Positions 1-64,000 of a DNA stretch of 64,000 nucleotides are shown piece after piece. Position 1 is the first letter of the stretch; each line of letters begins with the position of its first letter. A program made the position numbers and the translations under genes. Under the pieces are notes generated by a model that was not told the DNA's origin, searched no databases, and was given only the letters and a program-made list of their open reading frames with translations. Origin of the DNA: Albugo candida. Lineage: Eukaryota. The stretch lies in contig JBDOQK010000051.1 in NCBI GenBank assembly GCA_040437565.1, forward strand, positions 1-64,000. Reading direction: 5' to 3'.

Positions 1-280
1 TCCTAGTCGCCTTCATGAATAGTTCACTTTTGAGATATATATCTTTCACATCCTGTGAATAATGAGCTTCTGAGAGATCACCGACATCGGCATCCTCATC
101 ATCCAAAAAGGCATCATTTTTCTTCGCCAAATATAGAATCAGTCGATCGGCGGGGAAGCTATACATTTTCTTCTTCGCTATCTCATCTTTCAAAAAACTG
201 ACTAGCTTATTATCATAAATTTCAACAGCGAAGATGCTCCCCTCACCAGCAATAAGACACGTGAGGGTCAACGCCACCAT
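1..280 (-). CDS. CRN: Crinkler (CRN) family effector, N-terminal part (runs off window edge)
   Basis: Manual translation from ATG at 280: MVALTLTCLIAGEGSIFAVEIYDNKLVSFLKDEIAKKKMYSFPADRLILYLAKKNDAFLDDED..., open to base 1. Matches the CRN N-terminal pattern with the LxLFLAK-type motif LILYLAK (LYLAK at 122-136). Absent from the ORF track because its stop is outside the window. Confidence 0.9.
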   Translation of the reverse strand, partial: MVALTLTCLIAGEGSIFAVEIYDNKLVSFLKDEIAKKKMYSFPADRLILYLAKKNDAFLDDEDADVGDLSEAHYSQDVKDIYLKSELFMKATR

Positions 281-637
281 TGCTTCTTTTCTTCTATGCG
301 AAAAATCAAAGCTGTACCGTGAAATATCACAGATAATACATCTCTTGCCAAACTGGTGTCAATTTTGACTAACGTAGAGTATCATACTCCGTAGACTGGG
401 AGTCCCCGAGGAGAATCAGAAAAGTTTGAAAAAAATCCCCAGGATCAACATAGGGCGCGATGAGACTGGATTATATTGAGACGAAATATGAGAGCATTAT
501 TGGCTTTAATCAAATCCAAACTAATTGATAAATGTATCATCTCCCAGTAATTATACGTTTCGAAAATAATCATCGAATCTAACTAGTGTGCAAATATATC
601 TTATTAGACGGAAAAACTGGAATGGGCAACAAAGTTC

Positions 638-975
638 CAGCCTGTCCGCTGACGTAATGAAGGACAGTGGTGCAAGCTTACTCGTACGATCTGACAGTGT
701 AGCTTAGATGGGATGATCGTGAGTATCGTACAGGCTATGTACCGCACGCGTTAAACATATCACCACAAATACTCGAGATGATTCAATCTACGAATATGCC
801 ATCACGTGGTTGTGAACCTGGCAGCTTATGTACTTTTATGCAATGAAGAACGTGTTTGCCATGATAGTCTTGGTAGCTATCGAGAGAGAGACGGGGAGAT
901 TTGCATACCGATGCACTAGCTAAAGTAGACAGTGATGTTGCACCACTATCCTCCCTCACGTCAGCAGACAGACTG
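638..975. mobile_element. MITE with 38-bp imperfect TIRs, Tc1/mariner-like CAG...CTG ends
   Basis: 638-675 (cagcctgtccgctgacgtaatgaaggacagtggtgcaa) is the reverse complement of 938-975 with about 6 mismatches. The right end is followed by TA; the left flank is TC. No ORF inside. Confidence 0.7.
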
Positions 976-1050
976 TAAATTCGTTGCCATTTAAGCCTTT
1001 TCGTCTAAATAATATGTTTTTCCACGCTATATACGAAAGGAATATTTTTA

Positions 1051-1584
1051 GCGAACCGTCAAAATCCCCTCAGTTTGATATGATTGGCTAAGGATTAGAT
1101 GCTTCAGCTACTGCAAGTTGAACCAGTATCTCTGCAACTGCGTGGGATGCCATCTGAATCGACCCGAAGGAATCAACCATCTGCATCATCGACGCAAAGA
1201 ATTCGTCGGAATTTGAGCTCTTTACAGCAGCCCTGGATGCACCCATGCAAATGGATTTGGCCGTTCAGGAGGGTACGATACAACACACGAAGATGTCAAA
1301 GTGCAACAACAGGACCCATGGGACTCAGTTTACAAAATCAAATATTTTTGTGTTATGAACAAACCGTGAACTATGAAATAGTCTAAAAAGAATGATCACA
1401 AAAGAACGAAGGCGAACGCGAACTAAATTAAATGATTGCGAATCGAGCGCAAAATAGTTAACGTCGAAAAGGAGCGGGCAGTTGGATCATATTAACGTAT
1501 TGACCCTTGCCTAGGCGTACGTTAGCACTTTGGAAGCATAAAATTTCCCAATCATATCAAACTGAGGGGATTTTAACAGTTCCC
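1051..1584. mobile_element. Non-autonomous Mutator-like element (MITE), 37-bp TIRs, 8-bp TSD
   Basis: 1051-1087 and 1548-1584 are inverted repeats with 3 mismatches. Flanks are tattttta (1043-1050) and tattatta (1585-1592). The GGGAAC-type end resembles the MULE at 39133. Confidence 0.8.
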
Positions 1585-2146
1585 TATTATTATAAAATTA
1601 GTCCCCAAGAAGCTCAACCCAAACGAGGAGAACAACTTCTTGGATTAACTTTCTAAGTTTTGGATGTCAAATCATTGTCAGTGATTTGACTACTTGTCTC
1701 GCGTTTGGAATTTCACATTAAAGCCGCATGATTCGCCTTCGTGGTATTCGCTTTCGATCTAGCATGTGCCGTAAACCAGAAATGGTTTGATAAACAAGAC
1801 GTATGAATGGCAATTGAGCACAAATGATCTCTGACGTCACTTCTTTGCCGAACGCGTAGTTCAAACGTCCATATTTTCCCGATAAAAAAAATCGTTTCTC
1901 TGATAGAGAAATGTGAATCGCCTTGCGAATAGAAGTGTACAAGTCATTCCAAATGGTATAAACACGCTCATGACGATGTATAATCGAATTACTTCCCAAA
2001 CGCTCGACACGAACAGCGACGTCAAAGTCTTTGTAATCTACTTCCTGGGAGGTTAAAACTTGGACAAAAAGCTCCAGAAAACCAGCCATAAAGAACTCAA
2101 GTATATTTTACAAGTGTTTTGCACTTGAACAGTACAACTACAGCTA

Positions 2147-3514
2147 TCACCTTCCCATTCCGCCCACTTTGACATCTCCGTCCTTCCTGGACCAAATGGC
2201 ACCTCGCGTCGTATTAGAGCACGTCCGAGCACCTGCTTTGAAACCACATGCACTTGAATGAGAATTCGTACACCGGAAATCAACCGACTTTCTCGACTGA
2301 GGCGAGGAAGGATGGCCAGGTTTGGATGGAGATGAAAGGGGTAGAGCAGGAAGTCTCATCCCCAATTGACGCTCTAAAAGTCTTCGATTCTCAATACGCT
2401 CGATACTGTTGCAGAGCTCCGGTCTTCTCCCTACTTTCAGTCGATCATGTCTGAGTTTTTCAAGTAGTGCTTGCATCGCATCCATTGCTTCATCTGCCCA
2501 GACTTCAATAGCTCCCATTGGATGCGAGATTGAGGAGGTGTCTCCGTCCTTATCTAAAGCTCTTCTGGAAGCCATTTCCTCGATGCTTTGATTGAGAAAC
2601 ATCACAATCTCGTTCTTTTGAGCAAGCCAATATTCTCGCTCATCTTTTAATGCGATGAGTGCTGTTTCAACTTCTTTCAACTGTGACTGTGATTCTTTAT
2701 GGTCGATTACCGTCAAAACATTGGAATTTCTTTGAGTCTGATCGATCGGACTGATAGGATGCGCCTGTGTGAAAGCAGCTTTCTCATGCAAGTGAGCGAC
2801 CATTTTCTGTGAAAAAAACAGCTGTCTCGATATTTCTACTTCATTCAATTCCAAAACGCGTATTTGTTTCTTCCATTCTTGACTCTTCATCTCGAAATTT
2901 CGGATACAAAGTAAAAGCTTTTCTATCTCAAGCGATTGATACGTTATTTCTGCTTTCAACGACACGTTCTCTGCCAAAAGTTGTATCGGATCATTTTTCG
3001 ACTCTTTTGATACATTTGGAACAACGATATCAATCCGATGGTACTTGCGATTTCGAAAGCACAATTTCTCAATTGTGTGATCCAACTCGATTTTATTTTG
3101 ACAGTTTTGACGCATAAACTGATTTTCAAGGTCCTCCGTCCTCATGCACGCCATTTCCTTGTATTTCTCTATCCTCTCCACATCGGACATCAGCCTCTTG
3201 ATAAATCGATCACGATCTTCAGCCAACAGCTCGAGTTCCTTGACCTGATCTTCAAGTTTACATCTCGTTGTCTTCTGCTCCTCAATCACATATTCCAACT
3301 CGGAAATTCTTTCTTGCTGCTCGTCATGTTGTCGTTGGAAATACCCAAACAATTCTTCCTTGTCCTGAACAAGTATTTCAACCTGCTCCTTCATATCAGA
3401 ATTCGATGCGGCAAGCTGCTCATTCAAAAGTCGGACTTCTTCCCATTGCTTTTTTTGTACGGCGAGATCAAAATCAATCGATGTCGAAACACTCCTATCG
3501 GCAATTTTATCCAT
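2147..3514 (-). CDS. Coiled-coil hypothetical protein; may be spliced onward to coding sequence ending at 1718
   Basis: 455-aa ORF rich in E/Q/K/L heptads. Same-strand ORFs 2053-2283 and 1718-2089 and candidate GT-AG pairs suggest further 3' exons, but these were not resolved. Confidence 0.75.
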   Translation of the reverse strand: MDKIADRSVSTSIDFDLAVQKKQWEEVRLLNEQLAASNSDMKEQVEILVQDKEELFGYFQRQHDEQQERISELEYVIEEQKTTRCKLEDQVKELELLAEDRDRFIKRLMSDVERIEKYKEMACMRTEDLENQFMRQNCQNKIELDHTIEKLCFRNRKYHRIDIVVPNVSKESKNDPIQLLAENVSLKAEITYQSLEIEKLLLCIRNFEMKSQEWKKQIRVLELNEVEISRQLFFSQKMVAHLHEKAAFTQAHPISPIDQTQRNSNVLTVIDHKESQSQLKEVETALIALKDEREYWLAQKNEIVMFLNQSIEEMASRRALDKDGDTSSISHPMGAIEVWADEAMDAMQALLEKLRHDRLKVGRRPELCNSIERIENRRLLERQLGMRLPALPLSSPSKPGHPSSPQSRKSVDFRCTNSHSSACGFKAGARTCSNTTRGAIWSRKDGDVKVGGMGR

Positions 3515-3611
3515 TAATCCGTCCTCCCCACTCCCATTCGATCGTCCATTCTTCCAAAAAAGTCATATCACTCGCAGTCTTATTATCTGAAAATAGACTT
3601 CCACAAATACT

Positions 3612-5930
3612 TTACGACCCATAACAACATCGAAACAACCGCTGCCAAACGTGTCCGGCGCTAAACCAAGCTGCATTCGTTTTCCCGACGATGCGTTTCG
3701 AATGAGCAGATGTCATTCCGTAACACGAATTCCGTTTCCGAATTCGACGATTCCGAAAAGAATGACTCGAATCGAACTCTTCATCCGTTCGCGAGTCCAT
3801 TGACCATTGACATCGTTCTTCTCTCATTTTCTTCTTTGCGGTCTTACGCGCTCGTAACGCATTCCTTCGACGTCGTTGCATTCGACGGTACTCGCCACTG
3901 AACCCGTTTGAAATATATTCGCGTTCCTCAGCGCTTATAGAAGCAGTTGTCGTTCGTGTGGTTGTCGCCGAGCTCGCAAACGATGAAGAAGTACGACACA
4001 TCAGATCATCCGCACCACTACTGTCGCTATCATACGCATCCGAATCATCACTGGTCTCCTTCCGTCTGCGTCGACATCGAGACGGTCGACTCGAGTCCAC
4101 GATATCGTCTTCGGACAGAGCAAATTCTTCTCCGAGAACTTCCGATACCGTAACTGACTTTGAAAATGTATTTCTCGCTTCAATTCCGCTTCGATGAGTA
4201 GACTTTTTAATCGCATTTCCAAATGGCATTTCATATTCGGGTGCAGCTGTTCCTCCCGCTTTATATCGAATCCGATCCTCTTCAGCGTCTTCCTTGTCAT
4301 TCCCATCGGATTTCGAATGCACCAGTACAGGCAAACCAAGCCACTTGCAGATCTCATTACATCGATGTGTCTGTAGGAATTTCTCCATTCCGATCGTACC
4401 GAGATTCCCGGCCCCAAAACCTCGTCCATCAAACGTATGAATCTGAGGATCCGTGTAGCTGTCATGGACTCCCTGGATATCTACGACCATCAGACGATAA
4501 TCGGACGCCACAAATGTAAAGTGAGAGAACGCCTGCGGCGTATTTCGCTCTCTTTCTTCGGTCGCGGAAGTAGTGTGGCCCACAAATCCATTGTTATTAC
4601 TGTACTTCACATAAGCTCCCGGGAGGTATTCCTCCACACAACAAACGACTCCATCGCGGTCTTTGAGCTTTAGCAGCCACGATTGCGCGTAGTCCACCTT
4701 CAAGGGAGGCTCATGTTCGTTGTAGAGACGGGCGTAGTGAGCACAGACGGCTTGCATTTCGACATCGCTGAGATATGTGCTAACGTCCGCGGATTGGATC
4801 ATAAATTTAGCCACTAATAACTGAGTATTGGGCTCGGTGTCATCGGTCTCGTTGGGGCTGGATGAACCGGTTAAATCTTGAAGGTAATATGCATTCCGAA
4901 GTTGACCAGTGGCAAATGGGACGACATCAATTTTCACGTTGGTGGACATGGAGTGCCATTCTAATGTATCGACATCAAAGCTGAGTTTCTCGGCATGTTC
5001 AGAGAGAATCCGCTTGAATTCCGGAGGATTGTGTGGGATGACAACGTGCATAAGCGGCTGCAACATGGCCGGGGAATTCACTGTACTTTGAGGTAACTTT
5101 CGTACGACATTCACATCCAATAGTGCAGAATGATGGTTGGGAAATTTGGGATCCGCACTCGTTCCAGTCATTTCATTGATTAATTGCGTTTTTCGTGCTT
5201 CATACTCGTCTTGATTGAGATGACCTGCATCTAATAATAATTTGAGCGTATTGAGTTTCTCGAACGCGTTTCGGGTACCACCATGCGAAGGTGGCATACA
5301 GCTCGCCTTCATCGCTCCCGTGCTTTTTCGATTCGCGCAACCCGACACTGACGGAGCATTTTTAGACGTGGAAGATGAAACTCCAGATTCTCTGAAACGG
5401 CGTTTCTTAGTGGAGGAGACGGAGATGGATGGATTGCTGGAAGACGAGGAAGAAAAGGATGCTGCAGATGGAATGGATGCGACATTCACGCCGGAAAATG
5501 TGTCGTTCGACGTGGATTCGCGCAACATTGCGCGCTCCATAACTTTTTTCAGAGGCGCCGGCTGGGACAAGGCGCCATGTTCCGGTATACTGAATCGTTG
5601 TGGGTTACGCGTAACTTTGTTCGTGTGGAAGAGTACCGTAGGAAGCAAATTGGTTTGTCGTGGATTTTTAGCGCGGAGTGGTAATGATGTGTGAGTAGTA
5701 GTTGTACTCGCATGTCGATGCATGAATAGATGTGATTGGGCGACTGGTTTAGTAGATCGTGAGGGTTTTGACGTACGATGACGAGAGGAAGCGAGCTGGT
5801 GTACCAAAGGACGGACTGGTGTATCAAAGGTGTTTTTATTACACGACATTGAAGAAACCCTAGTCCGTTTCTGGGATGGTGTCGCATGTTGTTGCGCGAA
5901 AGATACTGGATTGTCACTTGAAGTATGCAT
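3612..5930 (-). CDS. Alpha-kinase (eEF2K/MHCK type) with an upstream SHOCT-like helical motif
   Basis: 772-aa ORF with FATGQLRNAY, LVAKF, DVEMQ, EEYLPGAYVKYSNNNG, PQAFSHFTF, VVDIQGV, YTDPQIH, FGAGNLG and the Zn site HRCNEIC. LNTLKLLLDAGHLNQDEYEARKTQLI resembles SHOCT. Confidence 0.92.
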   Translation of the reverse strand: MHTSSDNPVSFAQQHATPSQKRTRVSSMSCNKNTFDTPVRPLVHQLASSRHRTSKPSRSTKPVAQSHLFMHRHASTTTTHTSLPLRAKNPRQTNLLPTVLFHTNKVTRNPQRFSIPEHGALSQPAPLKKVMERAMLRESTSNDTFSGVNVASIPSAASFSSSSSSNPSISVSSTKKRRFRESGVSSSTSKNAPSVSGCANRKSTGAMKASCMPPSHGGTRNAFEKLNTLKLLLDAGHLNQDEYEARKTQLINEMTGTSADPKFPNHHSALLDVNVVRKLPQSTVNSPAMLQPLMHVVIPHNPPEFKRILSEHAEKLSFDVDTLEWHSMSTNVKIDVVPFATGQLRNAYYLQDLTGSSSPNETDDTEPNTQLLVAKFMIQSADVSTYLSDVEMQAVCAHYARLYNEHEPPLKVDYAQSWLLKLKDRDGVVCCVEEYLPGAYVKYSNNNGFVGHTTSATEERERNTPQAFSHFTFVASDYRLMVVDIQGVHDSYTDPQIHTFDGRGFGAGNLGTIGMEKFLQTHRCNEICKWLGLPVLVHSKSDGNDKEDAEEDRIRYKAGGTAAPEYEMPFGNAIKKSTHRSGIEARNTFSKSVTVSEVLGEEFALSEDDIVDSSRPSRCRRRRKETSDDSDAYDSDSSGADDLMCRTSSSFASSATTTRTTTASISAEEREYISNGFSGEYRRMQRRRRNALRARKTAKKKMREERCQWSMDSRTDEEFDSSHSFRNRRIRKRNSCYGMTSAHSKRIVGKTNAAWFSAGHVWQRLFRCCYGS

Positions 5931-6383
5931 GTACGAAAAGGGGAATGGTAAATTGCTAGTTCGGGAATTCGGTAATTTTCAAACAAAGCCAATGGGATGT
6001 TTGGTCAGTATACGCGTATCTGTCGTACTGGCTCTTTCGCGACGTTAGTTGACAATTTTTGACGCCACGACCACGTTTTTTAATATACAGTACACGTTTT
6101 TGTGTCAAATGTTTGCTTAATTGATGATTTTGATGGCGTGGAAAATTTAAGAGAAGACGGTATAAAAATCTTGCGATTTCTGTGTGTAAACTTTTTGTTT
6201 GGTCAAATGACTTGACGACCCTTTGTTTACATTTTTGTAATTTCTGGTGAAGTTTGTGTCAAACAGGGTTTAAAACACTCGACCATAAATGGTTTCCTAC
6301 ATACCACCACAGTGTCTACCTCAATACAAGGTGTAGGTTCTTTTTTTTTGTCGAAATGGTTACAGTGCGTGTCACTTTGGAAG

Positions 6384-7665
6384 ATGACGGTTCAAACTGC
6401 TTTGGGTTACGTCGCCCTCGTGTTAGCAATCCTCTTTTATGGTTCCTGCTACGTTCCGGCCAAGCGGTACCACACTTATGGTACATCCCACCCTATACAA
6501 AAACCTCCTTTCTGACTCGTGTGTTTGTGTAGACGGAATCATCTATCAATGGTTTATGTGCTCTGGTATTCTCATCACCGGTCTCGTGTGGGGACTCATC
6601 AGCAACGACTGGGTGCAATATGCGGAAGGAGGACTTTATGTATTTCCACAGGGCCTTTTAGGAGGCTCTTTATTCGCTATCGCCAATTTATTAATTCCCA
6701 CAGTGGTGAATACTTTAGGTCTAGGCGTAGGATTTATGTTATGGAACGGTATGAACATAACCATGGGGTACCTCATATCTCGATACGGGTTACTCGGGGT
6801 ACAATCCACGGTACCCCACCATCCTATTCTCGATACTTTTGGTATTCTGCTCATGATCGGTTCGATTGGCGTCTATGGCTTCATCCGACCGACACTAGCA
6901 ACCGATCCATCCGAAACATCCAATCTCTCCCAACCGCGCAAGGAACGCTCTCGTTCACGTCGATCGTATTCTAGCTCGGAAGGCTTTGATCTCGAAGACG
7001 ATAAATCCTCCAATAGCGTACCCCACACCAAATACACCATGAAACAAGCTCAAGATGAGACTTTCCAAGAAAGTCTCCTTCACCCTGAACTCCCTAATTA
7101 TGGCCCCTACGTCATTTCCGCCGATGTCTCCAAGCACATTGCTCTTATGGACGCCACCGCCAAACGAAAGCGCCAAATGGTCGGAACGGTATTGGCACTT
7201 GTTGTCGGAGCGATACTGAGCACATGTCTTATCCCATTCGTCCACTGGCAGCAAGATTGCGAGCCACACGATCGATCCAATGCAACTGTCATGGCGACCT
7301 GTAATCCCCTCAATTTCGTCTTCTCTCAATGTCTCGGCATCTACCTCACCAGTACCATTGCATTCCTCGTCTACTCCCTCTTCCATCGCTTTGTATGGCG
7401 TCGATCGATGCCGCGAAGTGTCATGAGACCCGCATACGTCTGCGGGGTCTTATGGGCGTTAGGCCTCACCGGTCAATTGTTTTCTGCGGGTGTCATTGGA
7501 TTCGATCAAGTCTACCCATTGTCGTCTATCGGCCCAGCAATCATCTCGATGCTTTGGTCGGCTTGTTACTTTAAAGAGATCCAAGGTCTTTTCAATCTTG
7601 TCATTCTCATCCTCGCAACGAGTATGGTGCTTTTGGGGACACTATTACGCGCGATCGCCGCTTGA
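6384..7665 (+). CDS. TMEM144: TMEM144 / DUF1632 (DMT superfamily) membrane transporter, 2 exons (6384-6480, 6533-7665), 409 aa
   Basis: A 52-nt intron GTACAT...CTGAC...TAG joins YGSCYVPAKRYHTY to DGIIYQWFMCSGIL in frame. Also has LGLGVG..LW, FVFSQCLGI, GP..ISMLWS..YFKEIQG and about 10 hydrophobic segments. Confidence 0.88.
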
Positions 7666-7714
7666 TATCTCCGTATGCAAAGGGCTAACGCGTAATATAT
7701 TGACACTTATCTCT

Positions 7715-10700
7715 TCACGTATGGACACGTTCTTCTTCCTTGAGCATTGGTTCCTTTTTCAACTCCATTTCGACTTGCGGTTGGTTCGGTAGAGAAGCTT
7801 TTCGTGGTCGTTTGATTTTAATCGGATCACACTCACATGTGTTTTGCAGATGGATGAGAATACGATCATATTCCATGTCGTGTTTCCCAGTGGGAATTCC
7901 CATTCGCGCGTGAAGAAGCGTCTGCATCATTGAAAATGGCGTGCACAAATTCATCACAGGAGCACGCGGTCTCACTGCAACTGTCCAAATACGAATTCGA
8001 CCGTGACGATGCGGTAGAGGCTCCACGATCCTCTCGTCTTGATCCCGCGTGATTCCGACATTCCATCGGACCACATATCGTCTCGCGGATTTCTCAACGT
8101 CCAAACTCTTACACCGATGAAAGCTGAACACATTATCTTCGACAATCACATTGCCCGCGTGGTACATCAATCGAATTCCAAATTGCCCGTTGCAAGTGAT
8201 TTTATTCTGTTTGATGATCGCATGTCCTTCCATGATCACAATGCCTGCACGTCGATTCGAACAGATCGTATTGTGGCGAATGATCACCTGACATTCCGAC
8301 TTTGCTATGAAAATGCCTGTGGATCCATTCACAATGCGATTTTGCAACAGACACAATCGCGTCGGAGACGTATTTGGACCCCATACGCCGATACACGCGT
8401 TCCCGTGAAGCCCGTTATCGAAATCGCAATACATTACAACAAGTCGACCGGAAACGGAGACGAGATGTTGCCATGGAACAACACTCGTTGTATCGATTTC
8501 TGTTCTCCGTGTGAGATGGAAACCCTGGAGAAGACCGCCATTCGCACGCCAATACAATTGAGCGCGCGGGGAACGCATCACTATCTCGACATGCGCGTCG
8601 TGAGCGGCAATCAGACGGATAGGACGTGTGATGGTCAATGGTTTCTCGAGCTCGTAGACACCCGAAGCGAATATCAATGTGACGCCTATTGGAGCTGATG
8701 CAATCTCATGTTGCCACGCATCTGTGACGTGAATTCTCCGATTCAATTGCATGTTATTGGCCGCGGAATTCCACCAACGACACACGAGACGTACGGATTG
8801 AATACGATCAGGAAATGCATGGAGATACCGAAGAATTCCAAGCATTACGTGAGATGGAAGTCCTGCGTATCGATACGTCTGCGCGTGTTTCCATTGCTCC
8901 ATTTCAATGAGAATCGATGGAGGATCCCATACCGCTTGTTTGGTGTCGCTGTTGTAATAGAAGCGATGGTGTGTGTCTTTACATCGCATCAATTCCCACG
9001 CAGCGCCGGTCATTTGTCGTTTCCGACGCTCAAAATGCACATCCGATCGTTTCCGTTTAAACAATTCGCAATACGACTCGATTCCCTTCCGATCATCGAT
9101 TCCCGCAATCAGATCGCCTTGTGCGATCAATTGGGAATCTCTCAACGCTTTGGCTTGTTCCATACGTTCGATATCGCAATTCCGATCGTGTGCTTGCGTT
9201 TCCATTTCATTTTCGAGTGTTTGGAGACACATTGGTGTCATCGCTTTACGGAATGCCAACGCGTATCGATGGACGCGTGTCAATGCATTCTCCACACGTA
9301 TCAGTACATTGGCTTCCGTGTGCGTCTCATTCTTATCGGAATCGATACTTTCGTCTTGGAATTCCATTTCTTCTTCAAGCGCTTGCTCTTTTGCATCACG
9401 CATTGCAACCACATCGTCTTCGTCCTCGATTGTCGCCATGAACCGCTCGACCTCATCACTGCTGGGAGCGTGTACGTCATCGATATTCGATTCCTTCCCA
9501 TGGACCAATTGCCGGAGATTCGCCGCAGAGAAGAATTCCGTTGTAAAGTGTCCTTTGGTCATCACTAAAGTCTCGAGATTTCGCTTCTGTTGCGCTTTAC
9601 GGAGAATGTTTTCTTCGACGGTGGATTCAGTGACCAAACGATAGATATGCACCTCACGTGTTTGTCCGATACGATGTGCGCGATCTTGTGCCTGAGCATC
9701 CATTGCGGGATTCCAATCCGAGTCGTAAAAGATCACTGTGTCAGCGCCTGTGAGATTGATTCCAAGACCTCCACTTCGTGTGGACAGAATGAAGCAAAAA
9801 ATCGATGGATCATGGTTGAATTTCTCCATTAGCATCTGACGCTTCTCGACGCGTGTGCTTCCATCGAGTCGAAAGTATGTGTGCCTACAAAGAGCGTCAG
9901 GAAGAAGACGAAAGCCTGACAAAAGCCTTACCCGTGAAGGTTGAGAAATTGTTCCAATATATTAAGCATCGACGTCATTTGCGTAAAGATCAGACATCGA
10001 TGCTTCCCGCGACGTAATTGTCGCAATAATTGATCCAATTGTTGCAATTTTCCACAATCAAATTGGATCAATTTTTTGTCGGGAAAATTTAATTGCGTCC
10101 GTGAAAATATTTCGTCATACGGCTGCAACAATTTCTTTGCAATTGGATGCAGCGATTGTGTCTCTTTCCATTGACGTCGACGCTCCGAACGCATCAGTGA
10201 GCCTTTGTGTTTCTTCCCAAAATACTGAACCATTGGAACACGCGCGCGAGCTTTTGGGACCACACAAACGCCAAATGTACCGATGGATTCCGTCACTTTA
10301 CGAATTCTCTCTTCGGGCGATACGATAAGCGATCTCCATACGTCGCTTTGACGCTGCCAATGATCGATTTCCGACTTGGGATTCCATCGTGCTCGATGGA
10401 CTTGCATTGCGATTGAAATAAGGTTCGGCATCGATACAAGTCGTATTTGATCGTATCCAAACGCTGGCGGAAGACTCAATCGATGGAAATGGCGATAGAT
10501 CGCTTCGACAGATCGCTTCCTCTGGTTCCTATCTTCGTCCTCTGCGTAGACGATCCTCTCCATCCATTCCATTTCAACAGACTTTCTCGTGGATGCCACA
10601 TACAAATCTTCTACAAATAAATCATTTCGTCGGATCCAACGTTCCTTGGACTCTTCGATTTCCTTGTCGACGATATTCCCCGACATATACGGCATCTTCC

Positions 10701-13310
10701 ACTTGTGTCGCATCTTTACTATCCCCACACACCGACTCGGGAAACGTATCGACATCATTGGCATATCCAAAGGCGAGGCAATCGGACGAGCTTGGAATAA
10801 ATTCGGATGATTACATACTTTACGCAATTGCATCAAAATGTTCATAAGACTCAGAAAATTTCCATTCGAATGACTCATAGCATTCCGTGTCCAACTTTGA
10901 GCGAGAAAGCCTTCATACAAACTCTGTTGTCTTCGCGATAATTTGCATGGGATCACATGTTCCACTTTTCGTGGAAGCTGTTTCGCGACGTCTTTCTTCA
11001 GTCGTCGAAGCACAAATGGTCGAATAATTCCATGAAGCTGATCCACAAGCGCATTATCGACATCTTTGGCATCGGAGCCTTCGACCATCCCATTCAATGG
11101 CTGTTGGAACCAGTACGTAAACTCCTTACGTGATGCGAATAAATGCGGCATCAGGAAATGCATCAAAGCCCACAGCTCTAAAATATGATTCTGTAGCGGT
11201 GTTCCGGTCAGTAAAAGGCGACGTTGGGAATGGAGTGTCAGTAATGTTTGCCATCGAAGCGATTTCCAATTTTTGATGTGATGTGCTTCGTCCAAAATCA
11301 CATAATACCATTTCTTCCGTTTGAAACAATGAGCGTCCTGCACGACCAATTGATAGCTCGTCACGCACACATGGAACGTATTGGGCTTACTCCATCCTTG
11401 TCGAAGGAGTTTACGTCGTTTTGCGGAGCCAAAGTACGTGAGGATCTTAAAGGCCGGACACCAGCGCTTCAGTTCCATTTCCCAATTCACAAGACAGCTC
11501 GTAGGCACAATGATCAAATGAGGTCCCCATAAATGATGCTCACACGCTAAATGCGCGAGCAATGTGATCGTTTGAATTGTTTTTCCGAGTCCCATTTCAT
11601 CGGCTAAGATGCCGTTAATGCGCTTCTCACACATTCGAATGAGCCACGCGACACCAGCGACTTGGTATTCGCGGAGATCGAGACGAGTTGTCAGGAGAAA
11701 TGGACGTTCCAATGAGTGGTTGGACCATACGTTGACAGGCTCTGTTTCGAGAAGTTGCGCGCGTAGTTGGTCTATGGGAAGCTCACTTTCCGCTTGAAGC
11801 ATTTTGACCTCGAAAGCTTGCTCCTTTTCATCGATTTCGCCTTCGTCAGAGCTCCATGTAGACTCCTTATCGTCGTCACTATCCAGCACGTAATCGTCGT
11901 TGTCAGAGGCTGAAGAGCAAGTGGAATTGGAAGATGGACGTTCTTGAAAGGTTGCGGCTAACGCGGAAGCGTACTGTTCGGTCTGTTGGACTAAAGTCTT
12001 TAGCTGACGATCCATTACGGTCTTTCGTATCTGATCGGCGTGGACTTTGTGTTGGAATTGAACGAGCTTATCAATCTTGCTCCAGAACCGTTTGATATCG
12101 CGGGCAATACGACCTGCTACACGCCTTTGTGCTTCCATTTCGATCTTTTCTTTACGAGCTGTTTGAGTCGCTCGTTTGCGATGAAAAGTGAGCAATGACG
12201 TGCTTAGTGTTCGGGCTGTTTTGCCTTTCCATTTTTGTTCCTGAGCGAAATCAGCAGCCATCCATTCCATTTCCTGCATGAGGTAATCACGGTGGTATTG
12301 CCCGCGTTCAAGGAGCGGATTTTCGCCGAAACGGAGACGTTTACGGCCGAGAAGACGACGATTTCCCGGTGTGGTCTGAGGNNNNNNNNNNNNNNNNNNN
12401 NNNNNNNNNNNNNNNNNNNNNNNNNNNNNNNNNNNNNNNNNNNNNNNNNNNNNNNNNNNNNNNNNNNNNNNNNNNNNNNNNCGTGGACTTTGTGTTGGAA
12501 TTGAACGAGCTTATCAATCTTGCTCCAGAACCGTTTGATATCGCGGGCAATACGACCTGCTACACGCCTTTGTGCTTCCATTTCGATCTTTTCTTTACGA
12601 GCTGTTTGAGTCGCTCGTTTGCGATGAAAAGTGAGCAATGACGTGCTTAGTGTTCGGGCTGTTTTGCCTTTCCATTTTTGTTCCTGAGCGAAATCAGCAG
12701 CCATCCATTCCATTTCCTGCATGAGGTAATCACGGTGGTATTGCCCGCGTTCAAGGAGCGGATTTTCGCCGAAACGGAGACGTTTACGGCCGAGAAGACG
12801 ACGATTTCCCGGTGTGGTCTGAGGATGTGATTGTTCTGTAAGCGCGCATTGCGGCGATTTCGCGGCGATACTGTCGGTCAAAGGCTTGTGAATGTCGTTG
12901 TGTATGGCTGAGGAAGGAGTGGTGCAAGTGCCAAGTGTCAATTCATTGAGACGAGTGAGAATTTGAGCTTTTCGTTGGGTCCAATGAGCCTGAAGATCGC
13001 ATACGGATGCTTTGGAAGGCGATTGTAGCGTGAAGGACGATGTTTCAGTGGCGATAGAGGAGAGGAGAGGACGATGGGGATGCTGGGGAGCGGATAGAGT
13101 GGTTTTGGAGGTGAGAGGGATGCGTATTGGCGTGTCAGATGCGAGTTTTGGGGACTCGGGAGATGGAATTTGACTTTTTTCGGCAATTGGAGTGCTTTCT
13201 GAAGCGTTTGAGAGCTTACGTTTATTTCTGCGACTTTGTCGACGATTAGGCAATCCTTTTGAGCTTTTTTTCGGATCGGAAGGAGCTTTGGAAGTTGCAG
13301 AATGCGGCAT
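7715..13310 (-). CDS. SWR1: SWR1/SRCAP/Domino-type Snf2 chromatin-remodelling ATPase with C-terminal WW, F-box and parallel beta-helix domains (~1700 aa after removing the false gap duplication)
   Basis: HSA-like region (EMEWMAADFAQEQKWK), GILADEMGLGKT, DEAH, TGTP, QLRKVCNHP, split-ATPase insertion, LIQFDCGKLQ, STRSGGLGINL, DSDWNP, QAQDRAHRIGQ. A 47-nt intron at 9885-9931 (GTAAGG...CTGAC...TAG) joins the two ORFs in frame. First in-frame ATG is 13310; an upstream exon is not excluded. Confidence 0.92.
12382..12481. other. Spurious scaffold gap with duplicated flanks
   Basis: 12039-12381 is repeated at 12482-12824 (343 bp). Collapsing the repeat restores one SWR1 reading frame. Confidence 0.92.
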
Positions 13311-13859
13311 TTTAGATGACTTGAATGGGGATACTTTAAAGTCGTTTTTTGTTGTTTCTAAGCGGTTTGCGACCACATAAACCGTACGGATATCAGCGTA
13401 AGGAATCGTGCGAATTCAATGATATGCTACAATGATATAGTGCGTTCTTGTAGCGCGAGTAATGAGCGAAGAAATAATGGCGGAATTTCGATAAAAATTC
13501 CCCCAAAAACCGATTTTGGGGTAAAGAATTGATCGTGGAGGCGGCTGTCCGTTTAGCGGGGCGCACATTATTTGGGGATACGTGGACAACGCTATTTGGA
13601 GAATATGGAACATTTTCATTCGTCATCCGACGTTTTGATTAGTGTCGAGTGCTTTTGCTTGCGCTATTCCTATGTCTTCTGGTGAGAGCGTATTGTTGAG
13701 AGCGATCGATGGAAACGATAGATGAGATTGAAACTCTCTCTGTAGAAATGGGAGGCAAGTACCATTCTCAACGATCAGTACATTGAACGCAATGCTTTGC
13801 ATCAAAACGACCTTAATTTCTGATTATGGATTTTGTGAAATTCGTATGCAAAGACTCTA

Positions 13860-14625
13860 TTAAATGAACGGGATACCGCTCACAGTGCGTCGCTTATACT
13901 CTGGGTACTCTTTGGGGAACAACACCATCAACGTCTCTTCCTCGTAAGGTATCCGGTCTTTAAAAAAGCCCCAAGACAACGCAATGTATAGAACGAAACA
14001 GATGGGATTTAAAAGAACGATTTGAGTGGCAATGCTCCAATAAAACCATCCCAGGTACGATGGGTGACGTACAAAGCGATACATCCCACTTGTGACCAGA
14101 AAATGATCGTCACGCTTTGAGAATTCAATTGTATGCGAAAAGTTGGAAGCTGCGGAAATCATCGCTGCAGTGCGACATGATTGGCCAAAAAGCAATAGGA
14201 TAAAACCACCAATGAGACAGTTGCGTTGAAATTCGTTTCCTTGCCGCTTATATGGAAAAATAGAGTATTCCACCCAAAATTCCAGACAGCTCGCGAAGAG
14301 AGCCAAATGATACGCTTGACTATGGTCCAGTATAAAGGCTATAACAGAATTGTCCTAGTTATATATCAGGATAACAGCAATTGGATGGCTCACATTCAAA
14401 CGACACGGTTGTTGGACGATAGGAAGCGGTCACAAGGAACTCTGTGAAATGGAAGAAACAGAGCGCAATCGCGTATATGGACCAACTGAGGATAACATAG
14501 TTTTCGGTATAGATGCAATAGAGTGATAGTGCAATGTGAAGAGCCATCAGAAAGCCCAAAAAGAATGCCGCAAGTGCCGTGCGACCCAAACCTGTGGCCG
14601 ATGTGAATTGCACGGATTGAAACAT
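13860..14625 (-). CDS. ICMT: Isoprenylcysteine carboxyl methyltransferase, 2 exons (14625-14394, 14338-13860), 236 aa
   Basis: A 55-nt intron GTGAGC...TAG gives FHFTEFLVTA...VSFESFILDHS. Also has NFSH, LVTSGMYRFVRHPSYLGWFYW, NPI, FFKDRIPYEE and GIPFI. Confidence 0.93.
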
Positions 14626-14761
14626 CTTAAAATAGTGTGTCACATCATTTGAAGTACTATCTGAATCAGGAATATTTCAGCTTCTACAGCACGAACCATG
14701 CATACATTGGTGTGAAAGAGTTGCGTGTCAAGCGTTTGCACACTACTTTAGGATTTCAAAC

Positions 14762-14861
14762 NNNNNNNNNNNNNNNNNNNNNNNNNNNNNNNNNNNNNNN
14801 NNNNNNNNNNNNNNNNNNNNNNNNNNNNNNNNNNNNNNNNNNNNNNNNNNNNNNNNNNNNN
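14762..14861. other. Spurious scaffold gap with duplicated flanks
   Basis: 14697-14761 is repeated at 14862-14926 (65 bp). Confidence 0.85.
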
Positions 14862-17800
14862 CATGCATACATTGGTGTGAAAGAGTTGCGTGTCAAGCGT
14901 TTGCACACTACTTTAGGATTTCAAACTGTTGACAATTAGTGAGCTGTTTCTCGCTTTCAAAGTGTTTGTCCGTCCGACTTTGGGAATCGCGTGACTAAAG
15001 AGAATGATTGTATCATATATATATAGACAACAGTTTGTGGAAGGCTTCCGTCCTCTTAAATTGCTTTTACTATTATACCCACTGAGAATGCGAAAGCTAA
15101 TTTGATGACAAGTGCCTCAATACACAATGGTAGCAATTAGGAGTATCGTGGCAGACACATTCACAACACAGTGCGTAAGGAAAGCCGTCACAGCTATCTA
15201 ATGGCTGGCGGAGATTGAGCTGAATTGTGATTCATCTCCGTGCGTGCGATTACTACACAGTACGATACTCCGCCTTGTTGATTACATTTTCGAGTATGTA
15301 CCGCTTTGATCGAACCACTAATTTTTATCATGACAGCAGATGAAACTTTATGTCTCTTTAAAATCCCATTAGAGAGATTTGCGTCCGCGGAATTACTTTC
15401 ATTCAAACGATTTATATCATCCATTCCTAATGATACACTATCAGCTGTGATCTTATTTTTGGAATCGAAGCGCCTTTTCCTCTTCACTCAGGAACGCACA
15501 TGTCGTATTCGAAGAACATATCTACCACCTGCACTCGGAGACCTGATAATCGGTGCTCTATCTGCTCTATTGAAATGATGTCTCACCTAAAAGAGCATGC
15601 AAATTCGAGATTTTCGATCCGTGATATCGCTTTACACCAAGTGATATTGTGACGACTCAAATGTCTGTTCAATGTTTACATCTGAAAAGTATATTGAAGC
15701 CGCTTTCCACGAAGAGAATTTGCCATTTCTTCGTGACTCGAATTGCTTCAAAAATGCAATACAATTGATGAGCATATTCAAAGATTGTCTAAGGATGGTC
15801 GATAATATCCAGCTGAGTGAGTTTTGCATGATTGATTTACGCGGAACTGAGGACACATTACGAGAGAAATTTCGATGCAGACTTGACACCGAGCCTCAAC
15901 ATACATTGTATGTCATAAGGAATGTTGTCGATTCAATATTCGATCACCCGTGTAAATACCTGACCGGCTGAGCACATGAAAGTATTTCTTGTTTGCCATT
16001 AAAAATAGGTCAACGTATTCCATTGCTTTGGTAAGAAAGAAAGCTAATTCAGTTCCGAAGTACCGTCGCTTTAGGAAAAAAATCTGTGATATGAGTTTGT
16101 ACGAGCTGACTCTTTACACTATCTTCTATTGTTATTTGGGAGCATTGAGCAATTGAGAAAACTCATGATTGACCCCATCCTTAGACAAGCTTCAAAGACC
16201 TTTACGTTCAAGCCAATTCGGAATGCTTTAGCCAAACGTGCGACCTCATGGAAAGCAATTGTGGCAAAAGTGCCATACACCCGACCGCTTTCTAGCCTGG
16301 TTGCAAGAACTCCGACTAGAATTCTCAGCTAGTAGAGGCTTGAGATAGAGTAGGAAGAATTAAACAATATTAATACAAGTGGATAGCACATTATTACAAC
16401 GCCGTCGCCATCATATATCACAAGCAGAGCCTGAAGGAAAAAAAGTGTCGAAATCCTTTCAAAATATCGTAATGAAAGCCATCTTATATGTATCACCGAA
16501 GCTGTGCACTTCTTTCAATCGCAGGCATTTGATTGAGAATTGCAATCGTGTATAGTTTTGAATTTTCATTCCGCCTCCTCTACTCCCTAACGTATGCTCT
16601 TTCTGCCCAATATATCCAGCTCGTACACTGTAGTCATCCTCAATGCGTTCGCTATCTGATCGAAATCGTAAGTAGCTGTATTACGTCAAACCCGTGAGAA
16701 ATCAGAACATTAGGATATGACTATCAAGGTTGAGACACATGATCTTCAAATCCCCTAATTTATGAAGGTTCTATACAGATCAACTTTATGAATTTTATGT
16801 TCCTACTCTCATCACATATTTGCTAGCGCAATACTACGCTATGATCTCCAGTACTCGCATACAGTTCGTGCACCTGATTGATGTGCTACGTCCTTCCGTG
16901 CCGGTTGTCACTGAACCATTCCACTAATCTTGAAGAACATGCGACCAATAGCATGTCCGTGTCAGGACCATCGCAAAACCACAATAGCGGCGCACTGATC
17001 ACTGAAGCTCTGCCAATAGTACTAGAACAGCTATGGTTCGAGCGCGCTAAATCGAATAATGATGCCTCCAAAGAACTCGTGGGTATACAACACTCAAACT
17101 CCCTATTCAATAGTGCTCTCCATCTTACTGTTGTATTCTTTCATCCGGCGCGATCTTCATTGAACTATCGTATATTTACTGGGTCTTTTAGGGGAGTCAG
17201 ATATATATAAATGATTCCTAAGTCTGACCAAATGTCAAGTGACTCGTGAGTCGCGATCGTGTTCTTTTAAAGAGAACAATAAAGCATTTATGTAAATGCT
17301 CGTTACGAATCCTCGTCATGTATCTCGCATGCATGATCTCGTGTTTGGTTACGCTCGGTTTAAAAGAAGCGCTGAAATGCATTGATGCATGTGACTTTAG
17401 TTTGAAAATCGTTTCCTAGTCTAGATTCAGTCAAGTTGAACGCATCATATATTATGTCGGCACTCGATTCATGAGGCGATTCTTTCCTGGAGATGATTTA
17501 ATTTACAGCAATTTGAGCATTTATTGATCTTCATCGTACTTGATAAGCCTAATAAACGTCTTGGCGTTCAGAATAGATAAGCGCGGCTTGGTCGATAAGG
17601 TATCCAATATACTTGAAATATTCGTGCCACCACCTCCCCACTTTGAACGAACTTGCGCCATAATAGTGATCTTATAGCACGCTGGAATCCTGATTTCGAT
17701 CACCCTCAAAGTGATGAACATGTTTCTCAGAATAGGAGTATCTTTTGGGGTTTGTGCATAAACACAAGCAAAATAAAGCCACCACGTGCTCGATTTCTGC

Positions 17801-18759
17801 AAAGATTTGTATTCACGCACTCTTTTGCTCTCACCATTCAAAACCTCGTTTTCCGTGTCTCAATTTCCTTCGCCTTGAAGAAAGCATATTCCGCGAGTAA
17901 TCTAGAGTCATTTCGGCTTTCAGTCACCATTCATAAAGCTAATATATCTTCTCTGTTTTATTGCCTACTTCTTCATAACCTTGGTGCGTCCGAATATGGC
18001 ATCATTCTTCATACTCGTCCGCAATGCACTGCATTAGGATTCTTTCTGGTACGCTGTCAGTATGCAATTCGGTTTGTCGATAAGAGTCGAAGAAAAGACA
18101 GAGGATGAAAATCAATAAAGCTACTAAACAGATATTTGATTCGTCGGTACGTGTCGCGCTCAAGAAATGCTCTGAGAGCGAACGCCTGAAATGACTGTAT
18201 TCCCACTGCAGCAAATCTTAGTATACAATTACAATCGATTGAGCAAAACACACGGTCACGTCTGTGTACTGAGCTTTAAAGCTTACTGTAATTGTTCAAG
18301 TGTGGGTGTTCTTTAATCGCATGTACATGATACAACTGTTGACACCAGCCAACACTGATATATCTATTAGTTTTGCTTTGGATGTTGTATAGAGACGGCA
18401 GCTCGATGCAGCAACATATTACACACTTAGACATAAATAAAGCAAATGATATATTAAATACCAGACGAATACCAACTATCACTTCCGTCTCAAATGTTGA
18501 TGTATAGTCAAGTCGTGATCGTTAAACAATCAAAACGGTCTGAGTTACAGTATCCACTCATGTAGAGTTACCGAATAATTGTGTCGTCTTTCGCTGATAA
18601 GCTTTCCATAATTCTTAAATTTGAGACTGAACTTTTCACATTCAGTCATTTCAAGGGCTGTTCATTGACTCTAATTCGCTTTTGTTGCTTACATTTAGTT
18701 TAGCCATTGACTGTCGCTTTTGACATCCATCTTAGCATACTCAATTCGGGAAACGTGAA

Positions 18760-20865
18760 ATGCTTTATTTCAGAGTATTCGCACTATTCCTCACCACACC
18801 GATATCGATAGGGTCGCCCAGTCAGATAACCTCTCATTCTGGAATCTTTAATTTGACACCCTCACGTGATGGAGATTATTCTGGGTGCCATCATTGTCTT
18901 GTCAGCTCAATGGGGGTCAAGCAGATACATTTACTTCAAGCAAACAGTGCATTTAGACTCTATTGGATTGAGAGCCCTTCAAATGATTTAGGAGCGTTTA
19001 TTTCTTTTTGCAACAACTTATGGAATTGCGTGTTGTCAGATCATTTAGAGAAAACGCACCGCCCCAATTTCTCTGTGAAGATTTACAAAGCAATAACATC
19101 TTCTCATGATTTTGGAGATCTTCATTTACTAGCGAACTTGATGCATGAAGAGATGTTAAAGGAGTCCGATGGATCGATTACATCTTTGAAAGACAGGAAA
19201 CACGATGTTTCATCATTTATTTCGAAAGGATCATCTGAAATCCCAATCTTCTTCTGGAATGACTACTCGAATAGAGATGCAATACTACTGGAACGGCTTG
19301 ATAGAAAAGATCGAGTCGTTTCCAATATGTCTTTAACGGCCGTATCAAATTCGAAGATGCGAAATGACGACCATGCAAGTACAACATACAGCGAAGCTGT
19401 AAAATCATCGATGCGATGTATGTTTACCCGCTTCAAACCACAAGAGGCTGTTTGCCGGGAGTGTTTGGCTATGCACAGCAAATGGTTCGTTGTTCGCTCA
19501 TTTCACCTCAGACACAATTCAAACGAAAGATCAGGTGAAGTTTCTGTTTTTCTAAGTAGCTATTTATCTTCAGATATTGTTACCAACTGCCAAAAAAGAT
19601 TTTGCCCGGACATTATCAGCTTGGATCTACTCTATTGTCGAAGAATTCACGACATCTTTCTCATAAAGCATCAACTCGAAGAAGCTGAGAATATTATGGA
19701 ACTAAGAGAAGTACAGCAGGTCCTAGAGAATATTGCATACAAGAGAATGGCACGACGCCATCTGCTAAAGCAGAAGTTCTCAGCAGCGACCATAGCTGCG
19801 GAAAGCATCGACATACTACATGGAGAAGAAATAGTTTGTATCAAAGTAAGGACAATGCCGCAAAACAGATGGCGATGTATCAGCTGTATTATCAAAGATA
19901 TGAAAGGATATCGTTTGATGATCACTTCGTCTCTATACATTTCGCTGGTTTTCTCGAATTCTATCAACTTGAAGTCGCCATGTTATTCATGCAGGGTGGT
20001 AGAGGTGCTGCAGCTGGATGATTGCCGACAAGATATTGCTAATCATCTCATGAGCATAGAAGTATACTCAAAGCCTGCACATCTAGATATGCTCAATGAG
20101 TTGGATAAAAGTTGTCTTGTGTTGTATCACATCAAATCAGAGACAAAACGTTGTTTTTTCTGCATAAAGCTGTATTTGGCCATGGAAGACCAAGTAATAC
20201 TGATCCGAAGATCTCCTTCATTACTTGATACTTCAAAATGTAAATCAAAACCGACCCCGGGAGCTCTCAGAGAACTGTTTTCAAAGTGTGTTCAAAAGGA
20301 TAAATGTATCAGGATTCAAAACGTCCCCTATCATTTCTGTGCTGCTCATCAAAAATACACAAATACGCGTTCGAGTGAAAGAACGCACACCAACATATTT
20401 CTACAGAATCACATCCCTGTAGGGTTTTGGCCTCCTCTAGCAAGCGAGATTTCTCGAAGCATGAATATCTTCACACCAGAAAAAAGTCTTATGCCTCATG
20501 CAGGGCCAGCACGTGAGTCAGAAATTTGGCCAGCTTTGAGCAGCATCGCGCTAGTGGAGTTTGAATACGCGGCTAATAAAGCGTATGACTGCCTAGAATG
20601 CTTAGTAGAACACACAAAGGTTTATTTCTTTTACAGGAGCGAACTCGTACCCAAGGGATATGTATGGATGCTTCCGGCAGCATCGTCCATTCTATCACAA
20701 TGCCTGGGAAAGCATTGCTCATGTCTTTTTAATACTGAAAAAGGAATGCAAACGAGGCGGCCCGTTGGACTGCGTCAAGTGACGAATGAAGACATCAAAT
20801 CTTCAATCGGGATCTTTGATGATATTTCATACAAGCTGACCGAGAAGGATATATTTCGAGATTAA
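18760..20865 (+). CDS. Secreted CHxC/CCG-class effector (paralog 1), 701 aa
   Basis: Hydrophobic N-terminus (MLYFRVFALFLTTPISIG), then CHHCLVSSMG at residues 43-52 (CxxCxxxxxG). Intronless, Cys-rich and collinear with 24943-26997. Confidence 0.9.
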   Translation: MLYFRVFALFLTTPISIGSPSQITSHSGIFNLTPSRDGDYSGCHHCLVSSMGVKQIHLLQANSAFRLYWIESPSNDLGAFISFCNNLWNCVLSDHLEKTHRPNFSVKIYKAITSSHDFGDLHLLANLMHEEMLKESDGSITSLKDRKHDVSSFISKGSSEIPIFFWNDYSNRDAILLERLDRKDRVVSNMSLTAVSNSKMRNDDHASTTYSEAVKSSMRCMFTRFKPQEAVCRECLAMHSKWFVVRSFHLRHNSNERSGEVSVFLSSYLSSDIVTNCQKRFCPDIISLDLLYCRRIHDIFLIKHQLEEAENIMELREVQQVLENIAYKRMARRHLLKQKFSAATIAAESIDILHGEEIVCIKVRTMPQNRWRCISCIIKDMKGYRLMITSSLYISLVFSNSINLKSPCYSCRVVEVLQLDDCRQDIANHLMSIEVYSKPAHLDMLNELDKSCLVLYHIKSETKRCFFCIKLYLAMEDQVILIRRSPSLLDTSKCKSKPTPGALRELFSKCVQKDKCIRIQNVPYHFCAAHQKYTNTRSSERTHTNIFLQNHIPVGFWPPLASEISRSMNIFTPEKSLMPHAGPARESEIWPALSSIALVEFEYAANKAYDCLECLVEHTKVYFFYRSELVPKGYVWMLPAASSILSQCLGKHCSCLFNTEKGMQTRRPVGLRQVTNEDIKSSIGIFDDISYKLTEKDIFRD

Positions 20866-23299
20866 CCAATCTAGTACATGTCTTGAATCAGATTTCTGGA
20901 GGGCAGAACATAATGGGTTGCAAGTTTGTTCTGGAAAGTTAAGCCAGATTAAGACGATTGATGAAAGCCGATAGCTATTCATTTTATGTGGCCTTTAGTA
21001 GCGTGGGGATTTGTGCGAAATTGGTCGAGATTACTATTCTTATCAACGAGCGTCTCTACAGCAATCTGAACGCAAGCGATAGCAGAGATAAGAATACTAC
21101 TACGATTCTCTTGACCACGTTATCTGCATGAAAAGAGTATATGACGTATTTACTGAATTTCCGTAACATCTACCCACTAGCGGCTAGGATTCAGACTTAG
21201 AGCAGAACACGATACATTTATTTACCATGGCTGTACAAAAAAAATTTACAAATAATCGCTGGAAACCGAATAATCAAAACTTGCAGAATAAAAAAGATAA
21301 TGCGCGAATTCCATTCACAATTGGAGATGTTTATATCATCTTATTTGGCTGAAGTCAAGAAGCATTGCTGTGGGCAGTAATTCATGCCTTCTCTTAGCTG
21401 TCAAAAATGCTCTGATGCATTTTCGAGCATTATGTGAGCTCTCTTCAATAAATGCCCTGCTTTTATGACGACACTTTTGTCTGCATCCTTACTTCAACCT
21501 CAACAGCTTGCATCTATTGTTTTTTCGAGTTACAAATGATCTTGTGAGTATGAAGAGATATGATACTTAGTAGAGTCAAAAAGCAAAGATATTAGATCCA
21601 GAAGCTTCCATACAGGTGCCACCTTCTTTTCAAGTTTCTTCCTGCCCAACCGTTTGACCATTATGTGATTGTATCCTCGAAATTGGAATATTTTCCCTTC
21701 TGAAGGGTTTTAATTCTTTCGATGTGCGAGTTTCCACGTGCTTTGCGAAGTTTCTGAACGCTCTGAATGGAACCAAACTATCGAAGTCGATACTATAACT
21801 TTAAAAAATTGCGGTACGGATTAAGTCGACTGCACTCAGTATAGGATCGAATCGTTGTTGAATCAAAATTCCCAAAAGCTCCAGTTCCATGACCGTACGC
21901 TTTTCATGCTCATAAAGTGGTTACAGATTTTGTATGTGTCGATCCATTTATCCAAAGTGTATTGCGACCTTACATTTTGATGTCCCGACTTAAATTGATT
22001 TTGGTCTGCTCAATAAATGGCTTCTCACTCGGTTAACAGGCACACTGGGTTTGAGAAGCGGGTCAAACTGAATGCGTTGCCTCATTGCCTCTGTAATATC
22101 ATGCAGATTTGAACATTTTTATACAGCTGCTTGGTCTTTAGTATGACCTCAGATTCTACCAAAACAAGTCGAATAAGGTACAATCCATCTTCTTCCGGTA
22201 GCTCATGTGTATTAACAAGTTGATCAATCGTATTCAGTGGATCAAGCTGCAATCAGTACGTCATTGCTAGAGGGATATCGCTCTGCTCTGACTTCCGTTC
22301 ATGATCATTGACTGAACAATTGTTTTGGGGAAAACACAGTATGAGCGAGTTCCACAATCTTCTGATAAATCATCGCTCGATTTTCGTGAGGAATTCGAGA
22401 CAAATCGTACTAGGACGTTGAGCAATTTCTGATTCCGGTGGTTGCGAGAATTGTGTCTCGGTCAAAAGCGGAGAAATGATGGAACGTTGGAAAGGAACAC
22501 TCGGTGCTTGGATTGAGACAAATGGATCCAGCAACCATTGCCGCGTTCGTTCTTTTTTATAAAAAATGGCATTTTTGGGTCGGTTAATAGTTCCTTCTCC
22601 AAGACACGTAACTTCTCATCGTCCAAACGTTTTAACTCGGTCCATTGTGCAGATATCACGGCAAAATCAAATCGACTCCATTGTTTTTCTTGCTCCAATG
22701 TGTATAAAAGAACTTCCAATGATGAGGAATCCGATTCCGATTGACTGAAGCGAGACTCTTTATGGCTGTTATATCGGTACATTATCTCAACGGGATCGAC
22801 ACTTTGACTTAAATGCGCGGGGGACAAAGATGCTACAGAAAGAGGAATGAATGCTTAGAGTTGGTCGTTTGCGTCTCGAGTACGAAATCCAACGCACTTT
22901 CATGTATTTGAGATACCAAACGCAGCTCTGAGACAACTTATAAGCTGTGTGGAAGGCGTTCCGCATACCGATAAGCCAATGATTTTAGGAGAGAAAGATT
23001 GTTCTTTTACAGGGAAATCAGAAATGAACGACACGGAGACTGTTGAAAAGGCACGACTATTGGTGTCGAAAGGGAGCGACTAGTGATTCGAAAGGAAACT
23101 GTTAGAAGAGATAAAGGACCATAATCTCAAAGAAAAGGCTTTCTCATTCACTCCACACTGTTCAAGCAACATATGAGCAAACAGCAGAGACAATAGGTTC
23201 TGAATCGAGTTCCTCATCGAGCCGGACCGTACGCGCTAAAAGCACGGGGAGATTTCATGTCGAATCTTTGAGCACTTGCCGGAATATGATCAATCCAGC

Positions 23300-24386
23300 G
23301 CTCTATCGTGATAACGGTAAGTTTATTGGCTTATATAGTGCTCTATTTCAACCAGTGTTGATGAAGCAAGTGGAGGTCAAAATTGGGAACGCTATTTCTC
23401 ATCAAATGATGTTTATTGATGGAATTGGAATATGTTGTAGCTTCGTGGTAACTACGATTACACGAATACAGTTGACGCGAACAGAAGTTACGATTGTTAT
23501 CAAATGACACATTTGAAGTAATCAAATAACGCCGAACAGAACGCTGATCTCGTTGCAAAAGCATTGCAGCAGCTGGGTCCTGTAGCTAACTGCCAAATAT
23601 ATCAAGTCATTGGATCATAAATCAGACGAGAAGTCTCGAGAGCGTTTTGCTACGGACATTCCAGCAAATTTAACTGTACTGTACACGTTTCTTCAGCAAA
23701 AACAATCATCAGAGATTTTATTTTTACGAATTTACAATATATATATGTCAAGCGCAAGCATTTGCAAAGAGACGACCAGAAAACAAGTTTAATAGAAGTG
23801 GGGCGTCGTGTGAGTACAAGAATCAAACCTTGCAGACAAGAAGTTCATATAATGTGAACTGTCAACTACTAATGATGTCATTCTTGCTCAGTCTACTTAC
23901 ACAATCGATAATTGATCTGTTATAAAGCATTTCCTGTATGTGGGCAACCGTGTGATAAAAAGATTCTCTTCATTTATGACTTCGGGTCATCTAGGATTTT
24001 TAGAAATGCTATATCAAATATACAAGCAAGAGCTGCTGAACAAAGATCAATTTTGCTGGAATCAACCGCAGATAATTCTTACACTGTTTTTGTGTCTAAT
24101 AGCAGTGACGAGATTGATTTGTTATAGAAATCATCTGCAGTAGCTGATCGCTTTTTCAACAAAATCCGCACGAATGCTCCACGTGACGCAAAAAAATGAC
24201 GTGAGGTGGTGTATATGTAGTGGCTAATTTGATCAAGTAATATGCGCTGTTCAGGAAGGGCAACCATATACCACAGTGCTGATTTCCAGTGAAACCTCCT
24301 ATTGTTGTATGTGGTGTCAGCGTCGTATTGACAACTATAGCGATAGAGAAAACAAGAATTGTACCAATCAAAGAAACTCGGTTCAT
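23300..24386 (-). pseudogene. Possible decayed secreted Cys-rich (CCG-like) gene
   Basis: Signal-like MNRVSLIGTILVFSIAIVVNT, then HCGIWL and SCGFC*. Downstream frames give CKNYL, YRKCF and LCKCL among many stops. Boundaries approximate. Confidence 0.3.
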
Positions 24387-24887
24387 TGGCAACGAGTGAG
24401 GATCAGAACTAGAGAAAGCAATTACAAAAGTTGCGAGATGGAATTCTATTTTGCCTCTATTTCGTTGAGCTCGATAAGGTTCGCTAGAGGAAATACTATA
24501 TTAAGGCCATGAAAGTAGAACCAATGGAGCAAACGATTCTGACCAGCTTCGGCAATCAAGTGTACATGCCCTATATCCGATCGTTTTCAAGTTGCATTTG
24601 CCCAAAGATGTGGTATAAATGAGCTCATTACGTCTGAAGATCCTGAATGGGACACCATGTAACTACCCCATATTCATGGAACCAGAATGTTGATGTCACC
24701 TAATCTATTCACAATAGGATAAAACAAGTTCGAAGTTGTTGTAGGTCATTGTGAGAGACCGACTTCTGACTAATAACTCGATAACGCTTGTGGAATTGCA
24801 TCATAAAATTGCTTCTAACATTTTATAATGAGCTCAGTTTTTAGCAGTAACTTTAGCGGTTGGTAATTGGTTTTAATTTTCTTCTAG

Positions 24888-24902
24888 TTAGCCAATCATA
24901 TC
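24888..24902 (+). promoter_or_regulatory. CCAAT-box element TTAGCCAATCATATC upstream of CCG paralog 2
   Basis: Starts 55 bp before the ATG. The identical 15-mer lies 57 bp before the ATG of paralog 3. Fits the oomycete CCAAT (TGATTGGCT) promoter motif. Confidence 0.6.
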
Positions 24903-24942
24903 TTCTGTTAACATTCTCCACAGAACATTCGAGAAGCATTGA

Positions 24943-26997
24943 ATGCAGCCCTTCAGTATGTGCGCAGTATTTCTGACTGCTCTAATGTCTATGGAGTCGC
25001 CCAGCCGAATCATTGCTTTATCTGGAATCTTCAACGTGACGTCTCAGTATTCAAAAGATTTTACTAGTTGTCATGAGTGCCTTGTTGGCACTTTGGGTGC
25101 TGCGCAGATACATTTGCTTGTGGTAAATAGCGGCTTCAGGCTCTATTGGATTCATAGTAATTCAAATGCAGAGAAAGCGTTCCTATCTTATTGCCACAAA
25201 CCCTGGACATGTTATCTATCAAAACATTTGGAGCATACATATAGCCCTGATAAGTCAATATGTATGCACAGAGACATAAAAATTCCAAATGAAGAGAACG
25301 GCATTCGTTTACTGGCGAACGCGATGAATGGAGAAATGTTAATGGAATTAGCTACTTTCACAAATACGAAAGTCTCCAAAGACGACCCATCATCACTGAT
25401 TAGGAAAGAAACAAATGATATTCCAGTGTTTCTTTGGAAAGACTACTCACTCCAATATGCAACACTTTTTGGACACTTGAAAAAATTTCCACTCATTGAG
25501 ATGCCTAGTAAGGAAGAGGCGAGTCCGAAGAAGCGGATTTTTATACATAAAAAGGACGAACCGTTGATGCGATGTATGGTTCTCCCCATACCACCACAAG
25601 AAGGTGTTTGTCGAGAGTGTTTGGCTATGCACAGCACAACGTTCGCCATTCGGACATTCCACCTGCTTCATGGCTCAAAACCATCAGCTGACGTGTGCGT
25701 TTTCCTTAGTAATCATCAACCATCAGATATAGTTTCCAATTGCAAGAAGATATTCTGCCAGGCTATTATCCACTTGAATTCAATCGATTGTCGCACAATA
25801 CACAACATTTTCCCTCTAAATCATCAATTTGAGAGAGATAAGAATAAAATGACGCTGGAGGAAGTACAGCAGGTTTTACAGAGCATTGCGTACAGAAGAA
25901 CGGCAAGACGCCAAACTTCAAACAGCTTGTTATCAGAAACATTCGAACCTGACGGAAGCCTCAACATACTAGGTGCCAAAGATTACTTCTGTATTGAAGT
26001 AAGAGCATTATTGCACCCAAAGCGGCGCTGTATAGATTGTATTCTCAAAGATGTGACAGGATATCATTTGGTGTTCAGCTTGTCGCTATATATCTTCCTG
26101 ATTTTTACACACAGCATTCGGGATTTTTCGCAATGTAAGACATGCAAAGTTATACAGGTGCGTCATCCAGATGACTGCGGAAAAAAGCCTGAGCACTATC
26201 TCAACAAATTAGAAGTATATCCGAAGCCATCACATCTCGATATGCGCAATGAGCTGTACGAAAGTTGTATTGCGGCGTATCAAGGCAAATATGATTATGG
26301 TTGTATCGGCTGCATCGAACATTATTTAGAAATTACAAATGCAGCTCCACTTATCGGCAGATCACCTTTACTATTTGATGTCTCTATGGCTGCATCAAAA
26401 ATGACACTAAAAGTATACTCGAAATTATCACACGAGTGTGTTGTCGCGAGAAGATGTAGTAGGATACAAGTAGTCCCTTCATATTTCTGTTCTACCCACC
26501 GAGCGTTCAAGGTTACGCAATCACGTAGAGGAAAAAAAGCCATCAAATTCAACCAGGATCCGATTCCGGTCGGTATTTGGCCCCCGCTACAGCACCAGGC
26601 TGAAGAAAACCTGAATGGGTTCATGTCACCAAGAAGCTCCGTGTCTTGGTCCGGATCGGCAGATGGTCCACAGATATGGCCAGCGTCAAACAACATCGCT
26701 CTCGTGGAGATCAAATTCGCGGATTCTGGATCGTATGATTGTTTGAAATGCCTAGCGGAGCATACAGAGCTTTTCTTCTTTTACAGAAGCGAAGTCGAAC
26801 GTAGTGGATACGTTTGGATGCGTCCTGCTCTATCAAACATCCTATCTTCCTGCGTTGGGATGCATTGCTCAAGCCTCTCTTATAATGAAAATGGAATGCA
26901 AATGAGACGCCCCGTAGGACTGCGACCAGTGATGACTACAGATATTCTATTGTCACTTGGGCTTTTTAATCAAGACAAAACAAGGGAGCGCCTATAG
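24943..26997 (+). CDS. Secreted CHxC/CCG-class effector (paralog 2), 684 aa; last codons come from a MULE TIR
   Basis: Signal-like N-terminus and CHECLVGTLG at residues 43-52. Shares blocks with paralog 1: PQE.VCRECLAMHS, KP.HLDM.NEL, IWPA...IALVE, FFYRSE, GMQ.RRPVGLR. Confidence 0.9.
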   Translation: MQPFSMCAVFLTALMSMESPSRIIALSGIFNVTSQYSKDFTSCHECLVGTLGAAQIHLLVVNSGFRLYWIHSNSNAEKAFLSYCHKPWTCYLSKHLEHTYSPDKSICMHRDIKIPNEENGIRLLANAMNGEMLMELATFTNTKVSKDDPSSLIRKETNDIPVFLWKDYSLQYATLFGHLKKFPLIEMPSKEEASPKKRIFIHKKDEPLMRCMVLPIPPQEGVCRECLAMHSTTFAIRTFHLLHGSKPSADVCVFLSNHQPSDIVSNCKKIFCQAIIHLNSIDCRTIHNIFPLNHQFERDKNKMTLEEVQQVLQSIAYRRTARRQTSNSLLSETFEPDGSLNILGAKDYFCIEVRALLHPKRRCIDCILKDVTGYHLVFSLSLYIFLIFTHSIRDFSQCKTCKVIQVRHPDDCGKKPEHYLNKLEVYPKPSHLDMRNELYESCIAAYQGKYDYGCIGCIEHYLEITNAAPLIGRSPLLFDVSMAASKMTLKVYSKLSHECVVARRCSRIQVVPSYFCSTHRAFKVTQSRRGKKAIKFNQDPIPVGIWPPLQHQAEENLNGFMSPRSSVSWSGSADGPQIWPASNNIALVEIKFADSGSYDCLKCLAEHTELFFFYRSEVERSGYVWMRPALSNILSSCVGMHCSSLSYNENGMQMRRPVGLRPVMTTDILLSLGLFNQDKTRERL

Positions 26998-29216
26998 TCA
27001 CTTAACTATACTCCCCCCCATTAACAGCCAATAAGATCAATTCGTATCAATTCTACCAATCACGTAATTATTATAGTCGCGGATAGTGATTGCGATCCTG
27101 AAGGGGGACGACCATGTGTTCCGACTTCATTTGGCTCGTCAGCTTCGAAATTTTCCGTAGGATTCAAGACCAACAGTGCTGTCTGTAGCTGCTCTTGCTG
27201 ATGCGGATCGATTTCTGCATGGCGACGCGCAATTGATTCGATTATGTTTTCGAACACATGTCCCACAGATGCAGGAGCTTGATGAAGTGGCCGCTGCAAC
27301 GATCAGTGGCGGTCAAAGTCAGAAACCGCCAGCGAAGTGGCTTTTGCAATCATCGCCCGCAGCTTATGCTCGCAATAGAGTCCCATTGACTTGACAAAGG
27401 CCCCATAACACAATGTCTGGGGACCAGGCTGTATGGCAAGCTGGTACTTTCCGGGAACCTAAAACATCAAACATCCATCACGTAGAAAAAGAAAAGAAAG
27501 GATTGCTATCAGTTGATTTGCATTGATTACCTTAGACAGAGAAATGACGAGATTTTCTGAACAACTGCAGACCAGAAGTCTGCCTGCAAGCGTATCAGTA
27601 CCCTCAACATCTCCACAGTAATTAGCAGGCTAATCTCAATCGTTCGTTCCTTCCCAGAGAGCAAAAGTTTACCACAAACCTCGTTGAGATTGACTGTGGA
27701 TACTGCAATCCACTGTCCAGAAATGCATGACTTCCTTCGACTCTTGAAGTAATAGCATGACAATAATGTGCAACTTTACTAATCCACGCAATCACAAAAT
27801 GCTGTCTGTGCCGTTGGAGCCACGTGGATTCGAGATAATTTACCTCTGGAGGTGACACGCTTTCCCTGATGCTTCTTCAGCGGTCCACGAAGATTATCCT
27901 CGTCAGCAGAATTGCACAGTGACAGCGACAGCTTCCAGAACTCACTATATGCATTGTCTCTTTGAAAGTGTGCTTTGCAATTGGCCTGCACCTTCTTGTT
28001 AATATGACAAAGGCAAATTAAAACTGAAGTATCCGGAAAGGCATGTTTTATGCCACAAATGAGGGCGAGTTCTTGGTTGACGACCATCACCACTTTGCGC
28101 CCGTCAATCATAGCGCTATAGCAATCACGAAATCTTGCAAGGGCTCAAATATAATCGGGCTCGCTCTCCTCAGAGAGGAAGCAAAACGAAAGTGACGTGG
28201 TTTGATTTGTTCATGTGACGCCAACAGTGTGAAGAAGAGGCATCTTGTATATGAAACCAAACGCGTACATGCACTTAGGCATAATTGGATGTCTCTTTTC
28301 AATGCGTACCTATTAGTCTTGTATGTCGAATCCATGATACAGACGGAATTTGCACAAAAGATGCGAGCTAGTAATACAGACGTGTTTGGGGCAATAAACA
28401 CACACCGGAGTTTCCCATCTTCATGCTTTCGAAACCTGTAGTAAATTCTCTCCTATTCTGGTAATTTCATTAGAGATTCAATAGATCGACGTCCATTGAG
28501 TGTGAAATGCGCTCCTAGTTCATGTGCACACTTTTAGGTTTGGTTGCTAGATGCGCTTCGTAGAAAGGACTTTGACTACCTTTTGCTTAATGTTTTGTAT
28601 ATTCTGCCAGACAGCCTGGATCATCCGGCGGAGGGTTGCAAGAAGTACGCGCGGAGATGCGCGAGATTAGTTCATGTTGCAACCATATTCTCCTTCTCGG
28701 AATTAAGCGCTCTGTTCCTCGTGTAGGCTGATGCATCAGTAGCGTTATCATGTTCATGATGTTCGCAGTTTCTAACCACAAGGTCCCGTTCCTAGCCCGA
28801 TTGTGGGTGTTCTGGATCTTTGATCCTTTAAATAACAGCCTGCCATGTACAGCCAATTTTGATCGTCGAAGTATTTCGTACGACGCTTTTCGATTTCCCA
28901 TAGCGTCCCCGTGCACGCATCACAGACAAACCTTTAGGATTTCGCCCGTTTTGCTTTTTTTTTGAGCGAGCGCGACTCCCAGCGTACCCGTGAAGTTTAG
29001 CTAAGGTCTTGACATAACTCTCCGCGACTTCGATTCAGGAATAGGACGCGTTTAATGGATTTTGCATTGTGGTGGGTTCGTGGTGGATGTCAGCGAAGGT
29101 CGTTTAAATATAATAATAATTATTACGATTGATAGAATTCATACAGAATGATCTTATTGGCTTTGAATTGGGGGGATTGAGAATAGTTAAAGGGGTCTGT
29201 GATTATAGGCGCTCCC
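26984..29216 (-). mobile_element. Decayed Mutator-like (MULE) DNA transposon, ~90-100-bp TIRs, 8-bp TSD
   Basis: Ends gggagcgcctatagtcac / gtgattataggcgctccc. Flanks caaaacaa (26976-26983) and taaaacaa (29217-29224). Frameshifted transposase pieces IMDSTYKTNRY, VVNQELAL...FPDTSVLICLCHINK and TSRVEGSHA. Confidence 0.9.
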
Positions 29217-30115
29217 TAAAACAAAGGCACCCAGAGAACAGATATAGTGAAAGTATACCAACTTAGTGAATCAATAATTCTCTAATGATCAATTTCAGTC
29301 ATTTTGAATCCTAACTATCTGAAAAATGTGCTCTAAATGCTTGAGATGACTCCGTAGTACAACCAACGGCTATTGGACACTGAAAAGTATTTAGTAAAGC
29401 TGACCTGATACATCAAGGGAACAGTAACTGTAATCTATAGAAGACTACGCGAATCTATGATGACCGGGGAAGGAAAAAAGTACGAGTTTTTGGACAAAGC
29501 AACTGTCGGATTACCCATGCATAAGCCAACCTTACGTATCCATGAATAGTTGAGTCTCTATATAGTTTGATCATATAAAAGAGGAACATGATGAAATTAA
29601 AACTAGTCACATGTCAAACACATTATATATCTCGTTGCTAGCTAAATCACCCTTCGTCTCTATGGCATCCATTTTGCATGTGGTGTAATTAACAACAATG
29701 CTATATAGCAAGTTTAGGATTTATCATCATCATTCATCGATATAATGATGCGACACACTGATTCATCTTTATCGGAGGGTGGTAACACCTTTTTAATTAT
29801 TTCTCGTCACCAAGCACGTGGAATGGTCCATTTATAGCCCATATCAATCAGCCATGATGATACTTGGCATTTAAGACATAATATTTGAAGACATGCGCAG
29901 AATCACTTGTTAAAGCATGTCAACGGCCAAGCCAATATGCCTTTGATCGAGTTCGCTAGTCGTTTAACCTATACAATAATATTCTGCAACGGTGCAAACG
30001 AGATAATCTAATGGACTCTTTTGCTATTTAAGTTTGCGACAATCATAAGTCCGCACATCTGTTTCAATTCGTTTGTTCGAATCGACAGCAAAAACAATCT
30101 AAAATATGGTCATCA

Positions 30116-33100
30116 TGTTCAGATAGAATGATTACGTCGAAGAAGGACGAAAACCTACATACGAAACGGCACGGGATGCGACTGACGACACAAAGTTTCC
30201 TCTTCTATTATCTGCATAAATATTAAATGCGTTAGGACTACAGCCAGCAGATTGTTTGCTGAGGAACTCACGGAACTTTAGCACTTAGGAACACGCGTGT
30301 GTGGGAGCTTTGGATAGGTATAACATAAATGACAGTATACCTTCTTTTATCACAGTCTGATCAGTTTATGAGCCCAACTAAGAGTCACGACGACACCGGC
30401 AACATCGCACAGACCCCGCCAGCTAACAGTTACGAAAGGGCCGTGACGGCGCCTTCTGTAATTGTCGAAAGAGCAGACCACGACAGGAGATGGGACGTGA
30501 TTGAAAGAATCCTCAAGATGCACATGGGTCTTGAAGGTCACATGTAGCGCATCAATGCGTCCCAGATGCAATTTCTAGGTACGATCGAGAGCGGTCTCGT
30601 CAGCTGTCTGATCGGAGATACATGAGAAACGCTGGCCTAACTCGCCTCCGAGGTGACAAGTAGCCCACGTTTAGCCACTCGGACCTCAGTATGTTGTAAC
30701 GGAGCCGCGACAGCGCTTTCACATGCAGAAGGGAAAGAAGCACAATCTATGGGTAATGGAGCCTGTCTGTCCAGTGCCGGACGTGCGTCAGCAAAAAATC
30801 GCTATTGAAACCTATGACAGGAGAGAATTGTACCCTGGGTTCAGATCGGATGTTTTTTTGATTGGGGGCGAACATCCTAAGATAGGTCACGATGACCCAA
30901 CAAGCGTGCTTCTTACCTGATTCGAAGAAGTCAAGGACGATTTGCTTGGACACAAAATCAGTGGCACCACAGAGCGCCAAATCAACATGTAGTTGGATGT
31001 GTGTTGGAAGCAGCTACCCACAATAGACCACGACATAGAAAGGCTACTGCAAACTTCCAAGAACACGATCACCACAGTCGATACAGCTCTTTAGGGCGAG
31101 TGAAGACCCTGGGCAAAGCTGTCTAGAACACCATCTCTACTTGATTACGGCCGGCGACGCATGTGGTGAAGCGTATCAACAAGTGTTCGACAACATCGTG
31201 CGCTATGCGTCAGCAGACTCTGGAAATTTAGTCAGGATAATTACAACAATTTGAGGATGGACTAACTGCGACAAGCCGAGGAGCTCGCCCATTTTGCACA
31301 GTATGTAGAGCTTGAGACGCGCAAGGGCCGTGAGCAAGGACATCTTATCCTAGATCATATAGACGAGGTGTCAACAAAGAAAGAGATGTGCGCGTGTTTT
31401 ATCTGTGGAAATCCGAGGCCATCAAAGCTGATTGTCGCAGCCGGGACAGAAAGAACCACGGTGGACATCATGAGAGAGGTGGTCCCGATCTCGTATTGTC
31501 TGACGACGATTTCGGAAGAAAGATCAAGAGCCCGAAACCCAAAGAAAAGAGCACGGATCTGATGCCCGATGCAAATAATGAACAAGACGAGTGAACTTAG
31601 GATTATGGCTCAAGTCAACACCCTGTGTGCGACGAAAGCTTGTTGAAGGACGCAATGAGCTGAGACTCTAATGTAACATGGCGAATGGAGAAACGTTTGG
31701 GATAACAAGAGTCGGAAGCGTCCGCCTGTGCGTGATGGCAGAGAATTCTTGGCTTTAACGAAGGACAGTGCTGCAAAGAAGTGTGAACTCTTCTTGATGT
31801 TTTTCGAGAAGCGATGAAATTTTCGTAATCATGTACTAAGGACGGACGGTGAGGGCGAGAATTGAAACGTTAACCTGGCTGAAAGTGCAACGGCGTTTCC
31901 CATCAGTTATCCCAATATCGTACCCAAGCGTCCAAAGGGAAGGCAGAGCGCATGCATCGCACCGTTCTGAATATGGCGCGTTCCATGATCTTTTCAAGCC
32001 AGTTATCTTATGGGGTGACGCCCTCGATTACAAAAACTACACCCCACGAAGTCAAACCTACGCTGCACATAGCCACTCCAGGTGCTTACCTGTTTAGCCC
32101 CACACCTGCTCGACGTAGTGGTTTTCGTCTCCGTTGGCACAGTTTTCCATGAACCACGCAATAACTCAAAATGCTATATGCATATCTATTAAGATATTTG
32201 GATTGGAAAATGATCATGATAACAAGCTTACCAGGACGAGTTGAGATAGCTGCATCGAACCGCAGCATGTCAAGAATATTTCGGCTCTCATCGATGAGGA
32301 GAACATCCAGCTCCAGTGTAAACTACAACGCATCCAGCAAGCCGTCCCACATGAACTGAGTTAACGACCCTTGCAGCGACGACGACGGCACCATGTGCTT
32401 CAGTGTAGGGACCGGTACAGAAAGCACCGTCTAACTTGCGCTTCAACCAGTCAAGAGAAAAAACTGGACGCTCTCTTCATATGGTATGCAGACGTAGGAC
32501 GCCTCTGCGCTAAAAGAGGCAGTAAGAAACTCCAGTGCTGTCAGCCACGTGTATGAACGGGATCCGAAGAACTACGGCAAAGCAATGTGAAGATCGAAAA
32601 GAAAGGAATGGCAAATTGCAATGCACGAAGAATTAGAAGCGCTTCAAAGCAACGACGTTTGGCGCCGCATAAAACGTCCAGTCGGTATCAATACACCCCA
32701 CACAGAGTAGGTGTACAAGATGAAGAAGACTGCCGATGGAGATGTTAAGCGCTTAAGAGCACGACTCGTAGCGCGTCCGAAAGCGATCAAGGAAAGTGTT
32801 GGAGAAGACTACGGCCTTACATTTGCTGCCGTCACGGACATATTAATAGTCAAAGTGATACTGGCTCTCGGGGCTACGTGGAGGGTCGGTGTAAATAATG
32901 GTGACATCTCTAATCCCTACGTGAAGGACGACCAACCAGCTGAACTCTATGGTCGTAAGCAGCGACACTTTTGAGCTACCTTGTCGGACTTGAATAGTCA
33001 GGAAGGCTGTGAAGCCAACGGCTACATACTCAACTGACAGAATCGGTTTTAAGCAGTTCTAATCGTACCTGTGCGACGAGAAAGCTGCTGACCATTTTTT

Positions 33101-34275
33101 CGCGAGTCTTGGTAGCCTGTGCATCACACATTCAGGTCCCGAGAGTAAATTTTTGGGATACGAGTAACTGTAGACGACGATGGCAGTTTCATGCTCGACC
33201 AAGAAGGCGCCTTCGACCTTCTGAGAGACGACGGACGGAAGATGCGAACTCGAAGCCCGTGCTTCTATTGGGTCAGACTTTTATGAACTTCCATCAGTAG
33301 ACGGCGCGCTGATGATCGCAGCAGACGGCGATGGCCCAAGCATACGAAGTTTTTTATTTCACATTGGAAGCTTAGACATTGCGGTCGATGATCATAAAGA
33401 CGACGCTACAGACGCACCAGCCACGCATCCAAGATTATAAGCTTGAGGGTACCCGTAATTTCACTGGAATGAACCGAAAGAAGAGCGCGGGAAAGCCGGT
33501 AACTCTGAGGTCCTACTCGGATGCAGATTTTGCCGTCGACAAGGCAAATTATAAGTCGCTAAATGGAGGAATCATTCTCCTAAAGGGCATGGCAGTAAGA
33601 TGGGACACCAAGAAGCAAGGTGGCCTCTCTCTCTTCATGATGGAAGCGAACTTTGTCGCCGCGTCGGTGTAGCCATGCGAGCGGCTTGCCATAGGACGAA
33701 GGCTATACAAAATTGACATGACGCTCAAACTGCATACGACGCTGTACGTCAAAAAACAAGCCGCCGTCAAGCAGCTAAACAGTGAAAAATCGTTTCTGAA
33801 GGCTTACACATCGATGTGCGTTTGAAGTTTGTGCGTGACTACGCGAAACGGGGGGGGGGTAATAGTGGCAAGGTACGTGCGGTCGGAATTGCAACTTGCA
33901 GACCTAACGACGAAGGCCGTGAATGCGAAAAAGCTCGCGTCATTTTACGAGTTGATGAGCTTCAGAAGTAATGCAGAGGCCAAAATCTCAAAAGGAGAAG
34001 CGGTGGTGCCGCAGTCGAGGAGGATTATTCAGAAGAAATGAGTGTGTCGAAGAAGGAAGAGAGCCTACTAACGAAACGTACGGATGCAACTGACGGTACA
34101 ACCTTTTTATTCTACTATCTGCATATAATAGACAAGGCGTTAGAACTACAATCAATCGATTGGTAAGGAGCTTACGGAGCGTTAGCAGTTAGGAACACGC
34201 AATTTTGTGAGTTGTAGGTAGGTATGATATAAATGACAGTATCTCTTCTTTAGATTTTTTATCACAGTGCGAACT
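30116..34275 (+). mobile_element. Decayed Ty1/Copia LTR retrotransposon
   Basis: Diverged LTRs at ~30116-30363 and ~34026-34275, PBS-like gtttatgagccc at 30364 and PPT gaggagga before the 3' LTR. Integrase (MHRTVLNMARSMIF) precedes RT (VYKMKKTADGDVKRLRARLVA) and RNase H (YSDADFA, QLADLTTKA). Many stops and frameshifts; no TSD recognised. Confidence 0.9.
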
Positions 34276-35062
34276 ATTTTTGAGCACATCCTTCATTGTC
34301 TTCAACGCTAACAATTATAAAAAAAACTCTTTCCCCGATGAATTATTACGACGTACACGTACTTAGTAAGAAAGCTCTCTCTCAGCCGTGAGAAATAGTA
34401 TTCATTAACCCTCTACCTGGAAATCTATCGAAGCTTCCGAAATAAGCGCAACTACAACTACTTTGGCTGGTATTCAAAGTATGCATGGTACCATCATTAT
34501 TTGATGACCAGTGAAACGCATATCTCATAATATTCTCATCTCATATGGATCAGGGAAGCAGAACTAGAAAAAAAGTGAATGGTTTCATCGTCTATCCTTT
34601 TTCTCCATCAATATGAGTTTTGAATTGCCCTATTCAAATAATGAACTCTTTAAGGGGTGAATTTCGTTAAACTAGAAATCCTGCTGGGTAACACACTATT
34701 GGTTGACGCATCATGGCCACCGTGATGATGTGAAAGCTACTCAATAGAATTCGGCCCAATTGCGGTTTCTGTAATAGACCATTGGAAGTAACACTGCTTT
34801 GTCGCTAAGAAGAAAAGTAAGCCCCAATAGTGCTCAGGACATCAAATGTCCCCGTTTGGAGCTCGTGTCCAATTCGAAAGTTTCTTGCCTGAATAAAAAG
34901 ACAACACAAAACACTCAATTTTGTGGACCTCCCAAAAAAAAAACAGTTTATTCATTACAAATTCAGAATTTGCGACCTTTGGAGCGATGCTACTCTAGAC
35001 ACCTCTATTACGAAACTGAATAGGGTACGAAGATCTCTCTCACGTAATGCGAAATGATCGAA

Positions 35063-35162
35063 NNNNNNNNNNNNNNNNNNNNNNNNNNNNNNNNNNNNNN
35101 NNNNNNNNNNNNNNNNNNNNNNNNNNNNNNNNNNNNNNNNNNNNNNNNNNNNNNNNNNNNNN
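35063..35162. other. Spurious scaffold gap with duplicated flanks
   Basis: 34702-35062 is repeated at 35163-35523 (361 bp), which produces two identical 74-aa ORFs. Confidence 0.9.
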
Positions 35163-38100
35163 GTTGACGCATCATGGCCACCGTGATGATGTGAAAGCTA
35201 CTCAATAGAATTCGGCCCAATTGCGGTTTCTGTAATAGACCATTGGAAGTAACACTGCTTTGTCGCTAAGAAGAAAAGTAAGCCCCAATAGTGCTCAGGA
35301 CATCAAATGTCCCCGTTTGGAGCTCGTGTCCAATTCGAAAGTTTCTTGCCTGAATAAAAAGACAACACAAAACACTCAATTTTGTGGACCTCCCAAAAAA
35401 AAAACAGTTTATTCATTACAAATTCAGAATTTGCGACCTTTGGAGCGATGCTACTCTAGACACCTCTATTACGAAACTGAATAGGGTACGAAGATCTCTC
35501 TCACGTAATGCGAAATGATCGAAAATAGATATACTCTTTTTATCGTGTTATGTTGTAAAGCTCCCACACACAGCTCGATGCGATCCTCTTGGTAACTAGT
35601 TGCTTGATGGACTATCTGCAGTCTCATCGGAGAAACCTAAATAATGAGGGTCAGCGACAGTGCCATAATCAACGTGAAGAAGATTACAGTAATAGTCAAC
35701 AACTAGAGGACCAGATCGTTGTGTCTCGAAGAAGAATTCCGGCAGTGAGAGCCTCTGGCTACAAGTATGAGAGTTTCAGGAGTATTTTTTACAATGAGAC
35801 GGAACACAAAGAAAAGGAGATAAATACCATAGAGACACAGCAGGAAGCAATTACACACGAAATGTAGCAATACTGGGCTCAAATGCAGAAAACCGGTGCC
35901 CCAAAATCGAGCTAATAAGAAGCAAACCCACCTAGCGACGGAGCCTGAGAAGATTTTAGTATTGGATCGCTGAATCCAGCAAGATCTGTTTAGAGCCCAT
36001 TTCTTGGGGCAAATAAGTTGTGTTGTAGGTGAACTTTCAAGAAACTATGAAGGAGATCAAAGGAATTAGCAGATGTACATGGTTTGTACAAATGCGGAAA
36101 TGAATTGATTTCATGTATGGTGAATCCGCCAAGTGCACAGACTTGTTGAAATAAAAATATGATGTACTGTACATCGAATCCTTGCAACCCATCCTTACGA
36201 TCGTGCTAAAGCACTCACCATAGGACTCATTTTCCGTGGCTACATCTATACAATCGAGAGAGGCATCTTGATTACCGGCTTTGATTCAACACAATGATCA
36301 AACATGCTGGCTTTCTTGATCGTATTGCTTCTCTCGTGATCAATATTCCGAGTACAGGACAGGATAAACTAAGTTTTGGACTCAGAATTGGTACTCCGAT
36401 TTTGATGGAAAGTGCGCCAACCAGGTGTTACAACCACACATTGCTTCCACATCCACACTTCCGGATATGGATTCCCTTAGCAGTATCAACCAAGAGATCT
36501 CACTATCGTCGTTTGTTTGGATTGATCAGGACCGCGTCTTGCAGCTTGTTCCGATCTAGCATTTCTGTCAAAGTGATCTTTTAGCGCTAGTTATAAGTTC
36601 TCTTGTGGATCGCTGATCGCTGACCACTTCATAGAAATCAAAATGGTGAGTAGATTCGGCGCTCTCGCTCAATTTTTTAAAAATTGAAATCTATAGATTA
36701 CACTTATCGTCATATAGCGCATACGCTGACACAATCGCGAGATGATACAATCACATTATGCTCAAAGCTTACTTGGCCGCAGTCACGCACAGCGAACTCG
36801 TAGATTGATGACGATTCGAATAGGCTTTTAACAGTTTGTTCCTAATCAAGCAATTAGGAAGGGAACATAGGAGAAAGGAAAAAGGCTTATTCGATGCAAT
36901 TTATTTTCTATAAAGACGCTTCGACCATCGCAAGCTGTTGCATGATCGATACCGACCATGGAGCTCTGACTTCTTCAATATTTCCACAAATTCGTCTATC
37001 CAACTTTTCTACGGAATTGTGTTACTCAACATAATCTGTTACAAGTTCGTTACACGTAGTCGTTGCTGACTTTCTAGTTTCAAAATTCTAGTTTGAAGCC
37101 GTGCATCACCTTCGTGGAGACAGTCATTTTGAGCTTTGAGTTCCTGGAGCTCACCGCAACTTCGCTGTTGTTGCTGTGCTACTTCCGTGCGGGTCGCTAC
37201 TTCCTGACAAATTTTACTTTCGGCCAAAAATCCTTTTCCCCAGACAATTTCTATTGATTGTATCAACATCGGATTCATTATTTTAGAGAACTGTTAGCGT
37301 TGCAGCAATTTGACTCGATGAAGTGTTGCGTGAGCTGAAGGTGTTGACATTCTGCGGCTCATTTGATATACCATGACTCAATATAAGACGAGATCTGAAT
37401 CAAATCAAATGAGTGGACCATGGAGTATTAATCGGCAGCGCTCTTGGTACCGTTTCCAACGCCCATTCTTCATACATGCACCAGCTTGCTCCATTCTGAT
37501 GAAAAAGGAATGTCCGCAACACTGGACAATAGTAACAAGTTATGGAGATAATCAAGAAATATGATGCATGAGCAGATAACTCGTCAACGTGCCTTCGTTT
37601 ACGTTATTAGTCATCTCAACGGAATGTCTATTCTTTGGCCGACACGAATTCTGCGCGCCGGCACAAAAATAGTTCTCTGCCAGAGGAGATAATTACGAAA
37701 ATCATCGCTGACTCTGAACTGAGTCTAGTATGAATGTGTTAATTTGTTTTGGCACAACGTATCCTCAATATGTCTCATGCTGTCTATTTGAGCCGAAACA
37801 TTACCATTTTACTAAAGAAGGACATGCAGGATAGTCACGATATTATGCGAGAAGTCTGGCTTGTTGTAAAGGGAAGGTTTCTTTGAAGCTGGCGCGGATA
37901 TTATAGCAAATTCCATTGAAGGGGGCAGTGTCACTGCACCGAGAGTAATAGCTTTTGGCAAAAGTTTGGAATAAAGGAACCGTTGTAGAAATTATATTGT
38001 TCTCCGTAATAATTGAAGAAAACATAAATTCGTTCAGCAAATTTATATATTTGATGGATCATTCTTATCTTGTGCTGCGGACTTGGACCGAAAAAACTTG

Positions 38101-39068
38101 TTGTGGCATCAAGTGTCGCCAATCCTGCTTAATCTCCTCTTCTTTCCTTGCTTGATTGGATGTTCTTCTTGCTTGCCAAGGCAGATGTCCCTTTCAGCCG
38201 CGTCGATGGTGGTGATAGCACGTCCTGCGTTTGTCTCCATCTATTTCGGCGATTTAACGCAATCTCCTGCCTTCGAAACGACTGCTGGAGCTGGTGCTTT
38301 TATTGCGTCCAGACGTGTGTGAAAGTCGAGCTTGACGTGTTAAACGAATTATCTCCTCAGACGTTAGATTATCCTTAAAACAATCTTGATCTGGATATTG
38401 CACTACAAGGAGTAGAGCCGGGTACAAAATTGCTAGTAGCGTATCGTTCGTCATTCAGAGGGATAAATGACTGATTCTGCAGCAACTCACCGTAATTGTA
38501 CTCCTTCTAGGTAACGCATAGAGATGAAGGGCTCGGATTCGATAAGTCGAGTATTTTTCGTACATGTTCGAGATAAGAGCTGCGTTCTTTGTTGGGGGTT
38601 CGTGTGGACGCACCACGCGAAAACAAGGTAAATATTTAGACTAGAGTTGGAAGTGTTGCTCTTTGTGCATTGCACAGCTTTCTCGTACTGGATTATACGC
38701 CACAACCCTACCACTAGCTCTATAACGTGGAGTTGTCGTTTTCCTATATCCGACGGATGAAAGAAAACAGTGGCAATCAGATAAAAATTCGTTGTTGAGG
38801 CTGCTACAACACTTTATAGTTGCCATCGGTGCGAGCTAAAAACTCGACAATAAGTCACTTAGAGTCGCCTCAACGATGTCGGTGTTTTCATCGACTCTCT
38901 TTCCGGACATTTGACCTTCCTTATCCCTCCGCTGACTCGAACTGATCATCGTGAATGCGATGACCCCATCCAAGGAACAGCAATATCTGTATTCTTCTGA
39001 CTTCGTCCAATCTGAAATGTTGAGTTGAAAGTGAATAGAAAACTGGGTTATCGAAATTCGCAAGGATC

Positions 39069-42000
39069 CAGTGCAAGACACTTATAACCAGCACGTTCAA
39101 TCGGTGGAGAAGAATTCTTTCTCTTAGATTAAGGGAACTCCTAGACTCATCTCGCTTTTTCCTAAACTCAATCCATGCATTTTTTAGCCAATCACATTTG
39201 ATTTTTTTTAATCAATCACTCTTGATCGTTTTAACCAATCACGAACAGCAACGTCGAAATCGACCGTCAATAATCTATCTTCCCGCGAAATGTCTATCAC
39301 AAGCCTCCTGGACTTGACGTGGATCTCTCGAGGACGGTGAACAAGCAATTATAATTGCGGCACTCTCTGACGGCTTTCCAGTGAAAATTGCACGATCCAG
39401 GATAGTCGAAAACCGTGCTGAGAACGAAGTGCGAGTAAACCGTTTTAATTTCAAGAATCCTGGTAGTCATCACGACCCGGATCGCTCCGAAAACGCAAGG
39501 AAACGAAGCCATAGCTGCTTTAACTGTCCTTTCCAAGTCACTTCGAAGCGCAGGGAGCCAGGGCTTGGCAGTAGAAGATAGATAATGTTACTCACAACGA
39601 TGACATTGTGAACCTTAGTGCATATTCCTCGGTGTGCAGGCTTGGAAATACTGTACGTTAGCGGATAGCTTCACTTCAAAATGCTGCTGTCTCTCCAGAA
39701 CAATCTTATCAATGCTTCAATCAAGTGTTCAATCCTTCTGCGTTACAGCAAAAGATGTGGATAACATCACGCAAGATTTACGCAGGGAGGATTTTTGCTG
39801 GGCGCACACCTTTAGAAGCTTTACTAGATAAATTCTTGCTAAGTCCCCATCCAGAGTTACATTGTGTGCGAAGAAATGAAAAAAAAACAATTGACTGCTC
39901 TTTCGGTTATCCCTAACTCCAGCAAAGAAACTAGCGAGCATATCTGTGCAAACAACATCTGTATTTAAACTGCACATACAAGATTAACCATCTTAACTTG
40001 CCCTATGTTGTATGGTGTAGGCATTGCATCAAGCAATGTTTCTTTTACCCTACTATATTGTTTCTGGACAGGAGAAAGAGAGCAGAATTACACTTGGCAT
40101 TAAATCCTTTCCAGTCAATTTTTCATGTAGCTACATTTGAAAACTTGTTGTTTGTCACGGATCGGGAAGTTGCGCTCCTGAACGCCATTGGGAATGTATT
40201 CCCTGCAAGCCAAAGTTTGATCTGCAAAAAGCACATCTGGACTAATTTGGTTACTAATTTACAAAACAATCGAAATATTACTGTGGGGGAAAGCTGGGAC
40301 ACGTTTACATCAAATTGGAGGAAGCTAAAATGGAATCACCAAACTTGGAGGATTACAAAACAATTTAGAAAAAATGCACGATCTATACTCGCCACATATC
40401 ATGCACTATCTTGAACGAGCATGGTTAGCATACAAAGAGACGGTTCGTGTTTATATCTTATTTTCATTATTATCAACCTGCTATCCTAACTGAAACTTGA
40501 TTCATCTTTTGTAGTTTGTTTGTGAATGGACCAACCATGTAAAGCACTTTGGTCAAACTTCTAGCTCACGAGCAGAAGGGATGCATGCAAATAAAAAAAT
40601 AAATCGGTAAAAATCCAGGAGATTTTCTGAATGTTTACAATAGAATCAGGCTTTCTTGTGCAAATCAATTCAAGAAAATTCAAAATGCCAATGCAATTAA
40701 ATCCAGCTGCGTGGACCCAAAAACATTTGGAAATCCAATATGGCATGGATTTCGACGAGAGATATCGAAGCATGCATTGAATATAGCCCGCAAACAGTAT
40801 CAATTAGTCTGAAACAACAATAGGGAATTATCAAAGACCACTTGCACCGGTGTACATCAACAGACCCTGGGCATACCATGAGAAAATTGATTTAATCAGC
40901 TAATTCAACACAACGCACCACTTGCAAAAGAAGATTTTGACTCAAAATGGTGGATCAAGCAGGAAATCCCCATCAACCTATCATTGCCAATCTACAACAT
41001 CAATCAAGAAAATCAGAAAAATTTTGACTTGCTAGCTTGGGAGCTACCTCATCAGCAATTTCATATTTACAATTCAATTTGTGAACAATTCAACACAAAC
41101 ACAACTATCCAAGATCCTCTAACAATCAGGGGAAGAGGCAGGAAATCATGTTCTCGGAATTATTCTTTTAAGTATGTCCAGGCAGAAAATCAAGATCGGA
41201 TTTCAGGTTGCGTCTTGCATCAAGTTCCACTTCTAATCAATCAAAAATGACAAATTAAGAATATCAAATATGATTGGATAAAAAATGCATGGGGTGAGTT
41301 TAGGAAAAAGCGAGGGTGAGCCTAGGAATTTCCAAGATTTAGATTTTCGAAATGCTTATGCAGCAAAATTAGTCGTACGTAATACTCTTTGGGTCGACCT
41401 TTCTTATTTATAATAACTGACGAGTTATTAAGTAGGAAAAAACAATCTCCGAATGTATGTGCCCGTGAGTGTAGTATTCAGCGGTGAGGCAGTTCATGTC
41501 CATCAGGATTGAATTTGGTTGGTACGCATCGGTGAGAACGATAATATTTGACGGGCATATCCCACCGATTTACCACTTAACCCTTTGCGAAAAATATCCA
41601 TATACCGCTGAGATTCTCGATACACACTGACTGAATCCAATGCTTTTGGCACCATGTCTTTCATTCCAGTCCATGACTAATTGCAGTGTTTTCGTGCGTA
41701 CCGCTCGGCAGAGATATAAATGTTCTCAATGTAGTTGAGTTTACAATAAAAGTTTGGATAAAATATTATTATGTGGCCGGAACCAACACTAAGCTCTTCT
41801 AACATGCATTTCTGGTGGATAAAGTCCGGTTGATTTCCATGATTTTTCTGGCACAGCAGTCTAGTTCGGTTGGAGAACATTTCATGTGACAGTCAAGTGT
41901 AAGGCCTGCGCGCCAAAGTCCTTGTTCTTCAAGGAAAAAAATTGATACCCTTTTCTTTGCGACGAAGTTTTCAATTGCAAGATTTCTGGACACACCAATT

Positions 42001-43822
42001 CCTGGTAATTTCCATTTCCCCGAGTCGTTAATCGCATCAGATGTTGTTTGGTAAAGGGCCCAGGTTCATGCGGTTTGCACAGAGCGCATCATCAGCAAAG
42101 GCAGCATGATTGTTGGACTTGTCAAAGGCAAAGAGAGCCTGCATGCCTGATAATTGTGCCTCAAGATGGGGATTGCTCGATCCAACACCTGGCTGTAGAG
42201 ATCCATTTCCTGCACCATCCGTCGTGCTCAATTCTAGGGTGCGTGATCACACATGCTTGTTCTGGAAGCGTCGGAAATTAATCTTTTTTATCTTGGTCCT
42301 GGGCGAGGCACCCCGAAATTGGACAAAGGAAGTTACTGCCATGAATGTATCTCCATTGGCTTTTTTTGCGCAACGGTTGTTCTCTACCCAGCATTCAAAG
42401 GCGCTACAACCCATCATTGGAAGCAAACGTACTTTCATCATGGGTCACCAGAAGAAGAGGCTGGATATTCGCTGCTAGCCATATTACATCATCTTGGTTA
42501 TTCTCCAAATTCTCATTTTTTGCAGGAAAAACAGACATGCGAGCATCAAGTTTATCAAATCTGAACAGAAACTTTAGGCGATACTCAATAACATCTTCTC
42601 CTTCAGATCAATCTATATAAATCCCCTTCGCAACTTCGTGGTAGGTTGTGTCCAAGGACTTTAGCCAGCGCGTCATCGTTCGTTCCGATATTTTTGGGCA
42701 AGGAGCGTAGCCTAACTCGGGGAGGGTTTCTCCATTCGTGTGTTTTGTCAAGTTTTCAATTTCGACATTGAACTTATTTGCACGGGGGTATTATTGCAGG
42801 GTAATGGTACAGTCAGTCCTCGTCTTGAAGAAAATTTGATCGCTTGGCGCGTTTCCCTTCCTTCGACCGGGGCAGAGAATCGTGTTTCAAAACATTCTAG
42901 CTCATGCCCGCATTGATCGAGAAAAGTAAACCCCTCTTCCTGCTACATATTAGATAAAGGAACTTGCCGCTTTCTCGTTTCTTTCTATTTGGAGTAGTCG
43001 AAAGTACCCGAGAAGCACTGCTTCACACGCATGTGCTGCATTTTTCTTCCCGTTTGGCTTCCCATTAGGTTTTTGCGATTTTCAAATGGTTTTGTCCACT
43101 CAGTAAACTCGTATTTACCGCTTTCATCATCCAAGTCTGCATCATTTGCGTTATCCACATCTTCTTCAGCACCAACTTCTGTAAACATTGGTTTCAGCGT
43201 TCAGTATTCAGTCAACGGTTTGTTGCCTCTCGCAGCATCGTTCACCATTGCTTTCTTTCGACTTTGTGTGCGTGACCAATTTCCCAGATACCGCACTGGT
43301 CGGTTGCTCTCGTTGGTCAGCATTGGAGGTAAAGCTCTCTCAACATTCTCAAAAATCATGTCATCATCTTCCGATTCATTTTCGTTCTCCATCTGGAATT
43401 CATTTTCACTGCAGGCGATGCTACTTTCAAATTCATGCACATCCCCATGTACTTCAATTTTTTGCTTCTTGCTCTCTGCAGCATGTATTGATGCCATGTA
43501 CAAGTGTCTCTTTTGTTTTTTTAGACGTGGCATGGTTACTTTGGGGATCTATAATTGCAAAAATTATACGGAGGGCGGCATGAACTCCTGATGTAATATC
43601 CACAAATCTTGTCCATAAAGCACATCCTACTTTATGGATCCTCTAATTGTGCCTTACGGAACCCCTAAAGATCCTGGCGATCAAATAACCAACCTACATA
43701 CACTACTCCTAATCGGCTAACAAAACCGGTTATTGGCCCTTTAGAAGTATAGAATGCATAAAATTGAAATTTTGAAATTTGGCCGCAGAGGGGGAGGTGT
43801 CGTTTATAAGTGTCTTGTACTA
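39069..43822 (-). mobile_element. Decayed IS630/Tc1-mariner-like DDE transposon, interrupted by a MULE
   Basis: Left TIR cagtgcaagacacttataa at 39069; right TIR ttataagtgtcttgtacta ending 43822, followed by TA. Transposase pieces at ~41500-43533: FAFDKSNNHAAFADDALCANRMNLGP, CCARKIM, QPDF, FYPNFYCKLNYIE. Confidence 0.75.
39133..41333 (+). mobile_element. Decayed MULE nested near the end of the Tc1-like element
   Basis: TIRs of at least 60 bp (gggaactcctagactcatctcgctttttcctaaactca / tgagtttaggaaaaagcgagggtgagcctaggaatttcc). Flanks tagattaa and aagattta. MULE-domain fragment FVTDREVALLNAIGNVFPASQSLICKKHIWTN. Confidence 0.88.
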
Positions 43823-43829
43823 TAGCTTA

Positions 43830-46800
43830 GTTGAAGGTGTCTATATTACTAGAATTAGACTAATTGACTTCTCTAGTTGCCTAGCCTGTCTCAAATAACA
43901 TATATACATATAGAAAACCTTTCGTGAAATACCTCTGAGAGATGATAATATGTCTTTTCGTTGATAATCTCGTATCGTAGTAGCCTTAGCACCCTTAATA
44001 CGAGACTGTGTCCAGCTTGTAAATGTTGTAAAGTTGGCAAAGATGTAAAGTTGTAAAAATGTTTCAAAAGTACCGTGGTATGCGAATTCGTGTGCTCCAC
44101 ACTACGGTGAGCATAACCAGCCAACTAGGACTAAGATCCGAGTTGCACTTGCCTTCACTCTCGCCTGTGCTGGACCCGTGGCAATGATCTTCGACTTCTG
44201 AAAAATCCACCAAATGATCCTTGCGTTGCGAGTTGATCCAGCACCTTTGCAAGCCGAATGCGTTCCTCTTGGTCGTAACAATGTCTTCGAAAGTACCGAA
44301 CGTGCGCACTAAACGTGGTGTAGATCACGATAATTGCTGGAACTGTCGGAGTTGATGATTGTGATCGAACAAACGACGATTCCGATCTATCCAGACGAAG
44401 TGCAGTGTCACCGCCTGCAATGCAAGCCATAATCTGATATAATTTCTAAATATTCTTTCCAATCCGACCGTAGTGTTGGTACGATTGCACATGCAATATG
44501 CGTCCAACGTGGTCGTGATGAGATGAGTTGATCCCAACTAGGTAGTAGCTCCGTCCACAATTGTGCCGTTACTTCGCTCTTTAGAAAGAGATGTTGATCG
44601 GATTCCGCTGCTCCACACGAAGGCTGCGTGCACAATATAATGTCGGGCTGCATATCCTTTAAAAACCAGAAACAAGATCGAAATGGCAACATTCGAAAGG
44701 CTAGACGAAGCTGTAAATCTTCGTAAATTGGTAATACACGTTTCCGGAGATGCCGTGATGTAGCCATAAATGTTCCGACTCGTTTGGTATCCAGTGCGTC
44801 CGATCTCTCCCGTGATGACCAATGTGTCGACATCGGATGACTCTTGATTGGTTCGGGAGGTTTTCAGACGATTCGTGAGAGTTGGGAGCGTGCACTAGAA
44901 GAAAAATAATGTTTCCTTTCCTTGCTTTTTACTCCCACATAAAATACTCTGCCACTTGAGGTTGGTGTAATCTAAGTGATGAGACCAGTCGTCGAGTGGA
45001 TACGCTGGAGAATTTGAGTGGTTTCAATGTAAAGTAGACTCAGCAACTTTTCTTCAGCCATATCTGATGTATTTAGCTCTTCGTCGTTGTAATAGTTGGC
45101 GACAAAATCTTCCTTCGTTGGCGATGTGTCGCTTTCCCGAAAAAAGTCTTGCAGACTTCGAAAGTCGAAAAGTGTAGCAAACGTTTTTCGAAATGTTCGA
45201 TATGGTTCGTCCACCATGCCAAGATTGTACCAAACGTTCTGTGTACTCGGATTACGAGTAGCAGCTTCGTAATGTAACTTTTGGTCGCAGTGAAACCACA
45301 TCGGTTGTTCCATGTAGTAATGAAGGCGTTGTGAAACATTCAAATCGGATATTGTAATGCTCCAATCCATCTCATACCACATTTAAATGCGTGTTTCCAC
45401 TATGACGATATGCTCCCCCATTTTGAACAATTTTCCCATGTCAATTTGGTGCGATGGGGAATATATCCATCGGCTTGCGGGGTCCAAAGGAAGGTTGGAT
45501 AAGTTGTAATAATTCCGTCGAAGCAGTTGTCCAATTCGCAGATATAATTGTTGACGCATCGGATGCGAACTGATGAAGGAATTAAATACGTTGTAGCTTT
45601 AGTCGTCCCACCAAAAAAGGAACCTGTAGTCCACCATCTTGTAGGTGAAGATATAAAAAAATTTAGCTGAGTAGGTGAACATGTTTTGAATCTTTTTTGT
45701 GTTGCCGACCAAGCACAAAAAAGATTTAACATCGATTGCCACTGTGAGATAGTCACTCCTGGTATGTCGACGTGAATTGTATAATTCCACAGACGTGACA
45801 AAATCGTCGTCTGCGCAACCAGTAGTCGACCACGAACAGTTCTTGCTCGTCGAAACCATACGCCAAACCCATTGTAAAAACGCTTGTCGAGAGTTGAATG
45901 AATCATCGAATGAGTTGGTTTCTGGCCGAACGGAATACCCAAATACTTGACCGAATCCTCCGGACCCATTATGGTCAAATTGGGAATACGTGGGCACGGC
46001 TTGGTCCGATTCAGCGAGAACAAAGATGATTTACTCAAGTTGATTTTCGCACCCGATCCATCGCAAATAGACTTGGACGAGTTCGAGTTGGGTCAAAACA
46101 CCATTTGATGTCTCTGAAAGCAATGTCGAATCGTCCGCAAAAAATAATCCAGTTGCGACAGTCGTGCCATTAATCCAAATTCCATGTTCTTCATGTTGAC
46201 GAAGTAAANNNNNNNNNNNNNNNNNNNNNNNNNNNNNNNNNNNNNNNNNNNNNNNNNNNNNNNNNNNNNNNNNNNNNNNNNNNNNNNNNNNNNNNNNNNN
46301 NNNNNNNNCGCCAACACTTTTGAAAGTACTTTTACATCGACACAAAGCAGTGCGATCGGTCGATAGTTGCCAGGATCACCTCGTGATCCTTTCTCGTATA
46401 AAAGTGTGATTGCTGAGTGAGGTTGTGATCGAAGAAAAATTCCTCTTTCCAGCTGATATTCGAACACGATCTTCAGACACTCGCCAAACGTTTCCGGATC
46501 AAGCTGATAAAATGCAGCTGGTGGTCCATCCATATCTGGAGAAGAACTACCCCGCATATGCTTGATCGCTTCCGCCATCGGTCGTACTTAAGGGAGTTGA
46601 GAGACGGTCTTGCTCTGCAGGCAAGGAAAACGTGAATCGAATCGAGCAACTTTTTTTGCTTTCTTTCACTTGGAACATTTGAGTCGGTATCAGAGCTATA
46701 AAAAGAGCCCATGACACCACCCCAATGATCTCTGAATTCGTCAATAATCTCCCTCGGGTTCGATGTCACGATACCACATTTTTTTGTAACATTTTCGATC

Positions 46801-47023
46801 GGCACGCGACGACAAGAACTATCCGGAGGGCGAAAAAAATGCTTGGAAGAGTTCTCCATATGCTTCACGTGATGGTCGAAGCTTTCATCTTGGTTGTATT
46901 TCTCGTTGTTTTCGATTGAAAGTCGAAATTGTTCGAGACTCGATTCGTAAAAATACCGTGACTCATTGGAGGCTTTCGGCTTTAAAAGCTCCACGCGAAA
47001 TTTCGCTCGAGCTCTAGCCTGGT
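43830..47023 (-). mobile_element. 5'-truncated, decayed non-LTR retrotransposon (L1/Tx1-like LINE ORF2)
   Basis: RT motifs SSPDMDGPPAAFY, GNYRPIALLCVDVKVLSK, FFADDSTL and VKYLGIPFG, plus zinc motif CTQPSCGAAESDQHLF. Frameshifted; contains gap 46209-46308. Ends approximate. Confidence 0.88.
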
Positions 47024-47860
47024 CCTAACGCAAGGACTTCTGTGATTTTTTAAGGTCAGCCAAAGTGGGACTTTTAGTGTCTTCCACACTTGCAGTTGCC
47101 TTTGAGTCACCTTGTGACGAGGCAACGACAGTACCGCATGTACTACTGGTACCACATCCTACACCTGTAATACCGGTATTGACATGTACCGTCACACTGG
47201 GGGTGGGGGTGCTTTCCACGTCATCACATAGGGGTGATGACTCATCAACAATCATGCAATCACCCAAAACAGGGTGACTCATGAGGGTTGCCACGTCACT
47301 ACAAGTGGACGCCAGCACCCTTGATTGTGTCGATATGTCGACTTGGACCATTGTTTTCGAGAGGAAAGAGTTGAAAAGGTAGGTTTTCGAGTTGTTTTGT
47401 TTTGAATTGGGCGGTTACGTAGTAGCCGGCTAATTGAGAGTTATAGTTAGTGGCCCAATCAACTGCCGAGGTAGAATATGTTTCGGCATGCGAAGCTTGT
47501 ATGGAAGGCCAGGGGCTCCGGAACAAGTTTTTACTGCAAGTATTCGCAAACGTCAATCCTATCTTCCGTATGGGGATTGATGGCAAAGAATCCTACATAC
47601 AGCCGTAGAGCAGACACATTGAGCTGCGCTAGCATTATTTTCGAGACCAAGTGGCAAAAATAAGTGTGAAGATATGGAAAGTCATGACTGACTTAAATCT
47701 ATCTGACATAAGGACAAAGCCTCTCACCAATGAAAGAGTGGAAAAATTGACCTCAATGATCGGTATGACCAAACTGCACCTTCCAAAAGTGATGGAATAT
47801 CTTTGGACAAGGGTGTGTTGTAAATTGCATCTACGTCCACTAACTACAGCGAAGATAAGT
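47024..47860 (+). mobile_element. Copia remnant (RNase H end, PPT and start of 3' LTR)
   Basis: STAEVEYVSACEAC, AKNPTYSRR and NLSDIRTKPL, followed by purine-rich ggacaaggg and TGTTG at ~47816. Confidence 0.65.
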
Positions 47861-50216
47861 TGAAGTTCTTCACCGATGGAAGATCACAACCTCGTGAATA
47901 TTCGTAGAAATTGTAAGGTCGAGAGAAAACATAAGATAGGCTAATGGGGATTTCCCAATATACCTTTAAAACGACAAGTCTTCGCGCTCGGTTTTTGTGT
48001 GTGTAATTTTTAAGAATCTTCGTTCTCTCCTTCAAATTCGGCATATTCTGCTCAACTGTTATGCTCTGCTATTTAAGTCTTCATCCGCCTCATATTTGTA
48101 TGTGAATGCTAGCCACTCGCTGTAACAATTGAGACGTTTTCCTTCGTAAATACTATCAAATTCACGCTCGTCTGTGCAACCGTTTTGTCGGTTCTAAGTG
48201 CGTCTATCTCCAAATCAAAATTCATAGCCTTTTTTATGCTGGCATATCCCAGCAACATGCAACGAATCTCTTTACGTCAGAAATGGTGCGCTTAGTTTCG
48301 TTAAACTTATATATTGTAGCGATCTAAACACACGCACGTTGTTGTAAGTGAGGCTTTTCTTAAAACACGTTTAGAGTGGAGTTTTATATGTGTGCTTCTT
48401 TCTTGTCGTTTTATCGATCACGTGAGCTGCAGTAATTGTGCCCCATCCCGACAAGTTCTTGCAACAAGCGTGTAGTTCATCATGCTTCTCGCCTTTCCCG
48501 TGATCGTCCAGTTCATTGGCTAACCATCTCCGTTTTCCTGCCGGCTGTACTGCACTGTTCTCTGATGGATGGTACCTTTCATCAGGTTGAATCCGCCTAC
48601 TCTCTTGTCCTGGAATTCTCCTCCAATGTCCGTGCGTATAGCTTTAAATTTTGTATAAAAATGAAGTCCCATTTTCTGTTTTGTACTCGATGAACTTGTT
48701 ACTCACCTGATTTGGGTCTATAAGAAGTATACGTTCAGAAGTTCGGTGAAGTCGCAATAAATGACAGCATAAAACGAGACCCACCAAGACTTTCAATATA
48801 ATGGCTGCATGATCTTCGATTAGATTCCTTGGGGAATCTAGACACTGTTTTTTTTCCTTGGACAAAGTCACTAAAGCATCGCCATCTTTCTTCAAAATTT
48901 CTGGCAAACCTTCAGTCGACTACTGTTTTTTATCCTAAATTGTATAGTTTGGATGGCCCGTTCTCGTATGCCACATATCCCACTTGTTTCCAGACATCGC
49001 GTTTTCAACCACCATAGTAAGGTCTTTCTCTACGTTGAGTGTGTACACGTCACCGTCACGCTTCGCTGAGAACATTGCTTCTCTAATTTTTGCATTAATT
49101 TGAAAAAAAGTGCAGGTCAAGTCCATGCTGGGTTATCTTTAAAATACAAAGTAGCCTTATATCCAGATTTAGTATATGTAACACTACCTGCACATTCACC
49201 ATTGTACCACTCGTGCAGCGAAGTACAGCTTCTATCTTGCCAATTGCTTCCATCTTGGCTCTGTAACCTGTATTATCCGGAGTCGTACATCACGAGGTTC
49301 TACCGAACAGCACCTAGTTTGTTGAATACCATAAAAAACCATGAATGCAATTTCCTTCGCGTCCGTCGAAGGCTTTTCTTTGCACTCATGTTATTTGATG
49401 CCCAGTTTGTTGCATCTCTGGCACCTTCCACAAAATATATCCTTCATATATTCTTCATATGTCGTTCGTTGTTGATGCATCATGTGTCCTCTTTTATGGC
49501 CAGGGAGTGCGCTAAATGTACTCTTTGAAGTCTCTTGTTGCTGTATCTAATCGTGTTCCTCCAACAACTTTTCCTTCATGTCCATAAGTATTAATCCAAT
49601 TTAATTTGTCGGGTATTGTAAACGGTAGCTGGGTATACAACATTCAATCTTACATCCATCATATCTCCGACTCCTTCTATACGTGTCTTGTGCTCGTCGA
49701 AGCGATCTATGTAGCTGGCCATAGCGCTCAATTCTTCCATGCTAGACTCATGTATCCTTCAAGTCAGAGCTAATCTTTCTTGGAGGTTGCGTTTCTTGTG
49801 GTATTTCCTAAGAGTGTCCCACACCTCCTTGGTTGATATCGCACGAAGAATCTTTAACTGATACACCGCTTCGACTACTCGAGCGGTAATCGCAAAGGCC
49901 CTATGTCCTTCACTTCCTCATCAGCGTCCGAATCGTCCTCGGACTTCATTTCCAAGATATGGCTCAACAGCCCCTTGCGCGCGAGGATCCTTTTCATGTT
50001 GAACTCCCGATGTAAGTATTTGGCGATCCCGAGGAAGTCGTTAGACTTCTTCATCTTCTCTGGTACCACATTAGCTCATAACCTGTTATTGTGATCAAGA
50101 AAGAAAGTCAATATTTTCCAGATTATAGTCGCAAAAAGAACACTAGTCAGAGCACCAAGACTTAAGTACCATTATCCACAGTCATCGCTTTGCATATCTT
50201 GAAGTCTTCTTATACA
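47861..50216 (-). mobile_element. Copia remnant (5' LTR, PBS, gag, pre-integrase/integrase)
   Basis: Minus strand reads ...taaca|ggttatgagc (LTR end at 50084, PBS 50074-50083). gag-like EFNMKRILARKGLL and KEVWDTL; GAG-pre-integrase WHTRTGHPNY. The LTR 5' end is uncertain. Confidence 0.75.
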
Positions 50217-50725
50217 GTAATGCGCCTATATCTACCACGTGGAGCAGTCCACATATGATGCATCCATCAATATGATTGTAGAAGACGGCAATAGCGTCTA
50301 TGAAAAAAGAAGAAACGAGGTAGCGCTATCAATCCAAGAAACCCAAGGGATTGGAATACGAAACTGATGAAACTAAAAGAATACAGAAATAGATGTTGGC
50401 AAAGCGTGAGGATCAAAATCATAGAAAACAGTCACAAAGAAATAGACAGAAGTATTCTTTGTCTAGACGTAGTTCAGCTAAATCTCTATCACGAGACGAA
50501 CGGAAGGGACGGCTTATTGCTGATTCAATTTACTTATGGAGGTACATCATAAAAGCAGTTAATTACATAGCTCTTGATCAGACACCATGCAACTACCAGA
50601 TAAGTGCGGCGACAGATTGCCGATGTCACCCAATTGTTGAGATCAAAACAAGGTCAAAGTATTAGGTCTTTGGACAATGCGCACTTTCGAAGCTTCATGT
50701 TAAGTTCACTTTTATACTCTTTTAA

Positions 50726-50740
50726 TTAGCCAATCATATC
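50726..50740 (+). promoter_or_regulatory. CCAAT-box element TTAGCCAATCATATC upstream of CCG paralog 3
   Basis: Identical to 24888-24902 and at an equivalent distance from the ATG. Confidence 0.6.
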
Positions 50741-50782
50741 TCCTGTTGATATCCTCCACAGAAGAAAACAAAAAAACGTAAC

Positions 50783-51979
50783 ATGCCACCCTTCAGTATA
50801 TGGGCACTATTTCTGACCGCTTTGATGTCTATGGAGTCACCCAGCCAAATCATTGCTCTATCTGGAATCTTCAACGTGTCGTCTCAGAAACCAGGAGACT
50901 TTACTAGGTGTCATGAGTGCCTCGTATCCACTTTGGGTAGTGCGCAAATACATTTGCTTGCAACAAAAAGCGCCTTCAGACTCTATTGGATTTATGGATA
51001 TTCAAATATAAGAAGAGCGTTTCTCTTATTGCGAAAGAAAGGAGGTATGTTATCTAACAAATCATTTGGAGCAAACATACAGGCGCGGTACCTCAATAAG
51101 TATCCACAGATACAGAAAATATCCAAATAAAGGAATCGGCATTCATTCATTGGCGATCGCGATGGATGAAGAATTAGGGAGGGAGTTAGCTAGGTACACA
51201 GCTACAAGAGCCTCCAAATACGACCCATCATCACTGATTTGGAAATAAAAGGTTGAAATTCCAGTCTTCTTTTGGAAGGACTACTCAATCAGAGATGAAA
51301 CACTTCTTGTACATTCTCAGGAAACACNNNNNNNNNNNNNNNNNNNNNNNNNNNNNNNNNNNNNNNNNNNNNNNNNNNNNNNNNNNNNNNNNNNNNNNNN
51401 NNNNNNNNNNNNNNNNNNNNNNNNNNNAGAAAATGTAGTAGGATACAAGCGGTTCCCTTGAAATTCTGTTCTATTCACCGAGCGTTCACGGTTACGCAAT
51501 CACGTAGACGAAATAAAGTGATCGAATTTAACCAGAATCTGAATTCGGTAGGTGTTTGGCCTCCCCTACAGCACCAGATTGAAGAAAACATGAATGGGCT
51601 CAAGTCACCAACGAGCCCGCTGTCTCCTTTCGCAGCGACAGATAGCCCACAAATCTGGCCAGCGTCAAACAACATCGCTCTCGTGGAGATCAAATTCGCG
51701 GATTCTAGATCGTATGATTGTTTGAATTGCCTAGCGGAGCATACAGAGCTTTTCTTCTTTTACAGAAGCGAAGTCGAACGTAGTGGATACGTTTGGATGC
51801 GTCCCGTTCTATTAACCATCCTATCTTCCTGCGTTGGGATGCATTGCTCAAGCCTCTCTTATAATGAAAATGGAATGCAAATGAGACGTCCCGTAGGACT
51901 GCCGCCAGTGACGACTATAGATATTATATTGTCACTTGTGATGTTTAATAAACGTAATACAAAGGCACCACACACATAG
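50783..51979 (+). pseudogene. CCG effector paralog 3, disrupted; middle part lies in gap 51328-51427
   Basis: Signal peptide plus CHECLVSTLG. Has a 2-nt deletion near 51025 relative to paralog 2 and an in-frame TAA at 51246-51248 (GAA in paralog 2). The 3' part is nearly identical to paralog 2. Confidence 0.82.
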
Positions 51980-52427
51980 TGAAATCACATCAAGAAAGTA
52001 AATGATTTAGATTGCCAAGGACAGGGTACATATTTGTTTGAATATTAATTTTTTGCAAGTGGTTTTGAGAAGCGTTAGCCGACTCCGTGCTATAAACCAA
52101 CGGCTGTTTGTTACAGAAAGGTATCTAGTAAATGGTGACCTGATTAAATGCAGGGCCCAACGGCTGTCTTCGTCAAAAAATTACCCAAGCCACTTATGCC
52201 GTAAAATTTTCGGAGAAGTGAAAAAATACGACTTTTTTGATGAGCTGACTGCTTTGATAACAAATACATAAAAGCTATCTTCGCTAACTCAGGAATTGTT
52301 GCGTCTCCATAGTTTCCTAAGGAGTTAATAAGACGTGCAGATTAACAATATGCCCCCTATTTAGATATGCATCATAAATAATAACTGTGAAATTTGCGTT
52401 CACAAACAATCACGCCTAACCGAATTC

Positions 52428-53830
52428 ATGGCAACTACTCCCGCTCTTCCTATACTGGTAGCAGTATTATTTTATAGAAACAAGAGATATGATGAATCTG
52501 GGACGAATCCGTATAATTTAAAAATACCACATCATAGATACCTAGTTAGTAGCCTGGGTACCTACCCTCTTTCTCACCGGATTTGTACGTGACTTACATT
52601 CGAATAAGATTGTGATAGAACGGAATAGTTATTAGTAAAAAATTATCCTTGATCGTCACGAAGCATGCTAAATGGTCCGCTTATAGCACGTATCGATCAA
52701 TTATGATAGGTTTCGAAGATATGTTTAGTATTACATAATTGAGGCAGACTCAATGCCGAGCACTATGACTTGAAGTTAAGTATCGAGAATCGTTCAACCT
52801 ATACCATAAACGTTTGCATCGTTTCAAAAAAAAGATTTGATGGAATCATTTGCGACTCAAGATTCCAAAAATTGTGAACTTATCATACCTGTTTCAATCT
52901 ATCTGAATCGAACCGTCGATCAAAACCTTTTACCATATGGTCATCATCATCGCGAAAAAGAATCTTTAGATAACCTATCAATTATCAAGACTTTCCACCT
53001 GCGAAATCTTCTTTCCGACGGCGGTAGATAAATTACATTCACGCATTCCTGTTTCATAGTATTGAGGGTAGCAGATCAAAACAAGACTATGATTTCATCG
53101 TCAGCGATATTTCCATCGCTCAAAGTTCTAAATCTTCAGCTTTATATTCAGCATTAAGCTGGTTCACAAAACAGATTTCGGAAAAGACCTTTTTCAGATT
53201 GATTTCCTTTCAAAGGTGTATCCTTCATTGTTGTATAAACAGCTATATTAGTAATTAATTGTCCTCTATATGGCAATCAACTAATACATCTTCATGCCGG
53301 AGGTTATCCGACGTTTTCGAAAAAGGTTGGAGCGTTGGCAAATATTCTGATTGATAAAGCGTGGAGCTACGATCCGGAACCATTTGACCCGATGGTCATT
53401 ATTTCCTTTGAAAAGTCTGTGAGATGGTTAGGTACTGAGACTCTCAAGATTAAATGTGCACTGGATGAACAGGCGAAAAACCGAAAAGGAGCGAGCCAGT
53501 CAAAATACTGGGCGAAAATTGTCTTTCACAATTATTACGCTGCCAAATACAGAAACTACCTAGTTGTGTTCAGATTCGATCGTGTAAGGCGAACGTATCA
53601 TGCTGTGTCTACGGCAGCAGAGATATGACATCCCCTTCGATACATTGGATGGGTGGTATTCTAACAGTAATTTTGACGTGTAAGATTCGATTTTCGTCTT
53701 TCGCTTGCTTCGAAATGATGGACAGGGTGAGCACGTATGCAATCAACTACTATAAAGATCTGCTATTCGCTGCTTGGAAAAGGCAAGCCATCTTAACAAA
53801 GAAGCGACGGTTAGAACAAACTTAGTTAGA
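52428..53830 (+). pseudogene. Possible old CCG-like effector relic
   Basis: Signal-like MATTPALPILVAVLFIET, then after a frame change HHRYLVSSLG (cf. CHHCLVSSMG). Later VGALANIL (cf. LLANLM) and YRNYLVV (cf. CRECL). Many stops. Confidence 0.35.
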
Positions 53831-56800
53831 ACGCTGAGCGTAATATCCTTATATTATCCATACAACCAGTGGATAATTTAACTAGAAGAGATCACTTCTT
53901 GTTTCTATCGTAAATAAACTTGTAAATTTTGATCCAAATCAAACGTGACAGCTATAATTAAGCAAAACGATCGGATTTGAAATCACTCACGTTCACGTCT
54001 TCTAATAACGAGACCCACTCGAGTGCAGACATGCAGCTGTACTATGCCTTCAGATAATGTGGAGCTTGACTGCAGCTACTACCTATTTGGAGACGAAAAA
54101 TCACATATCACTTCTCATAGATGGAATGAAGCTAAGAGGACCAAAGGTATTTCAAAGGGGGTGGATGGGAAATGTATCCAAGTTATACTGGACAAAGCGT
54201 GAAAGTCAAACATGCTGGCGACTAGAGCAGAATTAGCATACTTTTATCAAAACCGGTTTGCGACAGGCACAAGATCACCAGCCAATACGTTATGGAAAAG
54301 GTGTCCTCCTAACGAAAAGCGATTCAAAAAAGCTTTAATGACAACTCTGTTCCAGGGTTGCGAAAGATGATGCACAATTTGCGTGCTGGCGTTTCATTCG
54401 AGTAAACCTAAAAATGAAATCAATTCACTTAGCTTTAGACTTTATTGAAACCAAGAATGAGATTCTTCTTCCATGGAATAATCGAATGATCGTAAAATCA
54501 AGGAAGTAGCGTGTCTACTTCTGATCATTACAATGGTTTCTAGGTACAATTTTGTCGCGTAGTTCCCTTCTCGGAACCTCTGATGGCTACACATTGCTGG
54601 GCAGCTCTTTATAGCTTGCTGTAAAGAAAAAAACGTGTTAGCAGTTGGTACCTGGATTAGTACGTAACTAGCCAGGGTCACCACCCAGAGAAAGAAAAGG
54701 CTGTCAAAAGGGGGTATATTGCTCATCTTACTTGACCCTTGATGAAAAACAAACCTTATCTGCGTTTATTATTACACCATCGTGGTATGCCAATTAGATT
54801 TAGGCTCGTCATTGTCGTTCCTTTTCATTGCATATCAATGTTCTGCTATCAAAGTCATGTGCGAAGATGGGTAATAGTTGTTGACCTCATTGGAATAAAG
54901 GAAAATATTAAGATCAAAATTGGTACAATCGACGAGCTATCCGTACATTTTAGGTATCGAATGAAAAAAATTCTGGGTCTCCGTCTTTTGTAAGTTGCTA
55001 GATGGTTGTAGCAGGGGTCTCCGGAATTATTTACATGTTACATAGCAACTCAGCGCTCACGGTGAATGTCAATGGTATCCAGAGAATTAGCATGTTTTAT
55101 TCAGACAGTCCTGTTTCAGATAGCCATGTCTGAAGAGCACTATCAACGATTTCCATGTCTCTTCACATGGCAAAGGTGCAATCAATACTTTTTTGCACTC
55201 AACTCTGCAACTCTGCGGCATTGTGATGTCAGTTCTTCACTCGGGCTTCTATCATTAACAATCAGATTAAGAGATCTACGCAGGAGATATTTGGAATTCG
55301 TATTTGGTTCAATTCTCCCTATTTGCCATCAACCCGTAAAGGACCTAAAAAGGGGTTGTTTTTTAATATTCTTCGAATAGGCGTTTACGCATTGGGTATT
55401 TGGTCATTTGATTGAGTACAATTCTCGTTCTACCATTCTGACGACCTTAGGGATCATTGGTTGGTTTATTGGGTTCTCTCTATGGCTCCCAGGGTTAGCT
55501 CGAACGATTTGGAATAGGTAGTGCTACTAGAATGATTACAATATCACTCACAACTGGGTGTGGCACATCTTTGTGGATTGAAAATCTGACTAAAAAAACG
55601 TTGTTACAAAACTATACCCTGCAGGAGTAGTCTCGAAGATAGCTTTATCTACCAAAATCTCAACCCATGCCTCATAAGGACTCAGTTGTTTCAGCGAAGA
55701 AACAGGCATGCACCTTGAAGAAAACTTTTTTATTGGAACTTCGCGCAATCATCTGGGAGAGAATATGTCAATTCTCAGCACGACTAGTCGAATATCCTCA
55801 ACGTTCGGAAGCGATTGAAGCGCATCCAATTTAGATAAACGCGCAGGTCAAAATACAGATATAATCAATCTCACAAAATGACGGACATGTAAGCCGAAGT
55901 GATTTCAAGTCTACCAGCTACAGCGTAACAGCTGAGAAAAGCGCTCACTATGCAATTCTTAAACGTACCGATCTGTTGCATTGATGCTTTTCGATATGTA
56001 GAAATGGTGCTAATAGCGTTCTAACGCCGGGGTTCTTTTGTAGACAGGCAAGAAGGTGCAGATATTGATGAACGGCCATATCACATCGTCTAGTGCACCA
56101 CGAAGTGGATTGAAAAGGGTTAATTTCTTTCGAATTGGATTGTCTAATGACGATACGTTTTCAAGAAAGGGTACTAGAACGTGACGAACGTGTCTTTTGA
56201 ATTGATTTGAATGCTGTTTAACTGGGCTTAATGTCGGTTTATCAGATTATTACAAGTTCTCGGATCACCAATTTAACCACTTGGCCTTATTTTTTTTTAA
56301 TAATGATTCAGGGATTTTGGCACTTTTCAGGAAGAAGCCGATTCATTCGAAGGGGACCACAACTCCCGAGAAGCTTTTCTACGTTGGATTTTGTTTATGT
56401 TTTTGACATGCACGCAGTGTCGGTTTTCAATATCAGTGGTATTGCACTATGCATGTGGGCACAACAGCAAATATACTAAGCGATACTGGCAATTCATACC
56501 AAGTCAATAGATATGTTCACACTCGCACCGCAGTGGCATGATACAATAGTGAAGTAAAAGAGAGCACCGCTTCTTGGTCGAAATATTCGTTCAAAGTTTG
56601 GCACCACATGATTAAAGCGTGGAAAATACCGATTAGAATGTTATATTATGCCTTCAATACGATATGCGGCAACGAACTGATTCCATTGCTACAACACAAT
56701 TCATTAAAGAGATCCGACTTGTTCTCCGAGCATGCAAAACTTTGGCGAATTGATTCGAGAACTTTGAAGATAAGTTTCTGGACTTTTGGGATTTTAAAAT

Positions 56801-58725
56801 CACGACACATGGCCGTAAAGGAGCCTACAAACTACTACAACGTTCAAAAGCTCACTAAAATCGAATTTGGCTGTAGAATATTTCTGAATAGACTTTGAAT
56901 GAAGTCGCCCAGCTACTGCACTGTAACAACTCGACTCTGGTCTCATATCTTGGATCCAACCAACCAAGATTGGCACGTCGGCTTATGAAGATTGCAAAGA
57001 ATAGAAGGAAGCATCTTTCTTAAGGAAATCCAGCCCGACATTATAATGGGCACTCAGGTTCCTCGTGCGGTACCTGAATCCAAACAGCATTTCTACTTTA
57101 AATGAAAACACAAGGAATAGAATTGTGCTAGAAGACGCTCTTGACTCGAAATTTTTGTTGAATCTCGTTCATCTTGGACGGACAACGTTTCGTGTGCTAT
57201 TGAGTCGATGATATGGACGAAATAAAACGAGCCAGTAAATTGTATCCGATTTACGGCTTGCGTTGCAAGCTGTAACGTTTCACTTCAACTGCACAGATTG
57301 GAATTCATCGTTTTCTCAAACAGTTCGACTATTCCACCACTTCCGTGAGCTAAATCACGTATAGTGCGCACATTCGGTACCTTTACAGACAGTGTTACGA
57401 TCAAGACGAGCGCATTTCGCTTTTTTGGGTTTTGGATCAGATTCTCATCAATGTATCATTTGATTAGTGTTTACAATCCGGATCCCATTGCAACTGTATG
57501 TGTGCTCTTAGTCCTATTTGAATGACGAATGCAGCCCGGCGAGGCGAAAACCCATTTGTAAATGAGTGTTCTGTTTGACACTCCATATTCACGACATCCT
57601 GGAAACAGTCTCATATCATATTTTGTTGGAGCGTGTCAACCTCATAAATCATTTTAGATAAAATCTTCCATTTGAAGCGCAACTCCACCATCGTGTCAAG
57701 GGGCTTCCTAACTGTCAGCCAGTGCCACTTCACTCAGGGTTTTTGATGTTTATACTATACGGCCTGGATATGTGATATTTAGAGCTTGCGATCACAATCC
57801 AAGTACCCACTTCTACCCAGCTTCGGATGGAGAACATATTTCTGAGGCACTGTGAAAAAGCGTTTCGTGGGAGTTGTACATCTTCAATGGAAACGATGGT
57901 GAAAGTAATGATGAGGTTGGTTTGCACTGAGCTGAAGAATTTCACTGGCTCCCTGTTGGGCTTTCTATTGAAGCAATTGAATGCGCAATGTTACAAACTC
58001 ATATTATCTGAAATGTGCTACTCATCCTCTTGCAGTAAACTCTCAATGAAAAAGATGAAGATAATTCTTGTATACCATTGGCTTAATACGCACCCGAGCT
58101 GTTGAACAATGAATATGATTCATGAAGATGAAGGACACTGTTTGGAGAGAATACCGTTGAGTGCTAATCCTAGAAATGCGACGAGAATATTGTGATTATT
58201 TTTGTAGATGAGGAATGGCGCTCAAAAGCCTGGAGATTCACGCCAGTGATGAAACGCTAATTCATTCAAAACAAATTGGGAGCGTTGCATAAGCTAAATA
58301 TCCACCGTCTACTTTCCAAAGATTGTGCGATGCACTTTCTGCCGTTCATTTGACTGCATCGAAGTCTTTTTTCTCCAGTTCTTTAGATATGGTCCATACT
58401 CTTCATTTGAACTGAGTGATAGATTTCACAAGCAGACTTTGCATCGATAGATCGCTTCCTACAGGACAAAGTTTCTCGCATTGCGATTACAGGCATCAAG
58501 TTGATTTATTTTACATAAATGAAATGTCAAAGTATGAAAAAAATGAAAACGATAATCTTTTTAAGACGAATGCCTTTGATTGATAAGAAGACTGGCAAAA
58601 AGTGAAGGCGAAGTGTTTGTTCAGCGCTAGCAAACGAATACACTATTAAATTTAATCAATCAAAACGACACTCTGACTTGATGTATTTATTTACTAAAGG
58701 TAACGTTTCGAGGAAACAAACATTT

Positions 58726-59853
58726 TTAAAAACTCTGTTCTGTGGCAATGTTACTGTGATTGAGTGTGCTACCTTTTGTGAAATCGACGGAAAAACGAGA
58801 ACGCGCACTGCTTTCATCCTTTGAATAGAACTGACTTAGCTGTTGCTTCTTCTTACGGCCATAGAATATGACAGCGCCTGCAATGCAAGCAACAGCTGTC
58901 AATATTCCAAACACTATGAAGATTGTCGAGACATGACTCGATTTTTGACCGCTTTTTGTGGAGATTTCTTGCACGTTTTCTGCTATTGGGACAATTTCTA
59001 TCTGACGGTTCGGTTTTGAACTTTGACCGAGCTCTGACGTCACAAGCTTGGTTTTTCGTGTTTGTTGATGCGTTATTGGAGGTTTGACAGTCTGTGAAAT
59101 GATTGTTGGAGTATGTATTTGTGGAGGCACAACCTGGCTTCTATTTTGATTACTTGAGCGCAAGTGTTCACTTCTCGAAGCTTGCGGAGGTGTCAATTGA
59201 GTGGTTGGAGCGAGTACATTGGTAGCGACTATAATGTCTAGTGCTGGAGCTAGCGGAATTTCTAAAATCGGCCTGATGAGGTCTTGAATCAGATTTGGCC
59301 CCGGCTTCGATCCCAAGGGACAGAATATCACTTGATAATCGACTCCCTTTTTGCAAGTGTGCGTTTTTATATCATCTGTGGGGTACGCATATGCGTCCTT
59401 ACACATAGGATCCATACCCAAGCACTGTATCTCTTTGCAAGTATCGCCGTCAGTTTTGCTTGGAATTATTTTCATGGGCACATTGAATCCGGTGCCACCG
59501 GTAATTGTCCGGCAATCCTCATAACTGTTACATTTCCCCGGACCCACATTGCCAGTTGGTATGGTACTGATATCATAACAGCTAAAGCTGCCGTCGGCGG
59601 CGTTTGAAAACTCGGCGAGTGTTGCGTCAGGGTCTTGGCCCATCCGAAGCATACCGCTTGTACCTGGTTCAAAAAAGCGCTCTGTCATTCCAGATTGCCG
59701 TATTATCTCGACCTTTGCATTATCGTATAAATCGACATCATGACTGCAATGATTTTGAATTTCAATTCTGTAGGAGATAACCACTCTCAAGGTAAGTATA
59801 CCCGCGAGACGGCGGAACCATTTTGTATTCGTGTGTTGTCTGAACACAATCAT
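58726..59853 (-). CDS. Thaumatin-like protein with signal peptide, Pro/Thr/Gln-rich stalk, one TM helix and cytoplasmic tail
   Basis: IQNHCSHDVDL, ATLAEF, CYDIS, GFNVPMKIIP, CKDAYAYPTDD.KTHTC, YQVIFCP. TM segment IFIVFGILTAVACIAGAVIFYG followed by RKKK. Confidence 0.88.
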   Translation of the reverse strand: MIVFRQHTNTKWFRRLAGILTLRVVISYRIEIQNHCSHDVDLYDNAKVEIIRQSGMTERFFEPGTSGMLRMGQDPDATLAEFSNAADGSFSCYDISTIPTGNVGPGKCNSYEDCRTITGGTGFNVPMKIIPSKTDGDTCKEIQCLGMDPMCKDAYAYPTDDIKTHTCKKGVDYQVIFCPLGSKPGPNLIQDLIRPILEIPLAPALDIIVATNVLAPTTQLTPPQASRSEHLRSSNQNRSQVVPPQIHTPTIISQTVKPPITHQQTRKTKLVTSELGQSSKPNRQIEIVPIAENVQEISTKSGQKSSHVSTIFIVFGILTAVACIAGAVIFYGRKKKQQLSQFYSKDESSARSRFSVDFTKGSTLNHSNIATEQSF

Positions 59854-60354
59854 TCTTTGAATGAGTTGAGTCTTTCAGGACTTACGATGGTGCACGTGAA
59901 AGTAAATATGATTACATTATAAACTGCTGGTAACTGATATGTGAAGAATTCCGAGGCATGTTCCTTGGCAGAAGCTGAGGTGTAAGTTACGCGTTATAGG
60001 AAAAATTACTCAGTTGTGTGAGAATTCCCACACTTTACCAAAAGTCGTCAACATACGGCGCGTATACTATACCATAATCAGAGCAGATTGACCATTAGTA
60101 TCCCGACGACACCTAGCAGGAAACACGAATGAATTTGTAATAGTATGAGTTTTGCACGGAAAAATAATTGCTTGCTGCGCATCGAGCGTCTGGTGGGGAC
60201 ATCAAGGTATATCACCTAACCTAATTGCTTTAATCTGTGTCATTATGATTCGTCGCTACGTGGGGACAGGTGTATACTCGATATACTTAGTATCAATTTG
60301 GTAGCAATATTTGGTATCAAAGGACATAAGTTACATCCACTATTCGTTTCAATT

Positions 60355-60904
60355 ATGCACGTGCCACGACGCCTCTTCCGTAATCAAAGTGGGCGGAACG
60401 TGTACAAACGTTGCAAACTTTCGTTGAAAGCGGGATCTGATGCCTTTCATCTGACTGAGGAACAGGAGGCACGCGTGGTACAGCGTGATCAGGAAATACG
60501 GAAACAGCATCTCGCCCTACCGAAAGGGTACGAGCTTTTATATCACAATACTAGACCCTACTGACCTTCTCAAATGTAGCGCGAATGACTCAGCGAAAAT
60601 CGCGCGAAAGAAGCGACTTTTGTATCGAAGTCGTCAACGTGGATGGCTGGAAGTTGATCTTCTCCTCGGTTCTTGGACACAAAAGAATATCGATGGGTTA
60701 CAGGAAGGAGAATTGAACGATTTCGAAGCGATTCTGAATCAAGAAACTATTGATATTTACAATTATATCACAAAACAACGTCCCATACCAAGCGAATTGG
60801 ACACAAATGTATTGCATCGCCTGCAGGAGTACTGTGCCAACTCTCCGTTGGGAAAAGCTTCCATGGATGGGTACACTCATAATAAAAGGTTCATGAGTAA
60901 TTGA
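60355..60904 (+). CDS. SDHAF2: Succinate dehydrogenase assembly factor 2 (Sdh5), 2 exons (60355-60527, 60580-60904), 165 aa
   Basis: RKKRLLYRSRQRGWLEVDLLLG motif. A 52-nt intron GTACGA...CTGAC...TAG joins an Arg-rich, mitochondrial-presequence-like exon in frame. Confidence 0.92.
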
Positions 60905-60962
60905 GCTAGTTATCGGCAAGTTTTAAGGCCTGCGTGCATATAAACAATGAAAATCTCGGTGT

Positions 60963-61829
60963 TTATGTCTCGGCGACAATTCTCTGACGGTAGAAACTAT
61001 CACTCTGAATAGAGGACTTTGTGTCGACCACGTTATGTTCGCCATGTAGTAGCCGATATACTTTACGTCCATACGTTTTGGCAGCATGACACACCTTTTG
61101 CAATTCTTCACTTTCTAATTCTTCCGCCACACGTGCTTCCCGACGTATAATCTTAAACGCCCTTCGGAATTGACCAATTTGAATCGCGTTATAAGCCAGA
61201 TGAATCCGACATTTGCTTCGTAAAATGGGATCCTGGAGCCCGACAGAGATTGCGATCTGCAATCGCGCCATAAGTCGTGCCTGGTTTATGTGCTTACATA
61301 AAAAATGACCTCCACCCAAAGTTGAGACGTACGCGTTTAATGTGACCAATGCAGCAACGCCATGCACAAAGCGAACAGCCCGTCGAGAAGAGCTCCAACA
61401 AAAAGGAAAGTATTGCGAAGGTGCGTAGGTCACTAATGCAACGATCGCGCACGGTGCAGATGCATGCAGTTGTACCTTGTATAACGTTAATGTGTCCGTA
61501 CACAAAGTGAGGACCTGCTCGACTCTCTCGGAACGCGGAATTCCTGCAGCAGAAGCGATAACACTAAGCAGATGACTTAGACAATCGCTTGGCGATTCCA
61601 TCAGTTTTGTTTTCGTTGTCATGGTAGCCAAATAGTCGCGCAGCGCTGTGTACAGATTCCACGACCTGACACTGACTTTTAGATAGCATGGATTATCCAC
61701 TTGAATGTCCTCAGCACCATGTTCTTTCTCGTAAATTTTACGCAGTTTTTTGAGTGACTTTTCTTTTCTTTGTGATTGTTCAAGCGCATGAGAACAATTA
61801 GAGACTCCAATCAGAAGCGGTGCGCGCAT
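60963..61829 (-). CDS. Conserved hypothetical protein, DUF4807-like
   Basis: 288-aa ORF with STLGGG...LQDPILRSKCRIHLAYNAIQIG, a pattern I recall from DUF4807 proteins (not verified). Confidence 0.7.
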   Translation of the reverse strand: MRAPLLIGVSNCSHALEQSQRKEKSLKKLRKIYEKEHGAEDIQVDNPCYLKVSVRSWNLYTALRDYLATMTTKTKLMESPSDCLSHLLSVIASAAGIPRSERVEQVLTLCTDTLTLYKVQLHASAPCAIVALVTYAPSQYFPFCWSSSRRAVRFVHGVAALVTLNAYVSTLGGGHFLCKHINQARLMARLQIAISVGLQDPILRSKCRIHLAYNAIQIGQFRRAFKIIRREARVAEELESEELQKVCHAAKTYGRKVYRLLHGEHNVVDTKSSIQSDSFYRQRIVAET

Positions 61830-62677
61830 TCGTTTCGATTGCTTGCTGCTTGATCAGTTCTGATTGGGTACAATTAAGAATGTATAAACGCAGTAAGCAA
61901 AGGTGTTGTTGTATCTCGTTCGGCTATAGACTATAAAGAGTTAGATCTAATAAGCATGGAGATCTTAAAGTGAAGGCTATAAAGTATAATAAAAAAATCC
62001 TGCTTCGTGGCCATACTTGAGCCGGTGGGAGGTAGTACGGCTGACTATAATTACAAAGTTCTTCAGTAATTATTCTCAAGGAATTGAACGAAAACACAGA
62101 GAATCACTCCAGCAATTAAACACCATTGGCAGCACATTTTAGGTCGACAACGAGATGTCTTTTGGATTTCACTCAAAAGTATGGAATTGTTGAGCATTAT
62201 GATATACCAGTAATTTATAACGATAGGGAGTATTTATGTAGTAGAACCCATTTCTATGCTGCAATTTGCATGGAATCATGTCTTTTGAGCCAATCAAAAA
62301 ACGATGGTCAATCATCAATTACATCCAGTCATATTCTCTGTCTTCGATATTTTCCATCGTGATGCGTTGATGCTACATTCACGTCACTGTAGCACTGATT
62401 CGAATCATCCTTAAAGTATAATCACGCATACTGCAACATGGTCTCTTATTCCAAAATTCACGGTAATTGGAAACGCTAGGAGTGACAATATCCTCTTGGT
62501 TTGTGTAACCCTCAACTACCTCTTCAATTCGATATCTGATTCCATATAATGTACCGTTTCTACTTTTCACTATAACGCGCTGGACGTTCGAACTCTTGCA
62601 CGCTTCTAGCAAGCGCAGCCATACACGATACCACCCACGCTGATCAAATCGCCATCTGAGAGCATCCTCTCGTCCTC

Positions 62678-64000
62678 ATGACGACGTCAAATTCGATGGA
62701 AGTATCCGTTCCACCGCGTAACCATTCCACCGGTTCCCACATTTCCGACCCAATGAAATCTCGGGGCAACGTACTCGCACCTCTCGCACCGTATGATGAA
62801 ATATCATTGAACGAAATCATGGATCCAGATAACCCATTCTTATTGGATATAATTCCGTCGTCAGATTCCGACAAAGTATCCGACCGAAATACGCCCATTT
62901 TTGACGCTTTCTCCAGCTCGCCAAAAGATGAATTAGCACAAATTCAGCAGCTATATCACCCATCTGACTGCTCAGCTCCACAACTCTTGCGTTCCACCTC
63001 GACCTCTTCATTGTACGGTCCGAACTTCTCGCTCCAATCTTCCTCAATGGCACGATTTCGTGTTGCATCCCAGCATAAACACAAGCGCGTACGCTCGAGT
63101 TCCGATATGATTTACGCTTTTTTGGATTCGGATAGCATAAAAACAGAAAATGAATCGGAAAAAGTGTGTTATTCGATCTCCGACAGGAATTTGGCCTCTC
63201 CGTCTGACGAGATCTCTGACGCCGTAATGCATTCTATTCAAACCAGTTTCCAGCTTGGGGGTAGCGACGGCGTCATCGCACCATTACCCGTTGCTATTCA
63301 GCCGGTCCGAGTGACGTCACCGGTCGGATTACAAATATCATCAAGTATCGCTTATGACGAGAAAAAACACGAAATTAGCACTTCTGTAAATAATGAAAAT
63401 GATGTGGATACATTTGCAAAATTGGATACTTACCTGGGTGAGTTTTGTTGGACTGATGTTCATGGGAAGCAGCTGGAGCAAGCAAATGTTTCCAATCACG
63501 GGAACAGTATGTCAGCGGTGCATACTCTTGCGTTCGACGATACAAATGACACGGATTTGCTCATCAAAAGCAGTCAGGTCAAAGGAGGGAAGAGAAAGCG
63601 ACTTCCAACACATACGCGTCGACATTCGAATCCTTCCGGTTTGCTACAAACTGTCGCAGAACTCCATACACAGAAAATCGATACCAGCTCGAATATCACG
63701 TCGGAATTTCCACCAATCCTCTCAGATGTCAGCAATACTGAGCCATCTCATTCGTTCTTTTCGAAAGCAAGTACCCAATCTCCATTCACAAATGCAAACA
63801 GTCATGTGATTGGTTCAAATTCCCGAAATGAATCCTTTCATACGCGTCAATCTTCACTTCCCTCCAGCGCGTTACTGCAAAGTAAATTGAAAAATGCGAG
63901 AGTACAGCCGGGGTTGCCGACACTACCACTACCAGCTCGTGTTCGACGAGCATCGCATCGGTCTACTGGACTTTCTATGGACCTTTCCGACATGAATTTG
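62678..64000 (+). CDS. Ser-rich hypothetical protein, 5' part (runs off window edge)
   Basis: Manual translation from ATG 62678 (MTTSNSMEVSVPPRNHSTG...KRKRLPTHTRRHSNPSG...SMDLSDMNL) is open for 441 codons to the end of the window. Not in the ORF track. Confidence 0.8.
   Translation, partial: MTTSNSMEVSVPPRNHSTGSHISDPMKSRGNVLAPLAPYDEISLNEIMDPDNPFLLDIIPSSDSDKVSDRNTPIFDAFSSSPKDELAQIQQLYHPSDCSAPQLLRSTSTSSLYGPNFSLQSSSMARFRVASQHKHKRVRSSSDMIYAFLDSDSIKTENESEKVCYSISDRNLASPSDEISDAVMHSIQTSFQLGGSDGVIAPLPVAIQPVRVTSPVGLQISSSIAYDEKKHEISTSVNNENDVDTFAKLDTYLGEFCWTDVHGKQLEQANVSNHGNSMSAVHTLAFDDTNDTDLLIKSSQVKGGKRKRLPTHTRRHSNPSGLLQTVAELHTQKIDTSSNITSEFPPILSDVSNTEPSHSFFSKASTQSPFTNANSHVIGSNSRNESFHTRQSSLPSSALLQSKLKNARVQPGLPTLPLPARVRRASHRSTGLSMDLSDMNL

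Follow-up and report, generated by a model that had tools for sequence, protein, structure and literature searches.

An ATPase of the SWR1/SRCAP type is continued in Albugo candida, in frame and within a single gene, by a C-terminal module consisting of a WW domain, an F-box and a right-handed parallel beta-helix. This fusion is almost certainly real and ancient; it is neither a peculiarity of Albugo nor a gene-model artefact. The whole account that we favour, in which one gene carrying this ancient fusion would give an SCF ubiquitin ligase its substrate receptor, appears to us evenly poised between right and wrong. The features of the gene are collected in Table 1, with positions counted along the window, that is, the whole stretch of 64,000 nucleotides that was analysed.

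Table 1. Features of the Albugo candida gene encoding the SWR1/SRCAP-type ATPase with its C-terminal module
Feature	Position in the window	Strand	Basis
Whole gene, SWR1/SRCAP-type ATPase with C-terminal WW, F-box and beta-helix	7715..13310	-	1701 aa with the assembly duplication collapsed; start MPHSATSKAP at 13310
Exon 1: N-terminus, HSA, ATPase N-lobe, inter-lobe insert, start of C-lobe	9932..13310	-
Assembly gap, 100 N, within exon 1	12382..12481	.	flanks duplicated
HSA domain (aa 190-249)	12121..12300	-	Pfam HSA 37.9 bits, cut-off 23
SNF2 ATPase N-lobe (aa 401-690)	10798..11667	-	Pfam SNF2-rel_dom 280.3 bits
Inter-lobe insert, ~250 aa (aa 691-939)	10051..10797	-	space between Pfam domains and continuous Swr1 alignment
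Helicase C-lobe (aa 940-1052), split by the intron	9665..10050	-	Pfam Helicase_C 89.8 bits, 1701-aa protein
Only intron, 47 nt, GT..AG, phase 2	9885..9931	-	junction agrees with P0166 and P0167
Exon 2: remaining C-lobe, Swr1-like tail, linker, WW, F-box, beta-helix, basic tail, stop	7715..9884	-
Post-helicase tail, homologous to Swr1/SRCAP up to aa 1165	9326..9664	-	PDB matches
WW domain, W..FYYN.DT....W..P	8918..8998	-	Pfam WW 18.0 bits, cut-off 26.9
F-box (GLPSHVMLGILRYL...VRLVCRWWN)	8729..8863	-	Pfam F-box-like (PF12937) 30.4 bits, cut-off 24.3
Right-handed parallel beta-helix, ~230 aa	8045..8728	-	Pfam Beta_helix 39.0 bits (cut-off 25.9), NosD 32.9 bits (cut-off 23.6)
Low-confidence C-terminal tail, KIKRPRK motif, stop 7715-7717	7715..8044	-	pLDDT <55 past module residue 340

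The gene is read on the minus strand from 13310 to 7715 and has one intron; its spliced product of 1701 aa agrees with the preliminary description, which had foreseen a protein of about 1700 aa with the ATPase fused in frame to a WW, F-box and beta-helix module. When the public A. candida model CCI10683.1 (P0166) was aligned with the window by tblastn, its residues 1–276 fell at 13310–12483, residues 163–979 at 12381–9931 and residues 980–1701 at 9883–7718. The start of exon 2 at 9884 is correct, and the splice joins ...LNLHG to HTYFRLDG exactly as in the 1701-aa CCI10683.1. The flanks of the gap in exon 1 repeat each other (12482–12824 and 12039–12381, identical at 343/343 bases), and the residues concerned are present once in the public protein; the duplication is a scaffolding artefact and lies outside the true gene. 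The locus is prone to faulty gene models, the upstream ICMT gene having been merged into one public model.

By its sequence, the ATPase half is of the SWR1/SRCAP type, as had been proposed from the letters of the DNA. The full protein scored 821.6 bits against SRCAP and 676.9 against Swr1 in the PDB, ahead of p400 (506.5) and INO80 (481), an HSA domain is present and the two lobes are separated by an insert of 250 aa. A long insert between the ATPase lobes is a hallmark of Swr1/Ino80-type enzymes. The solved chain of yeast Swr1 could be aligned continuously through this insert, with query residues 386–1165 on chain residues 684–1483, and had no match beyond aa 1165; when the exon ORF served as query, SRCAP reached residue 245 and Swr1 residue 212. 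Helicase_C was recognized at 66.2 bits even on the exon-2 frame alone (cut-off 23.5). From this orthology, the Albugo enzyme would be expected to exchange H2A for H2A.Z.

The first domain of the module (WELMRC...FYYNSDTKQAVWDPP) has the two tryptophans about 20–23 residues apart, the aromatic-aromatic-Asn core and the closing proline of a WW domain. In A. candida it scored 18.0 and 17.6 bits with Pfam WW, under the cut-off of 26.9, and in the orthologues P0056 (28.0), P0039 (27.7), P0052 (27.2) and P0042 (28.5 bits) it scored above it. Searched against the PDB, profile A1 found the WW domain of PRPF40A (E 1.5e-8) and yeast Prp40 (E 1.2e-6). Across 30 sequences, no variation is seen at W23, N38, T41 and P49 (module numbering) and very little at D40 and W46, and AlphaFold2 predicts strands at 23–27 and 34–38 with pLDDT above 90.

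The preliminary description had suggested that profile searches and AlphaFold be used to verify the F-box and the beta-helix, and both bear them out: F-box-like, Beta_helix and NosD all exceeded the Pfam curated cut-offs, and AlphaFold2 folded the module confidently (mean pLDDT 81.0, pTM 0.70, 245/449 residues at 90 or above). In the predicted structure, the F-box forms three helices (71–78, 83–93 and 96–102) and the beta-helix begins at residue 109, with strands over 109–338 mostly above pLDDT 90; blocks of 10 residues have pLDDT 84–97 over module residues 61–190. Profile A1 also matched the F-box of Skp2 (E 0.0011). Between two Albugo species, identity amounts to 80% in the WW domain, 64% in the F-box and 66% in the beta-helix, as against 47–53% in the linkers. 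The basic KIKRPRK motif of the tail, which aligns with KKVKKPRR in P0022, is probably a nuclear localisation signal.

The module might nevertheless be a docking appendage to proteins or chromatin with no role in ubiquitination. The F-box-like helices would then be only a linker, while the WW domain and the beta-helix would recruit partners or a modified or glycosylated ligand, standing in for the C-terminal SANT/Myb domain or AT-hooks of other SWR1 orthologues. This would suit the F-box scores, which are modest across members (21.5–38.5 bits, some of them under 24.3); in one scan, the F-box-like cut-off was reached by four of five full-length members, Chrysoparadoxa giving 23.7 bits. It would likewise suit the beta-helix matches in the PDB, which are carbohydrate-active enzymes and tailspikes. 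The top Foldseek matches of the module were tailspikes and PL6 lyases (E at least 2.6e-4, TM-scores at most 0.37), that is, generic beta-helices that say nothing about a ligand, and no F-box/beta-helix structure was among them. Furthermore, a Myb/SANT-type Pfam domain (PF13921 or PF00249) takes the place of the module in some orthologues among those listed from plants, amoebozoans and rhizarians. However, the signature of the F-box, with its Leu-Pro, its hydrophobic ladder and module residues C95 and W98, is invariant or nearly so in distant members, and most of the members scanned pass the Pfam cut-off. On balance we regard a pure docking role as unlikely.

A more radical objection is that annotation or assembly has brought a SWR1 ATPase and a neighbouring F-box gene into one frame by accident or by reading through. 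The errors in gene models at this locus could be cited in its favour. Besides the ICMT merger, one P. infestans annotation breaks the locus into models of 1393 and 547 aa, the former keeping the ATPase, the WW domain, the F-box and the first rungs of the beta-helix. So could the nature of the Albugo sequence runs: the nine that were found are all of unknown or guessed kind, and none is recorded as RNA. The letters of the window speak otherwise. The minus-strand frame 7715–9961 is free of stops over 748 codons and holds the helicase C-lobe together with the WW, F-box and beta-helix motifs; the preliminary description had placed these motifs after the C-lobe in the same exon, and all those that it quoted were found in the translations where it had located them. 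About 610 more sense codons follow the helicase lobe without a stop, for which the probability by chance, computed with the base composition of the exon itself, is about 2e-14. A chance open frame is therefore excluded, the more so since the module is also kept across orders.

Other sequences of the species agree. All 722 residues of exon 2 are colinear and ungapped in two independent public A. candida models. Four of the nine runs were compared with the locus, as contigs. Those of X1, X3 and X6, which come from two studies and may include the source sample of the window itself, span 7715–9884 with no indel and a single substitution, 8502 G>C (Thr to Arg). X1 and X6 each yielded one contig over 6581/6583–12300 with the intron retained, and X5 short pieces at low depth. 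X3 yielded two contigs, ending at 9885 and 9931, the borders of the intron; because this is one run from one study, we draw from these ends no conclusion as to splicing or a single transcript. A single mRNA carrying both ATPase and module is represented by the transcriptome ORF P0202 (2204 aa), which is marked complete. The same domain order recurs in independently assembled genomes from no fewer than four orders of oomycetes and three classes of ochrophytes; together with this recurrence, the complete ORF argues against an artefact, as does the linker between the post-helicase tail and the WW domain, which can itself be aligned between diatom-like and oomycete sequences. An accidental joining is thus extremely improbable.

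Comparison of SWR1 orthologues across oomycetes and other stramenopiles, another step that had been suggested at the outset, recovered the same domain order in Peronosporales, Pythiales, Saprolegniales, diatoms, chrysophytes and Chrysoparadoxa. The long matches to the module, 17 out of 17, are oomycete SNF2 proteins of 1623–2626 aa, and precomputed Pfam assignments give F-box-like in 16/17 of them and Beta_helix in 16/17. Further carriers of the module come from Saprolegnia, Aphanomyces, Achlya, Thraustotheca and Chrysoparadoxa, as well as from Thalassiosira, Cyclostephanos, Cyclotella, Epipyxis and Ochromonadaceae. Altogether, the WW/F-box part is present in 87 of the 168 compared proteins with a Swr1-type ATPase. 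The preliminary description had stated that Swr1 and PIE1 are devoid of the module, and the comparison supports this: it is absent from the plant (PIE1), green-algal and amoebozoan SWR1 orthologues among the best 120 of 4857 matches, and the match to the solved Swr1 chain ends where the homologous tail does, at aa 1165. One rhizarian orthologue that was examined, from Norrisiella, also lacks it.

The phylogeny of the ATPase agrees with an ancient fusion. In a tree of 88 ATPase regions, built with FastTree alone after removal of 41 unlabelled non-carrier rows, 59 of the 61 carriers fall within one group of 61 members (support 92), and the carrier state requires 3 label changes as compared with 23.6 in shuffles. 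The two remaining carriers, P0293 and P0135, have long branches and are placed outside this group. On our reading, the WW domain, F-box and beta-helix were joined to the SWR1-type ATPase in a common ancestor of oomycetes and ochrophytes and have been retained since.

No second, module-free SWR1 of oomycetes was found among the best 120 of 4857 matches, a range that a divergent paralogue of lower score could escape. The oomycete proteins in that range all bear the module apart from three truncated models: P0210 (979 aa) comprises exon 1 only, P0213 (1558 aa) stops within the WW/F-box region, and P0221 (1568 aa) has an ATPase at zero branch distance from that of the carrier P0227. Similarly, some representatives, P0036 and P0058 for example, had the appearance of stand-alone WW/F-box/beta-helix proteins; they were not accepted as pointing to a free-standing gene, because their 90% clusters contain ATPase-bearing members of 2097 and 1434 aa.

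What such a protein might do can be proposed from its domains. The predicted F-box would dock SKP1, and through it CUL1–RBX1, so that the remodeller itself would act as an SCF substrate receptor at the nucleosomes on which it works; SKP1 binding and ligase activity are both what an F-box module of this kind would lead one to expect. The beta-helix, which follows the F-box directly as in receptors of the FBXO11 type, would hold the substrate. The WW domain, being like those of PRP40 and FBP11, may read a proline-rich or phospho-Ser-Pro partner, for example the tail of RNA polymerase II, and the binding of this partner would position the ligase or control its activity; analogy with the PRP40, FBP11 and TCERG1 relatives is what suggests a ligand of the proline-rich or phospho-CTD class. 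It is tempting to go further and to picture the stramenopile SWR1 complex as an SCF ligase that marks a histone or a histone-bound factor at the remodelled nucleosome, thereby coupling exchange to ubiquitination or degradation. Among the candidate targets would be the evicted H2A–H2B dimer, H2A.Z, or some protein associated with the polymerase and recognized by the WW domain. We consider this extension decidedly unlikely, and we know of no model organism with such a SWR1–SCF arrangement.

Alternatively, the predicted binding of SKP1 by the F-box may serve to control the remodeller itself. Self-ubiquitination by SCF would set the abundance of SWR1, or else SKP1 would be a structural subunit without ligase function; in either case other chromatin proteins would not be targeted. 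The canonical F-box sequence serves this explanation equally well. Indeed, turnover of an F-box protein by the SCF to which it belongs is common, and cullin-free Skp1 complexes exist, such as RAVE and Ctf13/CBF3 in yeast. Self-control does not, however, account readily for the conserved and well-folded domain of about 230 aa that follows the F-box, in the usual position for substrate binding and with two thirds of its residues identical between Albugo species; such a domain would be superfluous for mere self-destruction. We look upon self-control as somewhat unlikely.

The preliminary description had left undecided whether such a protein had been reported in oomycetes. Database entries, among them one from Phytophthora infestans T30-4, already carry the fusion in their title, 'SNF2 family helicase/ATPase and F-box protein, putative', and no paper on it was found in the full-text literature, where the search, which did not extend to supplementary domain-architecture tables, returned only plant-side or unrelated work. 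In a brown-alga preprint (10.1101/2024.02.19.579948), the passages on SNF2 are silent on the fusion.

The retention of the module on SWR1 concerns both oomycetes, which include major pathogens of crops and fish, and diatoms and golden algae, which are major primary producers. It points to a tie, lineage-wide and unstudied, that would join the SCF ubiquitin system to the exchange of histone variants. SWR1 is among the most conserved chromatin machines. To our knowledge, work on its catalytic subunit has been confined almost entirely to yeast, animals and plants, and in these the subunit includes no ubiquitin-ligase part. The module also provides a clean synapomorphy of the group formed by oomycetes and ochrophytes. 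Finally, it carries a warning for annotation pipelines, which label such proteins PIE1 or p400 and at times split or merge them.

Known systems resemble the Albugo protein piece by piece. With Swr1 of yeast, SRCAP of human and PIE1 of plants it has in common the HSA domain, the SNF2 N-lobe, the insert of about 250 aa, Helicase_C and the post-helicase tail, and it differs from them in having a WW domain, an F-box and a beta-helix at its C-terminus. The WW domains of PRP40, FBP11 (PRPF40A) and TCERG1 are the best solved matches and share the YYN.[DE]T...W..P core; here, by contrast, a lone WW domain stands immediately N-terminal to an F-box. Precedents exist for the joining of a DNA-dependent ATPase to ubiquitin ligation: Rad5/HLTF, Rad16 and SHPRH are SNF2 ATPases with a RING E3 between their lobes, and FBH1/FBXO18 has an F-box on a UvrD-type helicase. 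As far as we know, none of these is a histone-exchange enzyme of the SWR1 type or possesses a receptor domain built as a beta-helix.

FBXO11 and FBXO10 are SCF substrate receptors of animals with CASH/PbH1 beta-helices, and FBXO11 has three CASH units and a C-terminal zinc finger of the UBR type. The term 'FBXO11-like' used in the preliminary description is apt in so far as an F-box is directly followed by a right-handed beta-helix of the PbH1 type (F-box-like, Beta_helix, NosD). It goes too far in other respects: the Albugo protein has a single short beta-helix of about 230 aa, seen by Pfam as one Beta_helix stretch, no UBR zinc finger was among its Pfam matches at E up to 1 (exon) or 0.01 (full protein), and a WW domain and the fusion to a remodeller are added. 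The resemblance, so far as it is seen, is one of layout. A cluster named 'F-box only protein 11' with the same three families did appear as a language-model neighbour (score 0.90, rank 11), which is a lead only, and nine of the multi-stretch beta-helix matches among the 150 representatives listed proved, when scanned, to be bacterial-type proteins without an F-box. The nearest named neighbours by language-model features, as distinct from alignment, are clusters whose automatic names are 'F-box protein SKIP5' (0.95) and, in chlorophytes, 'Right handed beta helix region/F-box' (0.94). Unlike the Albugo protein, the members of these clusters are small and free-standing, with representatives of 262 and 698 aa, and have no ATPase. 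Such stand-alone F-box and beta-helix proteins of plants and algae are plausible kin of the gene that became joined to SWR1.

On the minus strand, 9961-7715 is a stop-free frame of 748 codons. A 47-nt intron with GT..AG borders occupies 9885-9931, and the first 25 codons of the frame are read-through of this intron; this leaves 9884-7715 as the last exon, precisely the interval to which the preliminary description had assigned the fusion. A second long frame upstream, 9928-12510, extends the SWR1 gene to an ATG at 13310. An assembly gap of 100 N (12382-12481) lies within this upstream part; the whole window holds 500 N, the last at 51427. The flanks of the gap are identical over 343 bases (12482-12824 = 12039-12381), and a naive translation across it consequently repeats ~114 residues around the HSA domain. 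Since the flanks are identical and the public A. candida protein P0166 has the corresponding residues once only, the duplication is a scaffolding artefact. The exon ORF matches a protein cluster at 99% identity; the cluster's named members, both from A. candida, the species of the window, are P0166 and P0167. The former is colinear with the window at 13310-12483, 12381-9931 and 9883-7718; the latter has the same last 722 residues, its model erroneously joining the upstream ICMT gene to the SWR1 gene. The stop-to-stop frames of the SWR1 gene and the TMEM144-like gene end only 50 bases apart (7715 and 7665), so that their 3′ UTRs probably overlap.

Domains of the 1701-aa protein, public A. candida models and neighbouring genes in the window
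Feature	Position	Strand	Evidence or remark
HSA	aa 190-249		Pfam, 37.9 bits
SNF2-related	aa 401-690		Pfam, 280.3 bits
Helicase_C	aa 940-1052		Pfam, 89.8 bits
WW	aa 1275-1301		Pfam, 17.6 bits, under the cut-off of 26.9
F-box-like	aa 1320-1364		Pfam, 30.5 bits (cut-off 24.3)
Beta_helix	aa 1481-1580		Pfam, 36.7 bits (cut-off 25.9)
NosD			Pfam, 30.4 bits (cut-off 23.6)
P0166 (CCI10683.1)			A. candida, 1701 aa
P0167 (KAL0584053.1)			A. candida, 2024 aa
Isoprenylcysteine carboxyl methyltransferase	13878-14625	-	Pfam ICMT, 100 bits; upstream neighbour, same strand as SWR1 gene
TMEM144-family transporter-like gene	6427-7665	+	165.6 bits; converges on SWR1 gene
Alpha-kinase domain frame, 788 codons	3612-5978	-	168.8 bits; domain follows Ser/Thr-rich N-terminal half
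471-codon frame	2147-3562	-	no Pfam match; adjoins Alpha-kinase frame

Judged by its sequence, the ATPase belongs to the SWR1 type. Among solved structures it matches SRCAP best (821.6 bits), followed by yeast Swr1 (676.9), p400 (506.5) and INO80 (481), the yeast Swr1 match being a single alignment that spans aa 386-1165 and takes in the 250-aa insert between the lobes; membership in the Swr1/SRCAP/PIE1 subfamily follows from the presence of all four sequence features tested. A Pfam scan of the last exon alone agrees with that of the whole protein. The WW assignment appears weak in Albugo and sound for the family: orthologues exceed the Pfam cut-off (P0056, 28.0; P0039, 27.7; P0052, 27.2; P0042, 28.5 bits), and W23, N38, T41 and P49 of the module do not vary across a 30-sequence alignment, in which D40 and W46 are almost constant. 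A profile built from 16 module sequences matches the WW domains of PRPF40A (E 1.5e-8) and Prp40 (E 1.2e-6) as well as the Skp2 F-box (E 0.0011).

The F-box is canonical and is directly followed by a folded repeat domain. AlphaFold2, run on exon-ORF residues 300-748 and supplied with the 30-sequence alignment, returned a model of mean pLDDT 81.0 and pTM 0.70. In it a helix leads into the WW strands (23-27 and 34-38); after a long helix come the three helices of the F-box (71-78, 83-93 and 96-102) and then a beta-helix (109 to ~338). Up to residue 320 most 10-residue blocks have a pLDDT of 84-98, with one at 71; values drop to 77-82 by residue 340 and are below 55 over the final ~110 residues. 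Foldseek searches of the PDB returned solely generic right-handed beta-helices with TM-scores of at most 0.37, among them a phage tailspike (E 2.6e-4), PL6 alginate lyases and AlgG, matches that confirm the fold and are uninformative on the ligand.

Are the two halves one gene? By the exon's own composition, the chance of ~610 sense codons past the helicase lobe is ~2e-14, and contigs from three public sequencing runs (two studies), which may include the source sample, span 7715-9884 with no indels and one substitution. The comparative evidence is a stronger argument than either. The in-frame joining of SWR1, WW, F-box and beta-helix that had been proposed recurs in the same order in other stramenopile orders, including one transcriptome ORF marked as complete, P0202 (2204 aa), where the ATPase ends at 1479 and is followed by WW/F-box (1849-1942) and beta-helix (1943-2157); in that organism, accordingly, both halves are on one mRNA. 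Likewise, the 1393-aa piece of a split P. infestans annotation keeps the ATPase, WW, F-box and first beta-helix rungs. That the fusion is an artefact is very unlikely. Short proteins with an apparently free module were fragments where checked, the P0036 and P0058 clusters containing ATPase-bearing members of 2097 and 1434 aa.

Compared with the window, all three runs show 7162 A>G and 8502 G>C, probably strain differences; the second substitution, which lies in the beta-helix, replaces Thr with Arg. In run X3, two contigs end exactly at the intron borders 9885 and 9931 (mean word depth 461 versus 72); those of X1, from the same study, and of X6 continue through the intron.

Searched against long proteins, the module alone gave 17 matches, all oomycete SNF2 proteins of 1623-2626 aa. 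They come from Albugo laibachii (67% identical), Globisporangium, Pythium, Nothophytophthora and one further record, and include eleven Phytophthora, Peronospora or Hyaloperonospora species; precomputed Pfam lists F-box-like in 16 and Beta_helix in 16 of the 17. In an exhaustive search of representatives, 356 proteins matched at E <=1e-3, 61 of them at E <=1e-10, and the 150 best matches were listed; 46 of the 165 proteins then collected also match the window's ATPase exon. Named oomycete carriers beyond Peronosporales and Albuginales are Saprolegnia parasitica, S. diclina, four Aphanomyces species, Achlya and Thraustotheca, and named ochrophyte carriers are Chrysoparadoxa australica, Thalassiosira exigua, Cyclostephanos tholiformis, Cyclotella cryptica, Epipyxis sp. 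and an Ochromonadaceae strain. A Swr1-type ATPase is present in 168 of 308 collected proteins: 87 have WW/F-box (84 with beta-helix too) and 81 have neither. The latter include plant PIE1s, green algae, Balamuthia, Planoprotostelium, Protostelium, Echinamoeba, an ostracod and the rhizarian Norrisiella, several of which bear Myb/SANT-type domains in place of the module.

In a FastTree phylogeny of the ATPase region (88 rows, from 135 eligible minus six alternate models and 41 unlabelled non-carriers), a group of 61 with a support of 92 contains 59 of the 61 carriers, its other two members being the non-carriers P0221 and P0240, both truncated models. The carrier label changes three times, against a mean of 23.6 when shuffled. 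Although the tree is quick and unrooted, we read this as a single gain of the module in a common ancestor of oomycetes and ochrophytes. No second, plain SWR1 was seen in oomycetes, since every oomycete entry among the best 120 of 4857 ATPase-region matches either carries the module or comes from a truncated model.

The long-branch carriers P0293 and P0135 lie in an unresolved position next to non-carriers. P0293 (eukprot g4239.t1, 2080 aa), outside the main carrier group, also has PF09465, presumably a Tudor-type domain, in its precomputed Pfam list. Peronosporales orthologues (2200-2600 aa, versus 1701 in Albugo) have an apparent beta-helix insert of ~150-250 aa that Albugo lacks; in P. infestans P0015 (insert ~1817-1990) profile matches cover 1665-1744 and 1769-1817 and Pfam Beta_helix covers 1990-2076. 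Other Phytophthora and Peronospora orthologues seem to have a similar interruption, and one P. infestans annotation breaks the gene at about this insert.

Co-occurrence of SNF2 and F-box is already visible in public annotation, as 'SNF2 family helicase/ATPase and F-box protein' (P. infestans T30-4, P. cinnamomi, Achlya, Thraustotheca, Globisporangium) or 'ATPase and F-box protein' (P. megakarya); other pipelines label the same proteins PIE1 or p400. A full-text literature search, covering main article texts, found no paper on the fusion. Nor did we find it stated elsewhere that this protein is the lineage's SWR1 orthologue, that WW and beta-helix are parts of the module, or that the module is common to oomycetes and ochrophytes.

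Between A. candida and A. laibachii, the WW (80% identity), F-box (64%) and beta-helix (66%) compare with 47-53% for the flanking linkers and 92-93% for the ATPase lobes, and the module is alignable as far as a diatom. The F-box would bind SKP1 and thereby CUL1-RBX1, the beta-helix may hold the substrate, and the WW may read a proline-rich or phospho-CTD partner. The nearest relatives of the WW in profile matches are the PRP40/FBP11/TCERG1 domains, which bind such ligands. This substrate-receptor model, SKP1 recruitment included, is the one we favour, giving it as a whole an even chance. Two live rivals, each less probable, are that the protein regulates itself through SKP1 and, with a slightly lower probability again, that the module has a docking role independent of any ligase.

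In sequence and predicted fold the protein belongs with F-box proteins, and an F-box followed by a folded repeat domain, the standard layout of SCF substrate receptors, is the order found on this ATPase. The layout is also that of FBXO11/FBXO10, and to this extent the label 'FBXO11-like' holds. These proteins are further defined by three CASH units and a UBR zinc finger; the former do not apply here (Pfam, AlphaFold2), and Pfam scans gave no match to the latter. A hint of kinship comes from protein neighbours in feature space, where a plant 'SKIP5' cluster (0.95) and a chlorophyte F-box/beta-helix cluster (0.94) are nearer than FBXO11 (0.90). With both features failing and these clusters nearer, we do not file the module as FBXO11-like beyond architecture. 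ATPases coupled to ubiquitin ligation have precedents in the RING-bearing SNF2 enzymes Rad5/HLTF, Rad16 and SHPRH and in the F-box helicase FBH1, none of which is, to our knowledge, a histone-exchange enzyme.
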